From Candidatus Bathyarchaeota archaeon (GTDB lineage: Archaea; Thermoproteota; Bathyarchaeia; Bathyarchaeales; Bathycorpusculaceae), in assembly GCA_963782525.1 (NCBI GenBank), contig CAWAKC010000001.1:256001-320000 (forward strand): 64,000 nt of DNA, written 5' to 3'. This document shows positions 1 through 64,000 of this stretch, one piece after another. Position numbers and translations under genes: made by a program. Below the pieces are notes generated by a model. That model had not been told where the DNA came from and searched no databases. It worked only from the letters and a program-made list of their open reading frames with translations. The first letter of the stretch is position 1; each line of letters starts with the position of its first letter.

Positions 1-86
1 AGTTCCTCAGAAATCTTGTTTATTGAAGCAGACATTTCGTCAACTTTTTCCAACAGTTGATTGAGTTTTTCCTTGTCAGTGCTCAC
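1..86 (-). CDS. 5' part of a gene running off the window edge (MSTDKEKLNQLLEKVDEMSASINKISEE...), coiled-coil-like N-terminus
   Basis: Read manually: GTG at 86-84, open to the window edge, divergent from rtcA. Confidence 0.5.
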   Translation of the reverse strand, partial: MSTDKEKLNQLLEKVDEMSASINKISEE

Positions 87-167
87 AAATGCTTCCTCTT
101 AAACTCCTAAATAACCCCAGAAGCTTATTAATTGTTTGCAAACAAGCCAAAGTGGAGATCCTGCCTG

Positions 168-1199
168 ATGGAAATTGATGGGAGCCAAAAAAGTGGGAGC
201 GGCACAATCCTACGCATCTCAGTAGCCATGGCAGCTATCTCTAACCAGCCTCTTCACATAACCAACATCCGCCAAAACCGTCCCCAACCAGGATTAAAAC
301 CTCAGCATCTTGAGGCTGTATTGACTGCGGGAAAACTCTGCAACGCCAAAATCGAAGGAGCCCATTTAGGCTCGAAAGAACTCCGGTTTACCCCACAGGA
401 GATAAGGGGAGGCAACGTTGAAGCTTTAATTGAAACAGCGGGAAGCATCCCTATGCTGCTGTTGGCGACATTGCCGATTTGTTTGTTCGCCAAGAATCCT
501 GTACGGTTGCATGTTGCTAAGGGCGGAACAGACACCACTCACGCGCCAACCATCAACTACCTTCGTTTTATATTTCTTCCAGCGCTTAAGCAGATGGGCG
601 TTGACGCTGAAATTACAGTTCAAAAATACGGGTACTACCCAAAAGGCATGGGAGAAGCAACAATGACAGTTAAACCAAACTGCCACCTAAAACCCATAGA
701 AATAGAAACTTTCGGCAAACTAAAAAACATTAACGGCGTTTCCGTCTGCACTTTTCTGGCTGATAGACAGGTAGCTGAGCGCCAAGCAAAAGCAGCTCAA
801 GATCACCTTGCCCAGTACGGCTATTCGGCAGATATCAAAGTTGTAAATGACCAATCTAATCCCATCCAAAAGGGTAGTTCAATCGTTTTATGGGCTGAAA
901 CCGATACGGATGCGATCGTGGGTTCCGATTCTATTGGGGAACTTAGAAAAATGAGCGAAGCAGTGGGTAAAGAAGCCGCACAAAGACTTCTCGCGGAACT
1001 CTCTGTAAAGCCGACGGTGGATATTTTCCTTGCAGATATGCTTATTCCATACATGGCTCTGGCAAAGGGTAAGTCGTCCTTTTTGTGTCGAACCGTCTCT
1101 GAACACATCGAATCGAACATTTGGCTCATGGAAAAAATGTTAAACGTCAAGTTCACAATCGAAAAAGTAAACAACCTCTACCGAATACAAAAAAGCTGA
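168..1199 (+). CDS. rtcA: RNA 3'-terminal phosphate cyclase
   Basis: MEIDGSQKSGSGTILR start, IRQNRPQPGLKPQH, YGYYPKGMG, C-terminal TVSEHIESN. ATG at 168 follows GGAG (ORF track starts at 132). Confidence 0.93.
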   Translation: MEIDGSQKSGSGTILRISVAMAAISNQPLHITNIRQNRPQPGLKPQHLEAVLTAGKLCNAKIEGAHLGSKELRFTPQEIRGGNVEALIETAGSIPMLLLATLPICLFAKNPVRLHVAKGGTDTTHAPTINYLRFIFLPALKQMGVDAEITVQKYGYYPKGMGEATMTVKPNCHLKPIEIETFGKLKNINGVSVCTFLADRQVAERQAKAAQDHLAQYGYSADIKVVNDQSNPIQKGSSIVLWAETDTDAIVGSDSIGELRKMSEAVGKEAAQRLLAELSVKPTVDIFLADMLIPYMALAKGKSSFLCRTVSEHIESNIWLMEKMLNVKFTIEKVNNLYRIQKS

Positions 1200-1205
1200 A
1201 CACAT

Positions 1206-2276
1206 ATGCCCCGACCATCCGTTTGCATCAAAGTTCCGAAAAATCTAGGCGAAAAAACCCTAACGTTAGCAATCAAACTTGGGCTTGCCGACAAATCGCT
1301 GGTTATTCAACGGGAAGAAGACAGCCTCATCATTCCCCTATTCAGGGAGCCCCAAGGGATTGAGTTAACAACTCTGGAAAGCCAGATTCCAAAATTCAAG
1401 CTCTACACCGCTGTTTTCAGCGAAAAACAGCTCCCGCCAGAAACCCTAACCCAAGTTCTAGAAGACAAACTGCCTCCTGAATTGCTCGCTAAAGTTCCCC
1501 AAGCGTTCGACATAATCGGCGACATAGTAGTTATTGATATCCCACCCCAACTCAAAGCGTACCAGAAGACAATCGGCGAAGCAATCTTACAAACCCAAAA
1601 AAACGTCACAACCGTCCTTGCCAAAGCAAGCGACATCAGCGGCGTGTTTCGCATCCGAGACTACGATTTCATCGCTGGGGAACACAAAACTCAAACCATC
1701 CACCGCGAATTCGGCTGCCAGTACCACGTTGACATAGCAAAAGCATACTTTTCTCCACGGTTATCCCATGAACATGAGCGGGTGGCCGTACAGGTGCAGG
1801 ATGGCGAAAAGGTAGCAGATTTGTTTGCTGGAGTTGGCCCTTTCTCAGTGCTAATTGGCAAGAGGAATCCAACAGTGAAGGTTTACGCCGTTGACCTCAA
1901 TCCCGACGCTGTTGAACTGCTTAAGGTGAACGTGAGGGTTAACAGGGTTGAAGGTCACGTCTTCCCCATACTCGCCGATGCCAGAGAAATCTCTCAAATC
2001 AAGCTAAAGGGCGCCGCCGACCGAGTAATCATGAATCTCCCCGAAACCGCCATAGATTTTGTAGATGCTGCCTGCAATGCAATCAAGCCAGAAGGTGGGA
2101 TAGTTCACTTTTATGGGTTTGTCAGAGCCCCTGACACAATAGAAAACCTCAAGCAACGCTTTATTGAATTAGTGAAAAAGAATGGGCGAAAAGTCGAGAC
2201 ATTTACTTATGCCAAAAGCATCCGTGAGACCGCTCCTTTTGAGTCACAGGTTGTGTTAGACGCCCAAATCCGTTAG
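1206..2276 (+). CDS. trm5: Trm5/Taw2-family SAM-dependent tRNA methyltransferase
   Basis: AFDIIGDI, AYFSPRL, DLFAGVGPF SAM motif, DLNPDA, DRVIMNLP. Confidence 0.88.
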   Translation: MPRPSVCIKVPKNLGEKTLTLAIKLGLADKSLVIQREEDSLIIPLFREPQGIELTTLESQIPKFKLYTAVFSEKQLPPETLTQVLEDKLPPELLAKVPQAFDIIGDIVVIDIPPQLKAYQKTIGEAILQTQKNVTTVLAKASDISGVFRIRDYDFIAGEHKTQTIHREFGCQYHVDIAKAYFSPRLSHEHERVAVQVQDGEKVADLFAGVGPFSVLIGKRNPTVKVYAVDLNPDAVELLKVNVRVNRVEGHVFPILADAREISQIKLKGAADRVIMNLPETAIDFVDAACNAIKPEGGIVHFYGFVRAPDTIENLKQRFIELVKKNGRKVETFTYAKSIRETAPFESQVVLDAQIR

Positions 2277-2707
2277 CTCTCGACGTTTAAGGTTAACCTG
2301 ACTTTTTGTTCAGGGTCCTGAAGTTTTTCTACAAGAGCTCTTGGCAAATCAACAGAGGATTTGTCAGCGCAGATCGCCAGAGTTCGACTGCATACATAGT
2401 CACTTTTCCTAATCACTATATCCGTTTGGTGGCACAGACAGAGTTTAGGAGAGCCAAGAGCTTTGATTTCTTCTTTGAAGTCGCCTGCTTCGATAGTGAT
2501 GGTAACTTTTGCATTTAGCTTTCGCAGTTCCTGCTTAAATTGGATGCTTAAATCTGCAACCGATTTTTCCGCTGACAATGCAACGATGCAGTCGCCTTTC
2601 TTTGAAATATGAATATCCTTGGTAAACATCAGCGTTGTAGGGTGGACCGCTTGAATGTTTGGGTGTCCCAACGCCCAGAACGTTTCTGTTATTTGTTTGG
2701 GGCTCAA
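2273..2707 (-). CDS. DUF371 family protein
   Basis: GHPNIQAVHPTT, GDCIV, IVIRKSDY...RTLAI.ADK pattern of this conserved archaeal family. Confidence 0.85.
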   Translation of the reverse strand: MSPKQITETFWALGHPNIQAVHPTTLMFTKDIHISKKGDCIVALSAEKSVADLSIQFKQELRKLNAKVTITIEAGDFKEEIKALGSPKLCLCHQTDIVIRKSDYVCSRTLAICADKSSVDLPRALVEKLQDPEQKVRLTLNVES

Positions 2708-3670
2708 TTACTCGTTAACCTCAATCGAATCCACTTTACCATCCCCATCCAAATCAAACCCTTGAATAGCAACTGCGAAGGTATCTTCGCCCTTGTATTT
2801 TTCAAGGGTTTTCTTCCAAAAATTGGTTATTGCCAACACACACGCTTTGGTTCCAACTGCTTTGTTGCCAGCCAAAACCACTATTCGTTTGGTGGTGTCC
2901 CATGGATTAACGATTTTCGCAACCACACCTGAAACATCGGAAGTATAAACCTGCGCTGTCTTCGTTGAAGATAAACCACCTAGCAAAAACCCCTGCCCCG
3001 AAGATTGCATGATGAATTTTATGGGCAAATAATCGTTAACTTCCTGCGTCAACAGGTTTGTGCCTGGTCCGCCGACGAGGATGAGGTTGTTTTTTTCCTC
3101 CTTCTCCACCTTCACATCAACGTCCAATTTTACCGCAAACTCTGTTGGCATTTTGGCGAATTGCCCTAGAAAAAGCGCTAAGTGAGCTGCATAGTGACCG
3201 TCTCGAGCGCTGGTTTTGAAGGGTCCATGCGGCTGAGGGCTACCGACCACGATTTTTCCGTCGAAGGTGCCGTTATCAATGAATTCCTTGAAGAACTTCT
3301 GCAGTGGCTCGTCGAGGCTTAGTGTGCAAAGGTTCTGGATTGGCTTATAGCCTTGCGGGAATTCGATTCCGAAGGCTGGCGAAACAGTTTTGTAATATTT
3401 TGCTGTTGCGCCCTTCTTTTTTTCTTCACGCACGACCACAATGGCGCCTGCTTTGGCGAGTATTCTTATATGATAATAAATTTTTTGTTCATGCATGCCA
3501 AGTTGTTTGGCGATTTCTAAGGGGTACATTTCTTTTTTTGAGAGTATGGTGAGGATTTTCCAGCTGAGGTTGCCGAGTATCATTTTTAATTTTTGGGAGT
3601 CTGTTAGGACGCTTATTTCTTTTACTTCTTGGGTGTTGTCGTGGTCTTGGAGGAGAAGTTTTCTTTGCAT
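2708..3670 (-). CDS. ArsR-like winged-HTH transcriptional regulator with a C-terminal S-layer-C-like domain
   Basis: N-terminal MYPLEIAKQLGMHEQKIYYHIRILAKAG HTH; C-terminal NLILVGGPGTN...NPW...VLAG; ends with DLDGDGKVD. Confidence 0.75.
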   Translation of the reverse strand: MQRKLLLQDHDNTQEVKEISVLTDSQKLKMILGNLSWKILTILSKKEMYPLEIAKQLGMHEQKIYYHIRILAKAGAIVVVREEKKKGATAKYYKTVSPAFGIEFPQGYKPIQNLCTLSLDEPLQKFFKEFIDNGTFDGKIVVGSPQPHGPFKTSARDGHYAAHLALFLGQFAKMPTEFAVKLDVDVKVEKEEKNNLILVGGPGTNLLTQEVNDYLPIKFIMQSSGQGFLLGGLSSTKTAQVYTSDVSGVVAKIVNPWDTTKRIVVLAGNKAVGTKACVLAITNFWKKTLEKYKGEDTFAVAIQGFDLDGDGKVDSIEVNE

Positions 3671-3696
3671 TTTGTTCGATAGGATTAGGCAATGGT

Positions 3697-3807
3697 ACTA
3701 TAAAAAATTTATTTGTAGTGGTTCAAAAAATGGGTCAAAATATAGTTTGCACGCTTCTGTTTGCATGCAAATTTGATGATAACTATTAAAAAAAACTTTT
3801 TAGTAGT
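3697..3807. promoter_or_regulatory. Two candidate operators (ACTA-N15-TAGT) between the regulator and glmS
   Basis: ACTATAAAAAATTTATTTGTAGT at 3697-3719 and ACTATTAAAAAAAACTTTTTAGT(AGT) at 3782-3804(3807). Confidence 0.5.
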
Positions 3808-3892
3808 CAAACTAGTATATTAAAAATCCTTATTAACAAAACTCAAACTTCATAAGACATCAACATAATTATCACTCGAAGGCATCAAAAAA

Positions 3893-5722
3893 ATGTGTGG
3901 AATATTTGGCTGTATTTTAAAAGAAGGAAACGCTGCACCCCTTATCCATTCCTCGCTAAAACATCTTGAATACCGAGGTTACGACTCAGTCGGCATAGCA
4001 ACAATCTCAGACGGAAAAATCTTCATAAAAAAAGATGCAGGCAAAATAGATGAAGTAGACAAAATTGTCAACCTTGATGACATGTCAGGCAGTATAGGCA
4101 TCGGACACACACGCTGGGCAACACATGGCGCACCCCTGAAGGTTAACTCTCACCCACACATAGACTGCAAAGGCGAAATCGTCGTCGTCCATAACGGCAT
4201 CATCGAAAACTTCATGGAACTAAAAGAGGAACTTGAAGACTTAGGCCATACGTTTGTTTCAAAAACAGATACCGAAGTCATGCCTCATCTAATTGAGGAA
4301 ACGCTAAAACAAAACCCTAACCTCACTCTCCAACAAGCCGTTTTAGCCAGCCTCAAACGAATTGAAGGCTCCTACGCGTTCGCCATAATATCCACACGCG
4401 AGCCAGACAAGATAATCTGCGCCCGAAACGAAAGTCCCCTCGTGTTAGGGATCAACGGTAAAGGCATCTTCTGCGCCAGTGATATTCCAGCGTTTTTGGA
4501 AGTTACCAACAAAGCCGTCATGATAAATAACGGAGAACTCGTCATTCTTACCGCTGGCGGTTATGAAATCCGCAAAATCTCCGATAACAGTCCCATTATA
4601 CGCGATCCCATAACTGTGGAGTGGACCGCAGAGATGGCGGTGAAGCAGGGTTATCCACACTTTATGATTAAAGAAATCCATGAGCAACCCGAAACCCTGC
4701 GCAACACCCTCCGAATACAGGACCACTACTTGGATCTGCTCTCTACTTTCCTTGACCGCGCCAACGAAGTTTTCTTGGTTGCCTGCGGAACAAGCTACCA
4801 CGCATGTTTAGCAGCTTCATACATGTTCTCTAAACTGGCGTTCTTGCCTGCCTACCCTGTTTACGCCTCTGAGTTTTTGGAGCAATACGGCAAATCCGTT
4901 AACATCGACAGTACTATATTGGCTGTGAGTCAATCAGGCGAAACTGCAGATACAATTGCCGCTGTGTCTTGTGCACAGCAGCGCGCAGCAACCGTGCTAA
5001 GCTTAACTAACGTAATCGGCTCAACTATGACTCGTATTTCCCGAGTATACATCGGAACGCAGGCAGGTCCAGAAATCGGCGTCGCCGCAACCAAAACCTT
5101 CACTTCGCAACTTTCTGTCTTAGCTCAACTCGCTTTGAAGTTATCAAAGAAGCGGGGCAAAATTTCCCAAGACGAAATTGACATCCTAGAAGAGAATCTC
5201 AGAAAGATGCCTGAAGACGTCGATACTATTGTTCGGACACAAGAAGAAAAGATTAAACAAATCGCCAAAAAATATGCAACTTCTAAAGTGTTCTTCTTCC
5301 TGGGCAGAGGCATAAGCACCGCCACTGCGTTTGAAGGCAGACTCAAACTCATGGAAATTGCCTACATCCCATCCATAGCGTTCCCCGCAGGCGAAAGCAA
5401 ACATGGTCCAATCAGCCTAATCGAAGAAGGCTTCCCAGTAGTGTTTGTTTGTCCCAGTGATGACACCCATAAAACAGTCATTGGCAACATCATGGAAATG
5501 AAAGCCCGAGGCGCCCACATAATCTCCATTGTCGAGGAGGGCGACGAAGAAATCAAATCTTTATCAGAAGAATACATAGAGGTACCTAAGGGCATTCCAA
5601 GTGTGCTCTCGCCTATTCCGTTTGCGGTTCCGTTGCAGTTGCTGGCGTACTATGTGTCTTTGGAGAAAGGCGTTAACCCTGATATGCCAAGAAACCTGGC
5701 GAAGTCGGTTACCGTAAAGTAA
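3893..5722 (+). CDS. glmS: Glutamine--fructose-6-phosphate aminotransferase (isomerizing)
   Basis: MCGIFG catalytic Cys, GHTRWATHG, SQSGETADT, PRNLAKSVTVK. Confidence 0.98.
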   Translation: MCGIFGCILKEGNAAPLIHSSLKHLEYRGYDSVGIATISDGKIFIKKDAGKIDEVDKIVNLDDMSGSIGIGHTRWATHGAPLKVNSHPHIDCKGEIVVVHNGIIENFMELKEELEDLGHTFVSKTDTEVMPHLIEETLKQNPNLTLQQAVLASLKRIEGSYAFAIISTREPDKIICARNESPLVLGINGKGIFCASDIPAFLEVTNKAVMINNGELVILTAGGYEIRKISDNSPIIRDPITVEWTAEMAVKQGYPHFMIKEIHEQPETLRNTLRIQDHYLDLLSTFLDRANEVFLVACGTSYHACLAASYMFSKLAFLPAYPVYASEFLEQYGKSVNIDSTILAVSQSGETADTIAAVSCAQQRAATVLSLTNVIGSTMTRISRVYIGTQAGPEIGVAATKTFTSQLSVLAQLALKLSKKRGKISQDEIDILEENLRKMPEDVDTIVRTQEEKIKQIAKKYATSKVFFFLGRGISTATAFEGRLKLMEIAYIPSIAFPAGESKHGPISLIEEGFPVVFVCPSDDTHKTVIGNIMEMKARGAHIISIVEEGDEEIKSLSEEYIEVPKGIPSVLSPIPFAVPLQLLAYYVSLEKGVNPDMPRNLAKSVTVK

Positions 5723-5819
5723 CCAATTTCTCTTTTTACTCTTTTACTCGCCCTGACTTATTTAAAGCTCCAAAGAGGTAACAGAAAACTTTTAAACACA
5801 AATTTAGTTTTCTTCCCTT

Positions 5820-5964
5820 ATGAGCGACCTACTTAGCCAAGATGCAATCCTAAGTGCAAAGCTTCTCAAAACATGCGCTACATGTGGACACCCAAGAGGG
5901 ACTTCATCAACAAGACCAACAATGTACTGTTAAAGGCTGCACGTGCCAAAAATTCATCCAGTAG
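5820..5964 (+). CDS. Small CxxCGHxxxxH...CxxxxCxC zinc-finger protein (47 aa) with one extra base
   Basis: Removing one G from AGAGGGACTT (~5898) gives MSDLLSQDAILSAKLLKTCATCGHPRGLHQQDQQCTVKGCTCQKFIQ*; 145 nt = 48 codons + 1; not in the ORF track. Confidence 0.65.
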
Positions 5965-5970
5965 ATTAGA

Positions 5971-6999
5971 TTAGCCGAACCATTTTTCCAGCGAAACTTT
6001 CCCCTTCTGCTTCTTGCTTCCTGCAGTCATCCGCTCGATGGATTTTTTGATGCGTTCCTCGCCGAACTCTTTTTCACGGCACATAAAATCGATTAAACCA
6101 TTCTCATCGGGTTCTTTCCATTCTATCTTGTAGTTGTCGACAACTTTTGGGTGCAGGAAGATTTGCTGTATTTCTTCTATTTTGTCAGCAAAATCCACGT
6201 TTTCTATATGTGGCAAAGCATTCTTCAAAGTTCCGTATTGCTTTATAAGTTTTAACGCTGTTTTTGGACCTACCCCTTTTACACCGTCAGGGTTAAAGTC
6301 AGTGCCAATCAAGATGCCAACGTCAATCAGCTGCTCACGTGTCAAACCACATTCATGAAGCGTTTTAGGTAACTCAACTATTTCAGGCACCACTTCAATC
6401 GTGACTTTTCCTCTTTTTCTTCTTCCAGAAATGGTCACGTTTCTAAGCAGCTTGCACGCGCCGAAAAGTAGGCTATCGTAGTCTTGGCTTGCGCAGTAGT
6501 CTGCGTCGCCCTTTATGTTCATGTGCGCTGCTTGAGCTTCACCTTCACTCGGTGCCTGAACCCACGGCAACCCCATAAGCTCCAAGAGTTTCTGGCTATC
6601 ACCCAACATGTAGTCTTTCATGCTTGTTGACGCCTGAGCGTACATGCGCATTTTTTCTGTGTCGCCTTTTGACGCTGCTTTCTCGTAGCTGGCGACTGCT
6701 ACAACTTTTACTTGTCTGCGGCGCTCGATTTCAGAGGCTTTCAACGCAGGTGATTCCCCGTCAAAAACGTAAACTGGCTTAATCCCCATTTCAATTAGGT
6801 TGCTTGTGCGATAAAAGAGTCCGCTAAGGTGGCTTGTTATTTTTCCTGTGCTGTCTCTGAGGGGTGTGCCGTCAGGTTGGCGGATAATGCTGAGGAACTG
6901 GTAGATGGCGTTGTAAGCGTCGATGGCGATGACTTTTCCGCCTAAATCCTCGAGTTTAACAGGAGTTTTTGGTATAAGATCTTTGAAGTTTACGCCCAA
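5971..6999 (-). CDS. fen: Flap endonuclease 1
   Basis: IAIDAYNAIYQFL, APSEGEAQAA, SQDYDSLLFG, GTDFNPDG; likely TTG start at 6999 (MGVNFKDL). Confidence 0.96.
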   Translation of the reverse strand: MGVNFKDLIPKTPVKLEDLGGKVIAIDAYNAIYQFLSIIRQPDGTPLRDSTGKITSHLSGLFYRTSNLIEMGIKPVYVFDGESPALKASEIERRRQVKVVAVASYEKAASKGDTEKMRMYAQASTSMKDYMLGDSQKLLELMGLPWVQAPSEGEAQAAHMNIKGDADYCASQDYDSLLFGACKLLRNVTISGRRKRGKVTIEVVPEIVELPKTLHECGLTREQLIDVGILIGTDFNPDGVKGVGPKTALKLIKQYGTLKNALPHIENVDFADKIEEIQQIFLHPKVVDNYKIEWKEPDENGLIDFMCREKEFGEERIKKSIERMTAGSKKQKGKVSLEKWFG

Positions 7000-7147
7000 A
7001 ACGATTCCACACGTAAAGATAGGCAAGAATCCAACTTAATAAATTTACGAAGAGACTAAAATTTCAGTATATTCGGGGCCTATATCAACATTGCAGAAAG
7101 CTGTATTGGCGTAGGTCGTAATGGCGCTTTTTCAAGCCAATAGCATG

Positions 7148-7408
7148 TCAAGGTTTTAAACCGTTTATGGAACGAAGTGTTTTCTCGGCGGTGGATGCGC
7201 TGAAGAGTAAGTCGTCAATAGTAGCGGTGAAAGTGGCAAGTTTGCCTTCGCATTCAATGTGAGTTACTACTTTGTTGTTTTCCCGCTCAGTTTTAACATT
7301 TAAGCCAACGGGGGTTTTGAAGTTGTCCGGCGAAACCGCTTCTGCAACGGCTTTGGCGGTTTTCTGGTCTTTATACTCAAGCGTGACTGTTGCTTCCAAG
7401 CTTCTCAC
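7148..7408 (-). CDS. pcc1: KEOPS complex subunit Pcc1
   Basis: ~85 aa, AVSPDN, TIDDLL; downstream of rps15-DHH as in other archaea. Confidence 0.8.
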   Translation of the reverse strand: MRSLEATVTLEYKDQKTAKAVAEAVSPDNFKTPVGLNVKTERENNKVVTHIECEGKLATFTATIDDLLFSASTAEKTLRSINGLKP

Positions 7409-8849
7409 CCTTCAATTGCCGCCCAACCAACGCGTCAGCTGTTTTGATGAAAGAATCAAGCTTATCCAAGGGCACTTGTGCGCCTGCAGCAATGTTGTGC
7501 CCTCCACCTTTGCCGCCGTTTGCTTCCGAAGCTAACCGCATTACGTCACCGAGGTTGACGCCTTTTCGCAGTGCCGCCTCTGTAGTTCTTCCTGAGAATT
7601 TTGCGGCTTTTTCTGCGTCGATGTTGGCGAACGCTAAGAGCGGCTTTTGGTTGTTTGCTAGGCTCGCAACGATTATGGAGGAGACTGTGCCGATGATTTT
7701 TTCGTTGATAAAGTTTTCGCCGTAGATGACATAGATGTTTTGGAGTTCACGCATTCGTTCGGGTTTTTCAGCTACCCAACCGAGGTATTTATTGATGTTT
7801 TTGCGGTAGTCTTCGAGGATTTTGTTGGATTCTTCCAAGGCGGCTTTGCGGTCACCCATACAGATGGCGATGCCAAGGCTCGGACGGTCCATGCGTCCCG
7901 CTGAATTCAAAACCACAGCGAATTCTCGACCGTCCCGAAGAGCCGTGTTTGGCTCCTCTTTAGTTAAAACGTAAACATAACCAATTATGTCCTCGACTGC
8001 TAAATGTAGTCCCTTAGACATCAGATAATCTGCTAAACCGGAGCAAAGACGCGTTTTCTCTTCAGGGGTTAGGTCACTGAGACTTCGAGGTTTGTCTCCT
8101 TGTTTGGTCGGAATTTTCAATGTATCCTCAAGAAAATTAATCGTTTGAGTTTCTTGACCGCTTAATCCCGGAATAAACGGGTTAGTTGTGGTTACAATCA
8201 TCTTGTAGAGCGGTCTTGTTTCTCGGCCAAAGAACATCAAGTCTTTTTCAACTTTGAGCAGACCAGTGGCTACCGCATCTTTTACGATTATTTCGTTTAG
8301 GCTTCGCATGCTACGTTGTTCATACTTATCTTGCATATCACCCAACGCGCCGACCAAAGCTATGGGCGCCAAATCAATATTTGTAGCGTTCACTGCTTTG
8401 GCCGCAAAATACGCCACACCTGAACCGCTAACATCCGTCGCCCCATCAATACCAAACAAGTGCGGATTCACTTGGGTGATGTTTGAGTTTGCGACTTTGC
8501 TATTTACTTGGTGATGATCAAGGATTACAACTTTGAAGTTTGGGATTTTCTCGTTGAGTAGGTCGAGGTAGCCGCTTCCAAAATCGGTTAGAATTATGAG
8601 CTGAGGTTTGTCAGCGATGACTTCGCCGATGATTTTATCATCAACCCACTGCATCACACGTATGCGGAAACGGGCGTCGAGTCGACTAAGCATTTTGCCC
8701 ATGACGCCTGCGGCAGCTACACCGTCGGCATCCAAATGCGAAAAAACCAAGATAAAACCGTCTTTCTTGACAGTTTCCAAAATTACTTTTGCTGCTTCGC
8801 TTGCAGCCGCTAAGAAGCCTTCGATATTTTGCTGTTGCAATGTCGCCAT
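7377..8849 (-). CDS. DHH/DHHA1 family phosphoesterase (RecJ-like)
   Basis: SHLDADG, LTDFG, ILDHH, GALGD, GGGHNIAAG. Confidence 0.9.
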   Translation of the reverse strand: MATLQQQNIEGFLAAASEAAKVILETVKKDGFILVFSHLDADGVAAAGVMGKMLSRLDARFRIRVMQWVDDKIIGEVIADKPQLIILTDFGSGYLDLLNEKIPNFKVVILDHHQVNSKVANSNITQVNPHLFGIDGATDVSGSGVAYFAAKAVNATNIDLAPIALVGALGDMQDKYEQRSMRSLNEIIVKDAVATGLLKVEKDLMFFGRETRPLYKMIVTTTNPFIPGLSGQETQTINFLEDTLKIPTKQGDKPRSLSDLTPEEKTRLCSGLADYLMSKGLHLAVEDIIGYVYVLTKEEPNTALRDGREFAVVLNSAGRMDRPSLGIAICMGDRKAALEESNKILEDYRKNINKYLGWVAEKPERMRELQNIYVIYGENFINEKIIGTVSSIIVASLANNQKPLLAFANIDAEKAAKFSGRTTEAALRKGVNLGDVMRLASEANGGKGGGHNIAAGAQVPLDKLDSFIKTADALVGRQLKGEKLGSNSHA

Positions 8850-8943
8850 GCCCAGTCACTTTCTTTTGGGCTAAAAGGGGATGATTGGATTTAAAGCTGG
8901 CGCATCAAGAACCAATAAAAAGTAAAATTAAAAGAAGAAAAGT

Positions 8944-9384
8944 TTAGGTTACGGAAGCGATTTTTGGCACATACTTCCAGTTCTGTGCGATAACGCCTTC
9001 ACGTTTGTAGTAGCGACTAAGTTTGTGGATTTGGGCTTCAATGATTTGCATGTTGCGTTTGTTGTGAAGGTCTTTCTTGTTCTTGTCCATGTGGACGGCG
9101 AGGCTTTGTGCTTTTTTCATGAGGTTGGATAGGTCTTCAGGCATTGTTGGAGCTAAGTTTGCGGCTTTTAATGTGTCGCTTATGCTCTTGCCTGTGATGG
9201 GTTTTACGAGTGGAATTGCGTATTGGTCACGTAGGATTGTGCCTATGCTGCTGAGTGAGTGGCCTTCTTTAGCCAGTTTAATTATGAATGATTCTACTTC
9301 TTCAGGCTGATATTTGCACCAGCTTGGAGGACGCCTGCTGACAGGACGCATCGAATGGGATTTCCCTTTTTCTTGCTTTGGCAT
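8944..9384 (-). CDS. rps15: 30S ribosomal protein S15 (uS15)
   Basis: GKSHSMRP, IGTILRDQYAIP, PEDL, KKDLHNKR...IHKLSRYYK. Confidence 0.96.
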   Translation of the reverse strand: MPKQEKGKSHSMRPVSRRPPSWCKYQPEEVESFIIKLAKEGHSLSSIGTILRDQYAIPLVKPITGKSISDTLKAANLAPTMPEDLSNLMKKAQSLAVHMDKNKKDLHNKRNMQIIEAQIHKLSRYYKREGVIAQNWKYVPKIASVT

Positions 9385-9474
9385 TGTTACACCTTAAACT
9401 GCACCCTTATCCACACCCAACGAATATTTAAAAGTAATCCCTTTAACAAGAAAAACAGAAAAAATGTTTATTTT

Positions 9475-9984
9475 TTATTCGTGGGGTCTTCGAGATCTTC
9501 CAGCGAGATAGACAAGGAACCGTACAATAAGGGATAAGCCAATTAGCATGATTATTGCTGACCAGAACTGGAACCATCCATTAAGAGTTCCCGCTAAGAG
9601 AAAAATGTTTGCTACAAATGCGGCGCCTAGCCAGAAAACTAAGTCGCCAACGTTTTGACCTATCCGCCTGACCCGTGAGTGCAACGCTAATCTAAGCGCT
9701 AAGATGACGATTTGTAATAATCCGACGCCTAAGAGGAAATTTATCACGGCAGAATAGAAAGCCATGTGGTCAGCAGGGTGCGCTGGAGCTGGCAAAGTGA
9801 GATTACTTGTGCTGCCAAGGTGGTACGTCGTTGTGGTTATGTCGGAAAAGAAGTTGTTTGTTCCTTGGTAAATACCGGGTGTTAGGGCAAAAACTGATCC
9901 CAGAATTATTAAGAATCCACCTACTGCTAAGGCAGTGATTAAGCCCTCGTGAAGATCCCTGTCTCTTATGGCATTTCCAATCAA
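9475..9984 (-). CDS. Hypothetical multi-pass membrane protein (paralog of 51277-51816)
   Basis: About four hydrophobic segments; shares LPAP, VILALR, VFWLG and WFxFW with the second copy. Confidence 0.65.
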   Translation of the reverse strand: MIGNAIRDRDLHEGLITALAVGGFLIILGSVFALTPGIYQGTNNFFSDITTTTYHLGSTSNLTLPAPAHPADHMAFYSAVINFLLGVGLLQIVILALRLALHSRVRRIGQNVGDLVFWLGAAFVANIFLLAGTLNGWFQFWSAIIMLIGLSLIVRFLVYLAGRSRRPHE

Positions 9985-10059
9985 GTTAAACCCTCTTTTT
10001 GATAATTCTCCTATTGGAAGGATATCAATATAACACTTTGTTTCGAGTCTGCTTGGGTT

Positions 10060-10680
10060 TTAGATTTGCTGTTTTCTGTACCATTCAGCGAACCTGTGAA
10101 TTGCCATCGCCCTGTGTGAATAGCCATTCTTCTCGTCGATGGTCATTTCCGCAAAGGTTTTTTTGCTTGCGTTGGGCTGGAAGATGGGGTCAAATCCAAA
10201 GCCTGATTTTCCCTGTTCTTTGCGTTCGATTGGAGTTATTTCCCCTTGGACCTCACCCTCAAAACAACTTGGCTCGCAGATGGTTTGGTCGTCGCAATAT
10301 GCTATAACAGATTGAAACTTTGCTTTTCTCTCAGGTATGTTTTCCATGAGTTTCAGGATACCGATGTTGTGGATAGTTTTGTAAACGTAGGCAGCGTATG
10401 GACCGGGAAAACCTTCCAACGCATCTATGAATAAGCCTGCGTCCTCCACAAAGATGGGCAGGCGACACCGTTTGTAGGCGTAGACAACGCTGGTTTGAGC
10501 TATGTCTTTTAAGCTATCGCTCTGTATCTCATCGCCCTTAAGCCTCAGCATACCAACTGCGATGCCGAATTGCCCCAAAATATGACGAGCTTCATTAAAC
10601 TTGTTGATGTTACCCGTTGCAAAAAAGACAACTTTGCTTTTCGGGATTTCACAGTAATCATTGTTTTCGTTCTTCGACAT
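10060..10680 (-). CDS. rdgB: Non-canonical purine NTP pyrophosphatase (Ham1/RdgB)
   Basis: FATGNINK, VEDAGL, FPGPY, GFGFDPIF, SHR. Confidence 0.95.
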   Translation of the reverse strand: MSKNENNDYCEIPKSKVVFFATGNINKFNEARHILGQFGIAVGMLRLKGDEIQSDSLKDIAQTSVVYAYKRCRLPIFVEDAGLFIDALEGFPGPYAAYVYKTIHNIGILKLMENIPERKAKFQSVIAYCDDQTICEPSCFEGEVQGEITPIERKEQGKSGFGFDPIFQPNASKKTFAEMTIDEKNGYSHRAMAIHRFAEWYRKQQI

Positions 10681-11313
10681 AGCGTCCACGCCTCTCTATC
10701 TCCCTAATTTTCTCATAAACCTTCTCCGCCGCTTCTACACCCAGGATGGAAGTGTAACCGCAAAGAACACTTTGAAGGCATTCTTCCCAGAATGGATAAT
10801 GGGTGCTTTGCAGAGCGCGCTTAAGTAAATGTAAATCTACTCCTTGAGCTTCGAGTTCGCCGTTTTTTTCTCCCAAGCCAAAATCAACAAAGAAGAGCTT
10901 GCCTTGGGGGTTTAGGATCAGGTTGGAGGTTGTCAGGTCGCCGTGGATTAAGCCATGGCTGTGTAGTTGAGCGGTGGATTCGCCGATTTTGACGCATATT
11001 TCATGTCGGTGGGCTTTGGAAGCTTTGTTTAAGAGCTGTTTAACCTGTTGCCCCTCAATGTACTCCATTATTATCGTAGATTGTGGAACATTTACCATGT
11101 AGATAAGCGGCGTTGATACACCTGCAGTTTTCGCTTCATGCATCAACTGTGGCTCATGCACAGTTCGGTAACTCCTAATCTGCAGATCCAACTCGGCCGG
11201 GCGATATTTTTTTGGGATTCTCACTTTGATGATTACTTTTCGTTCATGCCAATCCGCAAGGAAGAGACTGGCTTCGGCACCTTTTTTGATCAGTTTGGCG
11301 CTGTCTATTTTGT

Positions 11314-11326
<13 letters not shown>
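10658..11326 (-). CDS. bud32: KEOPS kinase Bud32
   Basis: KGAEA, KVRIPKKYR, HGDLTTSN, VDFGLG, RRGRY; directly downstream of kae1. Confidence 0.95.
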
Positions 11327-12344
<1,018 letters not shown>

Positions 12345-12426
12345 GTCATTCCACATTTAATCAGGGATAGATATTTTTATGTGAATCCAACGCTTATATT
12401 ACTGTATTATTTCCGGATTGATTTAG

Positions 12427-12876
12427 ATGCCTAAGCGTAATGACCTTGAACAGAAAGCACTCCACTATGTTGTCGGTACAGGCTATCAGGGTGTGCTGCA
12501 ATCAGATTTATGGCGTGAACTCGGCGCAAGCAGCCGCGAAGGCTCACGCGTTTCAATTAAGTTGGAAGAGAAGGGGCTTATTCGTAGAGAAAAAGAACTT
12601 CAAGAAGGCAGATGGACATATAGGCTCTACCCCAAAAGGTTGCCTGCATCTATAGAAACCATCGTGGATTGCCCATGCCTACTTTGCCCAGACAATGCAC
12701 GTTGCGACCCCACAACCGCCCTTACCCCGAAAAGTTGTCCCAAACTGACCGATTGGATTCTTAACTTAGGAAAACCGCCAGCACCCGCTGCGACAAATCC
12801 TGAAGGTCCAAGCGTACTAGCAGAGCCGAACATGCCAAAGGATGAGGATTCCGTTGCCGAAAGCTTGGATACGTGA
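12427..12876 (+). CDS. TFE-beta / RPC34-like protein (wHTH plus Cys cluster)
   Basis: GVLQSDLWRELG..SREGSR...LEEKGLIRRE wHTH, then CPCLLC...C...P.SCPKL..W, typical of archaeal RPC34 homologs. Confidence 0.75.
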   Translation: MPKRNDLEQKALHYVVGTGYQGVLQSDLWRELGASSREGSRVSIKLEEKGLIRREKELQEGRWTYRLYPKRLPASIETIVDCPCLLCPDNARCDPTTALTPKSCPKLTDWILNLGKPPAPAATNPEGPSVLAEPNMPKDEDSVAESLDT

Positions 12877-13486
12877 AAGAAAAAACGAATATTATTATAA
12901 AAAAGCCAAAGAAGAAAACTACCGCAGCAGATCCACATACAAGCTAATTCAAGCAAACGAAAAATACGGATTCATCAGATTACGCGACATAGTTGTTGAT
13001 TTAGGCGCTGCACCAGGCGGCTGGATTCAAGCAGCCCGAAAAATGACTGGCAAACACGGCTTCGTCTTAGGCGTTGACTTAAAACCCATCGAACCTTTCA
13101 CCCAAGAATACGTCCGAACGATTATCGCTGACTTCACTGAACCCGGAACAATTGATTTAATCCTATCTTTTCTGCCACGCAAAGCAGACGCAGTTCTCTG
13201 TGACGCAGCGCCAAACGTAACTGGCGTTTGGGAAGTTGACCACGCAAGACAAATCGATTTAGCCGAAAAAGCCCTAGAAATAGCTCAGTGTCTGCTGCGA
13301 CCCAACGGAAACTTTTTCGTCAAAGTCTTCGAGGGCGACTTGCTCAACGATTTCATAGAATCAGTGAAGCCCCTTTTTGAAGAGGTAAAACTGGTTAAAC
13401 CTCAAGCTAGCCGGCAGAAAAGCTCCGAAATGTACGTCTTAGCGTTGGGGTTAAAGACAGCGCGTCCAAGTGTTGAGGAAAACTAA
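12842..13486 (+). CDS. rlmE: 23S rRNA Um2552 2'-O-methyltransferase (RrmJ/FtsJ)
   Basis: YRSRSTYKL, VDLGAAPGGW, CDAAP, FVKVF, ASR..SSEMY. Confidence 0.95.
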   Translation: MRIPLPKAWIRERKNEYYYKKAKEENYRSRSTYKLIQANEKYGFIRLRDIVVDLGAAPGGWIQAARKMTGKHGFVLGVDLKPIEPFTQEYVRTIIADFTEPGTIDLILSFLPRKADAVLCDAAPNVTGVWEVDHARQIDLAEKALEIAQCLLRPNGNFFVKVFEGDLLNDFIESVKPLFEEVKLVKPQASRQKSSEMYVLALGLKTARPSVEEN

Positions 13487-13525
13487 TTTTCCTTATTTTA
13501 TTAATCATAGTTTAGGTGCAAAAAC

Positions 13526-14221
13526 TTGAAAATAATTTCCGCAGATTCTGCCGCAGCAATCCTCGATGAACAGTTTAACCCAATCCTGCATGTTGCGTCC
13601 GTCGCGGTGCTTGTTGACCCTCCTTATAGGGAGCCATCTTTTCGGTTGGTGGAAGCGATTTTCAAAGAAGTCGAATCGGGGTTTGATGTGATTGTGCATG
13701 AAGCTGAGCTCTGCCGAAACCTCCTCGATACGATGAAGGCCGATGTCGTGCATTTGGACATGTCTTTGGGCGGGATCTCTATTGAGGAGTTATCTCCAGT
13801 TGAACTTACGAATCTGAGGGCTTCACCAAGAGGAAGACAGAACATTCTTAAGATTTTGCCAAGACTCAGAAAAATAGCCTGTGAAATTAAAAGGCTTCAC
13901 GGTATAGACATGTTGGCGATTGGCAAGGAAAGCGTGCCTGTGCGGATTGCGGAGTTGACGGCTGGCGCAGAAGCAATTCTGTTTGCTGCCCAAAGGGCTG
14001 TGGATGAAAAAGAAAGCGTTATGTTGGGGTTACCGCACATGTGCCGGCCCAGAGTTTTGGATAACCGAGTTTATCTTCATTCGCTCACTGCAAACGAACA
14101 TGACGTGCGGGGATTCAGAGTGGATACGCAAAGTGTTCTAACAAAGGTTAAATTATCAGAAACGTTAAACCCTATTGCAAGAGGTTTCCGAGCGCTAAAC
14201 ATAACGCCACTAAAGAAGTAA
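13526..14221 (+). CDS. Conserved archaeal protein, DUF4152-like
   Basis: MKIISADS.AAIL, VLVDPPY, DVVHLDMSLGG, AIGKESVPVRIAEL. Confidence 0.65.
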   Translation: MKIISADSAAAILDEQFNPILHVASVAVLVDPPYREPSFRLVEAIFKEVESGFDVIVHEAELCRNLLDTMKADVVHLDMSLGGISIEELSPVELTNLRASPRGRQNILKILPRLRKIACEIKRLHGIDMLAIGKESVPVRIAELTAGAEAILFAAQRAVDEKESVMLGLPHMCRPRVLDNRVYLHSLTANEHDVRGFRVDTQSVLTKVKLSETLNPIARGFRALNITPLKK

Positions 14222-14233
14222 GAGGTTTATTGT

Positions 14234-14821
14234 TTGAAACTTGATTTTTCTTTTTGGACGAATGCCACCCCCCGGCGAAAACGCATTTACTCGATAGCAG
14301 CAATATTCATCGTTGCGTTCCTGGTTACGGTCGTCGGCAGTTTTTTACCCCTCAGCGCCTCAGATGCCACCACAATTAGCCAGAACCTGAACAGCACTTT
14401 AAACCAGAACAAAGCAAACAACACTCTAACACAATACATTTTCGTAAATAACTTTTCAATCTGCCTAGCAATGTTCATTCCTTTAGCTGGAGCCGCCTTA
14501 GGAATGTTCATCCTATTTGACACAGGCATTGCTCTTGGCGCTATTGCTACAACCCAGCACTACCCAGTCTGGGTAGGGTTAGCGAGCTTAGTGATTACGC
14601 CAGTTTTCTGGTTAGAATTCATTTCTTACTCGATTGCGATGGCGGAAAGCATTTGGCTGATTAGAAGAGTAATTCAAGCAATAAATTCAAAGGAACCGGG
14701 GCGAGGACGAATAATCCTTTGGCGCGAACTAAAATGGGCACTTATATTCATCGCATCTTGTGCAGGATTACTTGCCATAGGCGCCGTAGTCGAGGTATGG
14801 CTCATCACCGTTTTAGGCTAA
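14234..14821 (+). CDS. SpoIIM/DUF95-like membrane protein
   Basis: IFVNN, P..WLE..SYSIA, LAIGAVVE motifs; several TM segments. Confidence 0.7.
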   Translation: MKLDFSFWTNATPRRKRIYSIAAIFIVAFLVTVVGSFLPLSASDATTISQNLNSTLNQNKANNTLTQYIFVNNFSICLAMFIPLAGAALGMFILFDTGIALGAIATTQHYPVWVGLASLVITPVFWLEFISYSIAMAESIWLIRRVIQAINSKEPGRGRIILWRELKWALIFIASCAGLLAIGAVVEVWLITVLG

Positions 14822-14834
14822 AGAAACCTCACGG

Positions 14835-15407
14835 TTAAAGATGCTGGTTAATCAGTTTGGCAAAGTCTATGACTGTTAAGTCGCAGTTGCATTTGGGACA
14901 GGTCTTTAGAGATTCATGTTTTGCGCCGACCTTCAACTTTTCGCCGCAATGGCAGCAGTAGTAGGTTAATGCTTGGCCTCTTTCCGATAATTGCTCAACA
15001 AGCTCATTAACGTTGTATTTGGGAGGCGGCACCTTCTCTGCTTTCGTGCGCATTTCTTCAGCTTTGCCTTTCATGCCAAGATTTTCATATTCTTTGGCGG
15101 CATTCTCAAAGCGCCCAGTTATTTCGAATTTTTTGATTCGTGCCTTAGCGATGGCTTCGGGGTCTTTGCTTGTGGTAAAGTAACCGCAAGTTGCGCTTTT
15201 AACGTAGGGTTCTTCTAGTTCACTGCTGAAGAGTTCACAGTTACTAACGTTGAAAAAGACGCAGGCCAAGCAACTGTTTTTTCTGTAGGCTTCGTCGAGT
15301 TTCTTGTAGCAGGGCGGACAAACCTCAACTTGTTTTCCGTCACTAACAGAGTATAATGGGATACCTCTGAAGGTTGCACCGCAAACTTGGCAAACAGACT
15401 TTGTCAT
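14835..15407 (-). CDS. Hypothetical Cys-rich multi-zinc-binding protein
   Basis: CQVC, CPPC, CLAC, CCHC and CPKC motifs. Confidence 0.6.
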   Translation of the reverse strand: MTKSVCQVCGATFRGIPLYSVSDGKQVEVCPPCYKKLDEAYRKNSCLACVFFNVSNCELFSSELEEPYVKSATCGYFTTSKDPEAIAKARIKKFEITGRFENAAKEYENLGMKGKAEEMRTKAEKVPPPKYNVNELVEQLSERGQALTYYCCHCGEKLKVGAKHESLKTCPKCNCDLTVIDFAKLINQHL

Positions 15408-15492
15408 TTAAATCAGAAATGATTGGCATATACTTTCATATTTGTGTTTGCCAAAAAACGAACCGTTTTTAAGGAAATCTATGTTTTGAAGC

Positions 15493-16347
15493 CTAAGACT
15501 TTCTAATTTCTAGGCTAATGTCCAATGCTTTAACGCTGTGGGTCAATTCGCCCAAACTGATGATGTCAACTTGTGCATCAACATACTCAAGGAGGTTTTC
15601 GCCAGTTATTCCACCACTTACTTCAAGCAACACCCTGCTAAACCCAGCAACTCTTAGCGCTTTCCCTGCTGCTTTGGCGTGTTTGGGAGAAAAATTGTCC
15701 AACATAACGATGTCTGCACCAGCTTTGGCTGCCTTCAAAGCATCCTCAAGGTTGGTTACTTCGATTTCGATTTTTTTGGAAAAAGAGGCTTTAGCCTTAG
15801 CCCTTTTTACAGCCTCTTCAACATCACCAATTATGACAAGATGATTATCCTTGATGAGAACCATGTCATCTAAATGCAGTCTATGAGGGTCGCCGCCGCC
15901 AATGACCACGGCTTTTTTGTCAAAGTAGAGTAATCCCGGCGCTGATTTGCGTGTCGCCGCAATTTTGGTTTTCATCTTTGCCTCCTCAAGCTTCTCGGTT
16001 AACAATCGGGTTTTTGTTGCGATGCCGCTCATCCGTGAGAGCAGATTTAGCATAGTTCGCTCGACTGAAAGAATAGTTTGTGCGTCCCCTGAAATTTGGA
16101 GCAATACTTGCTTGTTTTTGATTTTTTCGCCATCAACAACTTTGGCTTCAATTTTTAATCCCAAGTACTCAGCTAGAAAGATTGCTTCCTCTATTCCTGC
16201 GACAACTCCATCTTCCTTTGCCATGACCTCTGCCTTAACTTTTAAACTCGCTGGAATAACTGTTGCCGCTGTTACATCGCCCTGTCCAATGTCGTCGGCG
16301 AGAAATTGCATTAGCTTTTCCTCCACAATTTTTCTGGGAACAAACAT
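15493..16347 (-). CDS. nadC: Nicotinate-nucleotide pyrophosphorylase (quinolinate phosphoribosyltransferase)
   Basis: ATRKSAPG, HRLHLDDMVLIKDNH, IEIEV, VMLDNF, EVSGGI. Confidence 0.96.
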   Translation of the reverse strand: MFVPRKIVEEKLMQFLADDIGQGDVTAATVIPASLKVKAEVMAKEDGVVAGIEEAIFLAEYLGLKIEAKVVDGEKIKNKQVLLQISGDAQTILSVERTMLNLLSRMSGIATKTRLLTEKLEEAKMKTKIAATRKSAPGLLYFDKKAVVIGGGDPHRLHLDDMVLIKDNHLVIIGDVEEAVKRAKAKASFSKKIEIEVTNLEDALKAAKAGADIVMLDNFSPKHAKAAGKALRVAGFSRVLLEVSGGITGENLLEYVDAQVDIISLGELTHSVKALDISLEIRKS

Positions 16348-16443
16348 ACTTTCTACTTCTCACGTTACTCTTAAAATGCTTGCCTTTCCTTGGTTGAACC
16401 AAGCTATAGTTAAAATATAATCTTGTACTAATCTGTATGTTGC

Positions 16444-17583
16444 ATGCGACTGCTCCTATGCTGCTCCGAACTCGGATTAGGCCACGTTTCCCGAATCATT
16501 CCGCTAGGGAAGCGACTGGAGAAAAACGGTCATGAAATGTTCTTTTTTTCAGGCGGCAAAGCATACGAGTTGCTCCAAAAAGAATTCACACATGTTTACA
16601 GGTGTACGCCAGTCTCATGGTACGAGAATGCTCATGGCATCATCACTTCTGCGTCGCTGCTCAACCTGTTGGTTCCTCTTCCACTCTTCAACATGGAACT
16701 AAACCGTTTTGAAATCAAAAACTCAAACGCCATGGAAACTATCCACCGCTACTACGACTTAAGAGAAAACATCCATGACATCGCACCCGACATCCTTATC
16801 GCCGACGGCGACATAAACGCTCTTCGGCTTGCTCAAAGATACAAGATTCCCTCAGTCTACATCGCCAACATGATACGCCCAAGCTACGGGTTTTCAGCTT
16901 TTTTGAGTCCAGGTGAACGCATAGTCGAGCGATATGTAAAGAACTGCTCAAAAGTCATTATCCCCGACAACCCTCCGCCTTATACTGTATCCGAATACAG
17001 TATCGGCAACTTGGATCATGTAGGCTTAAATGGGAACGTCGAGTATGTGGGGTCATTCGTTGAAACAACGCCTATTTTGGGTTCTCAAGAACATATTTTT
17101 GCGCCAATCAGCGGACCCGTTGGAACCCGCGCTAAACTCATAAAAACACTCATTCCAGTTCTGGAAAAATTGAAAACTAAATGCATCATAACTTTAGGCA
17201 CCCCTGGTAAGAAGTCGTCTGCGAAAATAGGCAATTGTGAACTCCACACCTGGCTCACCCCAGAAGAACGGCAAACCGCTATGCAAAATGCCAAATTCGT
17301 CATCTTCAGCGGAGGCCATGCAACCTGCTTTGAAACAATCAAGTATAGTAAACCAAGCATCTGCATCCCAACGCAGCCTGAACAGTTAGGCAATGCGGCT
17401 AAACTTCAAGATTTGAACTGCTCCATAACAGTCAAAAATTCCAAGGAACTTCAAAAAGCCGTTCAAAAAATGGAAAAAAAGATAGACTATTACAGCAAGA
17501 ACGTTCAAACGCTTAATGAGTTTTCTAACAGGTTCAGAGGTTTAGATAGGGCGGTTTCTATTGTGGAAACCTTGTTGGATTAG
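16444..17583 (+). CDS. GT-B glycosyltransferase (MJ1255/GT28-like)
   Basis: ELGLGHVSR, SGGHATCFE, IPTQPEQLGNA. Confidence 0.8.
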   Translation: MRLLLCCSELGLGHVSRIIPLGKRLEKNGHEMFFFSGGKAYELLQKEFTHVYRCTPVSWYENAHGIITSASLLNLLVPLPLFNMELNRFEIKNSNAMETIHRYYDLRENIHDIAPDILIADGDINALRLAQRYKIPSVYIANMIRPSYGFSAFLSPGERIVERYVKNCSKVIIPDNPPPYTVSEYSIGNLDHVGLNGNVEYVGSFVETTPILGSQEHIFAPISGPVGTRAKLIKTLIPVLEKLKTKCIITLGTPGKKSSAKIGNCELHTWLTPEERQTAMQNAKFVIFSGGHATCFETIKYSKPSICIPTQPEQLGNAAKLQDLNCSITVKNSKELQKAVQKMEKKIDYYSKNVQTLNEFSNRFRGLDRAVSIVETLLD

Positions 17584-17584
17584 G

Positions 17585-18208
17585 CTATTTGGTTAGGGTT
17601 AGGCGTTTTGTTTCGCCGCAGGGTGTTTGTTCGTCAAAGATTATGGCTTTGAACTTGTAGATTTTTGTGTCCTTAGTTAGCCATGTGTCGGGTGGTAAGC
17701 CTGCTTTCATGCAGCATTGACAGAGGAATTCTTCTTCGCACCAACCCCACTCAACAGGCACCTGCGGCAACAACAGGCCCTTGTATGGTCCTCTTTCAAC
17801 GATTAAGCCGTCTTCGCCAACCTTGATTTTGCTTACGTATTCCTTTGGGTTCTTTGTTTCTACGGACTCAGGTGGCGTTAACACGCTCACCTCAAAAACA
17901 ACCTTGTCGAGTTCTTCGAGGGTTAAGGGTTCAAAGCGAGGATCCTCTGTTGCGGCGTTAATAGCGCTGTCAATCACTGCCTCCACCAAAGGGCTTGTGG
18001 GGTAGGGGTAACCGATGCAGCCGCGAAGCTCCTTCTCGCCGCCCTTAACGCTGTTTATGGTCACAAATACGCCACAGTGTTCAAACAGTTTTTTGGGTGT
18101 TTCTTTTGGCGGTTTTGCACCTTTACCGATTTCTAAGTATTGTTCGACGGTATTTCTTGCGAGTTTAATTAAAAATTTTCCTTCTTCATCTGTCAGTTCA
18201 AACGACAT
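17585..18208 (-). CDS. AMMECR1-domain protein (TIGR00296 family)
   Basis: GVFVT, LRGCIG, DPRF, EVSVLT, GLLLPQV, C.KAG. Confidence 0.93.
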   Translation of the reverse strand: MSFELTDEEGKFLIKLARNTVEQYLEIGKGAKPPKETPKKLFEHCGVFVTINSVKGGEKELRGCIGYPYPTSPLVEAVIDSAINAATEDPRFEPLTLEELDKVVFEVSVLTPPESVETKNPKEYVSKIKVGEDGLIVERGPYKGLLLPQVPVEWGWCEEEFLCQCCMKAGLPPDTWLTKDTKIYKFKAIIFDEQTPCGETKRLTLTK

Positions 18209-18272
18209 AAAGCTCCTTCCTAGCGCTGCTCAACCACTCAAATAAACTAAAAAGTATTAAAAATAAAGTTGG

Positions 18273-18971
18273 TTAAAACTTTATGGATTCTTCAGTTACG
18301 CCTTCCTTAGTTATGATAAGGAAGTCGATTCCGTCGCCACTCATCGAGTCTCGGCTAATAGCAGACTTTATTGAGCGTGTAACGAGTTCTTTTGCTTCTT
18401 CAGCACTCATCGTTTCTTTGTAGCCTTCCTCAAGAACGCCCATGGCGATTTCCGTGCCTGAACCAACAACCGCGTATTTGTCAGGTATCAAAGATCCCAA
18501 GACGTCGAGCACAAAGAGTGATGGACCTTCATCATCTAAGCCGCCAACGATGGTTTGGGTGAACAGCGGTGAATATCTTCGGTTGAAGAGTACGTTGGCT
18601 AAGAGCTTTGAGGCTGAGCGCACGCTGATTTTTCTGCCGACGTCCATGCTGTAGAGTTGTGCTTGTGCCTGCATCTCCTTGGCGAGGATCTGCATGTCAC
18701 CCACGAGTCCTGCGCACGCGACGCCGATTTGGTCTGTTACTTTGAAGACTTTTTTGCCGCCCTTACTCATGATAAAGTTGCCGTAGGTGACTCTTTTCTC
18801 TGAAGCCAAGATTACACCGTCTTTGAAGATTGCACCGACGGTGGTTGCACCAGGCATCCATGCCATGCCCTGTTGAGCTTGGTTGCCTTGGCCTTGCTGT
18901 TGTTCCTGCGGCATCAGCTGGATTTGTGGAATATTCGGTAAAGTTGGTAATTGTGGTCCATAACCTTCCAT
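18273..18971 (-). CDS. psmB: Proteasome subunit beta, probably non-catalytic type (GATTVG), with Gln-rich propeptide
   Basis: TTVG...DGVILASEKR, AGLVGDMQ, GSG...A.G.LE, RDSMSGDG; ATG at 18971. Confidence 0.9.
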   Translation of the reverse strand: MEGYGPQLPTLPNIPQIQLMPQEQQQGQGNQAQQGMAWMPGATTVGAIFKDGVILASEKRVTYGNFIMSKGGKKVFKVTDQIGVACAGLVGDMQILAKEMQAQAQLYSMDVGRKISVRSASKLLANVLFNRRYSPLFTQTIVGGLDDEGPSLFVLDVLGSLIPDKYAVVGSGTEIAMGVLEEGYKETMSAEEAKELVTRSIKSAISRDSMSGDGIDFLIITKEGVTEESIKF

Positions 18972-19052
18972 AATTTTCGCCTTTTCTTGATATACACAAG
19001 ACAAATTATTAAGGTTACTTATAACCATTAATGACTGAGCGAAGTGGCTTGC

Positions 19053-19223
19053 ATGAGTAAGTCAGAACCGTTAAAGTGCCAAAAATGCGGCAAAACCCTC
19101 GGTTATGTATCGGTTACCGCAAAAAGCGTTTTAGCATCTAAACCCCAAGTCGACAACGTAAAATTGGTTGCAACATGCATAGATTGCACAGGCGGGAACA
19201 GCTTTTACCGCAGAAACTTTTAA
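19053..19223 (+). CDS. Small zinc-ribbon protein (56 aa)
   Basis: Read manually: MSKSEPLKCQKCGKTLGYV...ATCIDCTGGNSFYRRNF*; two CxxC; not in the ORF track. Confidence 0.65.
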   Translation: MSKSEPLKCQKCGKTLGYVSVTAKSVLASKPQVDNVKLVATCIDCTGGNSFYRRNF

Positions 19224-19259
19224 CATGCACCATGCCCATCGAAATGAAGAGACAACTGA

Positions 19260-19844
19260 ATGATTGAAGTCTACGCCCAAAACCTCGACAACACATGGTT
19301 TGCAGTAGCACTCAACAAACAACAAATCGTCACGTCATCTTTTGGAGCTGAGCAAAAAAACGCCCTAAACAACATATTAGGAAAATTGCCTTTTAACATT
19401 CCTTTTCAGGTTTTCCATGAACCCATAGCGTCCGCCAAAACAGCTCTTTCAGCTTTGAAATGCATTTACGACGGAAAAGAAAACAAAATTGCATTACAGC
19501 TGGCAACATCGCGTCTTCCGGCTTACACCAAAAAAGTCCTAACGACTACCTCGGCGATTCCGCTTGGATTCATAACTTCTTATGGGTCAATAGCTAAAGC
19601 TGTCGGCGGGGGACCGCGAGCAGTCGGAAACATAATGGCGTCTAACCCGTTTGCTCCCATCGTTCCCTGCCACCGAGTGGTTAAATCTGATTTTACGTTA
19701 GGCGGCTATGGGTTTGGTTTAAGAGTGAAGGCGGAATTGTTAAGAAAAGAGAAACGAGGGTTTTCTTCAATGAAAGAAATTGAAGTCAAAGGTGGACTGC
19801 TTAGGGTTTATCCTGTTGAGAACGTTCTTAAAAATTTTGATTAA
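19260..19844 (+). CDS. ogt: Methylated-DNA--protein-cysteine methyltransferase
   Basis: SYGSIA, PRAVG, NP...IVPCHRVV active site. Confidence 0.92.
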   Translation: MIEVYAQNLDNTWFAVALNKQQIVTSSFGAEQKNALNNILGKLPFNIPFQVFHEPIASAKTALSALKCIYDGKENKIALQLATSRLPAYTKKVLTTTSAIPLGFITSYGSIAKAVGGGPRAVGNIMASNPFAPIVPCHRVVKSDFTLGGYGFGLRVKAELLRKEKRGFSSMKEIEVKGGLLRVYPVENVLKNFD

Positions 19845-19891
19845 ACGGGTTTGCGCAAATGATAAATGCATGTGAGCCCCACTGAAAGCAA

Positions 19892-20428
19892 GTGAGCACC
19901 ATGGTTAATCGAGGCCTCTATGTTGGAAGATTTCAACCTTTCCATTTAGGACACCTAGACGCCATCAAATATGCCCTAAAAGAGATTGATGAACTCGTCA
20001 TTGTTATCGGCAGCGCCCAATATAGCCACACAGCCAAAAATCCGTTCACAGCAGGAGAGAGGTTAGTTATGGTTCGCCAAGCACTACGGGAGGCTGGGGT
20101 GGCTGATTCTAAACTTTGGATTGTTCCTGTCCCAGACGTTCACCTACACATGCTCTGGGTCAGTGCCGTTGAAGGCTACACACCCAAATTCAACTCAGTA
20201 TTCTCAAACGAGCCTTTAACTAAACGACTGTTCATGGAAGCTGGCTACGAAGTCAAAACCATTCCTCTTTTTGAGAGAAAAGTCTACATGTCCACCTTCG
20301 TGCGTGAAAAAATGGTTAAAGACGTCAGTTGGACAGAGTTTGTGCCTAAAAGTGTAGCTGACTTCATCTTGGAGATAGATGGCGTTAACAGGCTCAGAGA
20401 CTTAGCTAGAACAGACCGAGTCACTTAA
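19892..20428 (+). CDS. nadM: Nicotinamide-nucleotide adenylyltransferase
   Basis: GRFQPFHLGH, IGSAQYSH...NPFTAGER. Confidence 0.93.
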   Translation: MSTMVNRGLYVGRFQPFHLGHLDAIKYALKEIDELVIVIGSAQYSHTAKNPFTAGERLVMVRQALREAGVADSKLWIVPVPDVHLHMLWVSAVEGYTPKFNSVFSNEPLTKRLFMEAGYEVKTIPLFERKVYMSTFVREKMVKDVSWTEFVPKSVADFILEIDGVNRLRDLARTDRVT

Positions 20429-20988
20429 ACAACCATTTTTTCTTTTGAAGACCGTTGATAATAGCGATAAGCTAACATGTAAACCGAGATTAAAACCAGC
20501 AGTTCAGCAAACACGCTAAAAATATTCCCAGTTAATGCAAAGAAGTTGTTAGCCACATGAAGCACTACAGCAATCGAATAGAATGGCAATGGGTTTTTCT
20601 TAGCGATACCATAAGCAGTTATTCCAGCACTGGACGCATGAAAAACAATGCCTGGTATCCTGAAAATCGGAGGTACGCCAATGAGGAAAACATATTCAAA
20701 AAACTCGGCGATCCCAAAACCTAACCCCATTAAAATACCCAACGTTACAATTGATCGTTCAGTTTCGCCGTGTCTATAGAATAGAGGAAAGACTTTGGCA
20801 AGTTCCTCTATAAAGGGAGCCAAAACAACAATTAGAAAGCTTGCGGAAAGCCCCGCTGGAAACAGGGATTCGAAGAAGGCGGCAAATGGGATGCTAACCA
20901 AAATTCCGGAAGCAAAAAAGAACGCTAATTCCCTGTTGCTTGGTTTATGAATTGGAATAACACATTGGCGTACGGGCTGATTTTCCAT
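20425..20988 (-). CDS. PrsW-family intramembrane metalloprotease
   Basis: APFIEELAK, GLGFGIAE, FHA, LHVANN. Confidence 0.85.
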   Translation of the reverse strand: MENQPVRQCVIPIHKPSNRELAFFFASGILVSIPFAAFFESLFPAGLSASFLIVVLAPFIEELAKVFPLFYRHGETERSIVTLGILMGLGFGIAEFFEYVFLIGVPPIFRIPGIVFHASSAGITAYGIAKKNPLPFYSIAVVLHVANNFFALTGNIFSVFAELLVLISVYMLAYRYYQRSSKEKMVV

Positions 20989-21048
20989 AAAAGAAGCTTC
21001 CTACAAAATAATGAACAGTTACTTCCTTATCAGCGTTACCACGGCATG

Positions 21049-22422
21049 TTAGAAGCCCGCAGTTATCAAATCGGAAGGCTTCATTATTTCCCTTAGAATA
21101 ACAGTTGCATAGGAGCCACGAAGCAACATAAAACTCACTTTAGCCTGGGACCGTATACCAACTGTATTTGCCGAAACATTTTCCAGCTTAAAATCTTTGG
21201 CTGGTGTAATCGCAGTGCGCAAACCACCCTTTCCGCCTACCTTAGATAACTCGTTGAAGTGCAAGTTTTGCATTGAGATTCCTTCTTGTTCAAGGAGTTC
21301 TTTCTCAATTTGCCCAATGAAGCCATGCGAAAGTTTCTGTTTTACACCAAAAATTGGCAATGCAACACGTAACCGTCCAGCCTTAATTTGCGAGTTAACT
21401 TCAGAAAGACTCTCGGAGGTGACAATTTTGGCAACCGTAGTCAATGGCAATCCTGAACGTTCAACGGCCACAACATAATCTCCTTCTACTGCCTCGTTTA
21501 AGGGTAAACCGTGCTTGATGCGTCCGCTGAGGAAACGGTTAAACAAGTAGGACTGGTGAGCTTGAACAAAGAGCGCTTGAAGCTTAAGAGGCAGACGTTG
21601 GAAAGCCCCGACAAAATCACCGGGATTATCAACTATATAGTTGAGCATTATTCTTTCGAACCGGAGTTGTTTAGGAAAATTCTTTTGTGCCTGCTTAAAA
21701 TCTCCAGTTGACTGCAGATCTTGGCGTGCTTGCCTAGAAGCAGGATGCTCATAATCGCTTGGTTTTGCTAGAAAAAGCATTGCTGCCCCTTCAAAGTCGC
21801 CGTTGACAAGGGCTTTTCCTACTAAATGTGTTATTGGACGAGTTGTACCGAAGCGTTGGTGTCCAAAAAAGTTAGGTACACCCCCAATTTTGTTGAGTTC
21901 ATGAACGGTTTTGGCGATGTTTTCTTTGATAGTTGTTTCTGGGTCCTCGATGGATTTTACTGTTATTACAAAGTTGTTGCCTAAAAGATAGAACAGTGAG
22001 AGCATTTCTCGGACGTAACCGATAGGGCGAACTTGGAGGTCTTTAACCTCAATTTTCGCAGCTTCTTCAATCGAAACATTTTCTATTGTGATGTGTTGAG
22101 CGGTGACTGCTTTGGCGTCTTTGATTCCTGCAAACTGAACCCGTGCTTGGTCAATACCTAATGTCTTTGCGATATTTTTGGTGGCGATAAAGGTATCCCA
22201 GTTGCGCTTAACCAAAGTGCAGAGCAAAAACCGCTGCTTCTGGAGCGTTGAACCCAACACCTTCTTAGGCATTTCTCCAGCCACTGAGGCTTGGGAGCCA
22301 TCCACCAAAACTTCTTCAACCACAAAATCTTCGACTGATTCCCGGATGACGCCGCCTATGCCCGCAGTCTGGGTAGCGTAGACTTCGATTCCCAGCAACT
22401 TTTCAATTTCAGGAACAGACAA
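21049..22422 (-). CDS. truD: tRNA pseudouridine(13) synthase
   Basis: EDFVVEE, AGIKDAKAVTAQ, NFFGHQRFG, GSYATVILRE. Confidence 0.95.
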   Translation of the reverse strand: MSVPEIEKLLGIEVYATQTAGIGGVIRESVEDFVVEEVLVDGSQASVAGEMPKKVLGSTLQKQRFLLCTLVKRNWDTFIATKNIAKTLGIDQARVQFAGIKDAKAVTAQHITIENVSIEEAAKIEVKDLQVRPIGYVREMLSLFYLLGNNFVITVKSIEDPETTIKENIAKTVHELNKIGGVPNFFGHQRFGTTRPITHLVGKALVNGDFEGAAMLFLAKPSDYEHPASRQARQDLQSTGDFKQAQKNFPKQLRFERIMLNYIVDNPGDFVGAFQRLPLKLQALFVQAHQSYLFNRFLSGRIKHGLPLNEAVEGDYVVAVERSGLPLTTVAKIVTSESLSEVNSQIKAGRLRVALPIFGVKQKLSHGFIGQIEKELLEQEGISMQNLHFNELSKVGGKGGLRTAITPAKDFKLENVSANTVGIRSQAKVSFMLLRGSYATVILREIMKPSDLITAGF

Positions 22423-22430
22423 AAAATCGC

Positions 22431-22793
22431 CTAAAGCAACTTTAACTTGCCTGTAACGCGGTCAATCATAGCTGACGGCGCAGGACCAATCCCCAAACAC
22501 GTAACTGTGCCCTCAGGAACCTCAGTCAACCCCCTATCGATGATAAGCGCATGAGGCAACCCCAACTGGTCAGCAGCTTCCTCAACCTCGCCAAGTTCCT
22601 TCTCATTCGCAACCTTAACCGCCACCTTCTTTTGCCCCTCAAACATCCAGGCCTCCCACCACTTCTTATGGTGCGTGTAGGCATCTTGGGCGGAAGAAAC
22701 GGCTGCATGCCCTGCTTGGGCTGCAATCTTGCCCTTGCTCATCTGCAGGTCCGTTCGGAAAACGAGGACTTGCTTGTATTCGAATTCAACCAT
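22431..22793 (-). CDS. pth2: Peptidyl-tRNA hydrolase Pth2
   Basis: RTDLQMSKGKIAAQAGHA, GQKKV, DRGLTEV..GTVTCLGIGP. Confidence 0.95.
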   Translation of the reverse strand: MVEFEYKQVLVFRTDLQMSKGKIAAQAGHAAVSSAQDAYTHHKKWWEAWMFEGQKKVAVKVANEKELGEVEEAADQLGLPHALIIDRGLTEVPEGTVTCLGIGPAPSAMIDRVTGKLKLL

Positions 22794-22831
22794 TTTCGCG
22801 TATCCCGGCATCTAATTTGGTGTTGGAGATT

Positions 22832-24079
22832 TTAAGGGTTTGCAGACAAATAAAGCAACCCAAAGTAAGCCAATGCTGCCGCCATCGTTGGTTTTCTGAT
22901 TGCAGTCAGTAGCACTTTGCCTTGAAAATCAATTTCATCCACATCTTTTAAAGCTCTGTCCACACCCAATTTTCCGCAAACCCGCAACATCTCATCCAAC
23001 CGTTCGTCAGAAAGTGAGTTTAGAAAACGCCTAAAACGCAGCATGACAGAGAAATCGAAACTCAATTGGGCATTGCAGCGTTTCTGGTAATTCTTCAAAA
23101 AATTGGAGGAGACATCGCCCTGTTTAATAGCTTGGCTTGCAACTTCCGCTGCGACTTTACCACATGTTAACCCGAAGATTACTCCGCCTCCCGTGGTGGG
23201 TTTAACTTGGGAAGCGCAGTCGCCTACGGCAAGGAAGCCATCTGCGTATGACCTGTTGATTGGTCCGCCCAGCGTTATGGCGTGGTAGCCGATGCTTGTT
23301 ATCTTTGCTTTGCCGAGCTGTTTTGAAGCTACTGGATGTTTGGTCATGAGTCGTTTTAGGTAGTCTTGGGGGTTGCCTTTGTTTGTCGCTAAACCCACTT
23401 TTGCTGAGCCGTCGGTTCTTGGGATGAGCCAACCGTAAAAGCCCGGCGCGTAAGATTTGCCTAAATAAACTTCTACAGCGTTGTCTTCTACGTCCTGTAC
23501 ATCGTCCATTTCCGCTTCAACAGCGTAAACCAATCCGCTGGGATTAAGCACAGACACTCCTGCTTGCCTCACAAGCCTTGAGGAAACGCCTTCAGCATCC
23601 ACCACGATTTTGCTTTGAATTTTCTCTTCAACACCTGCACTTTGGGTTAAAACGCCTTTAACTACGCCCTCCTTTATTAGCAAAGATTGAGCCCTCGACC
23701 CTAAAACATAGCTTGCTCCCGCAATCTGAGCTTTTTTAGCCAAGTACTGGTCAAATCGTCCTCGATTCAAGGCTGTTGTGACCGGACAAGAAAGCTTTAG
23801 CGAGAACTTTGTTCCAGCAGGCGAGTAAAAGTTAGCGGCGCAAAACTTGTTCTCGACGATGCCGTCTGGAAGCGGATAAAGACCGATGTTTCTGAGGCTT
23901 CGTATGCTAATGTGCCCAGCGCAGTGCACGGGATAACCAATGGATGTGTGCTCTTCGAAAACTGTTACTTTCGCTCCGAGATTTGCCAGGTGCTGGGCAA
24001 CAAAACAACCAACTGGTCCACCACCAACCACAATAACGTCTGATGAGTTGGTTGAAAGTTGCAACTTGGGCGCCAGCAT
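22832..24079 (-). CDS. Geranylgeranyl reductase family flavoprotein
   Basis: VVGGGPVG, PVHCAG, R..FDQYL, YGWLIP, VGDCASQVKPTTGGG. Confidence 0.88.
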   Translation of the reverse strand: MLAPKLQLSTNSSDVIVVGGGPVGCFVAQHLANLGAKVTVFEEHTSIGYPVHCAGHISIRSLRNIGLYPLPDGIVENKFCAANFYSPAGTKFSLKLSCPVTTALNRGRFDQYLAKKAQIAGASYVLGSRAQSLLIKEGVVKGVLTQSAGVEEKIQSKIVVDAEGVSSRLVRQAGVSVLNPSGLVYAVEAEMDDVQDVEDNAVEVYLGKSYAPGFYGWLIPRTDGSAKVGLATNKGNPQDYLKRLMTKHPVASKQLGKAKITSIGYHAITLGGPINRSYADGFLAVGDCASQVKPTTGGGVIFGLTCGKVAAEVASQAIKQGDVSSNFLKNYQKRCNAQLSFDFSVMLRFRRFLNSLSDERLDEMLRVCGKLGVDRALKDVDEIDFQGKVLLTAIRKPTMAAALAYFGLLYLSANP

Positions 24080-24230
24080 AATTATGCTATAAAACTAAAT
24101 CGTATTTAAGCCAGCAGGTAAGAAACAAAAGCGATTTTGAAAAGATACCTAAGAGGGCAAGTCAGTAATGACTGAAACAGCGAAAATTAAATGCTAAAAA
24201 AATGTAAAAAAAGAAAGAAGAAATGCAGGA

Positions 24231-24467
24231 TTAGCGTTGCTGAACTAATTCAATTCTGCGTTTACCACGGGACATGGAGGAAGTGCGGATTTTGCCGCTT
24301 ACCTCAAGTTTCAGAAGCAATTCGTTGAAATCTTTGAACCCTAAATCTTCATACTCATCTTTTAGGTGGTCAAAGAGATCATCGTCTGTTAAATCGCCTT
24401 TCTTTGTTAGAACTTCCAGTAGATAGAAGTAGGCGGGGCGTGTTTTCCAAGTTTTCATCTGTGGCAT
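24231..24467 (-). CDS. Small winged-helix protein downstream of cdc48
   Basis: LLEVL.KKG.LTDDDL...LLKLEVSGKI; likely ATG at 24467. Confidence 0.65.
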   Translation of the reverse strand: MPQMKTWKTRPAYFYLLEVLTKKGDLTDDDLFDHLKDEYEDLGFKDFNELLLKLEVSGKIRTSSMSRGKRRIELVQQR

Positions 24468-24480
24468 AGGTGTTCCTTCT

Positions 24481-26652
24481 TTACGCAACTGGCGTTGCTG
24501 GCTTTTGTACTTGTCGGATTTGTTGCATGAAGCTCTTGTACCATTTTTCCATGTCAGGAGTAATCGATGGACCCATCTCTTTTAGGGCATCCAGAAAGTC
24601 CTTCATTGTGACTTCGGTTGCGTTTACGTTCTTTCGCAGTGAATGCATTGCAGCTTCTCGGCACAAGGATTCTAAGTCAGCGCCAGAATAGTACTTAGTT
24701 GCAATTGTAATCTGGTTCAAGTCTACATCTTTGCTAATAGGCATGCCTTTGGTGTAGATTTTGAGGATTTGCAAACGGCTTTTCTCATCAGGTTCAGGCA
24801 CATAGATTAAACGGTCAAAGCGTCCAGGACGCAGAACTGCGGAATCAACCATGTCGGGACGGTTAGTGGCAGCGATGATTACGATATCTTGCAATGTGGT
24901 TATTCCATCCATCTCTGTCAGAAGCTGGCTTATGACGCGTTCTGAAACGCCGCTGTCCGACATGCCCATTCCTCGTTTTGGTGTGAGTGAGTCGATTTCG
25001 TCGAGGAATACTACGGCGGGTGCTGCCATGCGGGCTTTACGGAAGACTTCGCGGATTGCTTTTTCTGATTCGCCAACCCATTTGCTGAACACCTCAGGTC
25101 CCTTGATGGATATGAAGTTAGCTTCACTCTCTGTTGCCACCGCGCGTGCGAGCAAGGTTTTTCCACAACCTGGTGGACCATATAGCAAGATGCCTTTGGG
25201 TGGTCGTATTCCGAGTTTGGTGAATATTTCAGGAGTCTTTATCGGCCACTCAACTGCTTCAATGAGGTGCTGTTTTACGTCATCAAGTCCTCCTGCATCG
25301 TCCCAGTGGACTGTGGTGACTTCAATGTAGACTTCTCTCATTGCAGTAGGAGTAACTTCTTTGTACGCACCAAGGAAATCATCCATCCTAACTTCCATCT
25401 TTTCCAAAACGGCTGGTGGAATGCGTTCTTCTTCAAGGTTAATCTGCGGCAGGTATCTTCGGAGCGCTTTCATAGCGGTTTCTCTGCCAAGCGCAGATAA
25501 GTCGGCGCCTGTGTAGCCATGAGTCATCGCTGATAGTTTCGGTAAGTCAACATCCTCAGCAAGGGGCATACCACGTGTGTGAATTTGGAGAACTTCGTAG
25601 CGTCCTTTCTTGTCTGGAACACCGATTTCTATTTCGCGGTCAAAACGTCCGGGTCTACGCAAGGCTGGGTCAAGTGCGCCTGGTCGGTTAGTTGCGCCTA
25701 TAACTATGACGTTTCCTCTTCCAGATAACCCGTCCATCAATGCAAGAAGCTGAGCGACAACGCGTCTTTCCACTTCGCCAGTGACTTCTTCGCGTTTTGG
25801 CGCAATTGCATCGAGTTCATCGACGAAGATTATGCTTGGAGCGTTCTGTTGAGCTTGCTGGAAAATCTCGCGTAAGCGCGCTTCTGATTCTCCGTAGAAT
25901 TTACTCATGATTTCGGGTCCGTTTATAGAGTAGAAGTTGGCTTCCGACTCGTTAGCAACTGCGCGTGCAAGAAGAGTTTTCCCGCAGCCTGGCGGACCAT
26001 GCAACAGGACGCCTTTGGGTGGTTCAATGCCTAAGCGTTGGAAAAGTTCAGGGTGACGAAGTGGCAACTCCACCATTTCGCGTACGCGTTGGATTTCTTC
26101 TTGGAGTCCTCCGATGTCTTCGTAGTTTGTTCTGGGTAAGCCTTTGCCTTCGGGCGCTGGCTCGTTTAATATAGTCAACCGGGTTTCAGCGGTTACTTTT
26201 ATGATACCGTGTGGACGAGTTTTTGAAACTGTGAATGGTATGGCGTGTCCTAGCATCATGACTAGAGTTGTATCGCCTTCGACTAGGGTACGTTCCATAA
26301 GTCGGTTTTTAACGAAATTCGTGAAGTCTTCATCCACGTTTAGGCGCATATCCACTGGCGCAAGAGTTATGGATAGGGCGGTTTTGACTTTAGCGGGTCT
26401 TATAACAACATATTCGTTTATGGCTACTCCGCTGTTTTTGCGTGTGAACCCGTCGATGCGGATTATGTCGCGGTTCTGGTCTTCGCTGTAGGCTGGCCAA
26501 GCGATGGCGCTGGTTGTGCGTTTATTGACGATTTCAATTACGTCTCCTGCGCTAATGCCCAGTTTCTGCATTGTTCGCTGATCGATTCTGGCTATTCCTC
26601 TGCCGACATCTCTTTGCCGTGCGTCTCCAACGCGAAGTTGTACTTCACTCAT
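24481..26652 (-). CDS. cdc48: CDC48/VCP family AAA+ ATPase
   Basis: N-domain [11 protein letters not shown]; two AAA modules (GPPGCGKT twice, DELD/DEID, RPGRFDR); ATG at 26652. Confidence 0.97.
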
Positions 26653-26802
26653 GGTAAAATTTCTCCTAAATAATCCTGACTTGCTACTTTTGGGATGTGT
26701 GTTTGAAAAAGCATCCATCCCTATATAAACTTTAAAGCGTAATCGCGAATACTCTCAAGAACATATTAATGGGAAGAAACAAAGAAAATTGAGGTTTAAT
26801 TG

Positions 26803-27081
26803 TTAATCGCGGCTTGTTCTGCGTATCTGAAATGTTTGTGCTTGGCTTACACCGGGGATTTTTGCGAGTTTTTCTTCGAATTCATCAACTAACCCGGATT
26901 TGTCTTCTGGATACCTTATTTGAACAAGGAGAGCTACGAGGCCAAAAGCTACTGGTTCTTCGCCATATCCTTCTATTTTGGCGAATTCAGGAAGAACTGC
27001 TTTGATCTTTTCTTTTAAGTCATCAAAACTTGGAACAATGTCTTCAGGAAAAACCTTGTAAGTTACAAGAACAGCGCCCAT
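26803..27081 (-). CDS. ef1b: Translation elongation factor 1-beta
   Basis: KVFPED, EEPVAFGLVAL. Confidence 0.92.
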   Translation of the reverse strand: MGAVLVTYKVFPEDIVPSFDDLKEKIKAVLPEFAKIEGYGEEPVAFGLVALLVQIRYPEDKSGLVDEFEEKLAKIPGVSQAQTFQIRRTSRD

Positions 27082-27093
27082 GCGTTTCGCCTT

Positions 27094-27273
27094 TTATGGT
27101 CCAGAGAACCCGCATTTGGGGCATTTGTAAAGGCGACCGAATTTGCGGCATTTGCCATCTCGTTTAATCTGGATTTCTCCGCACTGTGGACACAGGAACT
27201 TTGTGGATTCGCTTCCTGGTGGGATTGGTTTTCCGCAACTTGTGCAAGTAACTAAAGCCAACTTTTCTGACAT
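27094..27273 (-). CDS. Small double zinc-finger protein (DUF1610/HVO_2753-like, 59 aa)
   Basis: Read manually: MSEKLALVTCTSCGKPIPPGSESTKFLCPQCGEIQIKRDGKCRKFGRLYKCPKCGFSGP*; conserved position upstream of EF-1beta. Confidence 0.88.
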   Translation of the reverse strand: MSEKLALVTCTSCGKPIPPGSESTKFLCPQCGEIQIKRDGKCRKFGRLYKCPKCGFSGP

Positions 27274-27547
27274 AACCGTAACACTTCTTTGCCGTTCATA
27301 TTGTTAGGGTTCCTTATATCTGCTATGCTCAAGAAAAATGTTTTAGGCAGTTAATCAGTTTGTTTTTGACTGAAAAAACCCAAAACTTCTTACTTATTGA
27401 GAGATTTCAACAATTGGGCTATTTAATCCTCAATGTGTTTGGAAAAAGCCGAGGTGAGTTTTATATTTAAAGGCAGGTAAAAGTTGGGTGGTGTTAGGAA
27501 GATTTATTTTTTGGACTATCAAGTGTTCTGGTTACAGGTAACATACT

Positions 27548-28786
27548 TTGGCGCACATTAAAGTCACAAAGCGTGCAAGCAACATTGAGTATGCTATACG
27601 CGACGTCATAGTTCATACTCAGGAGCTAATTAAGAGCGGCAAAAAAATCTATTACTTAAACATCGGTGACCCTGCTGCCTTCGACTTCAAAACGCCGCAG
27701 TATGTGAAGGATGCATTGTGCGCGGCAATCGACCATGACGACAACTACTATTCTGTTTCGGAAGGCAGACCTGAACTTCGTGAAGCTATTGTGCGTAAAG
27801 AAAAACGGGTCAATGATGTGGACATATCTTCTGACAAAGTGATAATCACTGAGGGTATTTCGGAGGGTATTCAGATGGTATTGGCGGCGCTGGTTGAGAG
27901 GGGAGACGAAATTCTCTTTCCAGGACCAACCTATCCACCCTACATTTCCTACACTAAATTCTTTGACGGTACCCCAGTTTCCTACGAAACCATCGAAGAG
28001 GAAGGCTGGGTTCCAAACATCGATGATTTACGTAGCAAAATCTCTTCGAAAACCCGAGCTATCGTGATAACAAACCCCAATAACCCCACAGGCAGCGTTT
28101 ACAGCGAAAAATGCATTAAAGAGATGCTCGACATCGCCGGTGAACACAACTTACCAGTGCTAAGCGACGAGATTTATGACCAGTTAACCTACGAGAAACC
28201 ATTCGTCAGCACCGCACACTTATCCAAAGATGTGCCCGTGGTTGGGCTAAACGGGTTCTCCAAGGTCTATCAGATGACTGGTTGGCGACTGGGGTACATG
28301 TACTTTAAGGGTGAAGGCAAGCAACTTGATGCGCTCCGCTTGGGTGTAGAGAAGCAATGCCGCATCCGTCTCTGCGCTAACACACCCGTCCAAATTGCTG
28401 GTGCAGCCGCACTCAACGGTCCTCAAGACTTCGTCAAAGGCATCGTTGACAGGCTAAGAGAACGCCGCGATTACGCGTTCAAACGCTTAAACGAGATCGA
28501 AGGCATAACCACCACTAAACCCGAAGGCGCCTTCTACATATTCCCTAAAATCGAGGGCATCGGCCAACTATGGAAAAACGACATGGAATTCGTGGTGGAC
28601 CTGCTCAAACAAACTGGCGTTTTAATCGTGAATGGTTCAGGATTCGACCCCGTCTACGGCAAAGATCATGTCAGAATCGTTTTTCTGCCACCCTGCGAAG
28701 AACTCGAAGAAGCATTCAACAGCTTAGAACAGTTCATGAAGAAGAAACAAAAGAAGGAAAGCCGTGGCCACGTAGGCTATGGTTAA
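27548..28786 (+). CDS. PLP-dependent class I/II aminotransferase (alanine aminotransferase-like)
   Basis: IEYAIRD, LNIGDP, NPNNPTG, SDEIY, GFSKVYQMTGWRLG. Confidence 0.9.
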   Translation: MAHIKVTKRASNIEYAIRDVIVHTQELIKSGKKIYYLNIGDPAAFDFKTPQYVKDALCAAIDHDDNYYSVSEGRPELREAIVRKEKRVNDVDISSDKVIITEGISEGIQMVLAALVERGDEILFPGPTYPPYISYTKFFDGTPVSYETIEEEGWVPNIDDLRSKISSKTRAIVITNPNNPTGSVYSEKCIKEMLDIAGEHNLPVLSDEIYDQLTYEKPFVSTAHLSKDVPVVGLNGFSKVYQMTGWRLGYMYFKGEGKQLDALRLGVEKQCRIRLCANTPVQIAGAAALNGPQDFVKGIVDRLRERRDYAFKRLNEIEGITTTKPEGAFYIFPKIEGIGQLWKNDMEFVVDLLKQTGVLIVNGSGFDPVYGKDHVRIVFLPPCEELEEAFNSLEQFMKKKQKKESRGHVGYG

Positions 28787-28789
28787 AAT

Positions 28790-29674
28790 CTAGATTTTTG
28801 TGCCGTTTTTTGGATTCTCGATTACTTTCTGGAACTCAGCCATCAACTTCTTAGTGAGTAGCCCAGGTTTGCCGTCGCCGATTGTTCGTTTGTTGACTTC
28901 GCGGATGGGCACCATTTCCATGGCAGTGCCTGTGAAGAAGGCTTCGTCAGCAGTGAAAAGCATGAATGGTGTCAAATTAGTAATGATAAGGTCTATTCCA
29001 AGTTTTCCACACAGTTCAGCAACAACGTCTGCGGTTATGCCTGCAAGAGCTCCTGTGGATGTCGGCGGTGTAAAAATTTCTCCGTTTTTGACAATGAAGA
29101 TGTTTTCGCCGACGCCTTCAGCTATGCAGCCGCTTGCTTCTAAACAGATGGCTTCGTCCACACCGTTTGCGTTGGCTTCAATTTTTGCGAGTACGCTGTT
29201 TAGGTAGTTGAGCGATTTTATCTCGTGTGTGGTTGCATCCACGGGGTTTCTGCGAACCCAGCTGAACATGGTGGTTATGCCGACTTCTTTGGCGTTGCCT
29301 GCTTTGATGTTGATTGTGTCTGTAATGATTATGATTGTGGGCTTGGGGCATTTGCGCGGATCCAGACCTAAGTCGCCGAGTCCTCTCGAGACGATTAAGC
29401 GGATGTAAGAGTCCTTCATCTTGTTTTTGCGCAGGGTTTCAGCAACAGCTTTCGTCATTTCTTCTTTAGTTAGCGGTATTTGGAGCATTATGGCGTGTGC
29501 ACTGCGGTAGAGGCGGTCAATGTGCTCCTTTAGCTTGAAGACAACCCCGTTGTATTCTCGGATGCCTTCAAAGACTCCGTCGCCATAGAGGAATCCGTGG
29601 TCGTAGACGGAGATTTTAGCCTGTGATTTAGGGTAGAATTCGCCGTCTATGTATACTTGAAGTTCATTGGTCAT
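28790..29674 (-). CDS. ilvE: Branched-chain amino acid aminotransferase
   Basis: HGFLYGDGVFEGIR, YIRLIVSRG, KSLNY, EGVGENIF, GIT, FFTGTA. Confidence 0.95.
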   Translation of the reverse strand: MTNELQVYIDGEFYPKSQAKISVYDHGFLYGDGVFEGIREYNGVVFKLKEHIDRLYRSAHAIMLQIPLTKEEMTKAVAETLRKNKMKDSYIRLIVSRGLGDLGLDPRKCPKPTIIIITDTINIKAGNAKEVGITTMFSWVRRNPVDATTHEIKSLNYLNSVLAKIEANANGVDEAICLEASGCIAEGVGENIFIVKNGEIFTPPTSTGALAGITADVVAELCGKLGIDLIITNLTPFMLFTADEAFFTGTAMEMVPIREVNKRTIGDGKPGLLTKKLMAEFQKVIENPKNGTKI

Positions 29675-29767
29675 TTGTTTTCCACTTCTTGGGTGACTGT
29701 TTCATATTGTCCAATTGTTTGATATAGTTTACGTCAGCGATACATGCGATTCATTTGTTGCGGTTTA

Positions 29768-31672
29768 TTAACCGTGGAATTGTGGGCGCTTCGAGAGGTA
29801 CATGGGTAAGGGCAGGGGCTTGTAGGGTTTTCCAGCGATTTTCTCAGACACCTTCGCAATCAACTGCTCAGTTGTCATGTTTTGCTGTTGACCTTTGAGT
29901 TCGCGTTCACGTACTGAGAGCATTCCTGATTCGATTTCTTTGTCGCCAACAACGATGATGTAGGGTACCCATTCCTGTTCAGCTTCACGGATTTTCTTCT
30001 GCAAAGTCGAGGCTGAATCGTCGATATCTACTCGGATGCAGTGAGCACTAATTTGTTTGGCAAGCTCGTCCATCTTGTCGAGGAATTTATCTGAAATTGG
30101 AATCAGCCGCACTTGGGTTGGTGAGAGCCAAATAGGAAGCATCGGAGCTTTGCCCGCCATCTGTTCACGGTAAGCCTTCTCCAACAACGCATAGATGTCT
30201 CGCTCGATGGCACCGCTGGGGCTGCAGTGCAGAATTAACGGATACTGCTTCTCCCCCTTCTCGTCCACGAAAGTTATTTCGTAGCGTTTGGCATTTTCGA
30301 CGTCGATTTGGTCGGTGCTAAGGGCTGCGGCTTTATCTTGGTTATCGATGAAGTTGAGGTCCCATTTCAAAACAAAATAGAAGAATCGTTCGTTCCAAAC
30401 TTCTGCCAAGATGGGTTTGCCAAAAGCCGTTGCCAATTCGGCTATGAAATCTTTGTGTTCTGCATAGAAATCTTTGGTAAAGCGCATCGCAATCTCGTAA
30501 TCGTCCTTTACTAAGCCTATGTTGCTTAAGACGTCGATGCAGAGGTTGAATCGGATCATGAATTCTTTTTTGGCTTGTTCAAGGTCGGTGCAGAGTGCAT
30601 GGCAGTCAGGCATTGTGAAAGCGCGTAGCCGTTTTAAGCCGACAACTTCGCCGCTTTTTTCTCGGCGGAAACTGTAGCGGGTGAGTTCGTAAAGTTTTAT
30701 GGGCATTTGTTTGTAGCTGAATTGTGCGTCGTGTGCCATAAGGAATTGGCCAAAGCATGCTGCGAACCGTAGGAAAAGCTCCTTGTCTTCGGATTTGAGG
30801 ACGTATTGGCGTGCTGGAAAACGGTTGAGGTAGCTTTTGAGGCTGGGGTGGTTGAAGTCGTACATGATTGGGGTTTCGACTTCCATACCGCCGTAAGCTG
30901 CAACCTTTGCTGAGACGTATTGTTCGAGAAGCGATTTTATCATGCGTCCCTTTGGGTACCAACGGATGTTGCCTGGGTCACTGCCTGGCTCGTAATCGGC
31001 GATTTCTAGACGCTTCATGAGTGGCACGTGTGGGGGCATCACTGTGACCGCACGGGTTTTTTTTATTTCGTAATTGGAGAATTTCTGAAGGTTAGTATGT
31101 CCCTTGAACTTGAATTCTTCAATAGGCACTAGTGAGCCGTCGGTTTGGAGAATGTGCCAGTAGGATTTCATCGTGTCTTCGGCTTTGAGGGCTGCGGAGA
31201 CAGGTTCTTCCTCTTTTTTGCCTTCGCAGGGAACTGCCACTTCAGTCGAAGCGGTAACTGGTGCTGGGGAGTAGCTGCGTGCTTGCTCAGCTAAAGGATG
31301 ACCTTTGATGGATATTGTGAATTGCTTGTTCCAGCCAAACGGGGCACGGTAGGTTTCGATACCCTTCTCTTTTGCGTAAACTTCCATGTCCTTGATAATT
31401 GCCAACGCTTGACTTGGCTGGGATAGATTGCTGCTGAGGTGCGCGAATGGATAGATAAGGATGCGGTTTACTTTGAGTTTACCCAAGAATGCCCGAACGT
31501 CGTTGATGGCTTTTTGTGCCATTGCAGAGGTGTCGCCTTCTTCTATTGCGGTGAATAAAACCACGACTTCTTCAACGCGGTTCTCAACTTTCTCCGCTTC
31601 TTCGGCTATGTTGATTTCTTTTTCGACAGGTTTGAAAACTATAAAGTTAGAGTGTAACTGCAAAATCCTCAT
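29768..31672 (-). CDS. thrS: Threonine--tRNA ligase, archaeal type with N-terminal editing domain
   Basis: YPFAHLS, APFGW.K, KGHPLAE, LRFAACFG, RAFTMPD.H, LHCSPSGAIER. Confidence 0.96.
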   Translation of the reverse strand: MRILQLHSNFIVFKPVEKEINIAEEAEKVENRVEEVVVLFTAIEEGDTSAMAQKAINDVRAFLGKLKVNRILIYPFAHLSSNLSQPSQALAIIKDMEVYAKEKGIETYRAPFGWNKQFTISIKGHPLAEQARSYSPAPVTASTEVAVPCEGKKEEEPVSAALKAEDTMKSYWHILQTDGSLVPIEEFKFKGHTNLQKFSNYEIKKTRAVTVMPPHVPLMKRLEIADYEPGSDPGNIRWYPKGRMIKSLLEQYVSAKVAAYGGMEVETPIMYDFNHPSLKSYLNRFPARQYVLKSEDKELFLRFAACFGQFLMAHDAQFSYKQMPIKLYELTRYSFRREKSGEVVGLKRLRAFTMPDCHALCTDLEQAKKEFMIRFNLCIDVLSNIGLVKDDYEIAMRFTKDFYAEHKDFIAELATAFGKPILAEVWNERFFYFVLKWDLNFIDNQDKAAALSTDQIDVENAKRYEITFVDEKGEKQYPLILHCSPSGAIERDIYALLEKAYREQMAGKAPMLPIWLSPTQVRLIPISDKFLDKMDELAKQISAHCIRVDIDDSASTLQKKIREAEQEWVPYIIVVGDKEIESGMLSVRERELKGQQQNMTTEQLIAKVSEKIAGKPYKPLPLPMYLSKRPQFHG

Positions 31673-31684
31673 ATTAATTTCCTC

Positions 31685-31885
31685 TTAGCCATAACGCCAC
31701 TTGTCGAGTGTCTTGTCTTTCTTGGTTTTCTTTTTGTATTCTTTGTAGTGCTCTTTACATAGGTAAGCACGTTTTTCGGCGCCGCTTACACTTAATCCGG
31801 CAGCTTTAACTTTGTCAGCTGACAACGAACGTTCGGCGACTTTGCCGCAGACACTGCATTTTTCGCCTTTTTCAATGCGACCCAA
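31685..31885 (-). CDS. Small conserved zinc-binding protein
   Basis: CSVC...AERSLS...YLCKEHYKEYKK; immediately upstream of thrS. Confidence 0.7.
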   Translation of the reverse strand: MGRIEKGEKCSVCGKVAERSLSADKVKAAGLSVSGAEKRAYLCKEHYKEYKKKTKKDKTLDKWRYG

Positions 31886-32114
31886 ACCAATACACGCTCA
31901 CATGAATAGTTTACTTTCTACATATACGAACTAATTGCTTAAGTTTCTTTTCATTCCAAATTTTTCTTCCTTAAGAATTCTCGGTTTATTAGTGGCTTTC
32001 TTTAGGTTCCAATATGGCTGTACACAAAAAAGCTTAAAGCCCCGTGAAGGCGATTAATCAGCTAAACTTCGAAGGGTAGCTGAGGGGATTTGTATAGTCA
32101 ACGATCAAATTGGA

Positions 32115-33002
32115 ATGCGCGATAAAGTTGTTCTACGCATAAAAAGCGGCGTCTCAGCTCTACTAAAGCTTGGATTAATCAAGAAACCAAGGTACCACCC
32201 ATATGGCGTAAGCTTTATTGTAGCCGTTAAAGATGAGGAACGATGGATTAAAAACCCTGTATTCAATCCATCCAAGATGTCGCCGATGAAATAATTGTTG
32301 TTGACAGCTCTGTGGAAGACAACACTACCAAAATTGTGGAGTCTCTTGCGGCGCAAAACAGCAAAATCAAACATATTCGCTTCTATTGGGGTGGCTCAAA
32401 CGCTTTCGCGTTGTCCCTGCATATTGGTCTTGTGAGTTCTAACTACAAGTGGGTTTTTAAATGGGACAGCGATCTCGTCGCAAAAAACACAGACGCATTA
32501 AAAGAGTGGGTGGGTAGATTGAAACACTTGGATCAGGACAGGTACTATGTGATTGATGTTCCACGCATAAACCTTGAAGGCGACCTCCAGCATCAACCCA
32601 AGAATATCCCGTTTGGGGCATACGAAGGAAGAATATTCACCTGGAGCCCAGAGCTAAGGTGGGGCCTAAAAAACAACTACTACGAGCAAGTTTCAGGCGA
32701 CAGCATCTGGGGACACCGATTTCCCCCATGGTTCAACAACATAAGATGGCATGAACCATATATTTCCATTGCAACATCAAACCGCAAGGCGCATGTTGAT
32801 GCGGGGATTTTGGGGGTACTACATGGTTCATAAAGAAATCCGTTTCAAAAACCTTGAGGAATACACTGCATATCGCGTTCGTAAGGACTGGAACATGAGT
32901 ATGGAGGAAGCAGAAAAGAAAGCCATGGATGACCTTATGAAAGGTTTGGAGCCTTATGACAGAACACGATTTGGAGACTTGCCCAAGGTCCTAAATCAAT
33001 AA
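32115..33002 (+). pseudogene. GT2/CgtA-like glycosyltransferase with about three indels (pseudogene or assembly error)
   Basis: GVSFIVAVKDEERWIK / PCIQSIQDVADEIIVVDSS...FKWDSD...HEPYI / FHCNIKP / ARRML; breaks near 32252, 32765 and 32782. Confidence 0.7.
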
Positions 33003-33010
33003 ACGGCTAC

Positions 33011-33934
33011 CTATTTTGAGTTCTTTTCGTATATGCCCTGCGCCCTTTGGTAAACCTGCTCTTTTTTCCCAAAGTAAGTAGGACCCAAGCCTTCAACAAC
33101 ATATGAAGCAGCAGCGGAACCCACACATGCACACCACAACGACTCTTTTTGGCGCAGATACTCCGTTAAGAAACTCCCGATGAAAACGTCTCCTGCCCCT
33201 GTTGGGTCAACAAGCACTGTGGAAGGGCAAGCTGGTATGTTGTATTGGGCACCTTCAACGGAGAGCAAAGAACCTTTAGCGCCAACAGTTACAATAACGG
33301 TCTCAACTCCAACATCATGGATTGCTTTTACTGCAGGCTTAAGTTCAGATTCGCCGGTTAATGCGAAAATTTCATGCTCTGAACACTTGCAGATATTGAT
33401 TAAGCTGAAGATTCGGTAGTCAACGTTGGAGTTGTCAGTTACGTTTCCTTTTTCGTCGAAGCTTCGAAGCAAACCCTGCGGGTCAAGCGAGAGAATATCA
33501 GCGCAACTTTTGAGCCGCTCTACCAGTTCATATGGGATTTCATCGTCTATGGGAGCTATGTGGACGGCTTTCGCATGGAAGTCTTTGGGTACATCGTTTT
33601 GGCTCAATGTTGGTCCCCTGCTCTTAAGTTTTAATGTGCGTTCGGAGAGGTCTTTGCTGTAGGTTAACTCAAAACTGGTTGTGGGTTCAGAGGCATGTTT
33701 TGTGACGGCGGAGAGGTCGATGCCTTCTTGCTCCAACCACCATAGATAAGCTTGAGGAAAATTGCCGCCAACTCGGGAGATAACTGAAGTAGATGCATCC
33801 AGGCGTTTTGCAGCAAAGGATGTATAGGTTGCGGCGCCGCCTAAAATCATAAATGGCTTGGTTCTGCTTGAAAGGTTGATGGTGTCGATTGAGAAGTGTC
33901 CAACCACTGCGATGTCAATGTTTTGAGCAGCCAT
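33011..33934 (-). CDS. PfkB/ribokinase family carbohydrate kinase
   Basis: LGGAATY, LDPQG, VTVGAKG, DPTGAGDVF. Confidence 0.92.
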   Translation of the reverse strand: MAAQNIDIAVVGHFSIDTINLSSRTKPFMILGGAATYTSFAAKRLDASTSVISRVGGNFPQAYLWWLEQEGIDLSAVTKHASEPTTSFELTYSKDLSERTLKLKSRGPTLSQNDVPKDFHAKAVHIAPIDDEIPYELVERLKSCADILSLDPQGLLRSFDEKGNVTDNSNVDYRIFSLINICKCSEHEIFALTGESELKPAVKAIHDVGVETVIVTVGAKGSLLSVEGAQYNIPACPSTVLVDPTGAGDVFIGSFLTEYLRQKESLWCACVGSAAASYVVEGLGPTYFGKKEQVYQRAQGIYEKNSK

Positions 33935-34073
33935 CTTTCTAATCACTTTGAATATTTAATTCAGGTCATATATAGCATTAGCTCATTCCCAAAAACTAAA
34001 CGCCCAATCGGAAGATTTATTTTTAGTTTTTTGGGCGAATAAGTTTTAATAACTTTAAAGTGTCAGGGGGTTT

Positions 34074-34137
34074 GGCTATGGCATTAGCCGTGGCATCTGC
34101 CAGAACCGCAGCCGAGAAGGATGCTGATAATGCCTAC
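34074..34137 (+). ncRNA. Fluoride (crcB) riboswitch
   Basis: GGCTATGGCATTAGCC...AACCGC-hairpin-GCTGATAATGCCTAC; GGCATT can pair with AATGCC (pseudoknot); ends 23 nt before the crcB start. Confidence 0.85.
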
Positions 34138-34160
34138 CTGCAAAATGGAAGGTAAGCAAA

Positions 34161-34550
34161 ATGAAGTGGATTGAATTCGTCCCCTTGGCAGTCGGCGCGG
34201 TAATTGGAGCTTTTTTACGTTACAAGCTTATCGAGTCACCTGTAGCAGTTTACGGTTTACCCGTCAACGTTTTAATTGTGAATGTTTTGGGCAGTTTTAT
34301 TTTGGGATTATTTTCGGTTCTCTCGATTGGGTTAAACTTTGAACCCCAATACACTTTGCTTGTGGCGGTTGGGTTCTGCGGTTCCTTCACCACCATGTCT
34401 TCCTTCGCATTAGAAACCAGCAACCTCGCCGATGCAAACCGTTTTAGCCTAATGGCACTTAATATTTTAACAAACGTCGGCTTGTCGCTGGGAGCTGTGT
34501 TTGGCGGCAGACTACTCGGTGACGAAATTATAGCGAGGTCTATGCGTTGA
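34161..34550 (+). CDS. crcB: Fluoride efflux channel Fluc/CrcB
   Basis: GAVIGAFLRY, VNVLGSF.LG, GFCGSFTTMSSF. Confidence 0.95.
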   Translation: MKWIEFVPLAVGAVIGAFLRYKLIESPVAVYGLPVNVLIVNVLGSFILGLFSVLSIGLNFEPQYTLLVAVGFCGSFTTMSSFALETSNLADANRFSLMALNILTNVGLSLGAVFGGRLLGDEIIARSMR

Positions 34551-34858
34551 GACAAAAAATGTGGAATCTTACAATAAGAATTAAGAAAAATGATGAGGTG
34601 GGAGGCAAACGTCTTCAGGCGTTAATCATGGATTGCCTCTTGAAAGCACACATCGAAGGAGCCACCGTTTGGACTGGTGTGAATGGGTTTGGTAAACGTG
34701 GAAAATCTACGTTGCATCTTGAAGGTGTATCAGTAAATATGCCTTTGATTATCGAAGTTGTTGATGAGCAAGCAAAGCTTGAACCGTTGCTGCCTGACCT
34801 GAAAATGATCGTGGGCGACAACGGTTTAGTAACCATACAGGAAACATACGTCATCTAA
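34547..34858 (+). CDS. DUF190 (PII-like) protein coupled to crcB
   Basis: GATV..G..GFG, P.IIEVVD; 4-nt overlap with crcB. Confidence 0.88.
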   Translation: MRQKMWNLTIRIKKNDEVGGKRLQALIMDCLLKAHIEGATVWTGVNGFGKRGKSTLHLEGVSVNMPLIIEVVDEQAKLEPLLPDLKMIVGDNGLVTIQETYVI

Positions 34859-34915
34859 AAGCTCAGTTAGGACTGATAGTTTCGCAAAGCAACCGAGTGC
34901 ACCATTGCATGAAGG

Positions 34916-35329
34916 TTATGGTAGCGGTTTATATGTTAAAGCGATTATGCCGCCGACTATTCCGAAGACTGCGCCAACGAAGTACCCACCCATACCAACA
35001 AAGCTCACAGCGGAAAACGCTACGATGACGACGCCCCAAATGAAATGTTCTTCTGGATGAATCCGCAGAACGAGAGCAGCTATCACTACAATTACGCCAC
35101 AAACGAGACTTACTACGGAGACTGCTGTGAAGAAATTTGTGGAGCTGGCGTAGTTTCCCATAAAGTTGTGGTAACCATCCATCGCTCCGCGCATATAGCT
35201 GCCAAAGGCTCCTGTGGTTGAGGCGCCTGAACCAAACCATACAAGGTTTACTAAGCTAATTATGAGGACGATTAATCCTCCGACCAGCGACATCACATAC
35301 GAGAGTGTAACTCCTTGTCTTGTACTCAT
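34916..35329 (-). CDS. Hypothetical membrane protein
   Basis: Four TM segments; GGYFVGAVFGIVGGIIAL C-terminus. Confidence 0.6.
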   Translation of the reverse strand: MSTRQGVTLSYVMSLVGGLIVLIISLVNLVWFGSGASTTGAFGSYMRGAMDGYHNFMGNYASSTNFFTAVSVVSLVCGVIVVIAALVLRIHPEEHFIWGVVIVAFSAVSFVGMGGYFVGAVFGIVGGIIALTYKPLP

Positions 35330-35341
35330 TTCAACACCTCC

Positions 35342-37114
35342 TTACAGGAATCTCCTCGGATCAGTATCAATATCTACGATTGCAGGTTTACCTGATTTGA
35401 GGGCTGTTTCGACTGCTCCTTCAAGCTGACCTGGCTCAGTAACTTTTATGCCTAAGCCTCCTGAGAGCTCAGCGAAATCAGCGAAGCTGAAGTCATGAAG
35501 ATCAGTTTGCGAAATCTCATAGCCCTCCACTTTTTGCTCTTGCATAATCATCCCCAAATGTTTGTTGTTCATGACAAACACTTTTACGGGCAAATTGTAC
35601 TTGAGCGCCGTCAAGAAATCGCCCAGAACCATCGTTAATCCGCCATCACCCGTTAAACAAACGATTTGCCGTTCAGGATAAGCCAGCGCTGCCGCCAAAG
35701 CTCCAGGCAAACCAAAACCCATTGTAGCCAAACCCCCACTCATCACCAGCTTCTGAGTTTTCTTCATGGCGAAGTTGCGACCAAACCACCAGCAGTTCTC
35801 ACCAACATCCAGCGAAATGACGGCATTGTCTGCAATTTTTTTGTTTAAAACCTCAATTATATACTGTGGTCTAATTGGTTTTATGTTTGCGTCAGCTTCT
35901 TTTTCCAACTGGTTTAGCCATTCCTGTTTTAATGCTTCAACTTCAGAAAGGTATTTTGCATTTTCTTTTTTCTGAACTTTCTCTGTTAACTTGGGAATCA
36001 GCACTGCGCTGTTACCCAGCAACGCCACCTCGGCGGGGTACCTGCGGGCAATCATAAGCGGGTTAATATCGATTTGCACCATGCGTTTCTTTGGAATCAG
36101 GGATAGATCCGAGAACGAAGAGCCGATAGCTATGAGCAAATCTGTTTTCTCCATGAGTTGCCCTGCCGCAGTTGAACCGACACCACCATGACAACCAACA
36201 TAAAGCGGCTCACTGTCGTCAACGAGCCCCTTTGCTCGGAAAGTCGAAATAATTGGGGCGCCAACTTTCGTCGCTAACTTTAGCAGTTTGGTTCCTTGTC
36301 CCCTACAGCCGAAACCCATCAAAATTACTGGTCTGTTGGCCGAATCGATGACTTTTGCAGCATTCTCAATCACCCAGTCTTCCTGTCCATAAGCGAGGTT
36401 GGGCATTCTGCCTTCAAACGGCAATATCTCCGCTTCATACGGCAACTTTTGTACATCATTGGGTATACCGATATGGGCGACACCCTGGTCGAGGAGCGCA
36501 TGTTTAATCGCCAAGGTAGCCAGAGACGTGGTTTGATCTTCCGTCATTAGGGTTTTGTTGTAGACGCTTAATGGTTCAAAGAATGCTTGATGGTCAATTT
36601 CCTGTAGTGCGCCTTGCCCCATGAGTTTGCGTGGAACCATCCCCGTTAAGGCTAAGACTGGCGCATGGTCGAGTTGAGCATCATATAAGCCTGTGGCTAA
36701 GTTGGTTGTGCCCGGTCCAGAAATGCTTAAAGTAGCCGCCACATGCCCTGTTAATTTGCCGTATGCTGAAGCCATAAACGCTGCCGTTTCCTCGTGGCGG
36801 ACTTGTATGTATTGTATTTTGCCGTTGCTCTTGCGTATAGCATCAACCACACCCAAAGTTGAAGTGCCGGGAATGCCGAAAACATACTTAACTCCCCACT
36901 CAGCAATCTGATTAATTAGCACCTCAGAAACCGTATGCACCGTCTTCTTTTCTTCCACCTGCTTTTCGTCTGCCTTTTCAGTTAAGAGTACAAAAGCTGA
37001 TTTGGGTGCTCCACAAACGGGGCAAACCCATTCTTTGGGTAAATCACTAAACTTTACTTTTTCTTTTGCGTCGTTATAAACCCAATTGCAGACTGTACAC
37101 CTGTATTTCGCCAT
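35342..37114 (-). CDS. Rubredoxin-fused pyruvate oxidase-like TPP enzyme
   Basis: N-terminal CTVC..Y...F.DLP..W.CPVC rubredoxin; FGIPG, VRHEE, SGPG..N, GDGG...NN TPP-binding motif. Confidence 0.88.
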
Positions 37115-37232
37115 AAACAAACCTTCAAAAGCGTTAAAGAAATCTAATCCGTTCCGGCTTTATCTGCTTATTGGAACACAGAAAAATCGAACATTTTTAT
37201 AAACCCATCAACCAACTAATTAACTGTAAGAG

Positions 37233-38174
37233 ATGCCATTTATGGAGAACTGGGATGTCATAATCATCGGTGCTGGCTCAGCAGGGCTAGCCGCAGGAAT
37301 CTACACAGTCCGCAGTGGATTAAAAACCTTAATTTTGGATGAAAAATTACCTGGCGGCACAATATCCGATGCCTCAACCGTTGTGAATTATCCTGGATTT
37401 GCTGAAATCAGCGGCGGAGAACTCGCAGAAAAAATGACTGACCACTGCAGAAAAGTGGGCGCAGTAATCCATGAGCTGGAACCCGTCACCGAACTGGACA
37501 TTACGGGTGAAAAGAAAATTGTTAAAACATCCAACGCCACATACGAAGCTAAAACAGTAATATTCTCAATGGGTTCACACTACAAGGAAATCGGCATCAA
37601 AGGCGAAAAGGAATTCCGGGGAAGAGGCGTAAGTTACTGTGGCGTTTGTGATGGACCGTTTTTTAAGGGCAAAAAAGTGTTGGTCATCGGCGGGGGTAAC
37701 TCTGCCTGCATCACCACGCTTTACCTTTCAGGTCTTGCTGCCCAGGTCACGGTGATTCATAGGCGGGAAGCATTCAGAGCTGAAGAAACCTTAGTGTCCG
37801 ATATCGCGTCGAGAGATAATGTAAAAACTCTTTGGAATACTGAAGCCCAAGAAATTAAGGGCGACAAACAAGTAAGAACTGTAACTCTATTCGATAACAT
37901 AACCAATCAAACAAGCGAATTAGCTGTAGATGCAGTTTTTGTGCAGGTTGGCGAGGCCCCTAACAGTCAAATCGCCAAAGCCAGTGGTGTTGAAACAGAC
38001 GAGCATGGCTACATCAAAATAGACATCAACCAAAAAACTAATCTGCCCGGAGTGTATGCGGCAGGCGACGTAACCAACCACCCCATCAAGCAAGTGGGTA
38101 CAGCGGTGGGGCAAGGTATAACGGCTGCTTTGGAAGCGTACGGTTACATTAGACGACCGTATTACAAAAAATAG
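37233..38174 (+). CDS. trxB: Thioredoxin reductase
   Basis: IIGAGSAG, NYPG, GRGVSYCGVCDG, GGGNSA, HRR, YAAGD. Confidence 0.92.
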   Translation: MPFMENWDVIIIGAGSAGLAAGIYTVRSGLKTLILDEKLPGGTISDASTVVNYPGFAEISGGELAEKMTDHCRKVGAVIHELEPVTELDITGEKKIVKTSNATYEAKTVIFSMGSHYKEIGIKGEKEFRGRGVSYCGVCDGPFFKGKKVLVIGGGNSACITTLYLSGLAAQVTVIHRREAFRAEETLVSDIASRDNVKTLWNTEAQEIKGDKQVRTVTLFDNITNQTSELAVDAVFVQVGEAPNSQIAKASGVETDEHGYIKIDINQKTNLPGVYAAGDVTNHPIKQVGTAVGQGITAALEAYGYIRRPYYKK

Positions 38175-38278
38175 AGAGAAACAATTATATCATTCTGAAA
38201 CTCTTTTCGCTTCGATTAGCTTAAGCGATTATGCTAAAGCGTTAAAGTAACAGCGGAAACGCAGAAAAGGGTTTACAA

Positions 38279-39502
38279 ATGAGTGAAAAATGTCTCGCTG
38301 TGGTTGAAATCGACCAAGACTTATGTAGCCGATGTTATGTCTGCAAATCAATCTGTCCCTATGAAGCCATAAAAGCGGATTCGACGGGCAAAGTTGAAAT
38401 AAACAGTCAAGATTGCCAGGTTTGTGGCATCTGCTACAGTGCTTGTCCTTCTGCAGCTATAAAAATGCAGTATTACAATTACGATAACCTAACAGAATAC
38501 CTCAAGAAGGAACAGGTCAAAGCCAAAAACGTTGATACGTTGGTTTTGATGTGTCGGGGAAACTCGCCTTCCACGGGGGAAGTTCAAGATATCCTCAAAG
38601 GCCAAGGACTTAAAGTTGATAACTACATGGCTATGCGTTTGCCCTGTGCAGGTCGAGTTCCAACGGACTTTGTGTTTGAAGCTCTCAATTTAGGCGTAAA
38701 GAACATTGTTTCTATCCAGTGTGAAGATCCATTCTGTCGCTACAAAGAAGGAACAAAAATTAACACCCGAAGACTGGCTTTAGCAAAGAATGTTCTAAAA
38801 CAGTTAGGCTTCGAAGAGAACGCAGTTAGAGTTGTAAAATTCTCACGCAAAGCAGTCTACGATGTACAAGCATGTGTGGGATGTGACAAATGCATCTTCA
38901 TCTGCCCATACGGTGCTCTAGAATTCGAATCCTTCGCCACCCCAAAAGTTAACGAAGAAAAATGCGTAGGATGCGGTGCATGCCAACTGGTTTGTCCACA
39001 CCACGCCATACAAGTGAAAGGCTTCGAGTTCGAAGACGTAGTAGACCGCTACGGCAAATCACTCGAGCAACTAAAAGCCAAAGGCAAGGGTCCAGCAGTC
39101 CTTGCATTCGTCTGTCAATGGTCAGAGTTCTCAGCGTTAGACAACCCCAACAAGGCGTTTGAAGGCAAAAACGTCTTAGCCCTTGAAGTTCCATGCTTCA
39201 AATCCCTCGACCCCGTTCACATCATAAACGCCTTAAACTGCGGCTTCGATGGCGTCATGGGAGTAGTCTGCTCAGCTAAAGACTGCAAACTCCAAGAAGG
39301 AAGAGACACAGCCGAACGCAACATAGCAGCTTTGAAAGTAGCACTCAAAAAATTGGGTTTGCTCGATCGATTTGAGCTATACGAGGAATCACCCAGATGC
39401 GCAGGCGAATTCGAGACAAAACTCGATGAATTCTACAAGAAAATTTCTGCTTTACCCAAACGTGAAGTAACTGTGGAGGCGACCGCAAAACGTACAAAAT
39501 AG
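38279..39502 (+). CDS. Tandem [2x4Fe-4S ferredoxin + MvhD/FlpD-like] x2 protein
   Basis: CSRCYVC...CP and CQVCGIC...CP, then LPCAGRV...C....C; CVGCDKC...CP and CVGCGAC...CP, then FVCQW...VPC...C....C. Confidence 0.82.
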   Translation: MSEKCLAVVEIDQDLCSRCYVCKSICPYEAIKADSTGKVEINSQDCQVCGICYSACPSAAIKMQYYNYDNLTEYLKKEQVKAKNVDTLVLMCRGNSPSTGEVQDILKGQGLKVDNYMAMRLPCAGRVPTDFVFEALNLGVKNIVSIQCEDPFCRYKEGTKINTRRLALAKNVLKQLGFEENAVRVVKFSRKAVYDVQACVGCDKCIFICPYGALEFESFATPKVNEEKCVGCGACQLVCPHHAIQVKGFEFEDVVDRYGKSLEQLKAKGKGPAVLAFVCQWSEFSALDNPNKAFEGKNVLALEVPCFKSLDPVHIINALNCGFDGVMGVVCSAKDCKLQEGRDTAERNIAALKVALKKLGLLDRFELYEESPRCAGEFETKLDEFYKKISALPKREVTVEATAKRTK

Positions 39503-40335
39503 TTTCAAAAACAGAATTAGTTCCCAAGATAAAACTCTTTGAAGTAGACGCTCCAGACGTTGCGGCTAAATCGCACGCTGGCCAATTCCTAATCGTAATC
39601 CATGGCAAAAAAGGCGAACGCATACCCTTAACCATCTGCGGCTACGACACAAACAAGGGCACGGTTTCGTTTGCATTCCATGAAGTCGGCAAAACCACCA
39701 AAGATCTGGGTTTGCTAAACCAAGGCGAATGCGTCGACAACGTTACTGGTCCACTGGGCAACCCGTCTGAAGTCAAAAACTTCGGCAAAGTGCTCTGTGT
39801 AGGCGGAAGCGTAATGATTGCACCCTTGTTGTTGCAAGTTAAAGCAATGAAGGAAGCAGGCAACAAAGTCACCACAGTTCTTGGTGCACGTACAAAAGAA
39901 TTCATCATGATGGAGAATGAAGCCAATACATTGAGCGAAAAAGTCTACGTTGCAACAGACGATGGCTCGAAAGGCTACAAAGGCTTAGATTTCCTCAAAG
40001 AACTACTCAAAACAGAAAAGTTTGACCGCTGCGTCGTCATGGGTCCAGTTATCCTGATGAAAGATGTTAGCGAGATCACCAAACCCTACAACATACCCAC
40101 AATCGTCACCTTAACGCCAATAATGATTGATGGTATGGGTATGTGTGGAGTCTGTCGAGTTACAGTAGGCGGCAAAATGATGTTCGGTTGCGTGGACGGA
40201 CCAGAATTTGACGGCCACCAAACAGATTTTGACGAATTAATTCTACGTCAACGAACCATGCTTCCTGAAGAAAGGTTAAGTTCAGTTCTATCGGAAATGA
40301 GTGGAGGTTGCAAGTGTGGCAGAAACAAAGCCTAA
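39490..40335 (+). CDS. sudB: NfnA/SudB-like FAD/NAD-binding 2Fe-2S subunit; ACG at the expected start
   Basis: Frame open from 39466: (ACG)YKIVSKTEL...AGQFLIV...GERIPLT...GPLG...DGMGMCGVCRV...CVDGPEFDG; ORF track catches only 39712 onward. Confidence 0.85.
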   Translation, partial: TYKIVSKTELVPKIKLFEVDAPDVAAKSHAGQFLIVIHGKKGERIPLTICGYDTNKGTVSFAFHEVGKTTKDLGLLNQGECVDNVTGPLGNPSEVKNFGKVLCVGGSVMIAPLLLQVKAMKEAGNKVTTVLGARTKEFIMMENEANTLSEKVYVATDDGSKGYKGLDFLKELLKTEKFDRCVVMGPVILMKDVSEITKPYNIPTIVTLTPIMIDGMGMCGVCRVTVGGKMMFGCVDGPEFDGHQTDFDELILRQRTMLPEERLSSVLSEMSGGCKCGRNKA

Positions 40336-41725
40336 ACCAAAGTTGAATAGAAAAGCTGTAGAGATGGCTAAGCAAGAGCCGAAAGTTCGCAATAAAAATT
40401 TCAGTGAAGTTGCTTTAGGTTACACTGAAGCAGAAGCCCAAGAAGAGGCAAGCAGGTGCCTGTGCTGCCCGAATCCGCAATGCAGAACCGGTTGCCCCGT
40501 TGAAGTGCCGATTCCAACATTCATCAAATGCATCAAAGAAAAGAAGTACGCTGAAGGCATCGCAGCCATCAAAAGCAAGAACGCCCTGCCAGCCGTTTGT
40601 GGACGCGTTTGTCCTCAAGAAGTACAATGTCAAGCTAAATGCGTTATCGGAAAGATGGGTGAACCCATAAGCATCGGACGCTTAGAACGTTTTCTCGCAG
40701 ACTGGGAACGCGACAACGGAACCACAATTCCGCCTAAAGAACCCCCAACGGGTAAAAAAGTTGCTGTTATCGGAGCAGGTCCGGCAGGATTAACCGTTGC
40801 AGCAGACCTCGTTAAGCTCGGACACGAAATCACCATGTTCGAAGCGCTACACGTAGGCGGCGGAGTGCTTTCGTATGGTATCCCAGAGTTCCGTTTACCC
40901 AAAGCCATTGTGCAAAACGAAGTTAACTACGTCCAAAGACTCGGTGTTGACTTACGTTTGGGCAACTTGGTCGGCAGAATACATACCATTCCAGAACTTA
41001 TGAAAAACGGTTACGACGCAGTGTTCATCGGTAGCGGCGCAGGTTTACCACAGTTTACTGGTTGCAAAGGCGAAAACCTAGGCGGCATCTACTCAGCCAA
41101 CGAATTCCTCATCCGCGTTAACCTTATGAAAGCCTACCTCTTCCCAGAATATGACACACCTATCCGCCTCGGTAAACACGTCGTTGTTATCGGCGGCGGA
41201 AACGTCGCTATGGACTGTGCAAGAAGTAGCATGCGCTTAGGATCAGACGTTTGTTTGCTATACAGACGTTCACGCGACGAATTACCAGCAAGAAGCGAAG
41301 AAATCGAGAACGCAGAAGAAGAAGGCTTAGTCTGCAAATTCTTAGCGGCCCCAATGGAATTTTATGGCGACGAAAAAGGATGGGTAAAAGCTATGAAATG
41401 CATCGCAATGGAACTTGGTGAACCCGACGCTAAAGGCAGGAGAAGTGTTAAAGAGATTCCAGGCAGCGAATTCACAATGGACGTCGACACAGTCATCATC
41501 GCCATCGGACAAACACCCAACCCCATCATTCAACGCACAACAGGCGGCTTACAAAGCGACCCAAGACACGGAACCATATGCGTCAACGAAGTTGGCAAAA
41601 CCAGCTTAGACGGCGTTTACGCAGGCGGAGACGTCGCAACAGGCGCAGCAACAGTCATCAGCGCAATGGGCGCAGGCAAACGAGCAGCCAAAGCGATGCA
41701 TGAATACCTAATCAACAAAAAATAA
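40316..41725 (+). CDS. sudA: NfnB/SudA (GltD-like) NADPH-dependent flavoprotein subunit
   Basis: EASRCLCC...C..GCP, GRVCPQE.QC, IGAGPAG, YGIPEFRL, GGGNVAMD, YRRS; GTG at 40316 after GGAGG. Confidence 0.9.
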   Translation: MAETKPKPKLNRKAVEMAKQEPKVRNKNFSEVALGYTEAEAQEEASRCLCCPNPQCRTGCPVEVPIPTFIKCIKEKKYAEGIAAIKSKNALPAVCGRVCPQEVQCQAKCVIGKMGEPISIGRLERFLADWERDNGTTIPPKEPPTGKKVAVIGAGPAGLTVAADLVKLGHEITMFEALHVGGGVLSYGIPEFRLPKAIVQNEVNYVQRLGVDLRLGNLVGRIHTIPELMKNGYDAVFIGSGAGLPQFTGCKGENLGGIYSANEFLIRVNLMKAYLFPEYDTPIRLGKHVVVIGGGNVAMDCARSSMRLGSDVCLLYRRSRDELPARSEEIENAEEEGLVCKFLAAPMEFYGDEKGWVKAMKCIAMELGEPDAKGRRSVKEIPGSEFTMDVDTVIIAIGQTPNPIIQRTTGGLQSDPRHGTICVNEVGKTSLDGVYAGGDVATGAATVISAMGAGKRAAKAMHEYLINKK

Positions 41726-42706
41726 GTTAGTCTCTTTTTGAGACTTCTCTTTTAATTTTTTTACTTGATTTTTACTCTTGTAAGTAATCATTAGAAGCAC
41801 CACTATCGCGTATGCTGCTAGGGCAGCTATCAAGATAGGTACAACTAGCACGTTTTGTGAGGAATCGGTTTTCAGTGTAGACAATTGGTTCGATTGTGTT
41901 GAGTTGTCATTTGTGGACATTGTGGTTGAAGAAGTGAAGTTTTCCTGTGTTGCTGTAATCGAGACTGGAGTAGGAGTGGCTGCTTGTTGTTCACTGTCTG
42001 TTTTTCCCGTGGGGTTCATTGCTCGTTCGTCTTGCAGGTTATAGAGGACACCGTTGTGGTCAAAAGACAAGAGAACCTGACCAGTCAGTATGCCGCTTTT
42101 CGTTAACATCCAGTGAAAGCTGATCGAAAAACTTGAATTTGACCCAATGGGCACCGGCATGCCATTCACATTTTGCGAACCAATTATATCTGGAAACTTA
42201 GATATGGTTAGGTTTACGCCGTCCAAATTAACATTCGTTGTCTCGTTGTCTTTTACAAGGTTCAGCGTGTTTAAAAGACTGGTTGAATCAAGTCCAGTCT
42301 GTTGCTGATGCGCAAGCAGAATCCGTGTAGCAACATCTTCTAGGCGTGTGTAGGTTCTGTCGGCGGCTGGGGTGCCTGTCGGTCTTACGCCGCACTGGTG
42401 CAAAGCGCCGTTAACATATAGACAGACAATGTGGATTGTGCTGTCGTCAGATTTTAGGTCAATGTCAACTGCTTGAGTGATGGTTGAGTCATTTGTGCCT
42501 GAGGGAAGAGAATATGCGTTGCCGACAGTAATGTTATAGTGGCTTATGTCCAAGGGAAGAACGCTCTTTACATAGGTGAGAGCTTTGGTCTCAAGCTGAA
42601 CAGCCGTTTGGGAATACACTAATTGGTAAGGCTGAACAGACAAAATCAAGATAGCTAAAATAACCGATGAAATGGCAATCGTTAGAGTCCTCATGATTCG
42701 CACCAT
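41708..42706 (-). CDS. Hypothetical secreted, membrane-anchored protein
   Basis: N-terminal signal peptide, Ser/Thr-rich stalk, C-terminal TM and basic tail. Confidence 0.65.
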   Translation of the reverse strand: MVRIMRTLTIAISSVILAILILSVQPYQLVYSQTAVQLETKALTYVKSVLPLDISHYNITVGNAYSLPSGTNDSTITQAVDIDLKSDDSTIHIVCLYVNGALHQCGVRPTGTPAADRTYTRLEDVATRILLAHQQQTGLDSTSLLNTLNLVKDNETTNVNLDGVNLTISKFPDIIGSQNVNGMPVPIGSNSSFSISFHWMLTKSGILTGQVLLSFDHNGVLYNLQDERAMNPTGKTDSEQQAATPTPVSITATQENFTSSTTMSTNDNSTQSNQLSTLKTDSSQNVLVVPILIAALAAYAIVVLLMITYKSKNQVKKLKEKSQKETNLFFVD

Positions 42707-42745
42707 TCAACGCATTAGCCAGAACAATAATTTAGCTCTCCCCAT

Positions 42746-42773
42746 GGAACAGCCTGTTCCGCAAGAGGAACAG
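42746..42773. promoter_or_regulatory. Three GGAACAG/CTGTTCC heptamers forming two overlapping palindromes
   Basis: GGAACAG-C-CTGTTCC-GCAAGA-GGAACAG in a divergent intergenic region. Confidence 0.45.
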
Positions 42774-42846
42774 TGCCAAATTTATCCTTAAACTCGATGT
42801 GAAGTTGCCATAGGGTAATATATTAATAAAAACCAATCAACAGTCA

Positions 42847-43563
42847 ATGCGAAAAATTAAAGGTTCCAGCAGCTACCTCAAAAACCAAGTCAGAAAAAAC
42901 CTTGCCAAAGCTGGGCTAAGCGCAATACTGTTTGCAGCTGTCTCTGCCTTCTTAATCTTTAGAATCTTCTCAACCTTAAAAGTCGGCATGTTAGAGCTAT
43001 CAGGTCTTGTTTTCTTGGTTGTACCGCTGGGTGCTTTCTACTTTTTTTTGCGCAGGTACCACATTTACAATGCGGGCTTAGCAGGAGAAAAACAAGTTGC
43101 CAACCTCCTAACGCACACATTAAACGACGATTATTATCTCCTAAACGATTTGTATCTCCGAGATGGCGGCGGAGACATTGACCACTTAGTTCTGGGACCC
43201 AACGGCGTTTTCGTTTTAGAAACCAAGAACTGGAACGGAAACATCTCCTGCAACGGTGATGAGTGGCAGAGGTCTGGAAAACAGAATTTTTCGGGAAGCC
43301 CCAGCCGGCAAGTTAAGCGGAACGCTGCTAAAATTCAACAGATAATCGGCGGCAACCCGAACCTGCGAGCGTTGGGCATCGGGGTTGAAGGCATAGTGGT
43401 CCTCACAAACAACCATGCAACACTTCATGTTAGCAACCCCACCGTAACGATCCTAAAGCTTCCACAATTACCCAATCACCTAACAACCATTAGGAATTCT
43501 AGAATCCTAACTCGAGAACAGTTAGAAGCTGTCGGTAAAGAAATTGTTAAGCAGAAACACTAA
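42847..43563 (+). CDS. Membrane-anchored NERD-domain nuclease-like protein
   Basis: Two N-terminal TMs; G..GEK.V, DIDHLVLGPNGVFVLETKNW, SP.RQ. Confidence 0.85.
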   Translation: MRKIKGSSSYLKNQVRKNLAKAGLSAILFAAVSAFLIFRIFSTLKVGMLELSGLVFLVVPLGAFYFFLRRYHIYNAGLAGEKQVANLLTHTLNDDYYLLNDLYLRDGGGDIDHLVLGPNGVFVLETKNWNGNISCNGDEWQRSGKQNFSGSPSRQVKRNAAKIQQIIGGNPNLRALGIGVEGIVVLTNNHATLHVSNPTVTILKLPQLPNHLTTIRNSRILTREQLEAVGKEIVKQKH

Positions 43564-44227
43564 GATGCTTGGGCTCCGGTGGAGTAATTTTTAGCCAATC
43601 TTTCCGTTTGAGGCATACAAACGAAGTTATGCTTGTTATGAGTAAGCTGCTAATGACAAAGGAGTTTGGCAAGGCTTGGCTACTGTCCACAAGTGTAGAA
43701 AGCAGTATTGAAAAGCAGCAGTAAAGCGCAAATGCCCCAGTGACGAATTGGAGAATATGTAAACTCTTTCTTATTTGGTAAGCTTTGGTTTTTAAGCGGT
43801 TCAAGCCAGATTCCACTTTTTTAGAAACATCAGGCAAGTCATCTAAAAACAATGCTAAACCTGCCAAAAAGCATACGCGTCCAGCATTAACCCCTACGCT
43901 GTAGGAATCTACAAAGAACAGACTGGGCAACGGAATAGAAGTGAACGCGGTTACACAAGCTGATGTTGAAACCAGCACAAAGAAGCCGTAGACGTAATGA
44001 TGAAACAGGAAACGCCCAGTATGCAAAGTGCGCCCGATTGCGGCAGACGGAAAGATGTTGATTACTCCAGCGGCGAGAGCAATCCAAAACAGGTTGCCGT
44101 CAATTAGGAAAGGAGCATAGGGGTGCCAATGGGGATAAGATGTGTAGAACCCAGACAAGATGCCGACAACAGCTGCTACTGTGATTAGTGCATTGAATAT
44201 TAACGCAACACTGTAAATTTTCTTCAA
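43547..44227 (-). CDS. Hypothetical multi-pass membrane protein
   Basis: About six TMs; GRFLFHHYVYG and LDDLPD motifs. Confidence 0.6.
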   Translation of the reverse strand: MKKIYSVALIFNALITVAAVVGILSGFYTSYPHWHPYAPFLIDGNLFWIALAAGVINIFPSAAIGRTLHTGRFLFHHYVYGFFVLVSTSACVTAFTSIPLPSLFFVDSYSVGVNAGRVCFLAGLALFLDDLPDVSKKVESGLNRLKTKAYQIRKSLHILQFVTGAFALYCCFSILLSTLVDSSQALPNSFVISSLLITSITSFVCLKRKDWLKITPPEPKHLSVSA

Positions 44228-44506
44228 AATTACTTTAACAGAACCAGCCGTCGCCTTCCCTCACAAAGCCTTTTCCTTAAATTTATCAAAAATTGTTTGG
44301 TCAACCGACTTTTTATATGTAACGTAAGTTAAGGGTTAATTTTCCCCAACAGAACATCAGCCAGGTTTGACAACTTACAATTTTTCGGTCGATTAAAATA
44401 TTTACGTATCGCCCTAGTCAAGTCACCAGTTAAAACGGTCGATTTAAACGAGCCCAGGGAACAGTGAAGAGAACCTTTTTATTTCGTTTTTCATAGGCAA
44501 TCTTGA

Positions 44507-44875
44507 TTGGTGAATCCTTTGGCAAGTATCGGTTTAGGCTCACTGGTAGGCTTCATAGTAACAGTAATCGTAAGCTTACTCTATCCAGGTTTAGGGTTCA
44601 TAGTTGGCTCATTATTGGGAGGCTTCATAGCTGGACTCATTGCTCGCGGCATTTTAGGCGGCTCTATGGCAGGTTTGCTCTCTGGATTCGCTAGCGCAGT
44701 TGTATTGGCAATCCTATCTTTCCTACACCTTATCGTAGTTGAAACCATTAGGCATGGAGTTCTTGGTTTCCTTTTCGGCGGCTTGGCAGGACTAGTTTTA
44801 GGAGTAATAGCGCTCGTATTGGTTACGGTACTTTCTGGAATCGGCGGCTTCGTCGGCGGAGCAGTCACACACTAA
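44507..44875 (+). CDS. Gly-rich small membrane protein (DUF5518-like)
   Basis: GGFIAGLIA, G..AG.LSG, GIGGFVG. Confidence 0.6.
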   Translation: MVNPLASIGLGSLVGFIVTVIVSLLYPGLGFIVGSLLGGFIAGLIARGILGGSMAGLLSGFASAVVLAILSFLHLIVVETIRHGVLGFLFGGLAGLVLGVIALVLVTVLSGIGGFVGGAVTH

Positions 44876-44879
44876 GCGC

Positions 44880-46433
44880 TTACCGGTCTAGCATGAAGGT
44901 TTTCTCATGAGTCGCCTGCTCTGGAATACGGTCCAAAATCATTTTTTCCTCGGGCTTTTTGCTCAATACAATGGGTGACAGTTGCTGCGCTAACTCTAGT
45001 GCTGACGCCAACTTACTGCTTCTTTCGGCGTAAATTTCAAACAGTACACCATTTTTATGTACGCTTCCGCCTAGTTTAGCATGCAATAGTACACCTGCAC
45101 CCTTCTCTTTCGGAGCCCCAGCTTCACGGGCAATCCGAACAATATCGTCAGTACTAAGCCAAAGGACTTTGCCAGCAACGTCCGAACGCACCACAGCCGA
45201 TTCGGGTCCAACAGGCAAATCTTCAGGCTTAATCGAGGGGTTTCCGCCTTGAGCAGCGATGATTTCACGCATCTTTGCCATCGCCTTGCCCGAATCAATC
45301 ATTTCTTCAGCCATCCCACGGGGGTTTTCAACATCGACCATTTCAAATAACATACTTGCAAGGCTCAAGGCTTTCTCACGTAAATCAGGCGGACCGCTAC
45401 CCATCAGTGTAGTCAACGCTTCCCTTGCCTCCAACGCTGGTCCGATCCCGCAACCCAACGGTTGATCTCCAAAAGTCAAGGCACATTGGATGTTTAAATC
45501 TAAACGTTTACCCAAATCAACAAAATCAGACGCTAATGTGTATGCTTCGGTTCGGGTCTTAATTTTTGCGCCCATGCCAGTGGGAATGTCGATAACGACG
45601 TGTGTGGCGCCGATGGCTTTTTTCTTGCTTAGAATCGAGGGCAACAACATGGGGTCGATTCCCAAGGGGTACTCGACTTGGATAAAGAGGTCGTCGGCTG
45701 GTGCAAGCTCCAGTGACCCGCCCCAAACGAGGCATCCGTTGGTTTTTTTGACAGTTTCTTTGATTTCTTTTATGGTTAGGTTTACGGGGCAGAGGGTTTC
45801 TACGCGGTCTGCGGTTCCTGCCGGAGATGTTATGGCTCGCGATGAAGTTTTGGGAATGGTGAACCCTGCTGCCGCCACAATTGGCACAACGAGCATGCTG
45901 GTTTTGTCGCCAGGTATACCACCGACGCTGTGTTTGTCAAGAATGGGCCCGGGTCCAAAATCGAGAGTTTTACCCGTCGAAATCATGGCACGTGAAAGAG
46001 CTTCTGTTTCGCCAGTGCTAAGTCCATGGATGCTGAGGGCTGTGAGGAATGCGGCGATTTCAACGTTGCTCAAATGCCGCTCAACCACATCTTTCACGAT
46101 GGCGACAAGGTCCTGTTCGCGTAACCGTTCTCCATGAAGTTTTGCTCGAATGTTAAAGAGAGATTCAGGAAGCGGAGCCAAAGTCACATTAACTGTCTCG
46201 CCTTCCTCTACCCCGAGGGCAGCAACAGTTTCTCGATAGAGCCCGATTCGGTTTGGAGGAAAATAATCGGCGATGTTGGCGATAGCTATCATTTCTTGGT
46301 TTTTGCAGGTGATTTTTATTCTGTCAGAACTGTGCACGCCCAGCAAGTTGGCGCTTTGTTCGCTTAGTAGGGCGATTCTACTACCGCCCGTGGTAATCAT
46401 CAAGACTTCAACGCTGAGTTCCATCTGAAACAC
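44880..46433 (-). CDS. AMP phosphorylase (thymidine phosphorylase family)
   Basis: DKHSVGGIPGDK, PKTSSRAITSPAGTAD, WGG.L.LAPADD, SILSKK, GIGPALEA; N-terminal extension of the archaeal AMPpase type. Confidence 0.93.
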   Translation of the reverse strand: MFQMELSVEVLMITTGGSRIALLSEQSANLLGVHSSDRIKITCKNQEMIAIANIADYFPPNRIGLYRETVAALGVEEGETVNVTLAPLPESLFNIRAKLHGERLREQDLVAIVKDVVERHLSNVEIAAFLTALSIHGLSTGETEALSRAMISTGKTLDFGPGPILDKHSVGGIPGDKTSMLVVPIVAAAGFTIPKTSSRAITSPAGTADRVETLCPVNLTIKEIKETVKKTNGCLVWGGSLELAPADDLFIQVEYPLGIDPMLLPSILSKKKAIGATHVVIDIPTGMGAKIKTRTEAYTLASDFVDLGKRLDLNIQCALTFGDQPLGCGIGPALEAREALTTLMGSGPPDLREKALSLASMLFEMVDVENPRGMAEEMIDSGKAMAKMREIIAAQGGNPSIKPEDLPVGPESAVVRSDVAGKVLWLSTDDIVRIAREAGAPKEKGAGVLLHAKLGGSVHKNGVLFEIYAERSSKLASALELAQQLSPIVLSKKPEEKMILDRIPEQATHEKTFMLDR

Positions 46434-46502
46434 TCACTAACCAATTATGCTTGGAATAGTTAAAGATTTTAAGGCAAACCCAATGAGTCTAACTGTCGAG
46501 GG

Positions 46503-47732
46503 TTGCTCTTGAAGTATCTTGACTTTATAGATTTAACTTACAAGCCTAAAGAAACCGATTTAATCTGCATTTTTTACGTTGAACCTGAAGGCATCAGCCT
46601 AAAAGAAGCCGCTGGTGGAGTGGCTGCAGAAAGCTCTGTGGGAACTTGGACAGAACTAACAACTGAGAAACCTTATGTTAAACGGTTGGCTGCCCACGTA
46701 TTCAGCATCGAAGGCAATGTAATCAAAATTGCATATCCTATCGAACTCTTTGAGCCATCGAACATGCCAAACATCCTAAGTAGCGTAGCTGGAAACGTTT
46801 TTGGTTTAAAAGCACTCAAGAACCTGCGCCTCCTCGACATAGAATTCCCCAATCAGCTCCTGAACACTTTCAAGGGACCAGCGTTTGGCATAGCTGGAAT
46901 CCGAAAGCTCCTCAAAATCCCAAAGCGCCCCCTTGTAGGCACTATAATCAAACCTAAGCTCGGATTGGAAACCAAAGACCACGCCAAAGTTGCCTATGAA
47001 GCATGGTTAGGGGGATGCGACGCTGTAAAAGACGACGAGAACCTTAGTAGCCAAAGCTTCAATCCCTTCGAAGAACGATTAGCGCAGACGTTGGAAAGCC
47101 GCGACAAAGCCCAAGAAGAAACGAATGAACGTAAAGTCTACATGATTAACGTCACCGCCGAAACCCAGACCATGCTCAGTCGAGCTCAAGCTGTGGTTGA
47201 CCAAGGAGGCGAATACGTAATGGTGGATATCTTAACCTGTGGTTGGTCAGCCCTGCAAACACTCAGAGACCAGAACTTCAAACTAGTAATACATGCACAC
47301 CGAGCTGGACATGCAGCGTTCACCAAGAACCCATTGCACGGCATCGCCATGAAACCAATTGCCACTGTTGCTAGAATAATCGGAGTAGACCAACTTCACG
47401 TTGGCACAGTCGTCGGGAAAATGTCAGAAACTAAAACAGAAGTCATCGAAAACATCGAGGCTTGCAAAGCTGAAATGGGACTTCTAAAACCTGTTTTGCC
47501 CGTTGCAAGCGGTGGATTGCACCCTAGATTGGTTCCAGCACTCATGGAAACCTTCGGCTACGACTTCGTCATCCAAGCAGGCGGCGGCATCCATGGACAC
47601 CCAGACGGGACAGTTGCAGGTGCTAAAGCAATGCGCCAAGCCGTCGACGCAACCCTATACGGAAAAACCCTCGAAGAATATGCCAAAACCCACCATGAAC
47701 TCGCCTCAGCACTGAAACAGTGGAAAACTTGA
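46503..47732 (+). CDS. rbcL: Form III ribulose-1,5-bisphosphate carboxylase
   Basis: AAESSVGTWT, AGNVFG, GTIIKPKLG, KDDE, HAHRAGH, GTVVGKM, ASGG, GGGIHGHP. Confidence 0.95.
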   Translation: MLLKYLDFIDLTYKPKETDLICIFYVEPEGISLKEAAGGVAAESSVGTWTELTTEKPYVKRLAAHVFSIEGNVIKIAYPIELFEPSNMPNILSSVAGNVFGLKALKNLRLLDIEFPNQLLNTFKGPAFGIAGIRKLLKIPKRPLVGTIIKPKLGLETKDHAKVAYEAWLGGCDAVKDDENLSSQSFNPFEERLAQTLESRDKAQEETNERKVYMINVTAETQTMLSRAQAVVDQGGEYVMVDILTCGWSALQTLRDQNFKLVIHAHRAGHAAFTKNPLHGIAMKPIATVARIIGVDQLHVGTVVGKMSETKTEVIENIEACKAEMGLLKPVLPVASGGLHPRLVPALMETFGYDFVIQAGGGIHGHPDGTVAGAKAMRQAVDATLYGKTLEEYAKTHHELASALKQWKT

Positions 47733-47774
47733 GCGCTTTTGCCTAATTGGAAGCTTAATGGTAAATTATACTAT

Positions 47775-48587
47775 CTATTGTTTGCCACCAAGTTTTTCGT
47801 AGATGAAAGCTCCAATCAAAACCGACAACACATCGATTAAACCTCTCAAAAATATGTCAAGAAGGCTTATTTCAAAAACAAGTGGGATAAAGAAATTAAA
47901 GAAGAACAAGTCGATCCCAAACACCACTACGGCAAATAACGCGGCTTTAGCAAATGGTGATTTCGCTTCAATTCCCATTGATAAGACAGAATACATCAAG
48001 CCTATTGAGAGTCCAGTTATGGCTGCCCAAATCAAGGTTTGAAGTGGCGATGTGATAAACGAGCTGAGTATGGGCAGAAACAGGTAGCCAAGTACCCGGA
48101 TAACCACAAAAACCAATGGAAACACCACTATGACGGCTGTTTTGCGGTTAATCCCGATGGCGTGTGGTTGCTTTTCTTTTGACGCCAAAAACAATCCCAG
48201 TAACAACCCCAAGCATACTAAACCTGAACCGTCAGCTAAAGGATAAGACAAAAGATCCACAACTGAACCTGAAGCTGAAGGCAGTGGTTCAAACAGGTAG
48301 GCAACCCACATTAAAGCAAACAAGCCGCCGAAAACCAAGCCTTTAACCAGCTTGTTAAATGGTAAACGGCGTTGTATTAGAACAAAGACGATTCCAAGTA
48401 ACGAATAGCCGAAGAATGCGTAGACGGTGAAGACGAGTGGTAACAATCCTGCATTGACGATAATGCTTGGAGGAAAATACGCTTGACTTGTTGAGGGAAT
48501 AAACAGTTGAATTATAACTCTAAACATCGTTGCAAGGAATGCAACGCAAAAGAGCTTCAGCCAGCCGCGTTTGTTGAGATCAAACAT
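47775..48587 (-). CDS. Hypothetical multi-pass membrane protein
   Basis: About eight hydrophobic segments with an apparent internal two-fold repeat. Confidence 0.6.
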   Translation of the reverse strand: MFDLNKRGWLKLFCVAFLATMFRVIIQLFIPSTSQAYFPPSIIVNAGLLPLVFTVYAFFGYSLLGIVFVLIQRRLPFNKLVKGLVFGGLFALMWVAYLFEPLPSASGSVVDLLSYPLADGSGLVCLGLLLGLFLASKEKQPHAIGINRKTAVIVVFPLVFVVIRVLGYLFLPILSSFITSPLQTLIWAAITGLSIGLMYSVLSMGIEAKSPFAKAALFAVVVFGIDLFFFNFFIPLVFEISLLDIFLRGLIDVLSVLIGAFIYEKLGGKQ

Positions 48588-48608
48588 AAATTGAATCTTG
48601 CCTTCTGG

Positions 48609-49529
48609 TCACTTGATTAGCCATGGATAACTGCATCTTATTGACTCAACAATTGATTGGGGTGCGATAATCCCTTCTTCACAGATTAAGCCGTGGATAT
48701 AGCGGTTTGGAGTAACGTCAAAAGCGGGGTTGCGCACAGTAAGTTTTGCTGGTGCTTCGCTCCAAACCTCCGCAGGATTGCGTTGCTCGATTTTTTCGCA
48801 TTCGCCAATTAGCGTTGCTGGGTCGAATTTGAGCAGTTCCGAAACCACATAGAAGGGCACTCTGGCTTCATGGGCTAAAATTGCGATTCCGCTTGACCCA
48901 ATCTTGTTAACTACGTTCCCTTCAGAGGTGATGGCGTCGGCTCCCACTATAACCAAGTCAACGTCTCCTATGAATGTCCGTGCCGCAGAATCAACGATAA
49001 ACGTAGTTTCAATGTCCAAATCAACGAGTTCTTTAGCAGTTATTCTTCCCTGAAACGCGGGGCGGGTTTCGGTACATATGACTCTAAAATTTTTGCCGCT
49101 TGCTTTGGCTATGGCGAGCAGTCTGGTTACCGTTGATGAGTGGCAATGCGTAAAAACCACTGAGCCGTCGCGGATTCGTTTGGCTCCAATTTCTGCTATG
49201 CGCTCTTTTGAATCTTCTAAATCTTTTAGGAACTGGGTGGCTGTTGCGCTTACTGTTTGGCTGAGTTCGGCTACTTTTTCGGTTTTTGCGCTTTGAGCTT
49301 GGGTGATTAACCGGCGGATGGCGTTTCGCATTAAGGGTTCGGTTTCTCTGGATGCAGCAAATATAGTTTGGGCTTCTTTGAGTTCGCCCATGAACTGGGT
49401 TTTGGTTTTTGTTTTTGTTTGCTCTGCTTGGGTTCGGATGGCTTTCACCGCTGCTATGGCAACGTTTCGTGCGCCTTGAACTTCTAGCTTCTTGATTTTT
49501 TCTGCAGTAGTACGGATTGTTTCTGACAT
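48609..49529 (-). CDS. Ribose-1,5-bisphosphate isomerase (eIF-2B alpha/beta/delta family)
   Basis: VQGA..VA, THCHSSTV, ETRP..QG, GADAI, NKIG, NPAFDVTP; clustered with AMP phosphorylase and RuBisCO. Confidence 0.9.
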   Translation of the reverse strand: MSETIRTTAEKIKKLEVQGARNVAIAAVKAIRTQAEQTKTKTKTQFMGELKEAQTIFAASRETEPLMRNAIRRLITQAQSAKTEKVAELSQTVSATATQFLKDLEDSKERIAEIGAKRIRDGSVVFTHCHSSTVTRLLAIAKASGKNFRVICTETRPAFQGRITAKELVDLDIETTFIVDSAARTFIGDVDLVIVGADAITSEGNVVNKIGSSGIAILAHEARVPFYVVSELLKFDPATLIGECEKIEQRNPAEVWSEAPAKLTVRNPAFDVTPNRYIHGLICEEGIIAPQSIVESIRCSYPWLIK

Positions 49530-49601
49530 AATTTTTCAACCCAAGAGCTTTGTTTTACTATTTGTGGAGAAGCATATAAGCAAATTCGTAACAACTGGTT
49601 A

Positions 49602-50750
49602 GTGAACGATATGTTGCCTGACGAAGATAGCATTAACAGTATCCTGCGACCGTACATTCAGCCTTGGTATGATTCCATCGAGGACCCGCAAAAGGCACAA
49701 GAGCGGGTGCTGGCTGATTTGGTGGCAAAATATGCATCCACAGAATACGGTGTCAGCCACAACGCTGTACAAGTCAGGGGCATTGTTGATTATCAGGCTA
49801 ATTTTCCCATAATTAATTATTCAGGGCTCATTCCATACCTCAAACAGGTAAAAGAACTAAGCTACAAAGCGTTTTTGTCTGAACCGCCTGAAACATGGGT
49901 TATGACCCGCGGCTCAACAGGAAAATCAAAAGTCTTACCAGCAACCCAAACTCACCTAAAACAAATCTATAGCTGCGGCGCAAGGGCCCTCATAAACTAC
50001 GCTGTACGAAAAAAGAACTATGAGGTTTTTCTGGGCGTTATTTTGAACTTGAATTTTCCCTCAAATGTCCATTCAATGGAGGTCAACGGCGAACAAGTAA
50101 CCTACGGCTACAGTTCAGGCACCTACGCCCGCCTCAATCCCATGTTCGACAGGGTAAGCCTTATGCCACGCCAAGAAGAAATCGACGGTTTAGGTGGTGG
50201 AGTCAGCCGGAAAGATTGGCAGAAACGCTTTGAACTCGTCTACCAGATGGCGCTCAACCAAAACGTAACAGCTGCAATGGGAGTTACCCCTGTAATCCTA
50301 TCTTTTGCCAGATACATTAAACACAAATACGGAAAAAAACCCGTCGACCTATGGAAAACCCAAGCCATATTCCTAACAAGCGTACCCAAAATTCACTTCA
50401 AGTATGAACCGATCATCAAGAGTTACTTTGGGGACGTGCCAATCGTAGAAATGTACACGGCTACCGAAGGTGTTTTTGGACAGCAAATAGATGATTTGCC
50501 CTACATTACCCCAAACTACGACACATACTTCTTTGAAGTTGCCACCGGAAAAGGCGTCAAGATGCTGCATCAACTCAAGCGGGGGGAATGGGGCAGACTA
50601 ATCGTTTCTTCGTGTATGTTTCCGCGCTACGACATGGGCGACTTGATTGAGGCAGCTGGAAAAAACTACTATCGAGTGTTCGGAAGAAACAAAGCCTTCA
50701 CTTTGCTGGAGCATAGGCTTTACCGAGCGTTTTTAGGTTGGATAGTCTAA
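49602..50750 (+). CDS. GH3 auxin-responsive-family acyl-adenylate-forming ligase
   Basis: P...Y..L.PY, TRGSTGKSK.LP P-loop, EMYTATEG.FG, YFFE, RYDMGD, FGR. Confidence 0.8.
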   Translation: MNDMLPDEDSINSILRPYIQPWYDSIEDPQKAQERVLADLVAKYASTEYGVSHNAVQVRGIVDYQANFPIINYSGLIPYLKQVKELSYKAFLSEPPETWVMTRGSTGKSKVLPATQTHLKQIYSCGARALINYAVRKKNYEVFLGVILNLNFPSNVHSMEVNGEQVTYGYSSGTYARLNPMFDRVSLMPRQEEIDGLGGGVSRKDWQKRFELVYQMALNQNVTAAMGVTPVILSFARYIKHKYGKKPVDLWKTQAIFLTSVPKIHFKYEPIIKSYFGDVPIVEMYTATEGVFGQQIDDLPYITPNYDTYFFEVATGKGVKMLHQLKRGEWGRLIVSSCMFPRYDMGDLIEAAGKNYYRVFGRNKAFTLLEHRLYRAFLGWIV

Positions 50751-51160
50751 TTTGGCTGCGGTGAACGTTTTCGTGCAACTAACGCAATGTAGATGGCGCC
50801 GACGATTATGATTATGCCAATTATCAGCAGCATAATCGCCCAGCTTTGCCCTGTATCAGCGAAATAGCCACTTAACTGCAGTACCGAGAACAAACCAAGC
50901 GTAATTAAGATTAATCCACCGATTAAATAACCTATAAACCCAGCTTCACCCTTCTCGTTTTTTTCGCCTTTCTCTGGGCGATCGCGGTTTGTCTGTTTTT
51001 CCTGTTTTTCGTTTTTTTCTGATTTCTCATCTCTTCTGCGGTAAGGCTGAGGGGGAACAGGTTGACCTGTCGGGACGGTATTTTTTAATGATGCCCCGCA
51101 CCGTGGGCAAAAAACCATTGCGTCATCGACTTTATTGCCACATTTCGGACAATACGACAT
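50747..51160 (-). CDS. Zinc-ribbon membrane protein
   Basis: YCPKCG...FCPRCG, EK-rich linker, two C-terminal TMs. Confidence 0.78.
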   Translation of the reverse strand: MSYCPKCGNKVDDAMVFCPRCGASLKNTVPTGQPVPPQPYRRRDEKSEKNEKQEKQTNRDRPEKGEKNEKGEAGFIGYLIGGLILITLGLFSVLQLSGYFADTGQSWAIMLLIIGIIIIVGAIYIALVARKRSPQPN

Positions 51161-51276
51161 GCAAATTCATCCACTTCCTATTTTATCAGCTCTGAGTATT
51201 TAAAATGCACACATGCAATTTTTTATGGAAAGATATATTTGCCAAATTTAACATTGACGAATGGAGAAGCATTCCA

Positions 51277-51816
51277 ATGAATATCCTAAACCTACACACA
51301 TTGACTGAGAAGAAGAAAGAAAGCTTAGTCACAGCCCTCTGGGTAGGCGCCGTATTCATTATTTTAGCTTTAGTGTACTACATCAATCTGTCCGCTAACC
51401 TTTGGGATGGCTTAGTCAACTTTTTCACCTCGCTCACCCTTGCGCCTCTGCCCAGCACGGGAATTTCGCTGCCTGCACCATTAAACCCATCTGGTTACGT
51501 GAACCTCTACACTGCAGCTTTCCAGTTCTGCTTAGGAGTAGGAGTTTTAGAAGTAGTGATCTTGGCGCTAAGAGTCGGAATGCATTCACCTGTATCACGT
51601 AAAGCAGAAACCATCGAGAACATCGTGTTTTGGCTTGGAACAAGCTTCCTAACAGTCACTTACCTAGAAAGGATAACGTTAGCTACTGAGTGGTTTGTTT
51701 TCTGGGCTGGAATAATCTTCATTTTCGGGTTAGCTTTGCTTGCGCGAGCGATAGTTGTGTTAGCCACACAAGTAACTATTTTTTCTTTATTTTCAAGGTC
51801 CACCAAAGACCCATAA
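51277..51816 (+). CDS. Hypothetical membrane protein (paralog of 9475-9984)
   Basis: Shares LPAP, VILALR, VFWLG and WFxFW; start uncertain (ORF track 51205); 3' end overlaps the GT2 gene. Confidence 0.62.
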   Translation: MNILNLHTLTEKKKESLVTALWVGAVFIILALVYYINLSANLWDGLVNFFTSLTLAPLPSTGISLPAPLNPSGYVNLYTAAFQFCLGVGVLEVVILALRVGMHSPVSRKAETIENIVFWLGTSFLTVTYLERITLATEWFVFWAGIIFIFGLALLARAIVVLATQVTIFSLFSRSTKDP

Positions 51817-52549
51817 TTTGCCAAAACATACTCCAAGAATCCTTGAATATGTTAACTTTGGTTCCCCTGCCGCTTTTCCATTCGACAGGAATCTCCTTGA
51901 TCTTGAAGCCATGTCTGTAGGCTCTCACCATGACTTCTGTATCCCAAAACCAATGGGTAGCTTGCACTTCATCGAGCAGTTGCATGAGTGGTTCATGCTT
52001 GAAGGCTTTAAACCCGCATTGGTGGTCCCGAAGCTTCGAGCCAAGCACATGTCGAACCAAAAAATTGTACGTTTTGGAGCTTATGCTTCTACCTATTGTG
52101 CGTTCTGCCTTGCTTTCAGCCATCATCCTAGATCCAGTTGAAAAATCATAGCCTTCCAACGAGATGGCTTCAACGAGGGGTTTAAGATACCTAAGGTCAG
52201 TGGCTAAATCTAAATCCATGTAAACCAAAACTTCGCCACGACTTTGCTTGAACGCATTGTTGAGTGCGGTTCCTCTTCCCAAGCGCTGTTCACGGTGAAT
52301 ATGCCTAACACCAGGAATCTGTTGAGATAGTTCCTTTGCGCGCTCGGCGGTGCCGTCAGTGCTGCCGTCTTCAGCAACTATAACCTCGTAGGATTTTGTG
52401 AATTGGTTGAGGGTTTGGATGGTTTTTTCCACGGCTGGCTGCAGATAGTCAACTTCATTGTAGGCAGGCAGAACCACCGAGATCCCTACTACATTGTCGG
52501 TGGGCTTGAAGTTTGCGGTTAAGCAAAGTCCCCCCAACTTGGGAACCAC
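51776..52549 (-). CDS. GT2 polyprenyl-phosphate hexose synthase (DPM1/AglD-like)
   Basis: SVVLPAYNE, EDGSTDGT, G.G.A, YMDLD, GSR, D.QCGFK, FWDTE, EIPVEW; start uncertain. Confidence 0.88.
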   Translation of the reverse strand: MVPKLGGLCLTANFKPTDNVVGISVVLPAYNEVDYLQPAVEKTIQTLNQFTKSYEVIVAEDGSTDGTAERAKELSQQIPGVRHIHREQRLGRGTALNNAFKQSRGEVLVYMDLDLATDLRYLKPLVEAISLEGYDFSTGSRMMAESKAERTIGRSISSKTYNFLVRHVLGSKLRDHQCGFKAFKHEPLMQLLDEVQATHWFWDTEVMVRAYRHGFKIKEIPVEWKSGRGTKVNIFKDSWSMFWQIMGLWWTLKIKKK

Positions 52550-54384
52550 TTAAGATAAGTATGGATAAACGAAGAAGAAACGGGTGCCCCAGAAATCACC
52601 GGATAAAACAACGCAAACAGCGCCACTGTACCCGCAAATATGGCTATGGCAGCGATTTTTCCTTCACGGGTGTGCCAATATTTGTTGATGAAGTATGTTG
52701 TTGCTAAGCATAGCAGGGGCACGCTGAGGTAGAAATGGTAGATGTAAGTTGCTCTGCCAATGAAGATGTAGGGAAGCCAACTGAAGAAGAATACGACGGT
52801 TATGTATATTGCTGGTATATCCCAGCCCTGGGCGCGGATGCTGATTTGTTTTCGTGTGGATGAGTTTGATATTCGGCTCCGCAAGTTTGCCACCAACTGT
52901 CGTCCATGGATAGCTCTCTCTGTGAGGACAAGCATGAGGGCGAAGCCGAGCCACCAAACCAATGGATTGCCGAAAACTGTGATGGTGGAAAGGGTATTGT
53001 TGGGTAGACCGTATGATACATCGAACCATCTCGGAACGTTAACACCATCTAGCCTAAACATAAATGGCCAACTCCACCAAGGCGCCGAAGAGGGGTCAAC
53101 AACGGTGCCTGAATGGAAAGACAACATGGCACCCTGCAGTTTGAGAATCGTTAGGAAGGAATCACCTGCAAGCATGTCAGGTAAGTAGGTTGCAAAATAG
53201 ATTGCAACGGCTATTCCAAAAAATGCTAACAGCAACATTGCTGGGTGTTCAAAGAAAGCCAGGTACTTGCCGCCCAAGCTCTTTTTGAGTCTGGATAAAT
53301 CTTTTATTCTCACTGCAACCAACAACGCCAGCAGCCCAGCGGCGCCCAAGAGCGTAAACCATTTTGTTGAGAAACCCAACGCAAAGAAAACCACTGCCAA
53401 AAACAACGGCCACACAGACGTCTTCTTGAACCCGTCTTTAACGACGTTCATGAAGTAAATTAAAAAGAACAATTGAGAAACCAACGAGAAAAACACTACG
53501 TACGTGTCGACGGTGCCGATGCGTGACATCGTGAAATGCATAAAGTCAAATGAAAACAGGAAAGCTGCAGAGAACCCAGCAATCCAAGTTCCAAACAACC
53601 TCTTGCCCAACAGATACATTAGAGGAACCATCAAAGTTGCGAAAAGCACACCCATTATACGCCAGCCAAACGGTGTAGCACCGAAAAGCGCCACGCCAGA
53701 GGCTTCAACGAGTTTTCCAAGCGGCGGATGGGTTCTCTCATCAGGTATCTGATGGTTGACGTAGTTTTCTGCTGACCTTGCAAAGTAGACTTCGTCAAAG
53801 TACATCTTTGACATATAGGTTGGGGGGATTTCGAGTTTATTCTGTTCATCAACCAAGTTGGCTAAAGTTGTATCAGTCGTGTTTACGCCAGTAATTTCAG
53901 TGATAAGAATTTGTTGGCTGCTTTGGCTTTCCACTCCGATTTCAGCCACTTGAATAAACGGTGTAGCGGGTTGGTCGGAAGGGTTGGTTACGCCCCAGTT
54001 CGAGAACATAGGCTGAGAATCATAGTTTACCGCTGTTACATTGAACTCTAAATACTGTGTATTCACGTTCGCAGAAAAGGTTTGGTAGACTGAGTAGTCG
54101 GTGCCTCTGGGTTGAAGAGCAAATTGACCTAGGTAACTCCAGTTGCCAGGGTCTCCCGAGTAAACATTGACGCTTGCGTTGCCGCTGTGAACCCAGAAAT
54201 ATACGTTTTGAACGGGTTGAGTTGACCCCAAGTTGATGTAGAAACTCTCTTGCTGAGTGCTCTGCCAACTCGTAGTTGGATACTGAATATCACCCACGTT
54301 CCAAGCGGCTATGCCAAAGAAGACTATCGATAGCAAAACAATGGTTATGACGTCTTTTTTGGTTATGTTAAATCCAAGATTTAT
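52519..54384 (-). CDS. Protein O-mannosyltransferase-like (GT39/PMT)
   Basis: YFDEVYF, THPPLGK, FGWR, STKW, PWWSWP, GNP..WW, R..YIYHF; frame continues upstream of TTG 54336 to ATA 54384. Confidence 0.85.
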   Translation of the reverse strand: MNLGFNITKKDVITIVLLSIVFFGIAAWNVGDIQYPTTSWQSTQQESFYINLGSTQPVQNVYFWVHSGNASVNVYSGDPGNWSYLGQFALQPRGTDYSVYQTFSANVNTQYLEFNVTAVNYDSQPMFSNWGVTNPSDQPATPFIQVAEIGVESQSSQQILITEITGVNTTDTTLANLVDEQNKLEIPPTYMSKMYFDEVYFARSAENYVNHQIPDERTHPPLGKLVEASGVALFGATPFGWRIMGVLFATLMVPLMYLLGKRLFGTWIAGFSAAFLFSFDFMHFTMSRIGTVDTYVVFFSLVSQLFFLIYFMNVVKDGFKKTSVWPLFLAVVFFALGFSTKWFTLLGAAGLLALLVAVRIKDLSRLKKSLGGKYLAFFEHPAMLLLAFFGIAVAIYFATYLPDMLAGDSFLTILKLQGAMLSFHSGTVVDPSSAPWWSWPFMFRLDGVNVPRWFDVSYGLPNNTLSTITVFGNPLVWWLGFALMLVLTERAIHGRQLVANLRSRISNSSTRKQISIRAQGWDIPAIYITVVFFFSWLPYIFIGRATYIYHFYLSVPLLCLATTYFINKYWHTREGKIAAIAIFAGTVALFALFYPVISGAPVSSSFIHTYLKWFPSWGDFA

Positions 54385-55625
54385 TTGGGTTCACCTGTCT
54401 GTCGGGTTTGGGTCAACTCAGGAGTTTTTGTTAGCGGGTATCTTCCTTTAAGCTCATCCCACAGGAGTACTGAGCCATAAATGAACATGACTAAATTAAT
54501 AATGCTTACCGCTAGAACCACCAAATCCCCGCTTGGAATAAATGCACCAAGATTTAGGTAGTAGAGTACGTATGCTTGGTTAACCAGCAAGGTCCCAGTT
54601 AAAACCACGTAGAGAGGTCGGGCTTTCTTGATGAACGGGAACATCAAAGTGAGCATGCTTATGGCTGGAAACAGATACCGCTCATGAATCCGTGTAGGCA
54701 GCATAAAGAAAGCGAAGAAAAGCATGAAGGCAACAAAAACAGCAAGCCATTCATCTGAAACGTTAAATCGCTTATGCAAAACATAAATGGCGAATACAGC
54801 AAACCCTCCAAACAGTACCCAACCCAAAATGTTGAGACCGCCATCAGGCTGCCATAATCCAAATATTCCCCATAAATTGAAAGCGTTAATCGAAGTGTAC
54901 TGGTAGCCGCTGTATGCTCCAAAGTAAATTTTGCTTAGGAAAGTCATGGGGTTGGTCCATTCGAAGGGCAAGATTACCACAAACAATGTCGCAGCAAAAG
55001 CACCGACGGAAATTAGCAGGTTCTTTATGCCGTTCTTTCTGAAAATCAAGTAAATCAGCAGTGGCGCCAGTGCGATGCCTTGTGGCTTTGTTAATATGGC
55101 GAGGGCGAAGGCTACTGCGGAAAGTTTAGGCTTGCTTTTGAGCGCAAGCATGAGCGAGACAACTAAGAAGAAGGTGTAGATGGCGTCGTATTGTCCCCAG
55201 ACGGCGGTGTTGAAGATTACGGCTGGGTTGAAAGCGTAGAGCGCCGTTGATGTCAGCGCTAGCTTAAAGGTTGATTGTTTTCTAACAAAATAATAAATGA
55301 GACCTGCAGTGGCTAAATCGAAGATGTTGGGCACCCATTTGACGATGTTGGCTATACCGATGGCTGTCGCGTTTGCTATGGATCCAAAGAACCAGAAAAT
55401 GTAAACGTTGAACGGCGGATAATCTGCAAACGTTACAACCGAATAGAACGGTCTTATACCCTGCGAAGCAGCGGTGCCAAACCAAGAGATAAAATCGTTA
55501 GTGTCAATGGAGTATCCTTTAAGTGGAAAAAGGAGAACCCTAACTAACAGGGAAACAGCAAGCACTAATGCTAAAATAATGGTTTCGCGCTTGGCAAACG
55601 TGAAGTTAACCGCGTTTTCCCCCAG
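54381..55625 (-). CDS. GT-C polyprenyl-phosphate-sugar-dependent glycosyltransferase (GT87/PIG-M-like)
   Basis: D...F..W, DYPP, FNPA.IFN.AVWGQYD, TKPQ, NAFNLW, HERY; frame continues upstream of GTG 55565 to CTG 55625. Confidence 0.8.
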   Translation of the reverse strand: MGENAVNFTFAKRETIILALVLAVSLLVRVLLFPLKGYSIDTNDFISWFGTAASQGIRPFYSVVTFADYPPFNVYIFWFFGSIANATAIGIANIVKWVPNIFDLATAGLIYYFVRKQSTFKLALTSTALYAFNPAVIFNTAVWGQYDAIYTFFLVVSLMLALKSKPKLSAVAFALAILTKPQGIALAPLLIYLIFRKNGIKNLLISVGAFAATLFVVILPFEWTNPMTFLSKIYFGAYSGYQYTSINAFNLWGIFGLWQPDGGLNILGWVLFGGFAVFAIYVLHKRFNVSDEWLAVFVAFMLFFAFFMLPTRIHERYLFPAISMLTLMFPFIKKARPLYVVLTGTLLVNQAYVLYYLNLGAFIPSGDLVVLAVSIINLVMFIYGSVLLWDELKGRYPLTKTPELTQTRQTGEPK

Positions 55626-55660
55626 TTAAAAAAACAGTTGTTACTCAATGCATAAGAAGC

Positions 55661-55685
55661 TTTTTCCAAAAACCTTTTGGAAAAA
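55661..55685. promoter_or_regulatory. Perfect 11-bp inverted repeat upstream of the GT-C/PMT/GT2 operon
   Basis: TTTTTCCAAAA-ACC-TTTTGGAAAAA. Confidence 0.45.
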
Positions 55686-55873
55686 TGAAACATTTGAAAA
55701 TAGTGAACTAAAATAAAAAAAAGGGTTTGAGTAGCAATGTAACCTTAAGGTCCTAATGCTTAACCTGTGTGCCGCAGTTGGGGTAATAGTTTGGCTGAGA
55801 TGCCTGAGTTAACGGTTGAAGCTAAGGGTTTTCTTAAAGAAGTAATTCGATGCTAAATTACCCGCGCCTCTTC

Positions 55874-58090
55874 CTAATATTTTGTGTTGGAAAGTTTGAA
55901 GTTAGCGGAGCTGAAGGGTTTGAGTTTATTCGATTTGGAACGTCGGCGCTTTAGCAACAGTAACCCTATAACGAGGACCATTACAATGACAACGACTACA
56001 ACGAGAATTAAAGTGGTTGATGAGCTGTCACCACTAGATGCTCCACCACTTTGGGCGGTAAGAGCCAACGCCATGGTTGTTGATGATCCTTTGTAGTTGA
56101 TGGGTGTGCTCAATCCTTCGTATCCATCTCGTGTTATGTTGAAAGAGTATTGTCCGATAGTCACATTCGTGAAAATAATGTAGCCTGTTGAGTTAGTTAC
56201 TCCTGAGAGTGTTTTTGCTCCAGCCGGCTGAACCGTTGAAGAGATGGTTGCGTTGCTTAATGGGTTGCCGTCATAGTCTTCAATGCGCAACTGTATGATT
56301 CCTGTGCTATTGCTGGTTGTAGTTGAATTTGTCCTTGAGCTTGCAGTGGGAGTTGGAGTTGGAGTTGGGCTGGGTTTTGGCGTTGCCGTTGGGGCTGGAG
56401 TTGCTGGTGGAGGAGGTGAAACGGTTACTTGTGTGGTAGCTTGGGAAGTTATATATCCAGTTTTAACTGCGGTTGCTGTAACCGTGCAAGTAGTGGCTTG
56501 GGTAAAGCTTGGAGCGGTAAACGTTGTTTTGTAGTATCCGTTTCCCAAATCTGAGGCAGCTGTGAATGATCCACCGTTATCGGAAGCAAAAGTAAGGGTA
56601 GCACCTGCCACGTTGACGGAGTCAGCAGTTATGTAAACTACTACATCGGTTTTCTGCCCATTGTTAATACTTGTTGAATTGGCTATTGCAGATATTTGAA
56701 CAGGCAAGAAATCAATGGTGTAAGTCGTTAGGGTTCCTTGACCAGTCGTGTAACTTGATGCTATCGCTGTAATTGTAGTTGCTCCAGCCGTATTTGTTAC
56801 TGTGACGGTTCCAGTAGCTTGTGTTTGTCCGAAAGGAATGTTTAGAGTTGAATCAATAGTGCCCACTGTAGGAAGAGATGAAAACAAGTTTAAGATTACA
56901 TCTGCTTGTGGGTCTTTTGCAGGTCTTCCCTGCGAATCTTGAAGCTGCACCTGAACTGATTGATATGCACCTTTGTCAGAAGGCAGACTTGCTGGGCTGC
57001 AGTAAACTGCAAGTTTGGTTGGGGTAAAACCAGTCGTGGTTATTGTCTGTTGACTTCTTGACAGGTCAGTTGCCACTGCCGTTATAGTTGTGGATCCCGC
57101 TTTGTAGGTTGAATTTAACGTAGCCAAGGCATAAGTTTGATTCGCGGGAATTGTTAATTGTGAATCTATTTTGCCTACAGTTGGATCACTCGAGCCAAGA
57201 GAGACCAACACATCTGAATTGAAAGCTCCAACAAAACCTGTTGTTGAACTCTGCAATTCTACTGCAATTTGTTGATATGAGCTTTGATCTGCAGGAATTT
57301 GAATAGGGCCAGAAAAAATTTTCAGCTGATTTGGATTTGAAACTATCGGAGTTGTAGTCATTGTTACCTGCTGGGAGGTGTACCCTTGAGCGATAGTTGT
57401 TACAATAACCGACTTTGCTTTTCCTTCTGTCTGAGCCGCCGTAGTAGTGTTGAAGGTAGCGATTGCGTATGTTTTGCCTTCAGGAATCGTTACGTTGGGG
57501 CTAACTGTGCCGATTGATGTGTTTGTACAAGAAAGGCTTACTAAAATGCCTCCTTTAGGCGCTTTCGCTGGAACTCCATTAACATCTTGCATTTGAACCA
57601 TTATAGCATTGTAGGAGCCGCCATCGCCGGGCAGAGTTGATGGAAATCCATAGACAGCGACTGAACTAGGGATTGGTCCTACCGTGGATATTTGGGCTTG
57701 GACAGTTGCGTAGCCTGTAGCGGACGCTGAAATTGTGGATGAACCAGGCGAAAATGTTGAGAAAAAGTTTGCTGGGGCATATGTTGTGCCTTTAAGTATA
57801 GTTATTGATGAATCTACCGTTCCTATATTCGTGACTGAGGATGAGAGACTTATGGTTGTATCCTGCAGTGCCCGCGCAGGCTTATTGTTGGAATCTTGTA
57901 GTTGCACGATGATGCAGTTGTAAGTGTTGTTGTCTGCAAGGACGCTGCTTGGTCCGATGTAAATTTTAAGTTTTGCAGGGTCTGTTGTTGCTGCAAAGGT
58001 AGTGTTCAGGTTGACCGTTAAAAACGCGATTGCTATGACTACCAAAATCAGGATTGCCTGTGCGATTCTTTTCTGCAATATTTCCACCAT
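55874..58090 (-). CDS. Large Thr/Ser-rich surface protein with repeated Ig/invasin-like domains, Pro/Thr linker and C-terminal TM anchor
   Basis: Signal peptide; four repeats of P..L.AD...Y..I.VQLQD..G.PA...L.SS...G....I..G..YA; PPPPATPAPTATPKPSPTPTPT; TM followed by KRRR. Confidence 0.8.
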   Translation of the reverse strand: MVEILQKRIAQAILILVVIAIAFLTVNLNTTFAATTDPAKLKIYIGPSSVLADNNTYNCIIVQLQDSNNKPARALQDTTISLSSSVTNIGTVDSSITILKGTTYAPANFFSTFSPGSSTISASATGYATVQAQISTVGPIPSSVAVYGFPSTLPGDGGSYNAIMVQMQDVNGVPAKAPKGGILVSLSCTNTSIGTVSPNVTIPEGKTYAIATFNTTTAAQTEGKAKSVIVTTIAQGYTSQQVTMTTTPIVSNPNQLKIFSGPIQIPADQSSYQQIAVELQSSTTGFVGAFNSDVLVSLGSSDPTVGKIDSQLTIPANQTYALATLNSTYKAGSTTITAVATDLSRSQQTITTTGFTPTKLAVYCSPASLPSDKGAYQSVQVQLQDSQGRPAKDPQADVILNLFSSLPTVGTIDSTLNIPFGQTQATGTVTVTNTAGATTITAIASSYTTGQGTLTTYTIDFLPVQISAIANSTSINNGQKTDVVVYITADSVNVAGATLTFASDNGGSFTAASDLGNGYYKTTFTAPSFTQATTCTVTATAVKTGYITSQATTQVTVSPPPPATPAPTATPKPSPTPTPTPTASSRTNSTTTSNSTGIIQLRIEDYDGNPLSNATISSTVQPAGAKTLSGVTNSTGYIIFTNVTIGQYSFNITRDGYEGLSTPINYKGSSTTMALALTAQSGGASSGDSSSTTLILVVVVVIVMVLVIGLLLLKRRRSKSNKLKPFSSANFKLSNTKY

Positions 58091-58182
58091 TAAGCCTAGT
58101 TGATTCTCGTCTTTTCTGGGTTAAGTTAGGCTTTGCAAAAACCGATTTAAGTATATTGTGTATTAATACAATATACACTTAA

Positions 58183-58426
58183 GTGTTGAACTGGTCTACA
58201 AGTAACCAGCAAAAGTCAGGTGCAATAGGGGGCTTAAGTGGGCAAACAACCCAGAGTGGTAGTGGACAAGCAAGTTATACAATACATTCCTCAATAGTGT
58301 CAGCTTGCACCCAAAAACAGACTAGCTATGGCTACTTAACTGTTAGCATAATAAAGAATAACCCAAGTTGTTGAAACTCAAACCACATCAGCAGAATATG
58401 GTGTTGTAACAGTTTCTGGTAGTTAA
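58183..58426 (+). pseudogene. 5'-truncated, frameshifted remnant of a small secreted beta-rich protein
   Basis: SGAIGGLSGQTTQSGSG...QKQTSYGYLTVSIIKNN, then after removing one C near 58362, QVVETQTTSAEYGVVTVSGS*. Confidence 0.5.
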
Positions 58427-58511
58427 GGACCTAATTTTTTAAACCTTAAAAGTCTAGTTAAAGTGAAGCATCTTGAATTTTAAATATAAGCTAAGGTACC
58501 CAGGGCCCAAG

Positions 58512-58868
58512 GTCAAATACGAAAAAGTCTCCAACAGAGAGATTGAGACGTAAGACCTCTGACTTTGGCTGTTGGTTAACTGACATGAAATTAAAAACCA
58601 AAGAACAGCTTTCCGCTACTTTTTTATTTCATCAAATCATCAAAAGAGCAGGAAGAGAGAAAAGTAGAGTTAACTTGGGTACAAACATCAGAAAGAGAGA
58701 GATAAATGCCTGTGCCCAAGGTAACTCCTACTTATCACAATACTTGATTCTTGACAATAAATAATGATGTGATTGCACACATACAACAACATCAAGAGTC
58801 TAATGGAAAATGAACAAAAGAAGTCAAATACGAAAAAGTATCTTGAACGATATTGAGACGTGAGACCT
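58512..58868 (+). repeat. Two imperfect ~46-bp direct repeats 311 bp apart
   Basis: GTCAAATACGAAAAAGT...ATTGAGACGT.AGACCT at 58512-58558 and 58823-58868. Confidence 0.75.
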
Positions 58869-59039
58869 AAGAAACTATCACTTATTGAATATACAATTTC
58901 TATAAAGAAAGATACGAAGACGCGTAATACATCCAAAGCCTATCTGGCTGTTTATAGGATATTCAAATCTTAATCTAATTGGGTTGAAAGGCACATTTAG
59001 AGCATATAAAAAAATTAAGCGTATTTAGAGCATATTAGG

Positions 59040-59747
59040 TTAAAGTTTGCCAATTACTGATTCATGATCATCTACCTTTTCAAAATATCTTTCTTCTAAA
59101 GGCACGTAAGTCCTTGCATCAATCCGTATGGTTTTTGCACACTTGGGTCAATCATACTTCAGCGCTTTATCCTTTTGAACTAGATTGTTAATAACTTCAA
59201 TTTTAGGAAGATAAACCTCAAACACATACGGTAATTCAGTATTGCCACTACAGTGAGGACACGATATCTTTAAACTCAAAGTTTTTCCCTCCAGCCCTTT
59301 TGGAATTGACTTTCTAATTGGTAGGATAACATTAGCAATTGCAAGCTCAATTGAATTATAATTTTCCAAGAGCAAAATATCATCAGAGTCTTTGGTAACA
59401 AAGCCTTTTAAGTTTACATTCTTTTGACTGATTGGAATAATTATTGGTGTATCCTTGTTTGTGGAAAACTTAGCTTTCAAATTCCTTCTAATAGTCTTAA
59501 CTGCTAATGCGAAGCCTAACTCTTGATTAACAAATTGAGAGGACTTTCCTTTTTCTGTTAGCAACACAATCATAAAGGAACTATTAATGATTTCATTCTG
59601 AATGCGCAGCTTAAACCCTTCCTCGAAGCTAAGGTAGTTTTCCGCTTTGTATGGTCTAAACTGGACTATTCTTCCTAATGAATCATGAAGAAGTTGTGCT
59701 AAGTTATTGTCTTGTCCAGCGTAAGAGATGAAAATATTATAGTTCAA
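59040..59747 (-). CDS. TIR-domain protein with C-terminal zinc ribbon; in-frame TGA at 59148-59150
   Basis: IFISYA..D...A, I..S...IVLLT....SS.FVNQELGFA (catalytic Glu present); CPHC ... KYD[TGA]PKCAKTIRID...GKL*; AT-rich. Confidence 0.78.
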
Positions 59748-59897
59748 GTACCATCCCTTTGGTTATTTAGGTAAAACATTCTTTTCCCTTTATTCAGCTA
59801 TAACTTTTTTGTAGGATTAACGTTCCAGAATTAGTTTTTAGAGGAACCTTATATGCAGAGTTGACCAGTCTGGGGTCCTAACTTAGGATTGGTCAAA

Positions 59898-60131
59898 ATG
59901 AAAATCAAAGGTTATCGATTTGAATGTGAGGTCTGTAATAACTCTGTAGTATCCAGTATCCAAGTTTTCTTTAGAAAGAATGGAGAGGTATCCTATGCTA
60001 GGGCTAGGCATATTGGAGCGGATAAGAAGTTCTACTACCATCAACAAAGCCTAGAATATGTCAACAGAAAACTTGGAGAAATAGTCCATATTGACCATGG
60101 TCAAGCTGCTAATATCCAATACATTGGTTAA
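59898..60131 (+). CDS. Small CxxC protein ending next to the tRNA-Thr 3' end (possible mobile-element remnant)
   Basis: MKIKGYRFECEVC...SIQVF...YARARH...KFYYHQQSLEYV; stop is 31 nt from the tRNA CCA. Confidence 0.55.
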   Translation: MKIKGYRFECEVCNNSVVSSIQVFFRKNGEVSYARARHIGADKKFYYHQQSLEYVNRKLGEIVHIDHGQAANIQYIG

Positions 60132-60162
60132 ACTAAGGGAGAATTAAGTAAAGATATTAAAT

Positions 60163-60239
60163 TGGAGCCTTCGGCGGGATTTGGACCCGCGACCATTACC
60201 TTACCAAGGTAACGCCCCACCGGGCTAGGCTACGAAGGC
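60163..60239 (-). tRNA. tRNA-Thr(GGT)
   Basis: GCCTTCG/CGAAGGC acceptor stem plus TCCA; anticodon arm TTACC-TTGGTAA-GGTAA; T-loop reads TCCAAAT. Confidence 0.93.
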
Positions 60240-60612
60240 GTTTTTCTTTTTCTTCTTGAAAGTGATTGCGGTATGCAATAAAGAGCTTACGGTTACAGCT
60301 CTGCGTCGCAACAAATGAATCCAACAAAACACAATCTTTCATAAAACCGAGGCCTCCACAACCAATTCACTTTCAACATACTCCCACATTACACCCACAC
60401 AGCCCAACATACAATCCATGATAGCAGTGTGGACCAATCCATCTCTCCACACTCAAACCACAAAAGAAAAACAACCCAAACCAAAAAAGCAAACAAACCC
60501 AAACCCCTAAGTGTAGTGTGCAATTATTAGCGCCCACACCCACACAAAACAAAAAGTCAATGGCAAATAAATATTAAAGCAACCTAACCTATTTCACACT
60601 ACGCAATCTTGT

Positions 60613-60700
60613 GCAGGGGTCTCCAAGCCAGGTCAACGGAGTAGGGCTTAGGACCCTATCGCGTAGGCGTTCGTGGGTTCGAATCCCACCCCCTGCACCA
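60613..60700 (+). tRNA. tRNA-Leu(TAG)
   Basis: GCAGGGG/CCCCTGC acceptor plus ACCA; TAGGG-CTTAGGA-CCCTA anticodon arm; long variable arm; GGTTCGAATCC. Confidence 0.97.
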
Positions 60701-60950
60701 TATATATAAATAAACTCTAGGGGTTCCCCTAGCGAAACTTTAGTTTTCTTTAGTGGCCTATCTCGACTGTGCCTTTGCCTTCGACAATGAAAAAAAGACA
60801 TCAAAACAAGACAACACTCACTATTTCTATTTTAAAGTAATGATTTGCGATTGTTTTTATGCAAAGATAACTTGATGTCGACTTTGGAATTTATTTGCAC
60901 TCACGATAGGTGAGGACATATTAAATACGTCTCAATATGATAGGAACCTT

Positions 60951-60989
60951 TGTTGGCAAATAACCTTCTGATAGATTATTTGTCAAACA
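60951..60989 (+). promoter_or_regulatory. Imperfect inverted repeat in the leader of the beta-propeller gene
   Basis: TGTTGGCAAATAA-N12-TTATTTGTCAAACA between a TATA-like ATATTAAATA (~60918) and the AGGAG ribosome-binding site. Confidence 0.4.
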
Positions 60990-61008
60990 GAATAGGAGAA
61001 AAAGAAAA

Positions 61009-63777
61009 ATGAATTTTTATAATAAAAAAATTAAGCTTTTTGCATTGATTCTCATACTGTCTATTGCTTTATCAGCGCTTTGTGCTTCTTTGCCAAACGC
61101 TAATGCGCATACACCGCCATGGAACGTTCCAACCTCAGCTTACGTTACTTGTGCGCCAGATCCCATTGGGGTTGGTCAACCAACCACTATCGTGGTATGG
61201 GTTGACAGATACTCACCCTTTGCAGGTGGCGGCGTAGGTCAACGTTGGGATGGCTTTACAATAAACATTACATCGCCTAGTGGAAAAACACAGATAATCG
61301 GTCCGTTCGAATCTTCAAGCGACGTCGGCAGCGACTGGAAATCGTTTACCCCTGATGAGGTTGGCACATACACCATCGTTTTCAGTTGGCCAGGAGAAAC
61401 AGCTAAACCCACAGCTGCCCTCCAAAACACTGGCTCCGCAACATTTGACATAAATAACAACGGCGATTTCTACCAAGGCTCGACAAGCGAACCCTACAAA
61501 CTAACCGTTCAAACAGACTCCGTTCCAACATGGCCAGAATCACCTATCCCCACAGATTATTGGACTAGACCGATAAGCGGTGCGAACAGAGATTGGTCAT
61601 CGCTCCCCAGTAACTGGCTTTTGGGTTCATGGCTATACCAGAACGTCCAACCAGCCGGCACCGGACCGAAATCCCCGCATATCCTCTGGTCGAACCCCAT
61701 TATCCCAGGCTATCCAGGAGGGCTCGTTGACGCACAATGGCCAGACATACCAGTAGATGCCAACGACTATGAGGGTCCATGGTCATCGCCGATAATCATG
61801 GAAGGAAAAATCTACTACAACTCTCCAGCCGTAGCAGACAGCAATCAATATGGGTACTACTGCCTCGACCTCCAAAATGGACAACAAATCTGGTATAAGA
61901 ACGGCACCGATAACGGACTCAACAACCCAGTAACATCCATAACAGGATCTTTTGGCGGTATTCTTCCCAGTCTCTCTCAACAATATCTCAGACTGACGAA
62001 CGGCCAACTATACTACTATTACTCAGTCAACGGACAGGGAGTGCTCGCTTATCTTTGGATACAATCAGGCACCACATGGTACATGCTTGACGCGACCACC
62101 GGAAACTTGATACTGACATTGATAAACGTGCCAGGCGGTACAGCCGCAACGGACGAAAACGGAGACTTGCTAAAGTACAGCTATAACGCGAATACAGGAA
62201 CGATTCTCTGCTGGAACTCCAGCCAAGCCATTTACCCCGGCGGAGTCACGGGGACAGGACAGCAACAATGGAAGCCTCGTATTGGCGGAGTAATCGACGC
62301 AGTTAATGACATCTCATGGCTCAACGGAACGTGGTCTGCAAGCCTGGGACAAACAATCAACCAGGCACTGTCTAAGCCGCACTCTGGATATACGATGAAC
62401 GTAACGGACGCCTCGCTGAAGAATTTGCCGGGAAACTTGGTTGGTGTTGTCGCTGACAATCGAGTGCCAAAGATACTGTTCGGTACTAACTTCCCTATAA
62501 CCGTTAACACTGGTTCAAGCGTCGGTTTAGACTATTTCCAAGCGTGGGCAGTAAAGATAAATGACCACGCGACAGACTACAGCCCTAATCCTGGCTACCC
62601 AAGCAACCTACAGAACAATCTTGGATTCACGACAACTTTGCTGTTCTCAAGAAATATACCAGTTCCAATTGCTGGCAAGAATTATACTTGGAGCATGACT
62701 GGATATAGCTACAGCGATGATGTCTTCTGCATAACTTGCAAGCAAACAGGCCAAATATGGGCCTTCAGCTTAACAACAGGAGAACAAGTCTGGGGACCAA
62801 CAACGACGCTGCCAGGTGGACCTATGGCATTCTACGGAGTTAGCACCAACTTCTATGACGGCAAGTGCATCGTAAACTCGGGCTACAGCGGACAAATAGC
62901 TGCTTACAATGCAAAGACCGGCGAGTCACTTTGGACATACAACTCCACTGCCGACGCACCCTACGAAGGCTACTACGGACCCAACATGCCGCTTAGCATA
63001 GGCGCAATATGCGATGGAATGATCTACACATACTCCAATGAACACTCACCAACAAAGCCACTGTGGCGCGACTCTTACCTGCGATGCATCAACGCAACAG
63101 ACGGAACAGAAATGTGGAAGCTACTCGACTTCAACCAGGGCTTAGGACTTGCAGACGGCAACATCGTAACATGCGACGAGTACACCAACAACATATATTG
63201 CATCGGTAAAGGACCAAGCGGACTTACCATAGATGCACCGAAAGGTGGCGTAACACAGGGAAACAGCTTTACAATTACGGGTATAGTCACCGACCAATCA
63301 CCAGGTGCAGTAGCATACGCAAAGAAATTCGGCCTCGTGAATGGATTGCCAGCGGTTTCAGATGATAGCCAACAGGCTTTCATGCAACAAATCTACCAGC
63401 AACAGGTAAAGCCCACTGATGTAAAGGGCGTTCCAGTAACGATCGATGCACTTGACCCCAACGGCAACATAATCAACCTCGGTACAGCTACTAGCAACGC
63501 CAACGGCTTCTATAGTTTCCAAGTTAATCCAGGCATGCTTACAGCGGGTGCAGGAACATACCAGGTCATCGCAACCTTCGCAGGCTCTAACTCTTACGGT
63601 TCATCAAATGCAGAATCTGCTTTCACACTCAATTCCGAAGCAACAGTCTTACCAACCGCTATACCTCAAACAAACCTAGCAACAACAGCAGACATAATGA
63701 CGTACATAGTTGCTGCAGCAATCGCAATAATCATCGCAATAGCCATAGTCGGAGCGCTTATACTCAGAAAGCGATAA
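61009..63777 (+). CDS. Large secreted PQQ-like beta-propeller surface protein with C-terminal TM anchor
   Basis: Signal peptide; P.PIGVGQ; repeated CLDLQNGQQIW / AFSLTTGEQVW / AYNAKTGESLW / CINATDGTEMW blade motifs; C-terminal TM then RKR. Confidence 0.85.
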   Translation: MNFYNKKIKLFALILILSIALSALCASLPNANAHTPPWNVPTSAYVTCAPDPIGVGQPTTIVVWVDRYSPFAGGGVGQRWDGFTINITSPSGKTQIIGPFESSSDVGSDWKSFTPDEVGTYTIVFSWPGETAKPTAALQNTGSATFDINNNGDFYQGSTSEPYKLTVQTDSVPTWPESPIPTDYWTRPISGANRDWSSLPSNWLLGSWLYQNVQPAGTGPKSPHILWSNPIIPGYPGGLVDAQWPDIPVDANDYEGPWSSPIIMEGKIYYNSPAVADSNQYGYYCLDLQNGQQIWYKNGTDNGLNNPVTSITGSFGGILPSLSQQYLRLTNGQLYYYYSVNGQGVLAYLWIQSGTTWYMLDATTGNLILTLINVPGGTAATDENGDLLKYSYNANTGTILCWNSSQAIYPGGVTGTGQQQWKPRIGGVIDAVNDISWLNGTWSASLGQTINQALSKPHSGYTMNVTDASLKNLPGNLVGVVADNRVPKILFGTNFPITVNTGSSVGLDYFQAWAVKINDHATDYSPNPGYPSNLQNNLGFTTTLLFSRNIPVPIAGKNYTWSMTGYSYSDDVFCITCKQTGQIWAFSLTTGEQVWGPTTTLPGGPMAFYGVSTNFYDGKCIVNSGYSGQIAAYNAKTGESLWTYNSTADAPYEGYYGPNMPLSIGAICDGMIYTYSNEHSPTKPLWRDSYLRCINATDGTEMWKLLDFNQGLGLADGNIVTCDEYTNNIYCIGKGPSGLTIDAPKGGVTQGNSFTITGIVTDQSPGAVAYAKKFGLVNGLPAVSDDSQQAFMQQIYQQQVKPTDVKGVPVTIDALDPNGNIINLGTATSNANGFYSFQVNPGMLTAGAGTYQVIATFAGSNSYGSSNAESAFTLNSEATVLPTAIPQTNLATTADIMTYIVAAAIAIIIAIAIVGALILRKR

Positions 63778-64000
63778 TAAAAGCTAATTAACCAAAATCA
63801 ACCCCCTTTTTTAGTTTTAAATCAACAGAAAAGGTATTTGGATCGCGAACTCTGATAAATGTTCACTTAGAATTTTCAACTTCGTTCTCCTTCAGTGTTT
63901 CCAGAGCCTCAGTGTGAACCTTGTATTTAGGCTTCTGTAAGAAAAGCAACTGCATTAACTTCACGAAGGATAGCCATGGCGCCAATTAAATTGGATCGTT

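Follow-up and report, generated by a model that had tools for sequence, protein, structure and literature searches.

Control of glmS, the gene for the entry step of hexosamine synthesis, is known from bacteria, where this pathway step is under dedicated control by the glmS ribozyme, by GlmY/GlmZ/RapZ or by NagC, and where feedback by GlcN6P is the control logic. The same step supplies the synthesis of N-glycans, of S-layer glycans and of pseudomurein precursors, and no transcription factor for it in archaea was found in the literature and databases searched. Among archaeal regulators, the closest described are PH1932 (1ULY/2CWE) and Phr (2P4W) of Pyrococcus, which have an N-terminal beta-hairpin and a winged helix-turn-helix (wHTH) like those of the protein described below. 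As a working analogy only, TrmB and TrmBL1 combine a wHTH with a C-terminal effector or dimerisation domain in the local control of sugar genes, and whether they activate or repress is set by the position of their site relative to BRE/TATA. A third relative comes from outside regulation: the anchor domain of the Methanococcus voltae S-layer protein (9FSA), which is described (PMC11410804) as a dimerising domain and pairs about a 2-fold axis.

In this work we have analysed a 64-kb window of DNA, the whole stretch from position 256,001 to 320,000 (forward strand) of contig CAWAKC010000001.1 of Candidatus Bathyarchaeota archaeon, GCA_963782525.1. Positions refer to this window. Three of its genes are of interest here, one of which we call REG:

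2273..2707, minus strand: DUF371 gene (PF04027, E 1.5e-44), abutting the REG stop codon
2708..3670 (stop codon counted), minus strand: REG, an ORF of 320 aa for a wHTH and S-layer-anchor-like protein
3893..5722, plus strand: glmS, glutamine--fructose-6-phosphate transaminase (TIGR01135, E 8.9e-213, 708 bits vs a cut-off of 418)

A preliminary description of this DNA had pointed to a 320-aa wHTH protein divergent from glmS, and the ORF, the 222-bp spacer between the two genes (3671-3892) and the TIGR01135 match all confirm it; GlmS has a GATase_6 and two SIS domains (Pfam). Most likely, REG acts as a dimer in the local regulation of glmS and of its own gene, and it would be the founder of a family of one-component transcription factors in archaea that has not been characterised.

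The two halves of REG

The AF2 model of REG has a mean pLDDT of 93.2, and the following parts of the protein can be distinguished:

3371..3601, minus strand: winged helix-turn-helix of the PH1932/Phr-like ArsR type, residues ~24-100
2711..3307, minus strand: S-layer-anchor-like C-terminal domain, residues ~122-320 (fold, profile and Pfam)
3191..3250, minus strand: family-specific segment VVGSPQPHGPFKTSARDGHY, residues 141-160 (conservation in 53 sequences)
2729..2755, minus strand: DLDGDGKVD loop of the DxDxDG type, residues 306-314 (conservation)

Pfam places HTH_20 at residues 39-80 (E 3.4e-9, 37.0 bits vs a cut-off of 27) and also finds HTH_5 (E 1.4e-5, 25.3 bits vs 22). The wHTH superposes on 2cwe_A with a Z of 12.6 (VIA-align; rmsd 1.4, 73 aligned residues, 37% identity), many ArsR, MarR and PadR chains superpose on it at Z 9-10, and the profile of the REG family matches PH1932 (1uly) with an E of 1.7e-17 over ~105 residues. 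By Pfam gathering score together with the winged-helix fold, REG belongs to the ArsR-like wHTH proteins. REG is not placed with the ArsR/SmtB metal sensors, since its score of 22 bits against NCBIfam HTH_metalloreg (NF033788) is below the curated cut-off of 55. No NCBIfam model covers the whole of REG, and no characterised relative was found in the domain and structure libraries and the literature searched.

The C-terminal domain is a true homologue of the S-layer anchor, or S_layer_C, domain. The fusion of a wHTH to an S-layer-type domain, proposed earlier from the letters alone, is borne out by three approaches that agree: the Pfam match to S_layer_C (PF05124) at residues 176-282 (E 2.8e-9, 37.3 bits vs a cut-off of 23.9), which is the sole match to this family in the genome; structure prediction and fold search, in which the range 122-286 superposes on 9fsa_A with a Z of 13.6 (VIA-align; rmsd 2.7, 127/135 residues, 31% identity) and Foldseek gives an E of 1.7e-5; and the family profile, which matches 9fsa with an E of 1.1e-8. 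The motifs that had been named (NLILVGGP, NPW, VLAG and DLDGDGKVD) are present in the translation, as NLILVGGPGTN at 195-205, NPW at 255-257, VVLAG at 264-268 and DLDGDGKVD at 306-314, and their key residues are conserved in a family alignment of 53 sequences, G200, N205, G268 and D306 being invariant and G201, P202, P256, D310, G311 and D314 at least 90% conserved. Against Pfam EF-hand_5 the DxDxDG loop scores 13.5 bits, the cut-off being 25.9. In the segment at 141-160, to which nothing in the S-layer protein corresponds when it is aligned with the family profile, G143, H148 and G149 are invariant and P145 and D157 at least 90% conserved in the same 53 sequences. Further fold matches of the C-domain, at Z 10-11, are the N-domains of GH115 and GH67 and residues 532-718 of BcsB, and a search of the ESM Atlas returned only proteins of its own kind, with scores of at most 0.89.

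The architecture of HTH plus C-domain is fixed in the family. Of 41 related genomes, 40 carry exactly one copy of REG, and a search with the full-length protein gave 3,729 proteins at 90% clustering. The C-domain alone gave 337 cluster representatives (50% clustering, E<=1e-3); about 125 of the 150 matches listed are 274-369 aa long, with the match starting near residue 90-170, and none of these 150 exceeds 369 aa.

What might this domain do in a DNA-binding protein? A homodimer model of it scores 0.67, vs 0.00 for the best of three controls, and so passes; the mark for a pass was reached by 20 of 30 solved one-chain pairs and by 1 of 23 solved single chains. No fewer than 78% of contacts recur between runs, with a partner pLDDT of 84 or more. 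Residues 142-143, 145-146, 154-156 and 158-170 lie within the predicted interface. It may be that this pass stems from likeness to the solved 9FSA dimer. A conserved polar cluster at or near the predicted interface (H148, R156, D157, H159, D183 and N205) is the likely seat of any effector that tunes DNA binding, for which GlcN6P or UDP-GlcNAc would be the likeliest candidates. The C-domain would then be a new class of cytoplasmic effector domain, with a hexosamine metabolite bound at the dimer interface by way of the PHGP...RDGHY cluster and perhaps a divalent metal at the DxDxDG loop; we put this forward tentatively and consider it doubtful. On the other hand, the homodimer model means that dimerisation alone could explain the presence of the domain. 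REG would bind DNA likewise, its C-domain would be a mere dimerisation or scaffold module without a small-molecule effector, and the protein would act as a constitutive, autoregulated activator or repressor whose level, not a ligand, sets glmS. This is possible, though we think it rather unlikely. It would fit the dimer model with the family-specific segment inside the interface, the dimerising role of the homologous S-layer domain, and the GH115, GH67 and BcsB matches, which name no ligand site. However, H148, D157, D183, N205 and the DxDxDG loop are invariant or near-invariant at only ~30% identity, which for polar residues points to a binding site more typically than to a hydrophobic interface, and the PHGP...RDGHY insert is missing in the S-layer homologue, which dimerises anyway.

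Pairing of REG with glmS

In every one of the 29 loci of the order that extend far enough, glmS and REG are divergent, with a spacer of 189-281 bp in 27 of them, and the entire block Trm5-DUF371-REG-glmS-Fen1 is syntenic. The DUF371 gene lies immediately 3' of REG in 30/30 loci of the order and adjoins it in none of 20 loci outside; it is probably co-transcribed with REG, in this order only. The solved structures of DUF371 relatives, 3cbn and 7y7n, do not name a function. Contigs from four RNA-library runs, 90-99% alike, span parts of DUF371, REG and glmS, and those of one run (X5) additionally span 3540-3687, 3697-3844 and 3797-4034. Since such contigs give no strand, start or level and the libraries may contain DNA, we make no claim from them about transcript starts or an operon.

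More distant context was taken from genome searches and one metagenome scan, the locus search with a 10-row alignment having given only close Bathyarchaeia. Among 80 Bathyarchaeia species genomes, REG and glmS are adjacent in 56 and within 1.1-3.4 kb in 15, six have no such pairing and three loci are too short; the upstream DNA covered shows no glmS in at least 6/80 and at least 16/65 Bathyarchaeia loci. Of the 20 loci that belong to other families and classes within the phylum, 12 have glmS as the divergent neighbour, two a GNAT gene and one a GlmU-like gene (NTP_transf_4 plus Hexapep), and the remaining neighbours are not shared. A minority of loci have thus lost the adjacency, and in three loci of one family REG lies between ADH and RACo genes. 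The metagenome loci with a REG identity below 58% comprise 11 adjacent pairs, two without glmS and two that are too short, and one metagenome locus has a GT2 glycosyltransferase gene in the divergent position. These relatives are kin, and the counts overstate their independence. The divergent pair is retained in distant Thermoproteota with a REG identity of ~33-55% and other flanking genes. A link of REG to glmS and hexosamine genes that survives deep divergence is thus supported, and a neighbourhood survey, which had been suggested as a check, finds it across Bathyarchaeia and other lineages of Thermoproteota.

Dyads and putative promoters in the spacer

The spacer contains the following elements:

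3697..3722, no strand: site A, ACTAT-N16-GTGGT, a dyad of 26 bp that overlaps the putative REG BRE/TATA; a block conserved across 22 aligned spacers
3698..3715, minus strand: putative REG core promoter, BRE-like CAAATAAA and TATA-like TTTTTTATAG, ~32 nt from the ATG (sequence and conservation)
3782..3807, no strand: site B, ACTAT-N16-GTAGT, a dyad of 26 bp that lies upstream of the putative glmS promoter
3820..3837, plus strand: putative glmS BRE/TATA TTAAAAATCCTTATTAAC; conserved block C in 22 spacers from several families
3851..3856, plus strand: CATAAG, possible glmS initiator region, ~27 nt after TTAAAAAT; conserved mainly within the genus
3878..3882, plus strand: GAAGG, resembling a Shine-Dalgarno sequence, 10 nt upstream of the glmS ATG; GAAGG or GAGG in most aligned spacers

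The sequences that we take to be the BRE/TATA of REG and glmS were assigned by eye from the archaeal promoter consensus. The preliminary description had reported two ACTA-N15-TAGT dyads, one near each promoter. Both are present, at 3697-3719 and 3782-3804, and they are the only two in the 64-kb window; their count alone is weak evidence because 8 of 100 shuffled windows reach two (mean 0.41). Both fall within blocks conserved across relatives, but the 4-mer arms with N15 are not the conserved unit. What is common to both sites and to distant lineages is a 26-bp dyad, AC(C/T)AT-N16-(A/G)T(G/A)GT, with the right arms shifted by 3 nt. The placement held as well, site A overlapping the putative REG BRE/TATA and site B ending 12-13 nt before the putative glmS promoter block in 22 of 22 aligned spacers. 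The 2.87-Mb genome has 32 occurrences of the relaxed 26-bp pattern, two of them in the REG-glmS spacer, and ACCAT-N16-ATGGT recurs beside REG in GC-rich distant lineages. As a regular expression the dyad matches only 57/189 upstream regions in its relaxed and 9/189 in its strict form, so the arms are degenerate, and the rigid expression, which proved too strict, was replaced by a position weight matrix (PWM).

This PWM was built on site B of 18 other species and scanned over 5.7 million genome positions. Its best match genome-wide is site B itself (34.3 bits; the runner-up has 21.8), and site A, with 15.8 and 15.3 bits, ranks about 20-22 of the 5.7 million. Leave-one-out scores are 12.2-40.2 in 22/22 spacers, the null distribution having its 95th percentile at 5.7 and its maximum at 15.4. 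For 173 upstream regions outside the training set, scores above 5.7 were obtained in 49/51, 76/88 and 18/34 by class of REG identity, and in 5/49, 0/79 and 3/31 control regions for the matching classes. In five genomes of the order that have no REG, the region upstream of glmS lacks the motif (-5.4 to 0.4); a motif survey of this kind had likewise been proposed, and it finds the dyad kept in 22/22 spacers and lost in 5/5 genomes without REG. The comparison of sequences supports a single conserved motif class for both spacer sites, one that co-occurs with REG. Site A is largely the A/T-rich BRE/TATA region, and its resemblance to site B could partly reflect promoter composition. The centres of A and B are 86.5 apart in most members of the genus; other distances are 84.5, 74.5, 63.5, 57, 55.5 and 53.5. 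These are suggestive of helical phasing, but they are too few and alignment-dependent.

How might these elements work together? We infer the binding of REG to sites A and B, the sign of the regulation and any effector. The N-terminal PH1932/Phr-like wHTH would bind DNA, and the C-domain, homologous to the S-layer anchor, would make REG a symmetric dimer able to recognise the 26-bp dyads. Site A covers the putative REG BRE/TATA, and its occupancy would shut off REG. In archaea, a site just upstream of BRE/TATA is the usual activator position, from which recruitment of TBP/TFB is helped; site B, at its fixed distance upstream of the glmS BRE/TATA, would occupy it, and for this reason we propose activation of glmS. 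The sign of regulation rests on this rule about site position. REG would thereby promote the committed step of UDP-GlcNAc synthesis while limiting its own level. The explanation as a whole, a wHTH dimer on the 26-bp dyads with glmS activation, autorepression and an effector at the interface, is the one we favour, with moderate confidence.

Could the pairing with glmS be only inherited synteny, REG having other main targets, such as cell-envelope genes, or acting broadly? The wholly syntenic block within the order, the position between ADH and RACo in one family and the GT2 neighbour would be in line with this. We consider it improbable: the pairing is kept where every other neighbour differs, and the top PWM match in the genome, by 12 bits, is the site before glmS, whereas the ten that follow (16.8-21.8 bits) are found within ORFs, between the ends of genes or well away from gene starts. 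One weak match of 16.6-17.5 bits lies 257 nt upstream of an unannotated 594-aa ORF on contig C12. A pathway-wide regulon was rejected because the upstream regions of glmM-glmU and of a second NTP-transferase/GlmM pair contain no site (PWM -5.7 and -4.5, respectively). A glmS ribozyme in the glmS leader was also rejected, Rfam giving no match at E<=1 on either strand of 3500-4100. That the conserved blocks are merely the core promoters of two housekeeping genes with their A/T-rich upstream elements, unbound by REG, would agree with the coincidence of site A with BRE/TATA-like sequence, the A/T-rich centres of both sites and the chance-level count of the shorter dyad, but is very improbable given a dyad symmetry with G/C-containing arms kept with changed letters across lineages, a site with a GC-rich centre in one GC-rich lineage, the loss of the motif in all five REG-less relatives and control regions that score at null level.

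Comparison with known systems

REG and its 26-bp sites form a concrete candidate protein-operator pair, with a predicted dimer, that is testable in vitro despite the uncultured host, and the family would provide a name and role for proteins that at present carry no more than the label 'helix-turn-helix domain-containing' or 'ArsR family'. From Phr and PH1932, REG differs in its C-terminal half, theirs being unrelated to the S_layer_C-type domain; NCBIfam Phr_regulator matches the REG HTH only (E 4.3e-6, 26 bits vs a cut-off of 320). Phr is tied to heat-shock genes, whereas REG is tied to glmS, and the layout of the Phr operator differs from that of the REG dyads. REG is not a member of the TrmB family either: the TrmB HTH (PF01978) scores 22.1 bits vs a cut-off of 25.6, Pfam finds no TrmB C-terminal domain in it, and the folds of the C-domains are unrelated.

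With the M. voltae anchor, REG has in common the fold and the sequence motifs IVVGS, LDTEV, LILVGGPxxN and VLVxAG, and its C-domain is predicted to pair about a 2-fold axis too. Until now this domain was known only from S-layer proteins outside the cell; REG shows that it has a widespread cytoplasmic relative linked to DNA binding. In the S-layer protein, however, the anchor is assembled from both ends of the chain (aa 24-75 and 484-576), which ~400 residues of outer domains separate, whereas in REG it is contiguous, fused to an HTH in a protein of 320 aa, and has in addition a PxPHGP...ARDGHY segment and, at the C-terminus, a DxDxDG hairpin. An S-layer protein proper was rejected on these grounds, such proteins having ~500-600 aa, and on the score against TIGR01564 (S_layer_MJ) of 22 bits vs a cut-off of 25, covering only model positions 490-531. 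If the effector reading were true, the S-layer anchor of Methanococcales and Thermococcales would share ancestry with a sugar-recognising module, perhaps a hint of glycan recognition in S-layer anchoring.

In that case Bathyarchaeia, other Thermoproteota, Thermoplasmata and DPANN would have a protein-based feedback switch for glmS, a functional counterpart of the bacterial glmS ribozyme and of GlmY/Z. The means would be different, since the bacterial systems are RNA-based or of the ROK family, whereas REG is a divergently encoded protein that would act at the promoter, without a ROK domain by Pfam.

Setting of the REG–glmS pair

Comparative sequence analysis gives good support to the view that REG, a winged helix-turn-helix (wHTH) protein with an S-layer-anchor-like C-terminal domain, is a regulator of glmS. 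The two genes are divergent, with 222 bp between them.

Genes at the REG–glmS locus
2273..2707, minus strand: DUF371 gene, starting directly after the REG stop codon
2708..3670, minus strand: REG ORF, 320 aa
3893..5722, plus strand: glmS (TIGR01135, E 8.9e-213), with GATase and two SIS domains

The flanks of the pair (132-2276 and 5971-9384) hold ordinary archaeal housekeeping genes. Trm5/TYW2 is among them by a Pfam match, and to judge by their translations the others may be an RNA 3'-phosphate cyclase, a RecJ/DHH-type protein, a flap endonuclease and ribosomal protein S15. The DUF371 gene lies 3' of REG in 30/30 loci of the host's order and in 0/20 loci outside it, and may be co-regulated with REG in that order; neither of its relatives with solved structures, 3cbn (MTH639) and 7y7n, has a named function.

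Every locus of the host's order with enough flanking sequence, 29 in all, has glmS divergent from REG, across a spacer of 189-281 bp in 27 of them and with 1.2-2.0 kb inserted in the other two. Since Trm5-DUF371-REG-glmS-Fen1 is syntenic there as a whole block, this pairing alone proves little. Heavier evidence comes from 20 loci elsewhere in the phylum, in other families and classes, where REG is 29-54% identical and Trm5, DUF371 and Fen1 are all absent nearby. Here glmS is divergent from REG in 12, in one of these via a GNAT-glmS pair; a divergent GNAT acetyltransferase occurs without glmS in two, and a divergent GlmU-like gene (NTP_transf_4 + Hexapep; L129:7046-8332, from another family) in one. 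REG stands between ADH and RACo genes in three loci, all of one family, and two are ambiguous. The small GNAT belongs to two other families (L111:5142-5645, followed by glmS; L112:5394-5912; L113:5336-5839) and may be a GlcN6P N-acetyltransferase.

Among 80 Bathyarchaeia species genomes, glmS is adjacent to REG in 56, within 1.1-3.4 kb in 15 and not found near it in six, while three loci are too short. Since glmS aligns in fragments in the genome of L032, the place of this locus among the six is probably a false negative. These 56 genomes and the 12 outside loci bear out the linkage to amino-sugar genes that the preliminary description had expected. Of 80 metagenome loci, those with REG below 58% identity comprise 11 adjacent, two without glmS and two too short, and those at 58% or more comprise 26 adjacent, 11 near, 16 without glmS in 700 nt or more of upstream sequence and 12 too short. 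The genes inserted between REG and glmS differ from case to case: PALP enzyme, radical SAM, FUN14, DNA glycosylase, GT2 and protease. At L004 (G011:C2) and L016 (G016:C6), glmS aligned as four overlapping pieces in one relative and REG as two (1-304 and 284-320) in another, which may reflect frameshifts or assembly errors.

Fold and family of REG

REG had been described as an HTH fused to an S-layer-like domain, and the sequence and structure comparisons agree with this. Pfam places HTH_20 at residues 39-80 (E 3.4e-9; HTH_5 also matched) and S_layer_C (PF05124) at residues 176-282 (37.3 bits vs a gathering score of 23.9), REG being the sole PF05124 match in the host genome. No NCBIfam model spans the whole protein, and those for Phr, for ArsR metalloregulators and for S_layer_MJ stay below their cut-offs. 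In the AlphaFold2 model (mean pLDDT 93.2, from a 53-row alignment) the N-terminal region overlays PH1932, an ArsR-like wHTH protein of Pyrococcus (Z 12.6, rmsd 1.4, 37% identity), and the closest solved structure to residues 122-286 is 9FSA, the S-layer anchor domain of Methanococcus voltae (Z 13.6, rmsd 2.7, 127/135 residues, 31% identity), with matches at Z 10-11 to GH115 and GH67 glucuronidases (N-terminal domains) and to BcsB (residues 532-718) ranking next. By sequence, the family profile finds PH1932 at E 1.7e-17 and 9FSA at E 1.1e-8. According to its authors, the 9FSA domain is built from both ends of the chain, aa 24-75 and 484-576 (PMC11410804). The profile alignment has the strings IVVGS, LDTEV, LILVGGPxxN and VLVxAG in common to the REG family and the S-layer protein; the PxPHGP...ARDGHY segment of REG is missing from the latter, and the C-terminal hairpin with DLDGDGKVD is likewise an addition in REG.

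Of the 6,257 candidates in a full-length search, 3,729 proteins passed E<=0.001. The best 120 matches are 86-97% identical, 319-328 aa long and labelled only 'ArsR family regulator', 'helix-turn-helix domain-containing protein' or 'hypothetical'. Residues 101-320 alone found 337 matches at E<=1e-3 in 1.84 billion cluster representatives; among the 150 listed, about 125 are of 274-369 aa with the match starting near residue 90-170, the remainder are shorter pieces and none is of S-layer size. When 52 of these matches were aligned with REG, G143, H148, G149, D183, G200, N205, G268 and D306 were invariant and the HTH residues Q62 and Y66 at least 90% conserved. Named members come from Nitrososphaerota, Woesearchaeota, Thermoplasmata and 'Methanobacteriota' MAGs. 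Of 301 genomes drawn from the phylum 54 have REG; some families have it throughout the sample (11/11, 4/4, 3/3) and others lack it altogether there (0/43, 0/25, 0/20). In the host's order it is single-copy in 40/41 genomes, at 62-96% identity.

Could the C-terminal domain serve for dimerisation and nothing else? Modelled as a homodimer, residues 105-320 scored 0.67 vs 0.00 for the best of three controls, the runs having at least 78% contact agreement and pLDDT of at least 84; the pass mark was reached by 20/30 proteins solved as homodimers and 1/23 solved as single chains. The predicted symmetric interface comprises residues 136-182 (with helix 158-170), 275-283 and 312. This pass may reflect likeness to 9FSA, whose fold is the same and whose structure was solved as a dimer; in its authors' account it is a dimerising anchor on a 2-fold axis (PMC11410804). 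We consider a purely dimerising role rather unlikely. The domain also carries a conserved polar cluster (H148, R156, D157, H159, D183, N205) and an acidic loop, at which an effector could act. For a REG that responds to an effector, the obvious candidates could be GlcN6P, the pathway product, and UDP-GlcNAc, the end product.

Conserved dyads between REG and glmS

With four near-duplicates and one spacer of 281 bp left out, the 27 short spacers gave an alignment of 22, in which three blocks are conserved.

Conserved blocks of the spacer
Block A: adjoins REG; consensus GGTACTATAAAAAATTTATTTATAATGGTTCAAAA
Block B: consensus AACCATTAAAAA-N4-TTTTTAATGGTTnAAAC
Block C: consensus TTAAAAATnCTTATTAAC; putative glmS BRE/TATA

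Downstream of block C follow CATAAG, kept in the genus, and a GAAGG Shine-Dalgarno sequence; no Rfam family matched in the spacer or the glmS leader. Both dyads of the preliminary description, read as ACTA-N15-TAGT, are present, one within block A and one within block B, but the TAGT letters are unconserved and the arms had not been paired in the symmetric way. What the two blocks share is a 26-bp unit, AC(C/T)AT-N16-(A/G)T(G/A)GT, at 3697-3722 and 3782-3807. Distant lineages, including GC-rich ones, have the ACCAT-N16-ATGGT geometry adjoining REG, and in one GC-rich lineage the centre of a second copy is itself GC-rich, which suggests that the arms are what is recognised. The GC-rich distant spacers of L176, L198 and L199 have, besides ACCAT-N16-ATGGT at REG, a second, different palindrome near glmS of the type TGCAAACC-N2-GGTTTGCA, which may belong to another factor or may be an operator that has diverged.

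Block B stops 12-13 nt short of block C in 22/22 spacers, the rest of the spacer being variable. Dyad centres lie 86.5 bp apart in 12/17 genus-level spacers, 74.5 bp in one divergent genus spacer and 84.5, 63.5, 57, 55.5 or 53.5 bp in other families. These distances differ by near multiples of a helical turn and could, as far as sequence can tell, indicate cooperative binding or looping.

A position weight matrix (PWM) was built from block B of 18 species, excluding the host and its three closest relatives. Over the 5.7 million positions of the host genome it scores block B highest (34.3 bits, next 21.8), and block A ranks about 20th on both strands. Leave-one-out scores are 12.2-40.2 in 22/22 spacers, block A being the best match in several; random 300-nt windows gave a mean of -3.1, a 95th percentile of 5.7 and a maximum of 15.4. 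Among 173 distinct upstream regions outside the training set scores exceed 5.7 in 49/51, 76/88 and 18/34 by REG identity class. The corresponding counts in control regions beyond the gene are 5/49, 0/79 and 3/31, with 0/159 above 15.4. In five genomes of a REG-less family of the same order (REG in 0/6 sampled) glmS has other neighbours, and its upstream region scores only -5.4 to 0.4. The dyad is absent upstream of glmM-glmU and of a second NTP-transferase/GlmM-like pair (C6:126231-128791 and C7:284538-286973 of the host genome), both far from glmS, and the remaining top matches lie away from promoters; by these scans the REG regulon appears to be local. A weak match of 16.6-17.5 bits (C12:17850-17882) precedes an ORF of 594 aa (18139-19923) by 257 nt.

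Proposed control of glmS and known systems

One dyad covers the promoter region of REG; the other stands upstream of the glmS promoter, at a constant distance from it. Both co-occur with the REG gene. We propose that a REG dimer would bind both. Occupancy of the site in block A would block REG's own BRE/TATA and so cause autorepression. Archaeal factors such as Ptr2 and TrmBL1 activate from a site just upstream of BRE/TATA; the site in block B has this position, and by the same rule REG would activate glmS. Transcription of glmS is predicted to begin near 3852, and that of REG near 3676 with almost no leader.

In the main texts of freely accessible papers no archaeal glmS regulator was found; the titles and abstracts listed for glmS regulation are bacterial or general, and the S_layer_C (PF05124) literature describes surface proteins only, none with the REG architecture. 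The REG–glmS pair opens archaeal hexosamine control to direct testing. As an archaeal one-component regulator REG would work like TrmB and Phr, with which it shares the wHTH class; it is outside both families, because neither family's model reaches its cut-off and the C-terminal domains are unrelated. It has a domain homologous to that of Methanococcales S-layer proteins, but is no S-layer protein. Bacteria control glmS through the ribozyme, GlmY/Z-RapZ or NagC, and REG is different from each of these.
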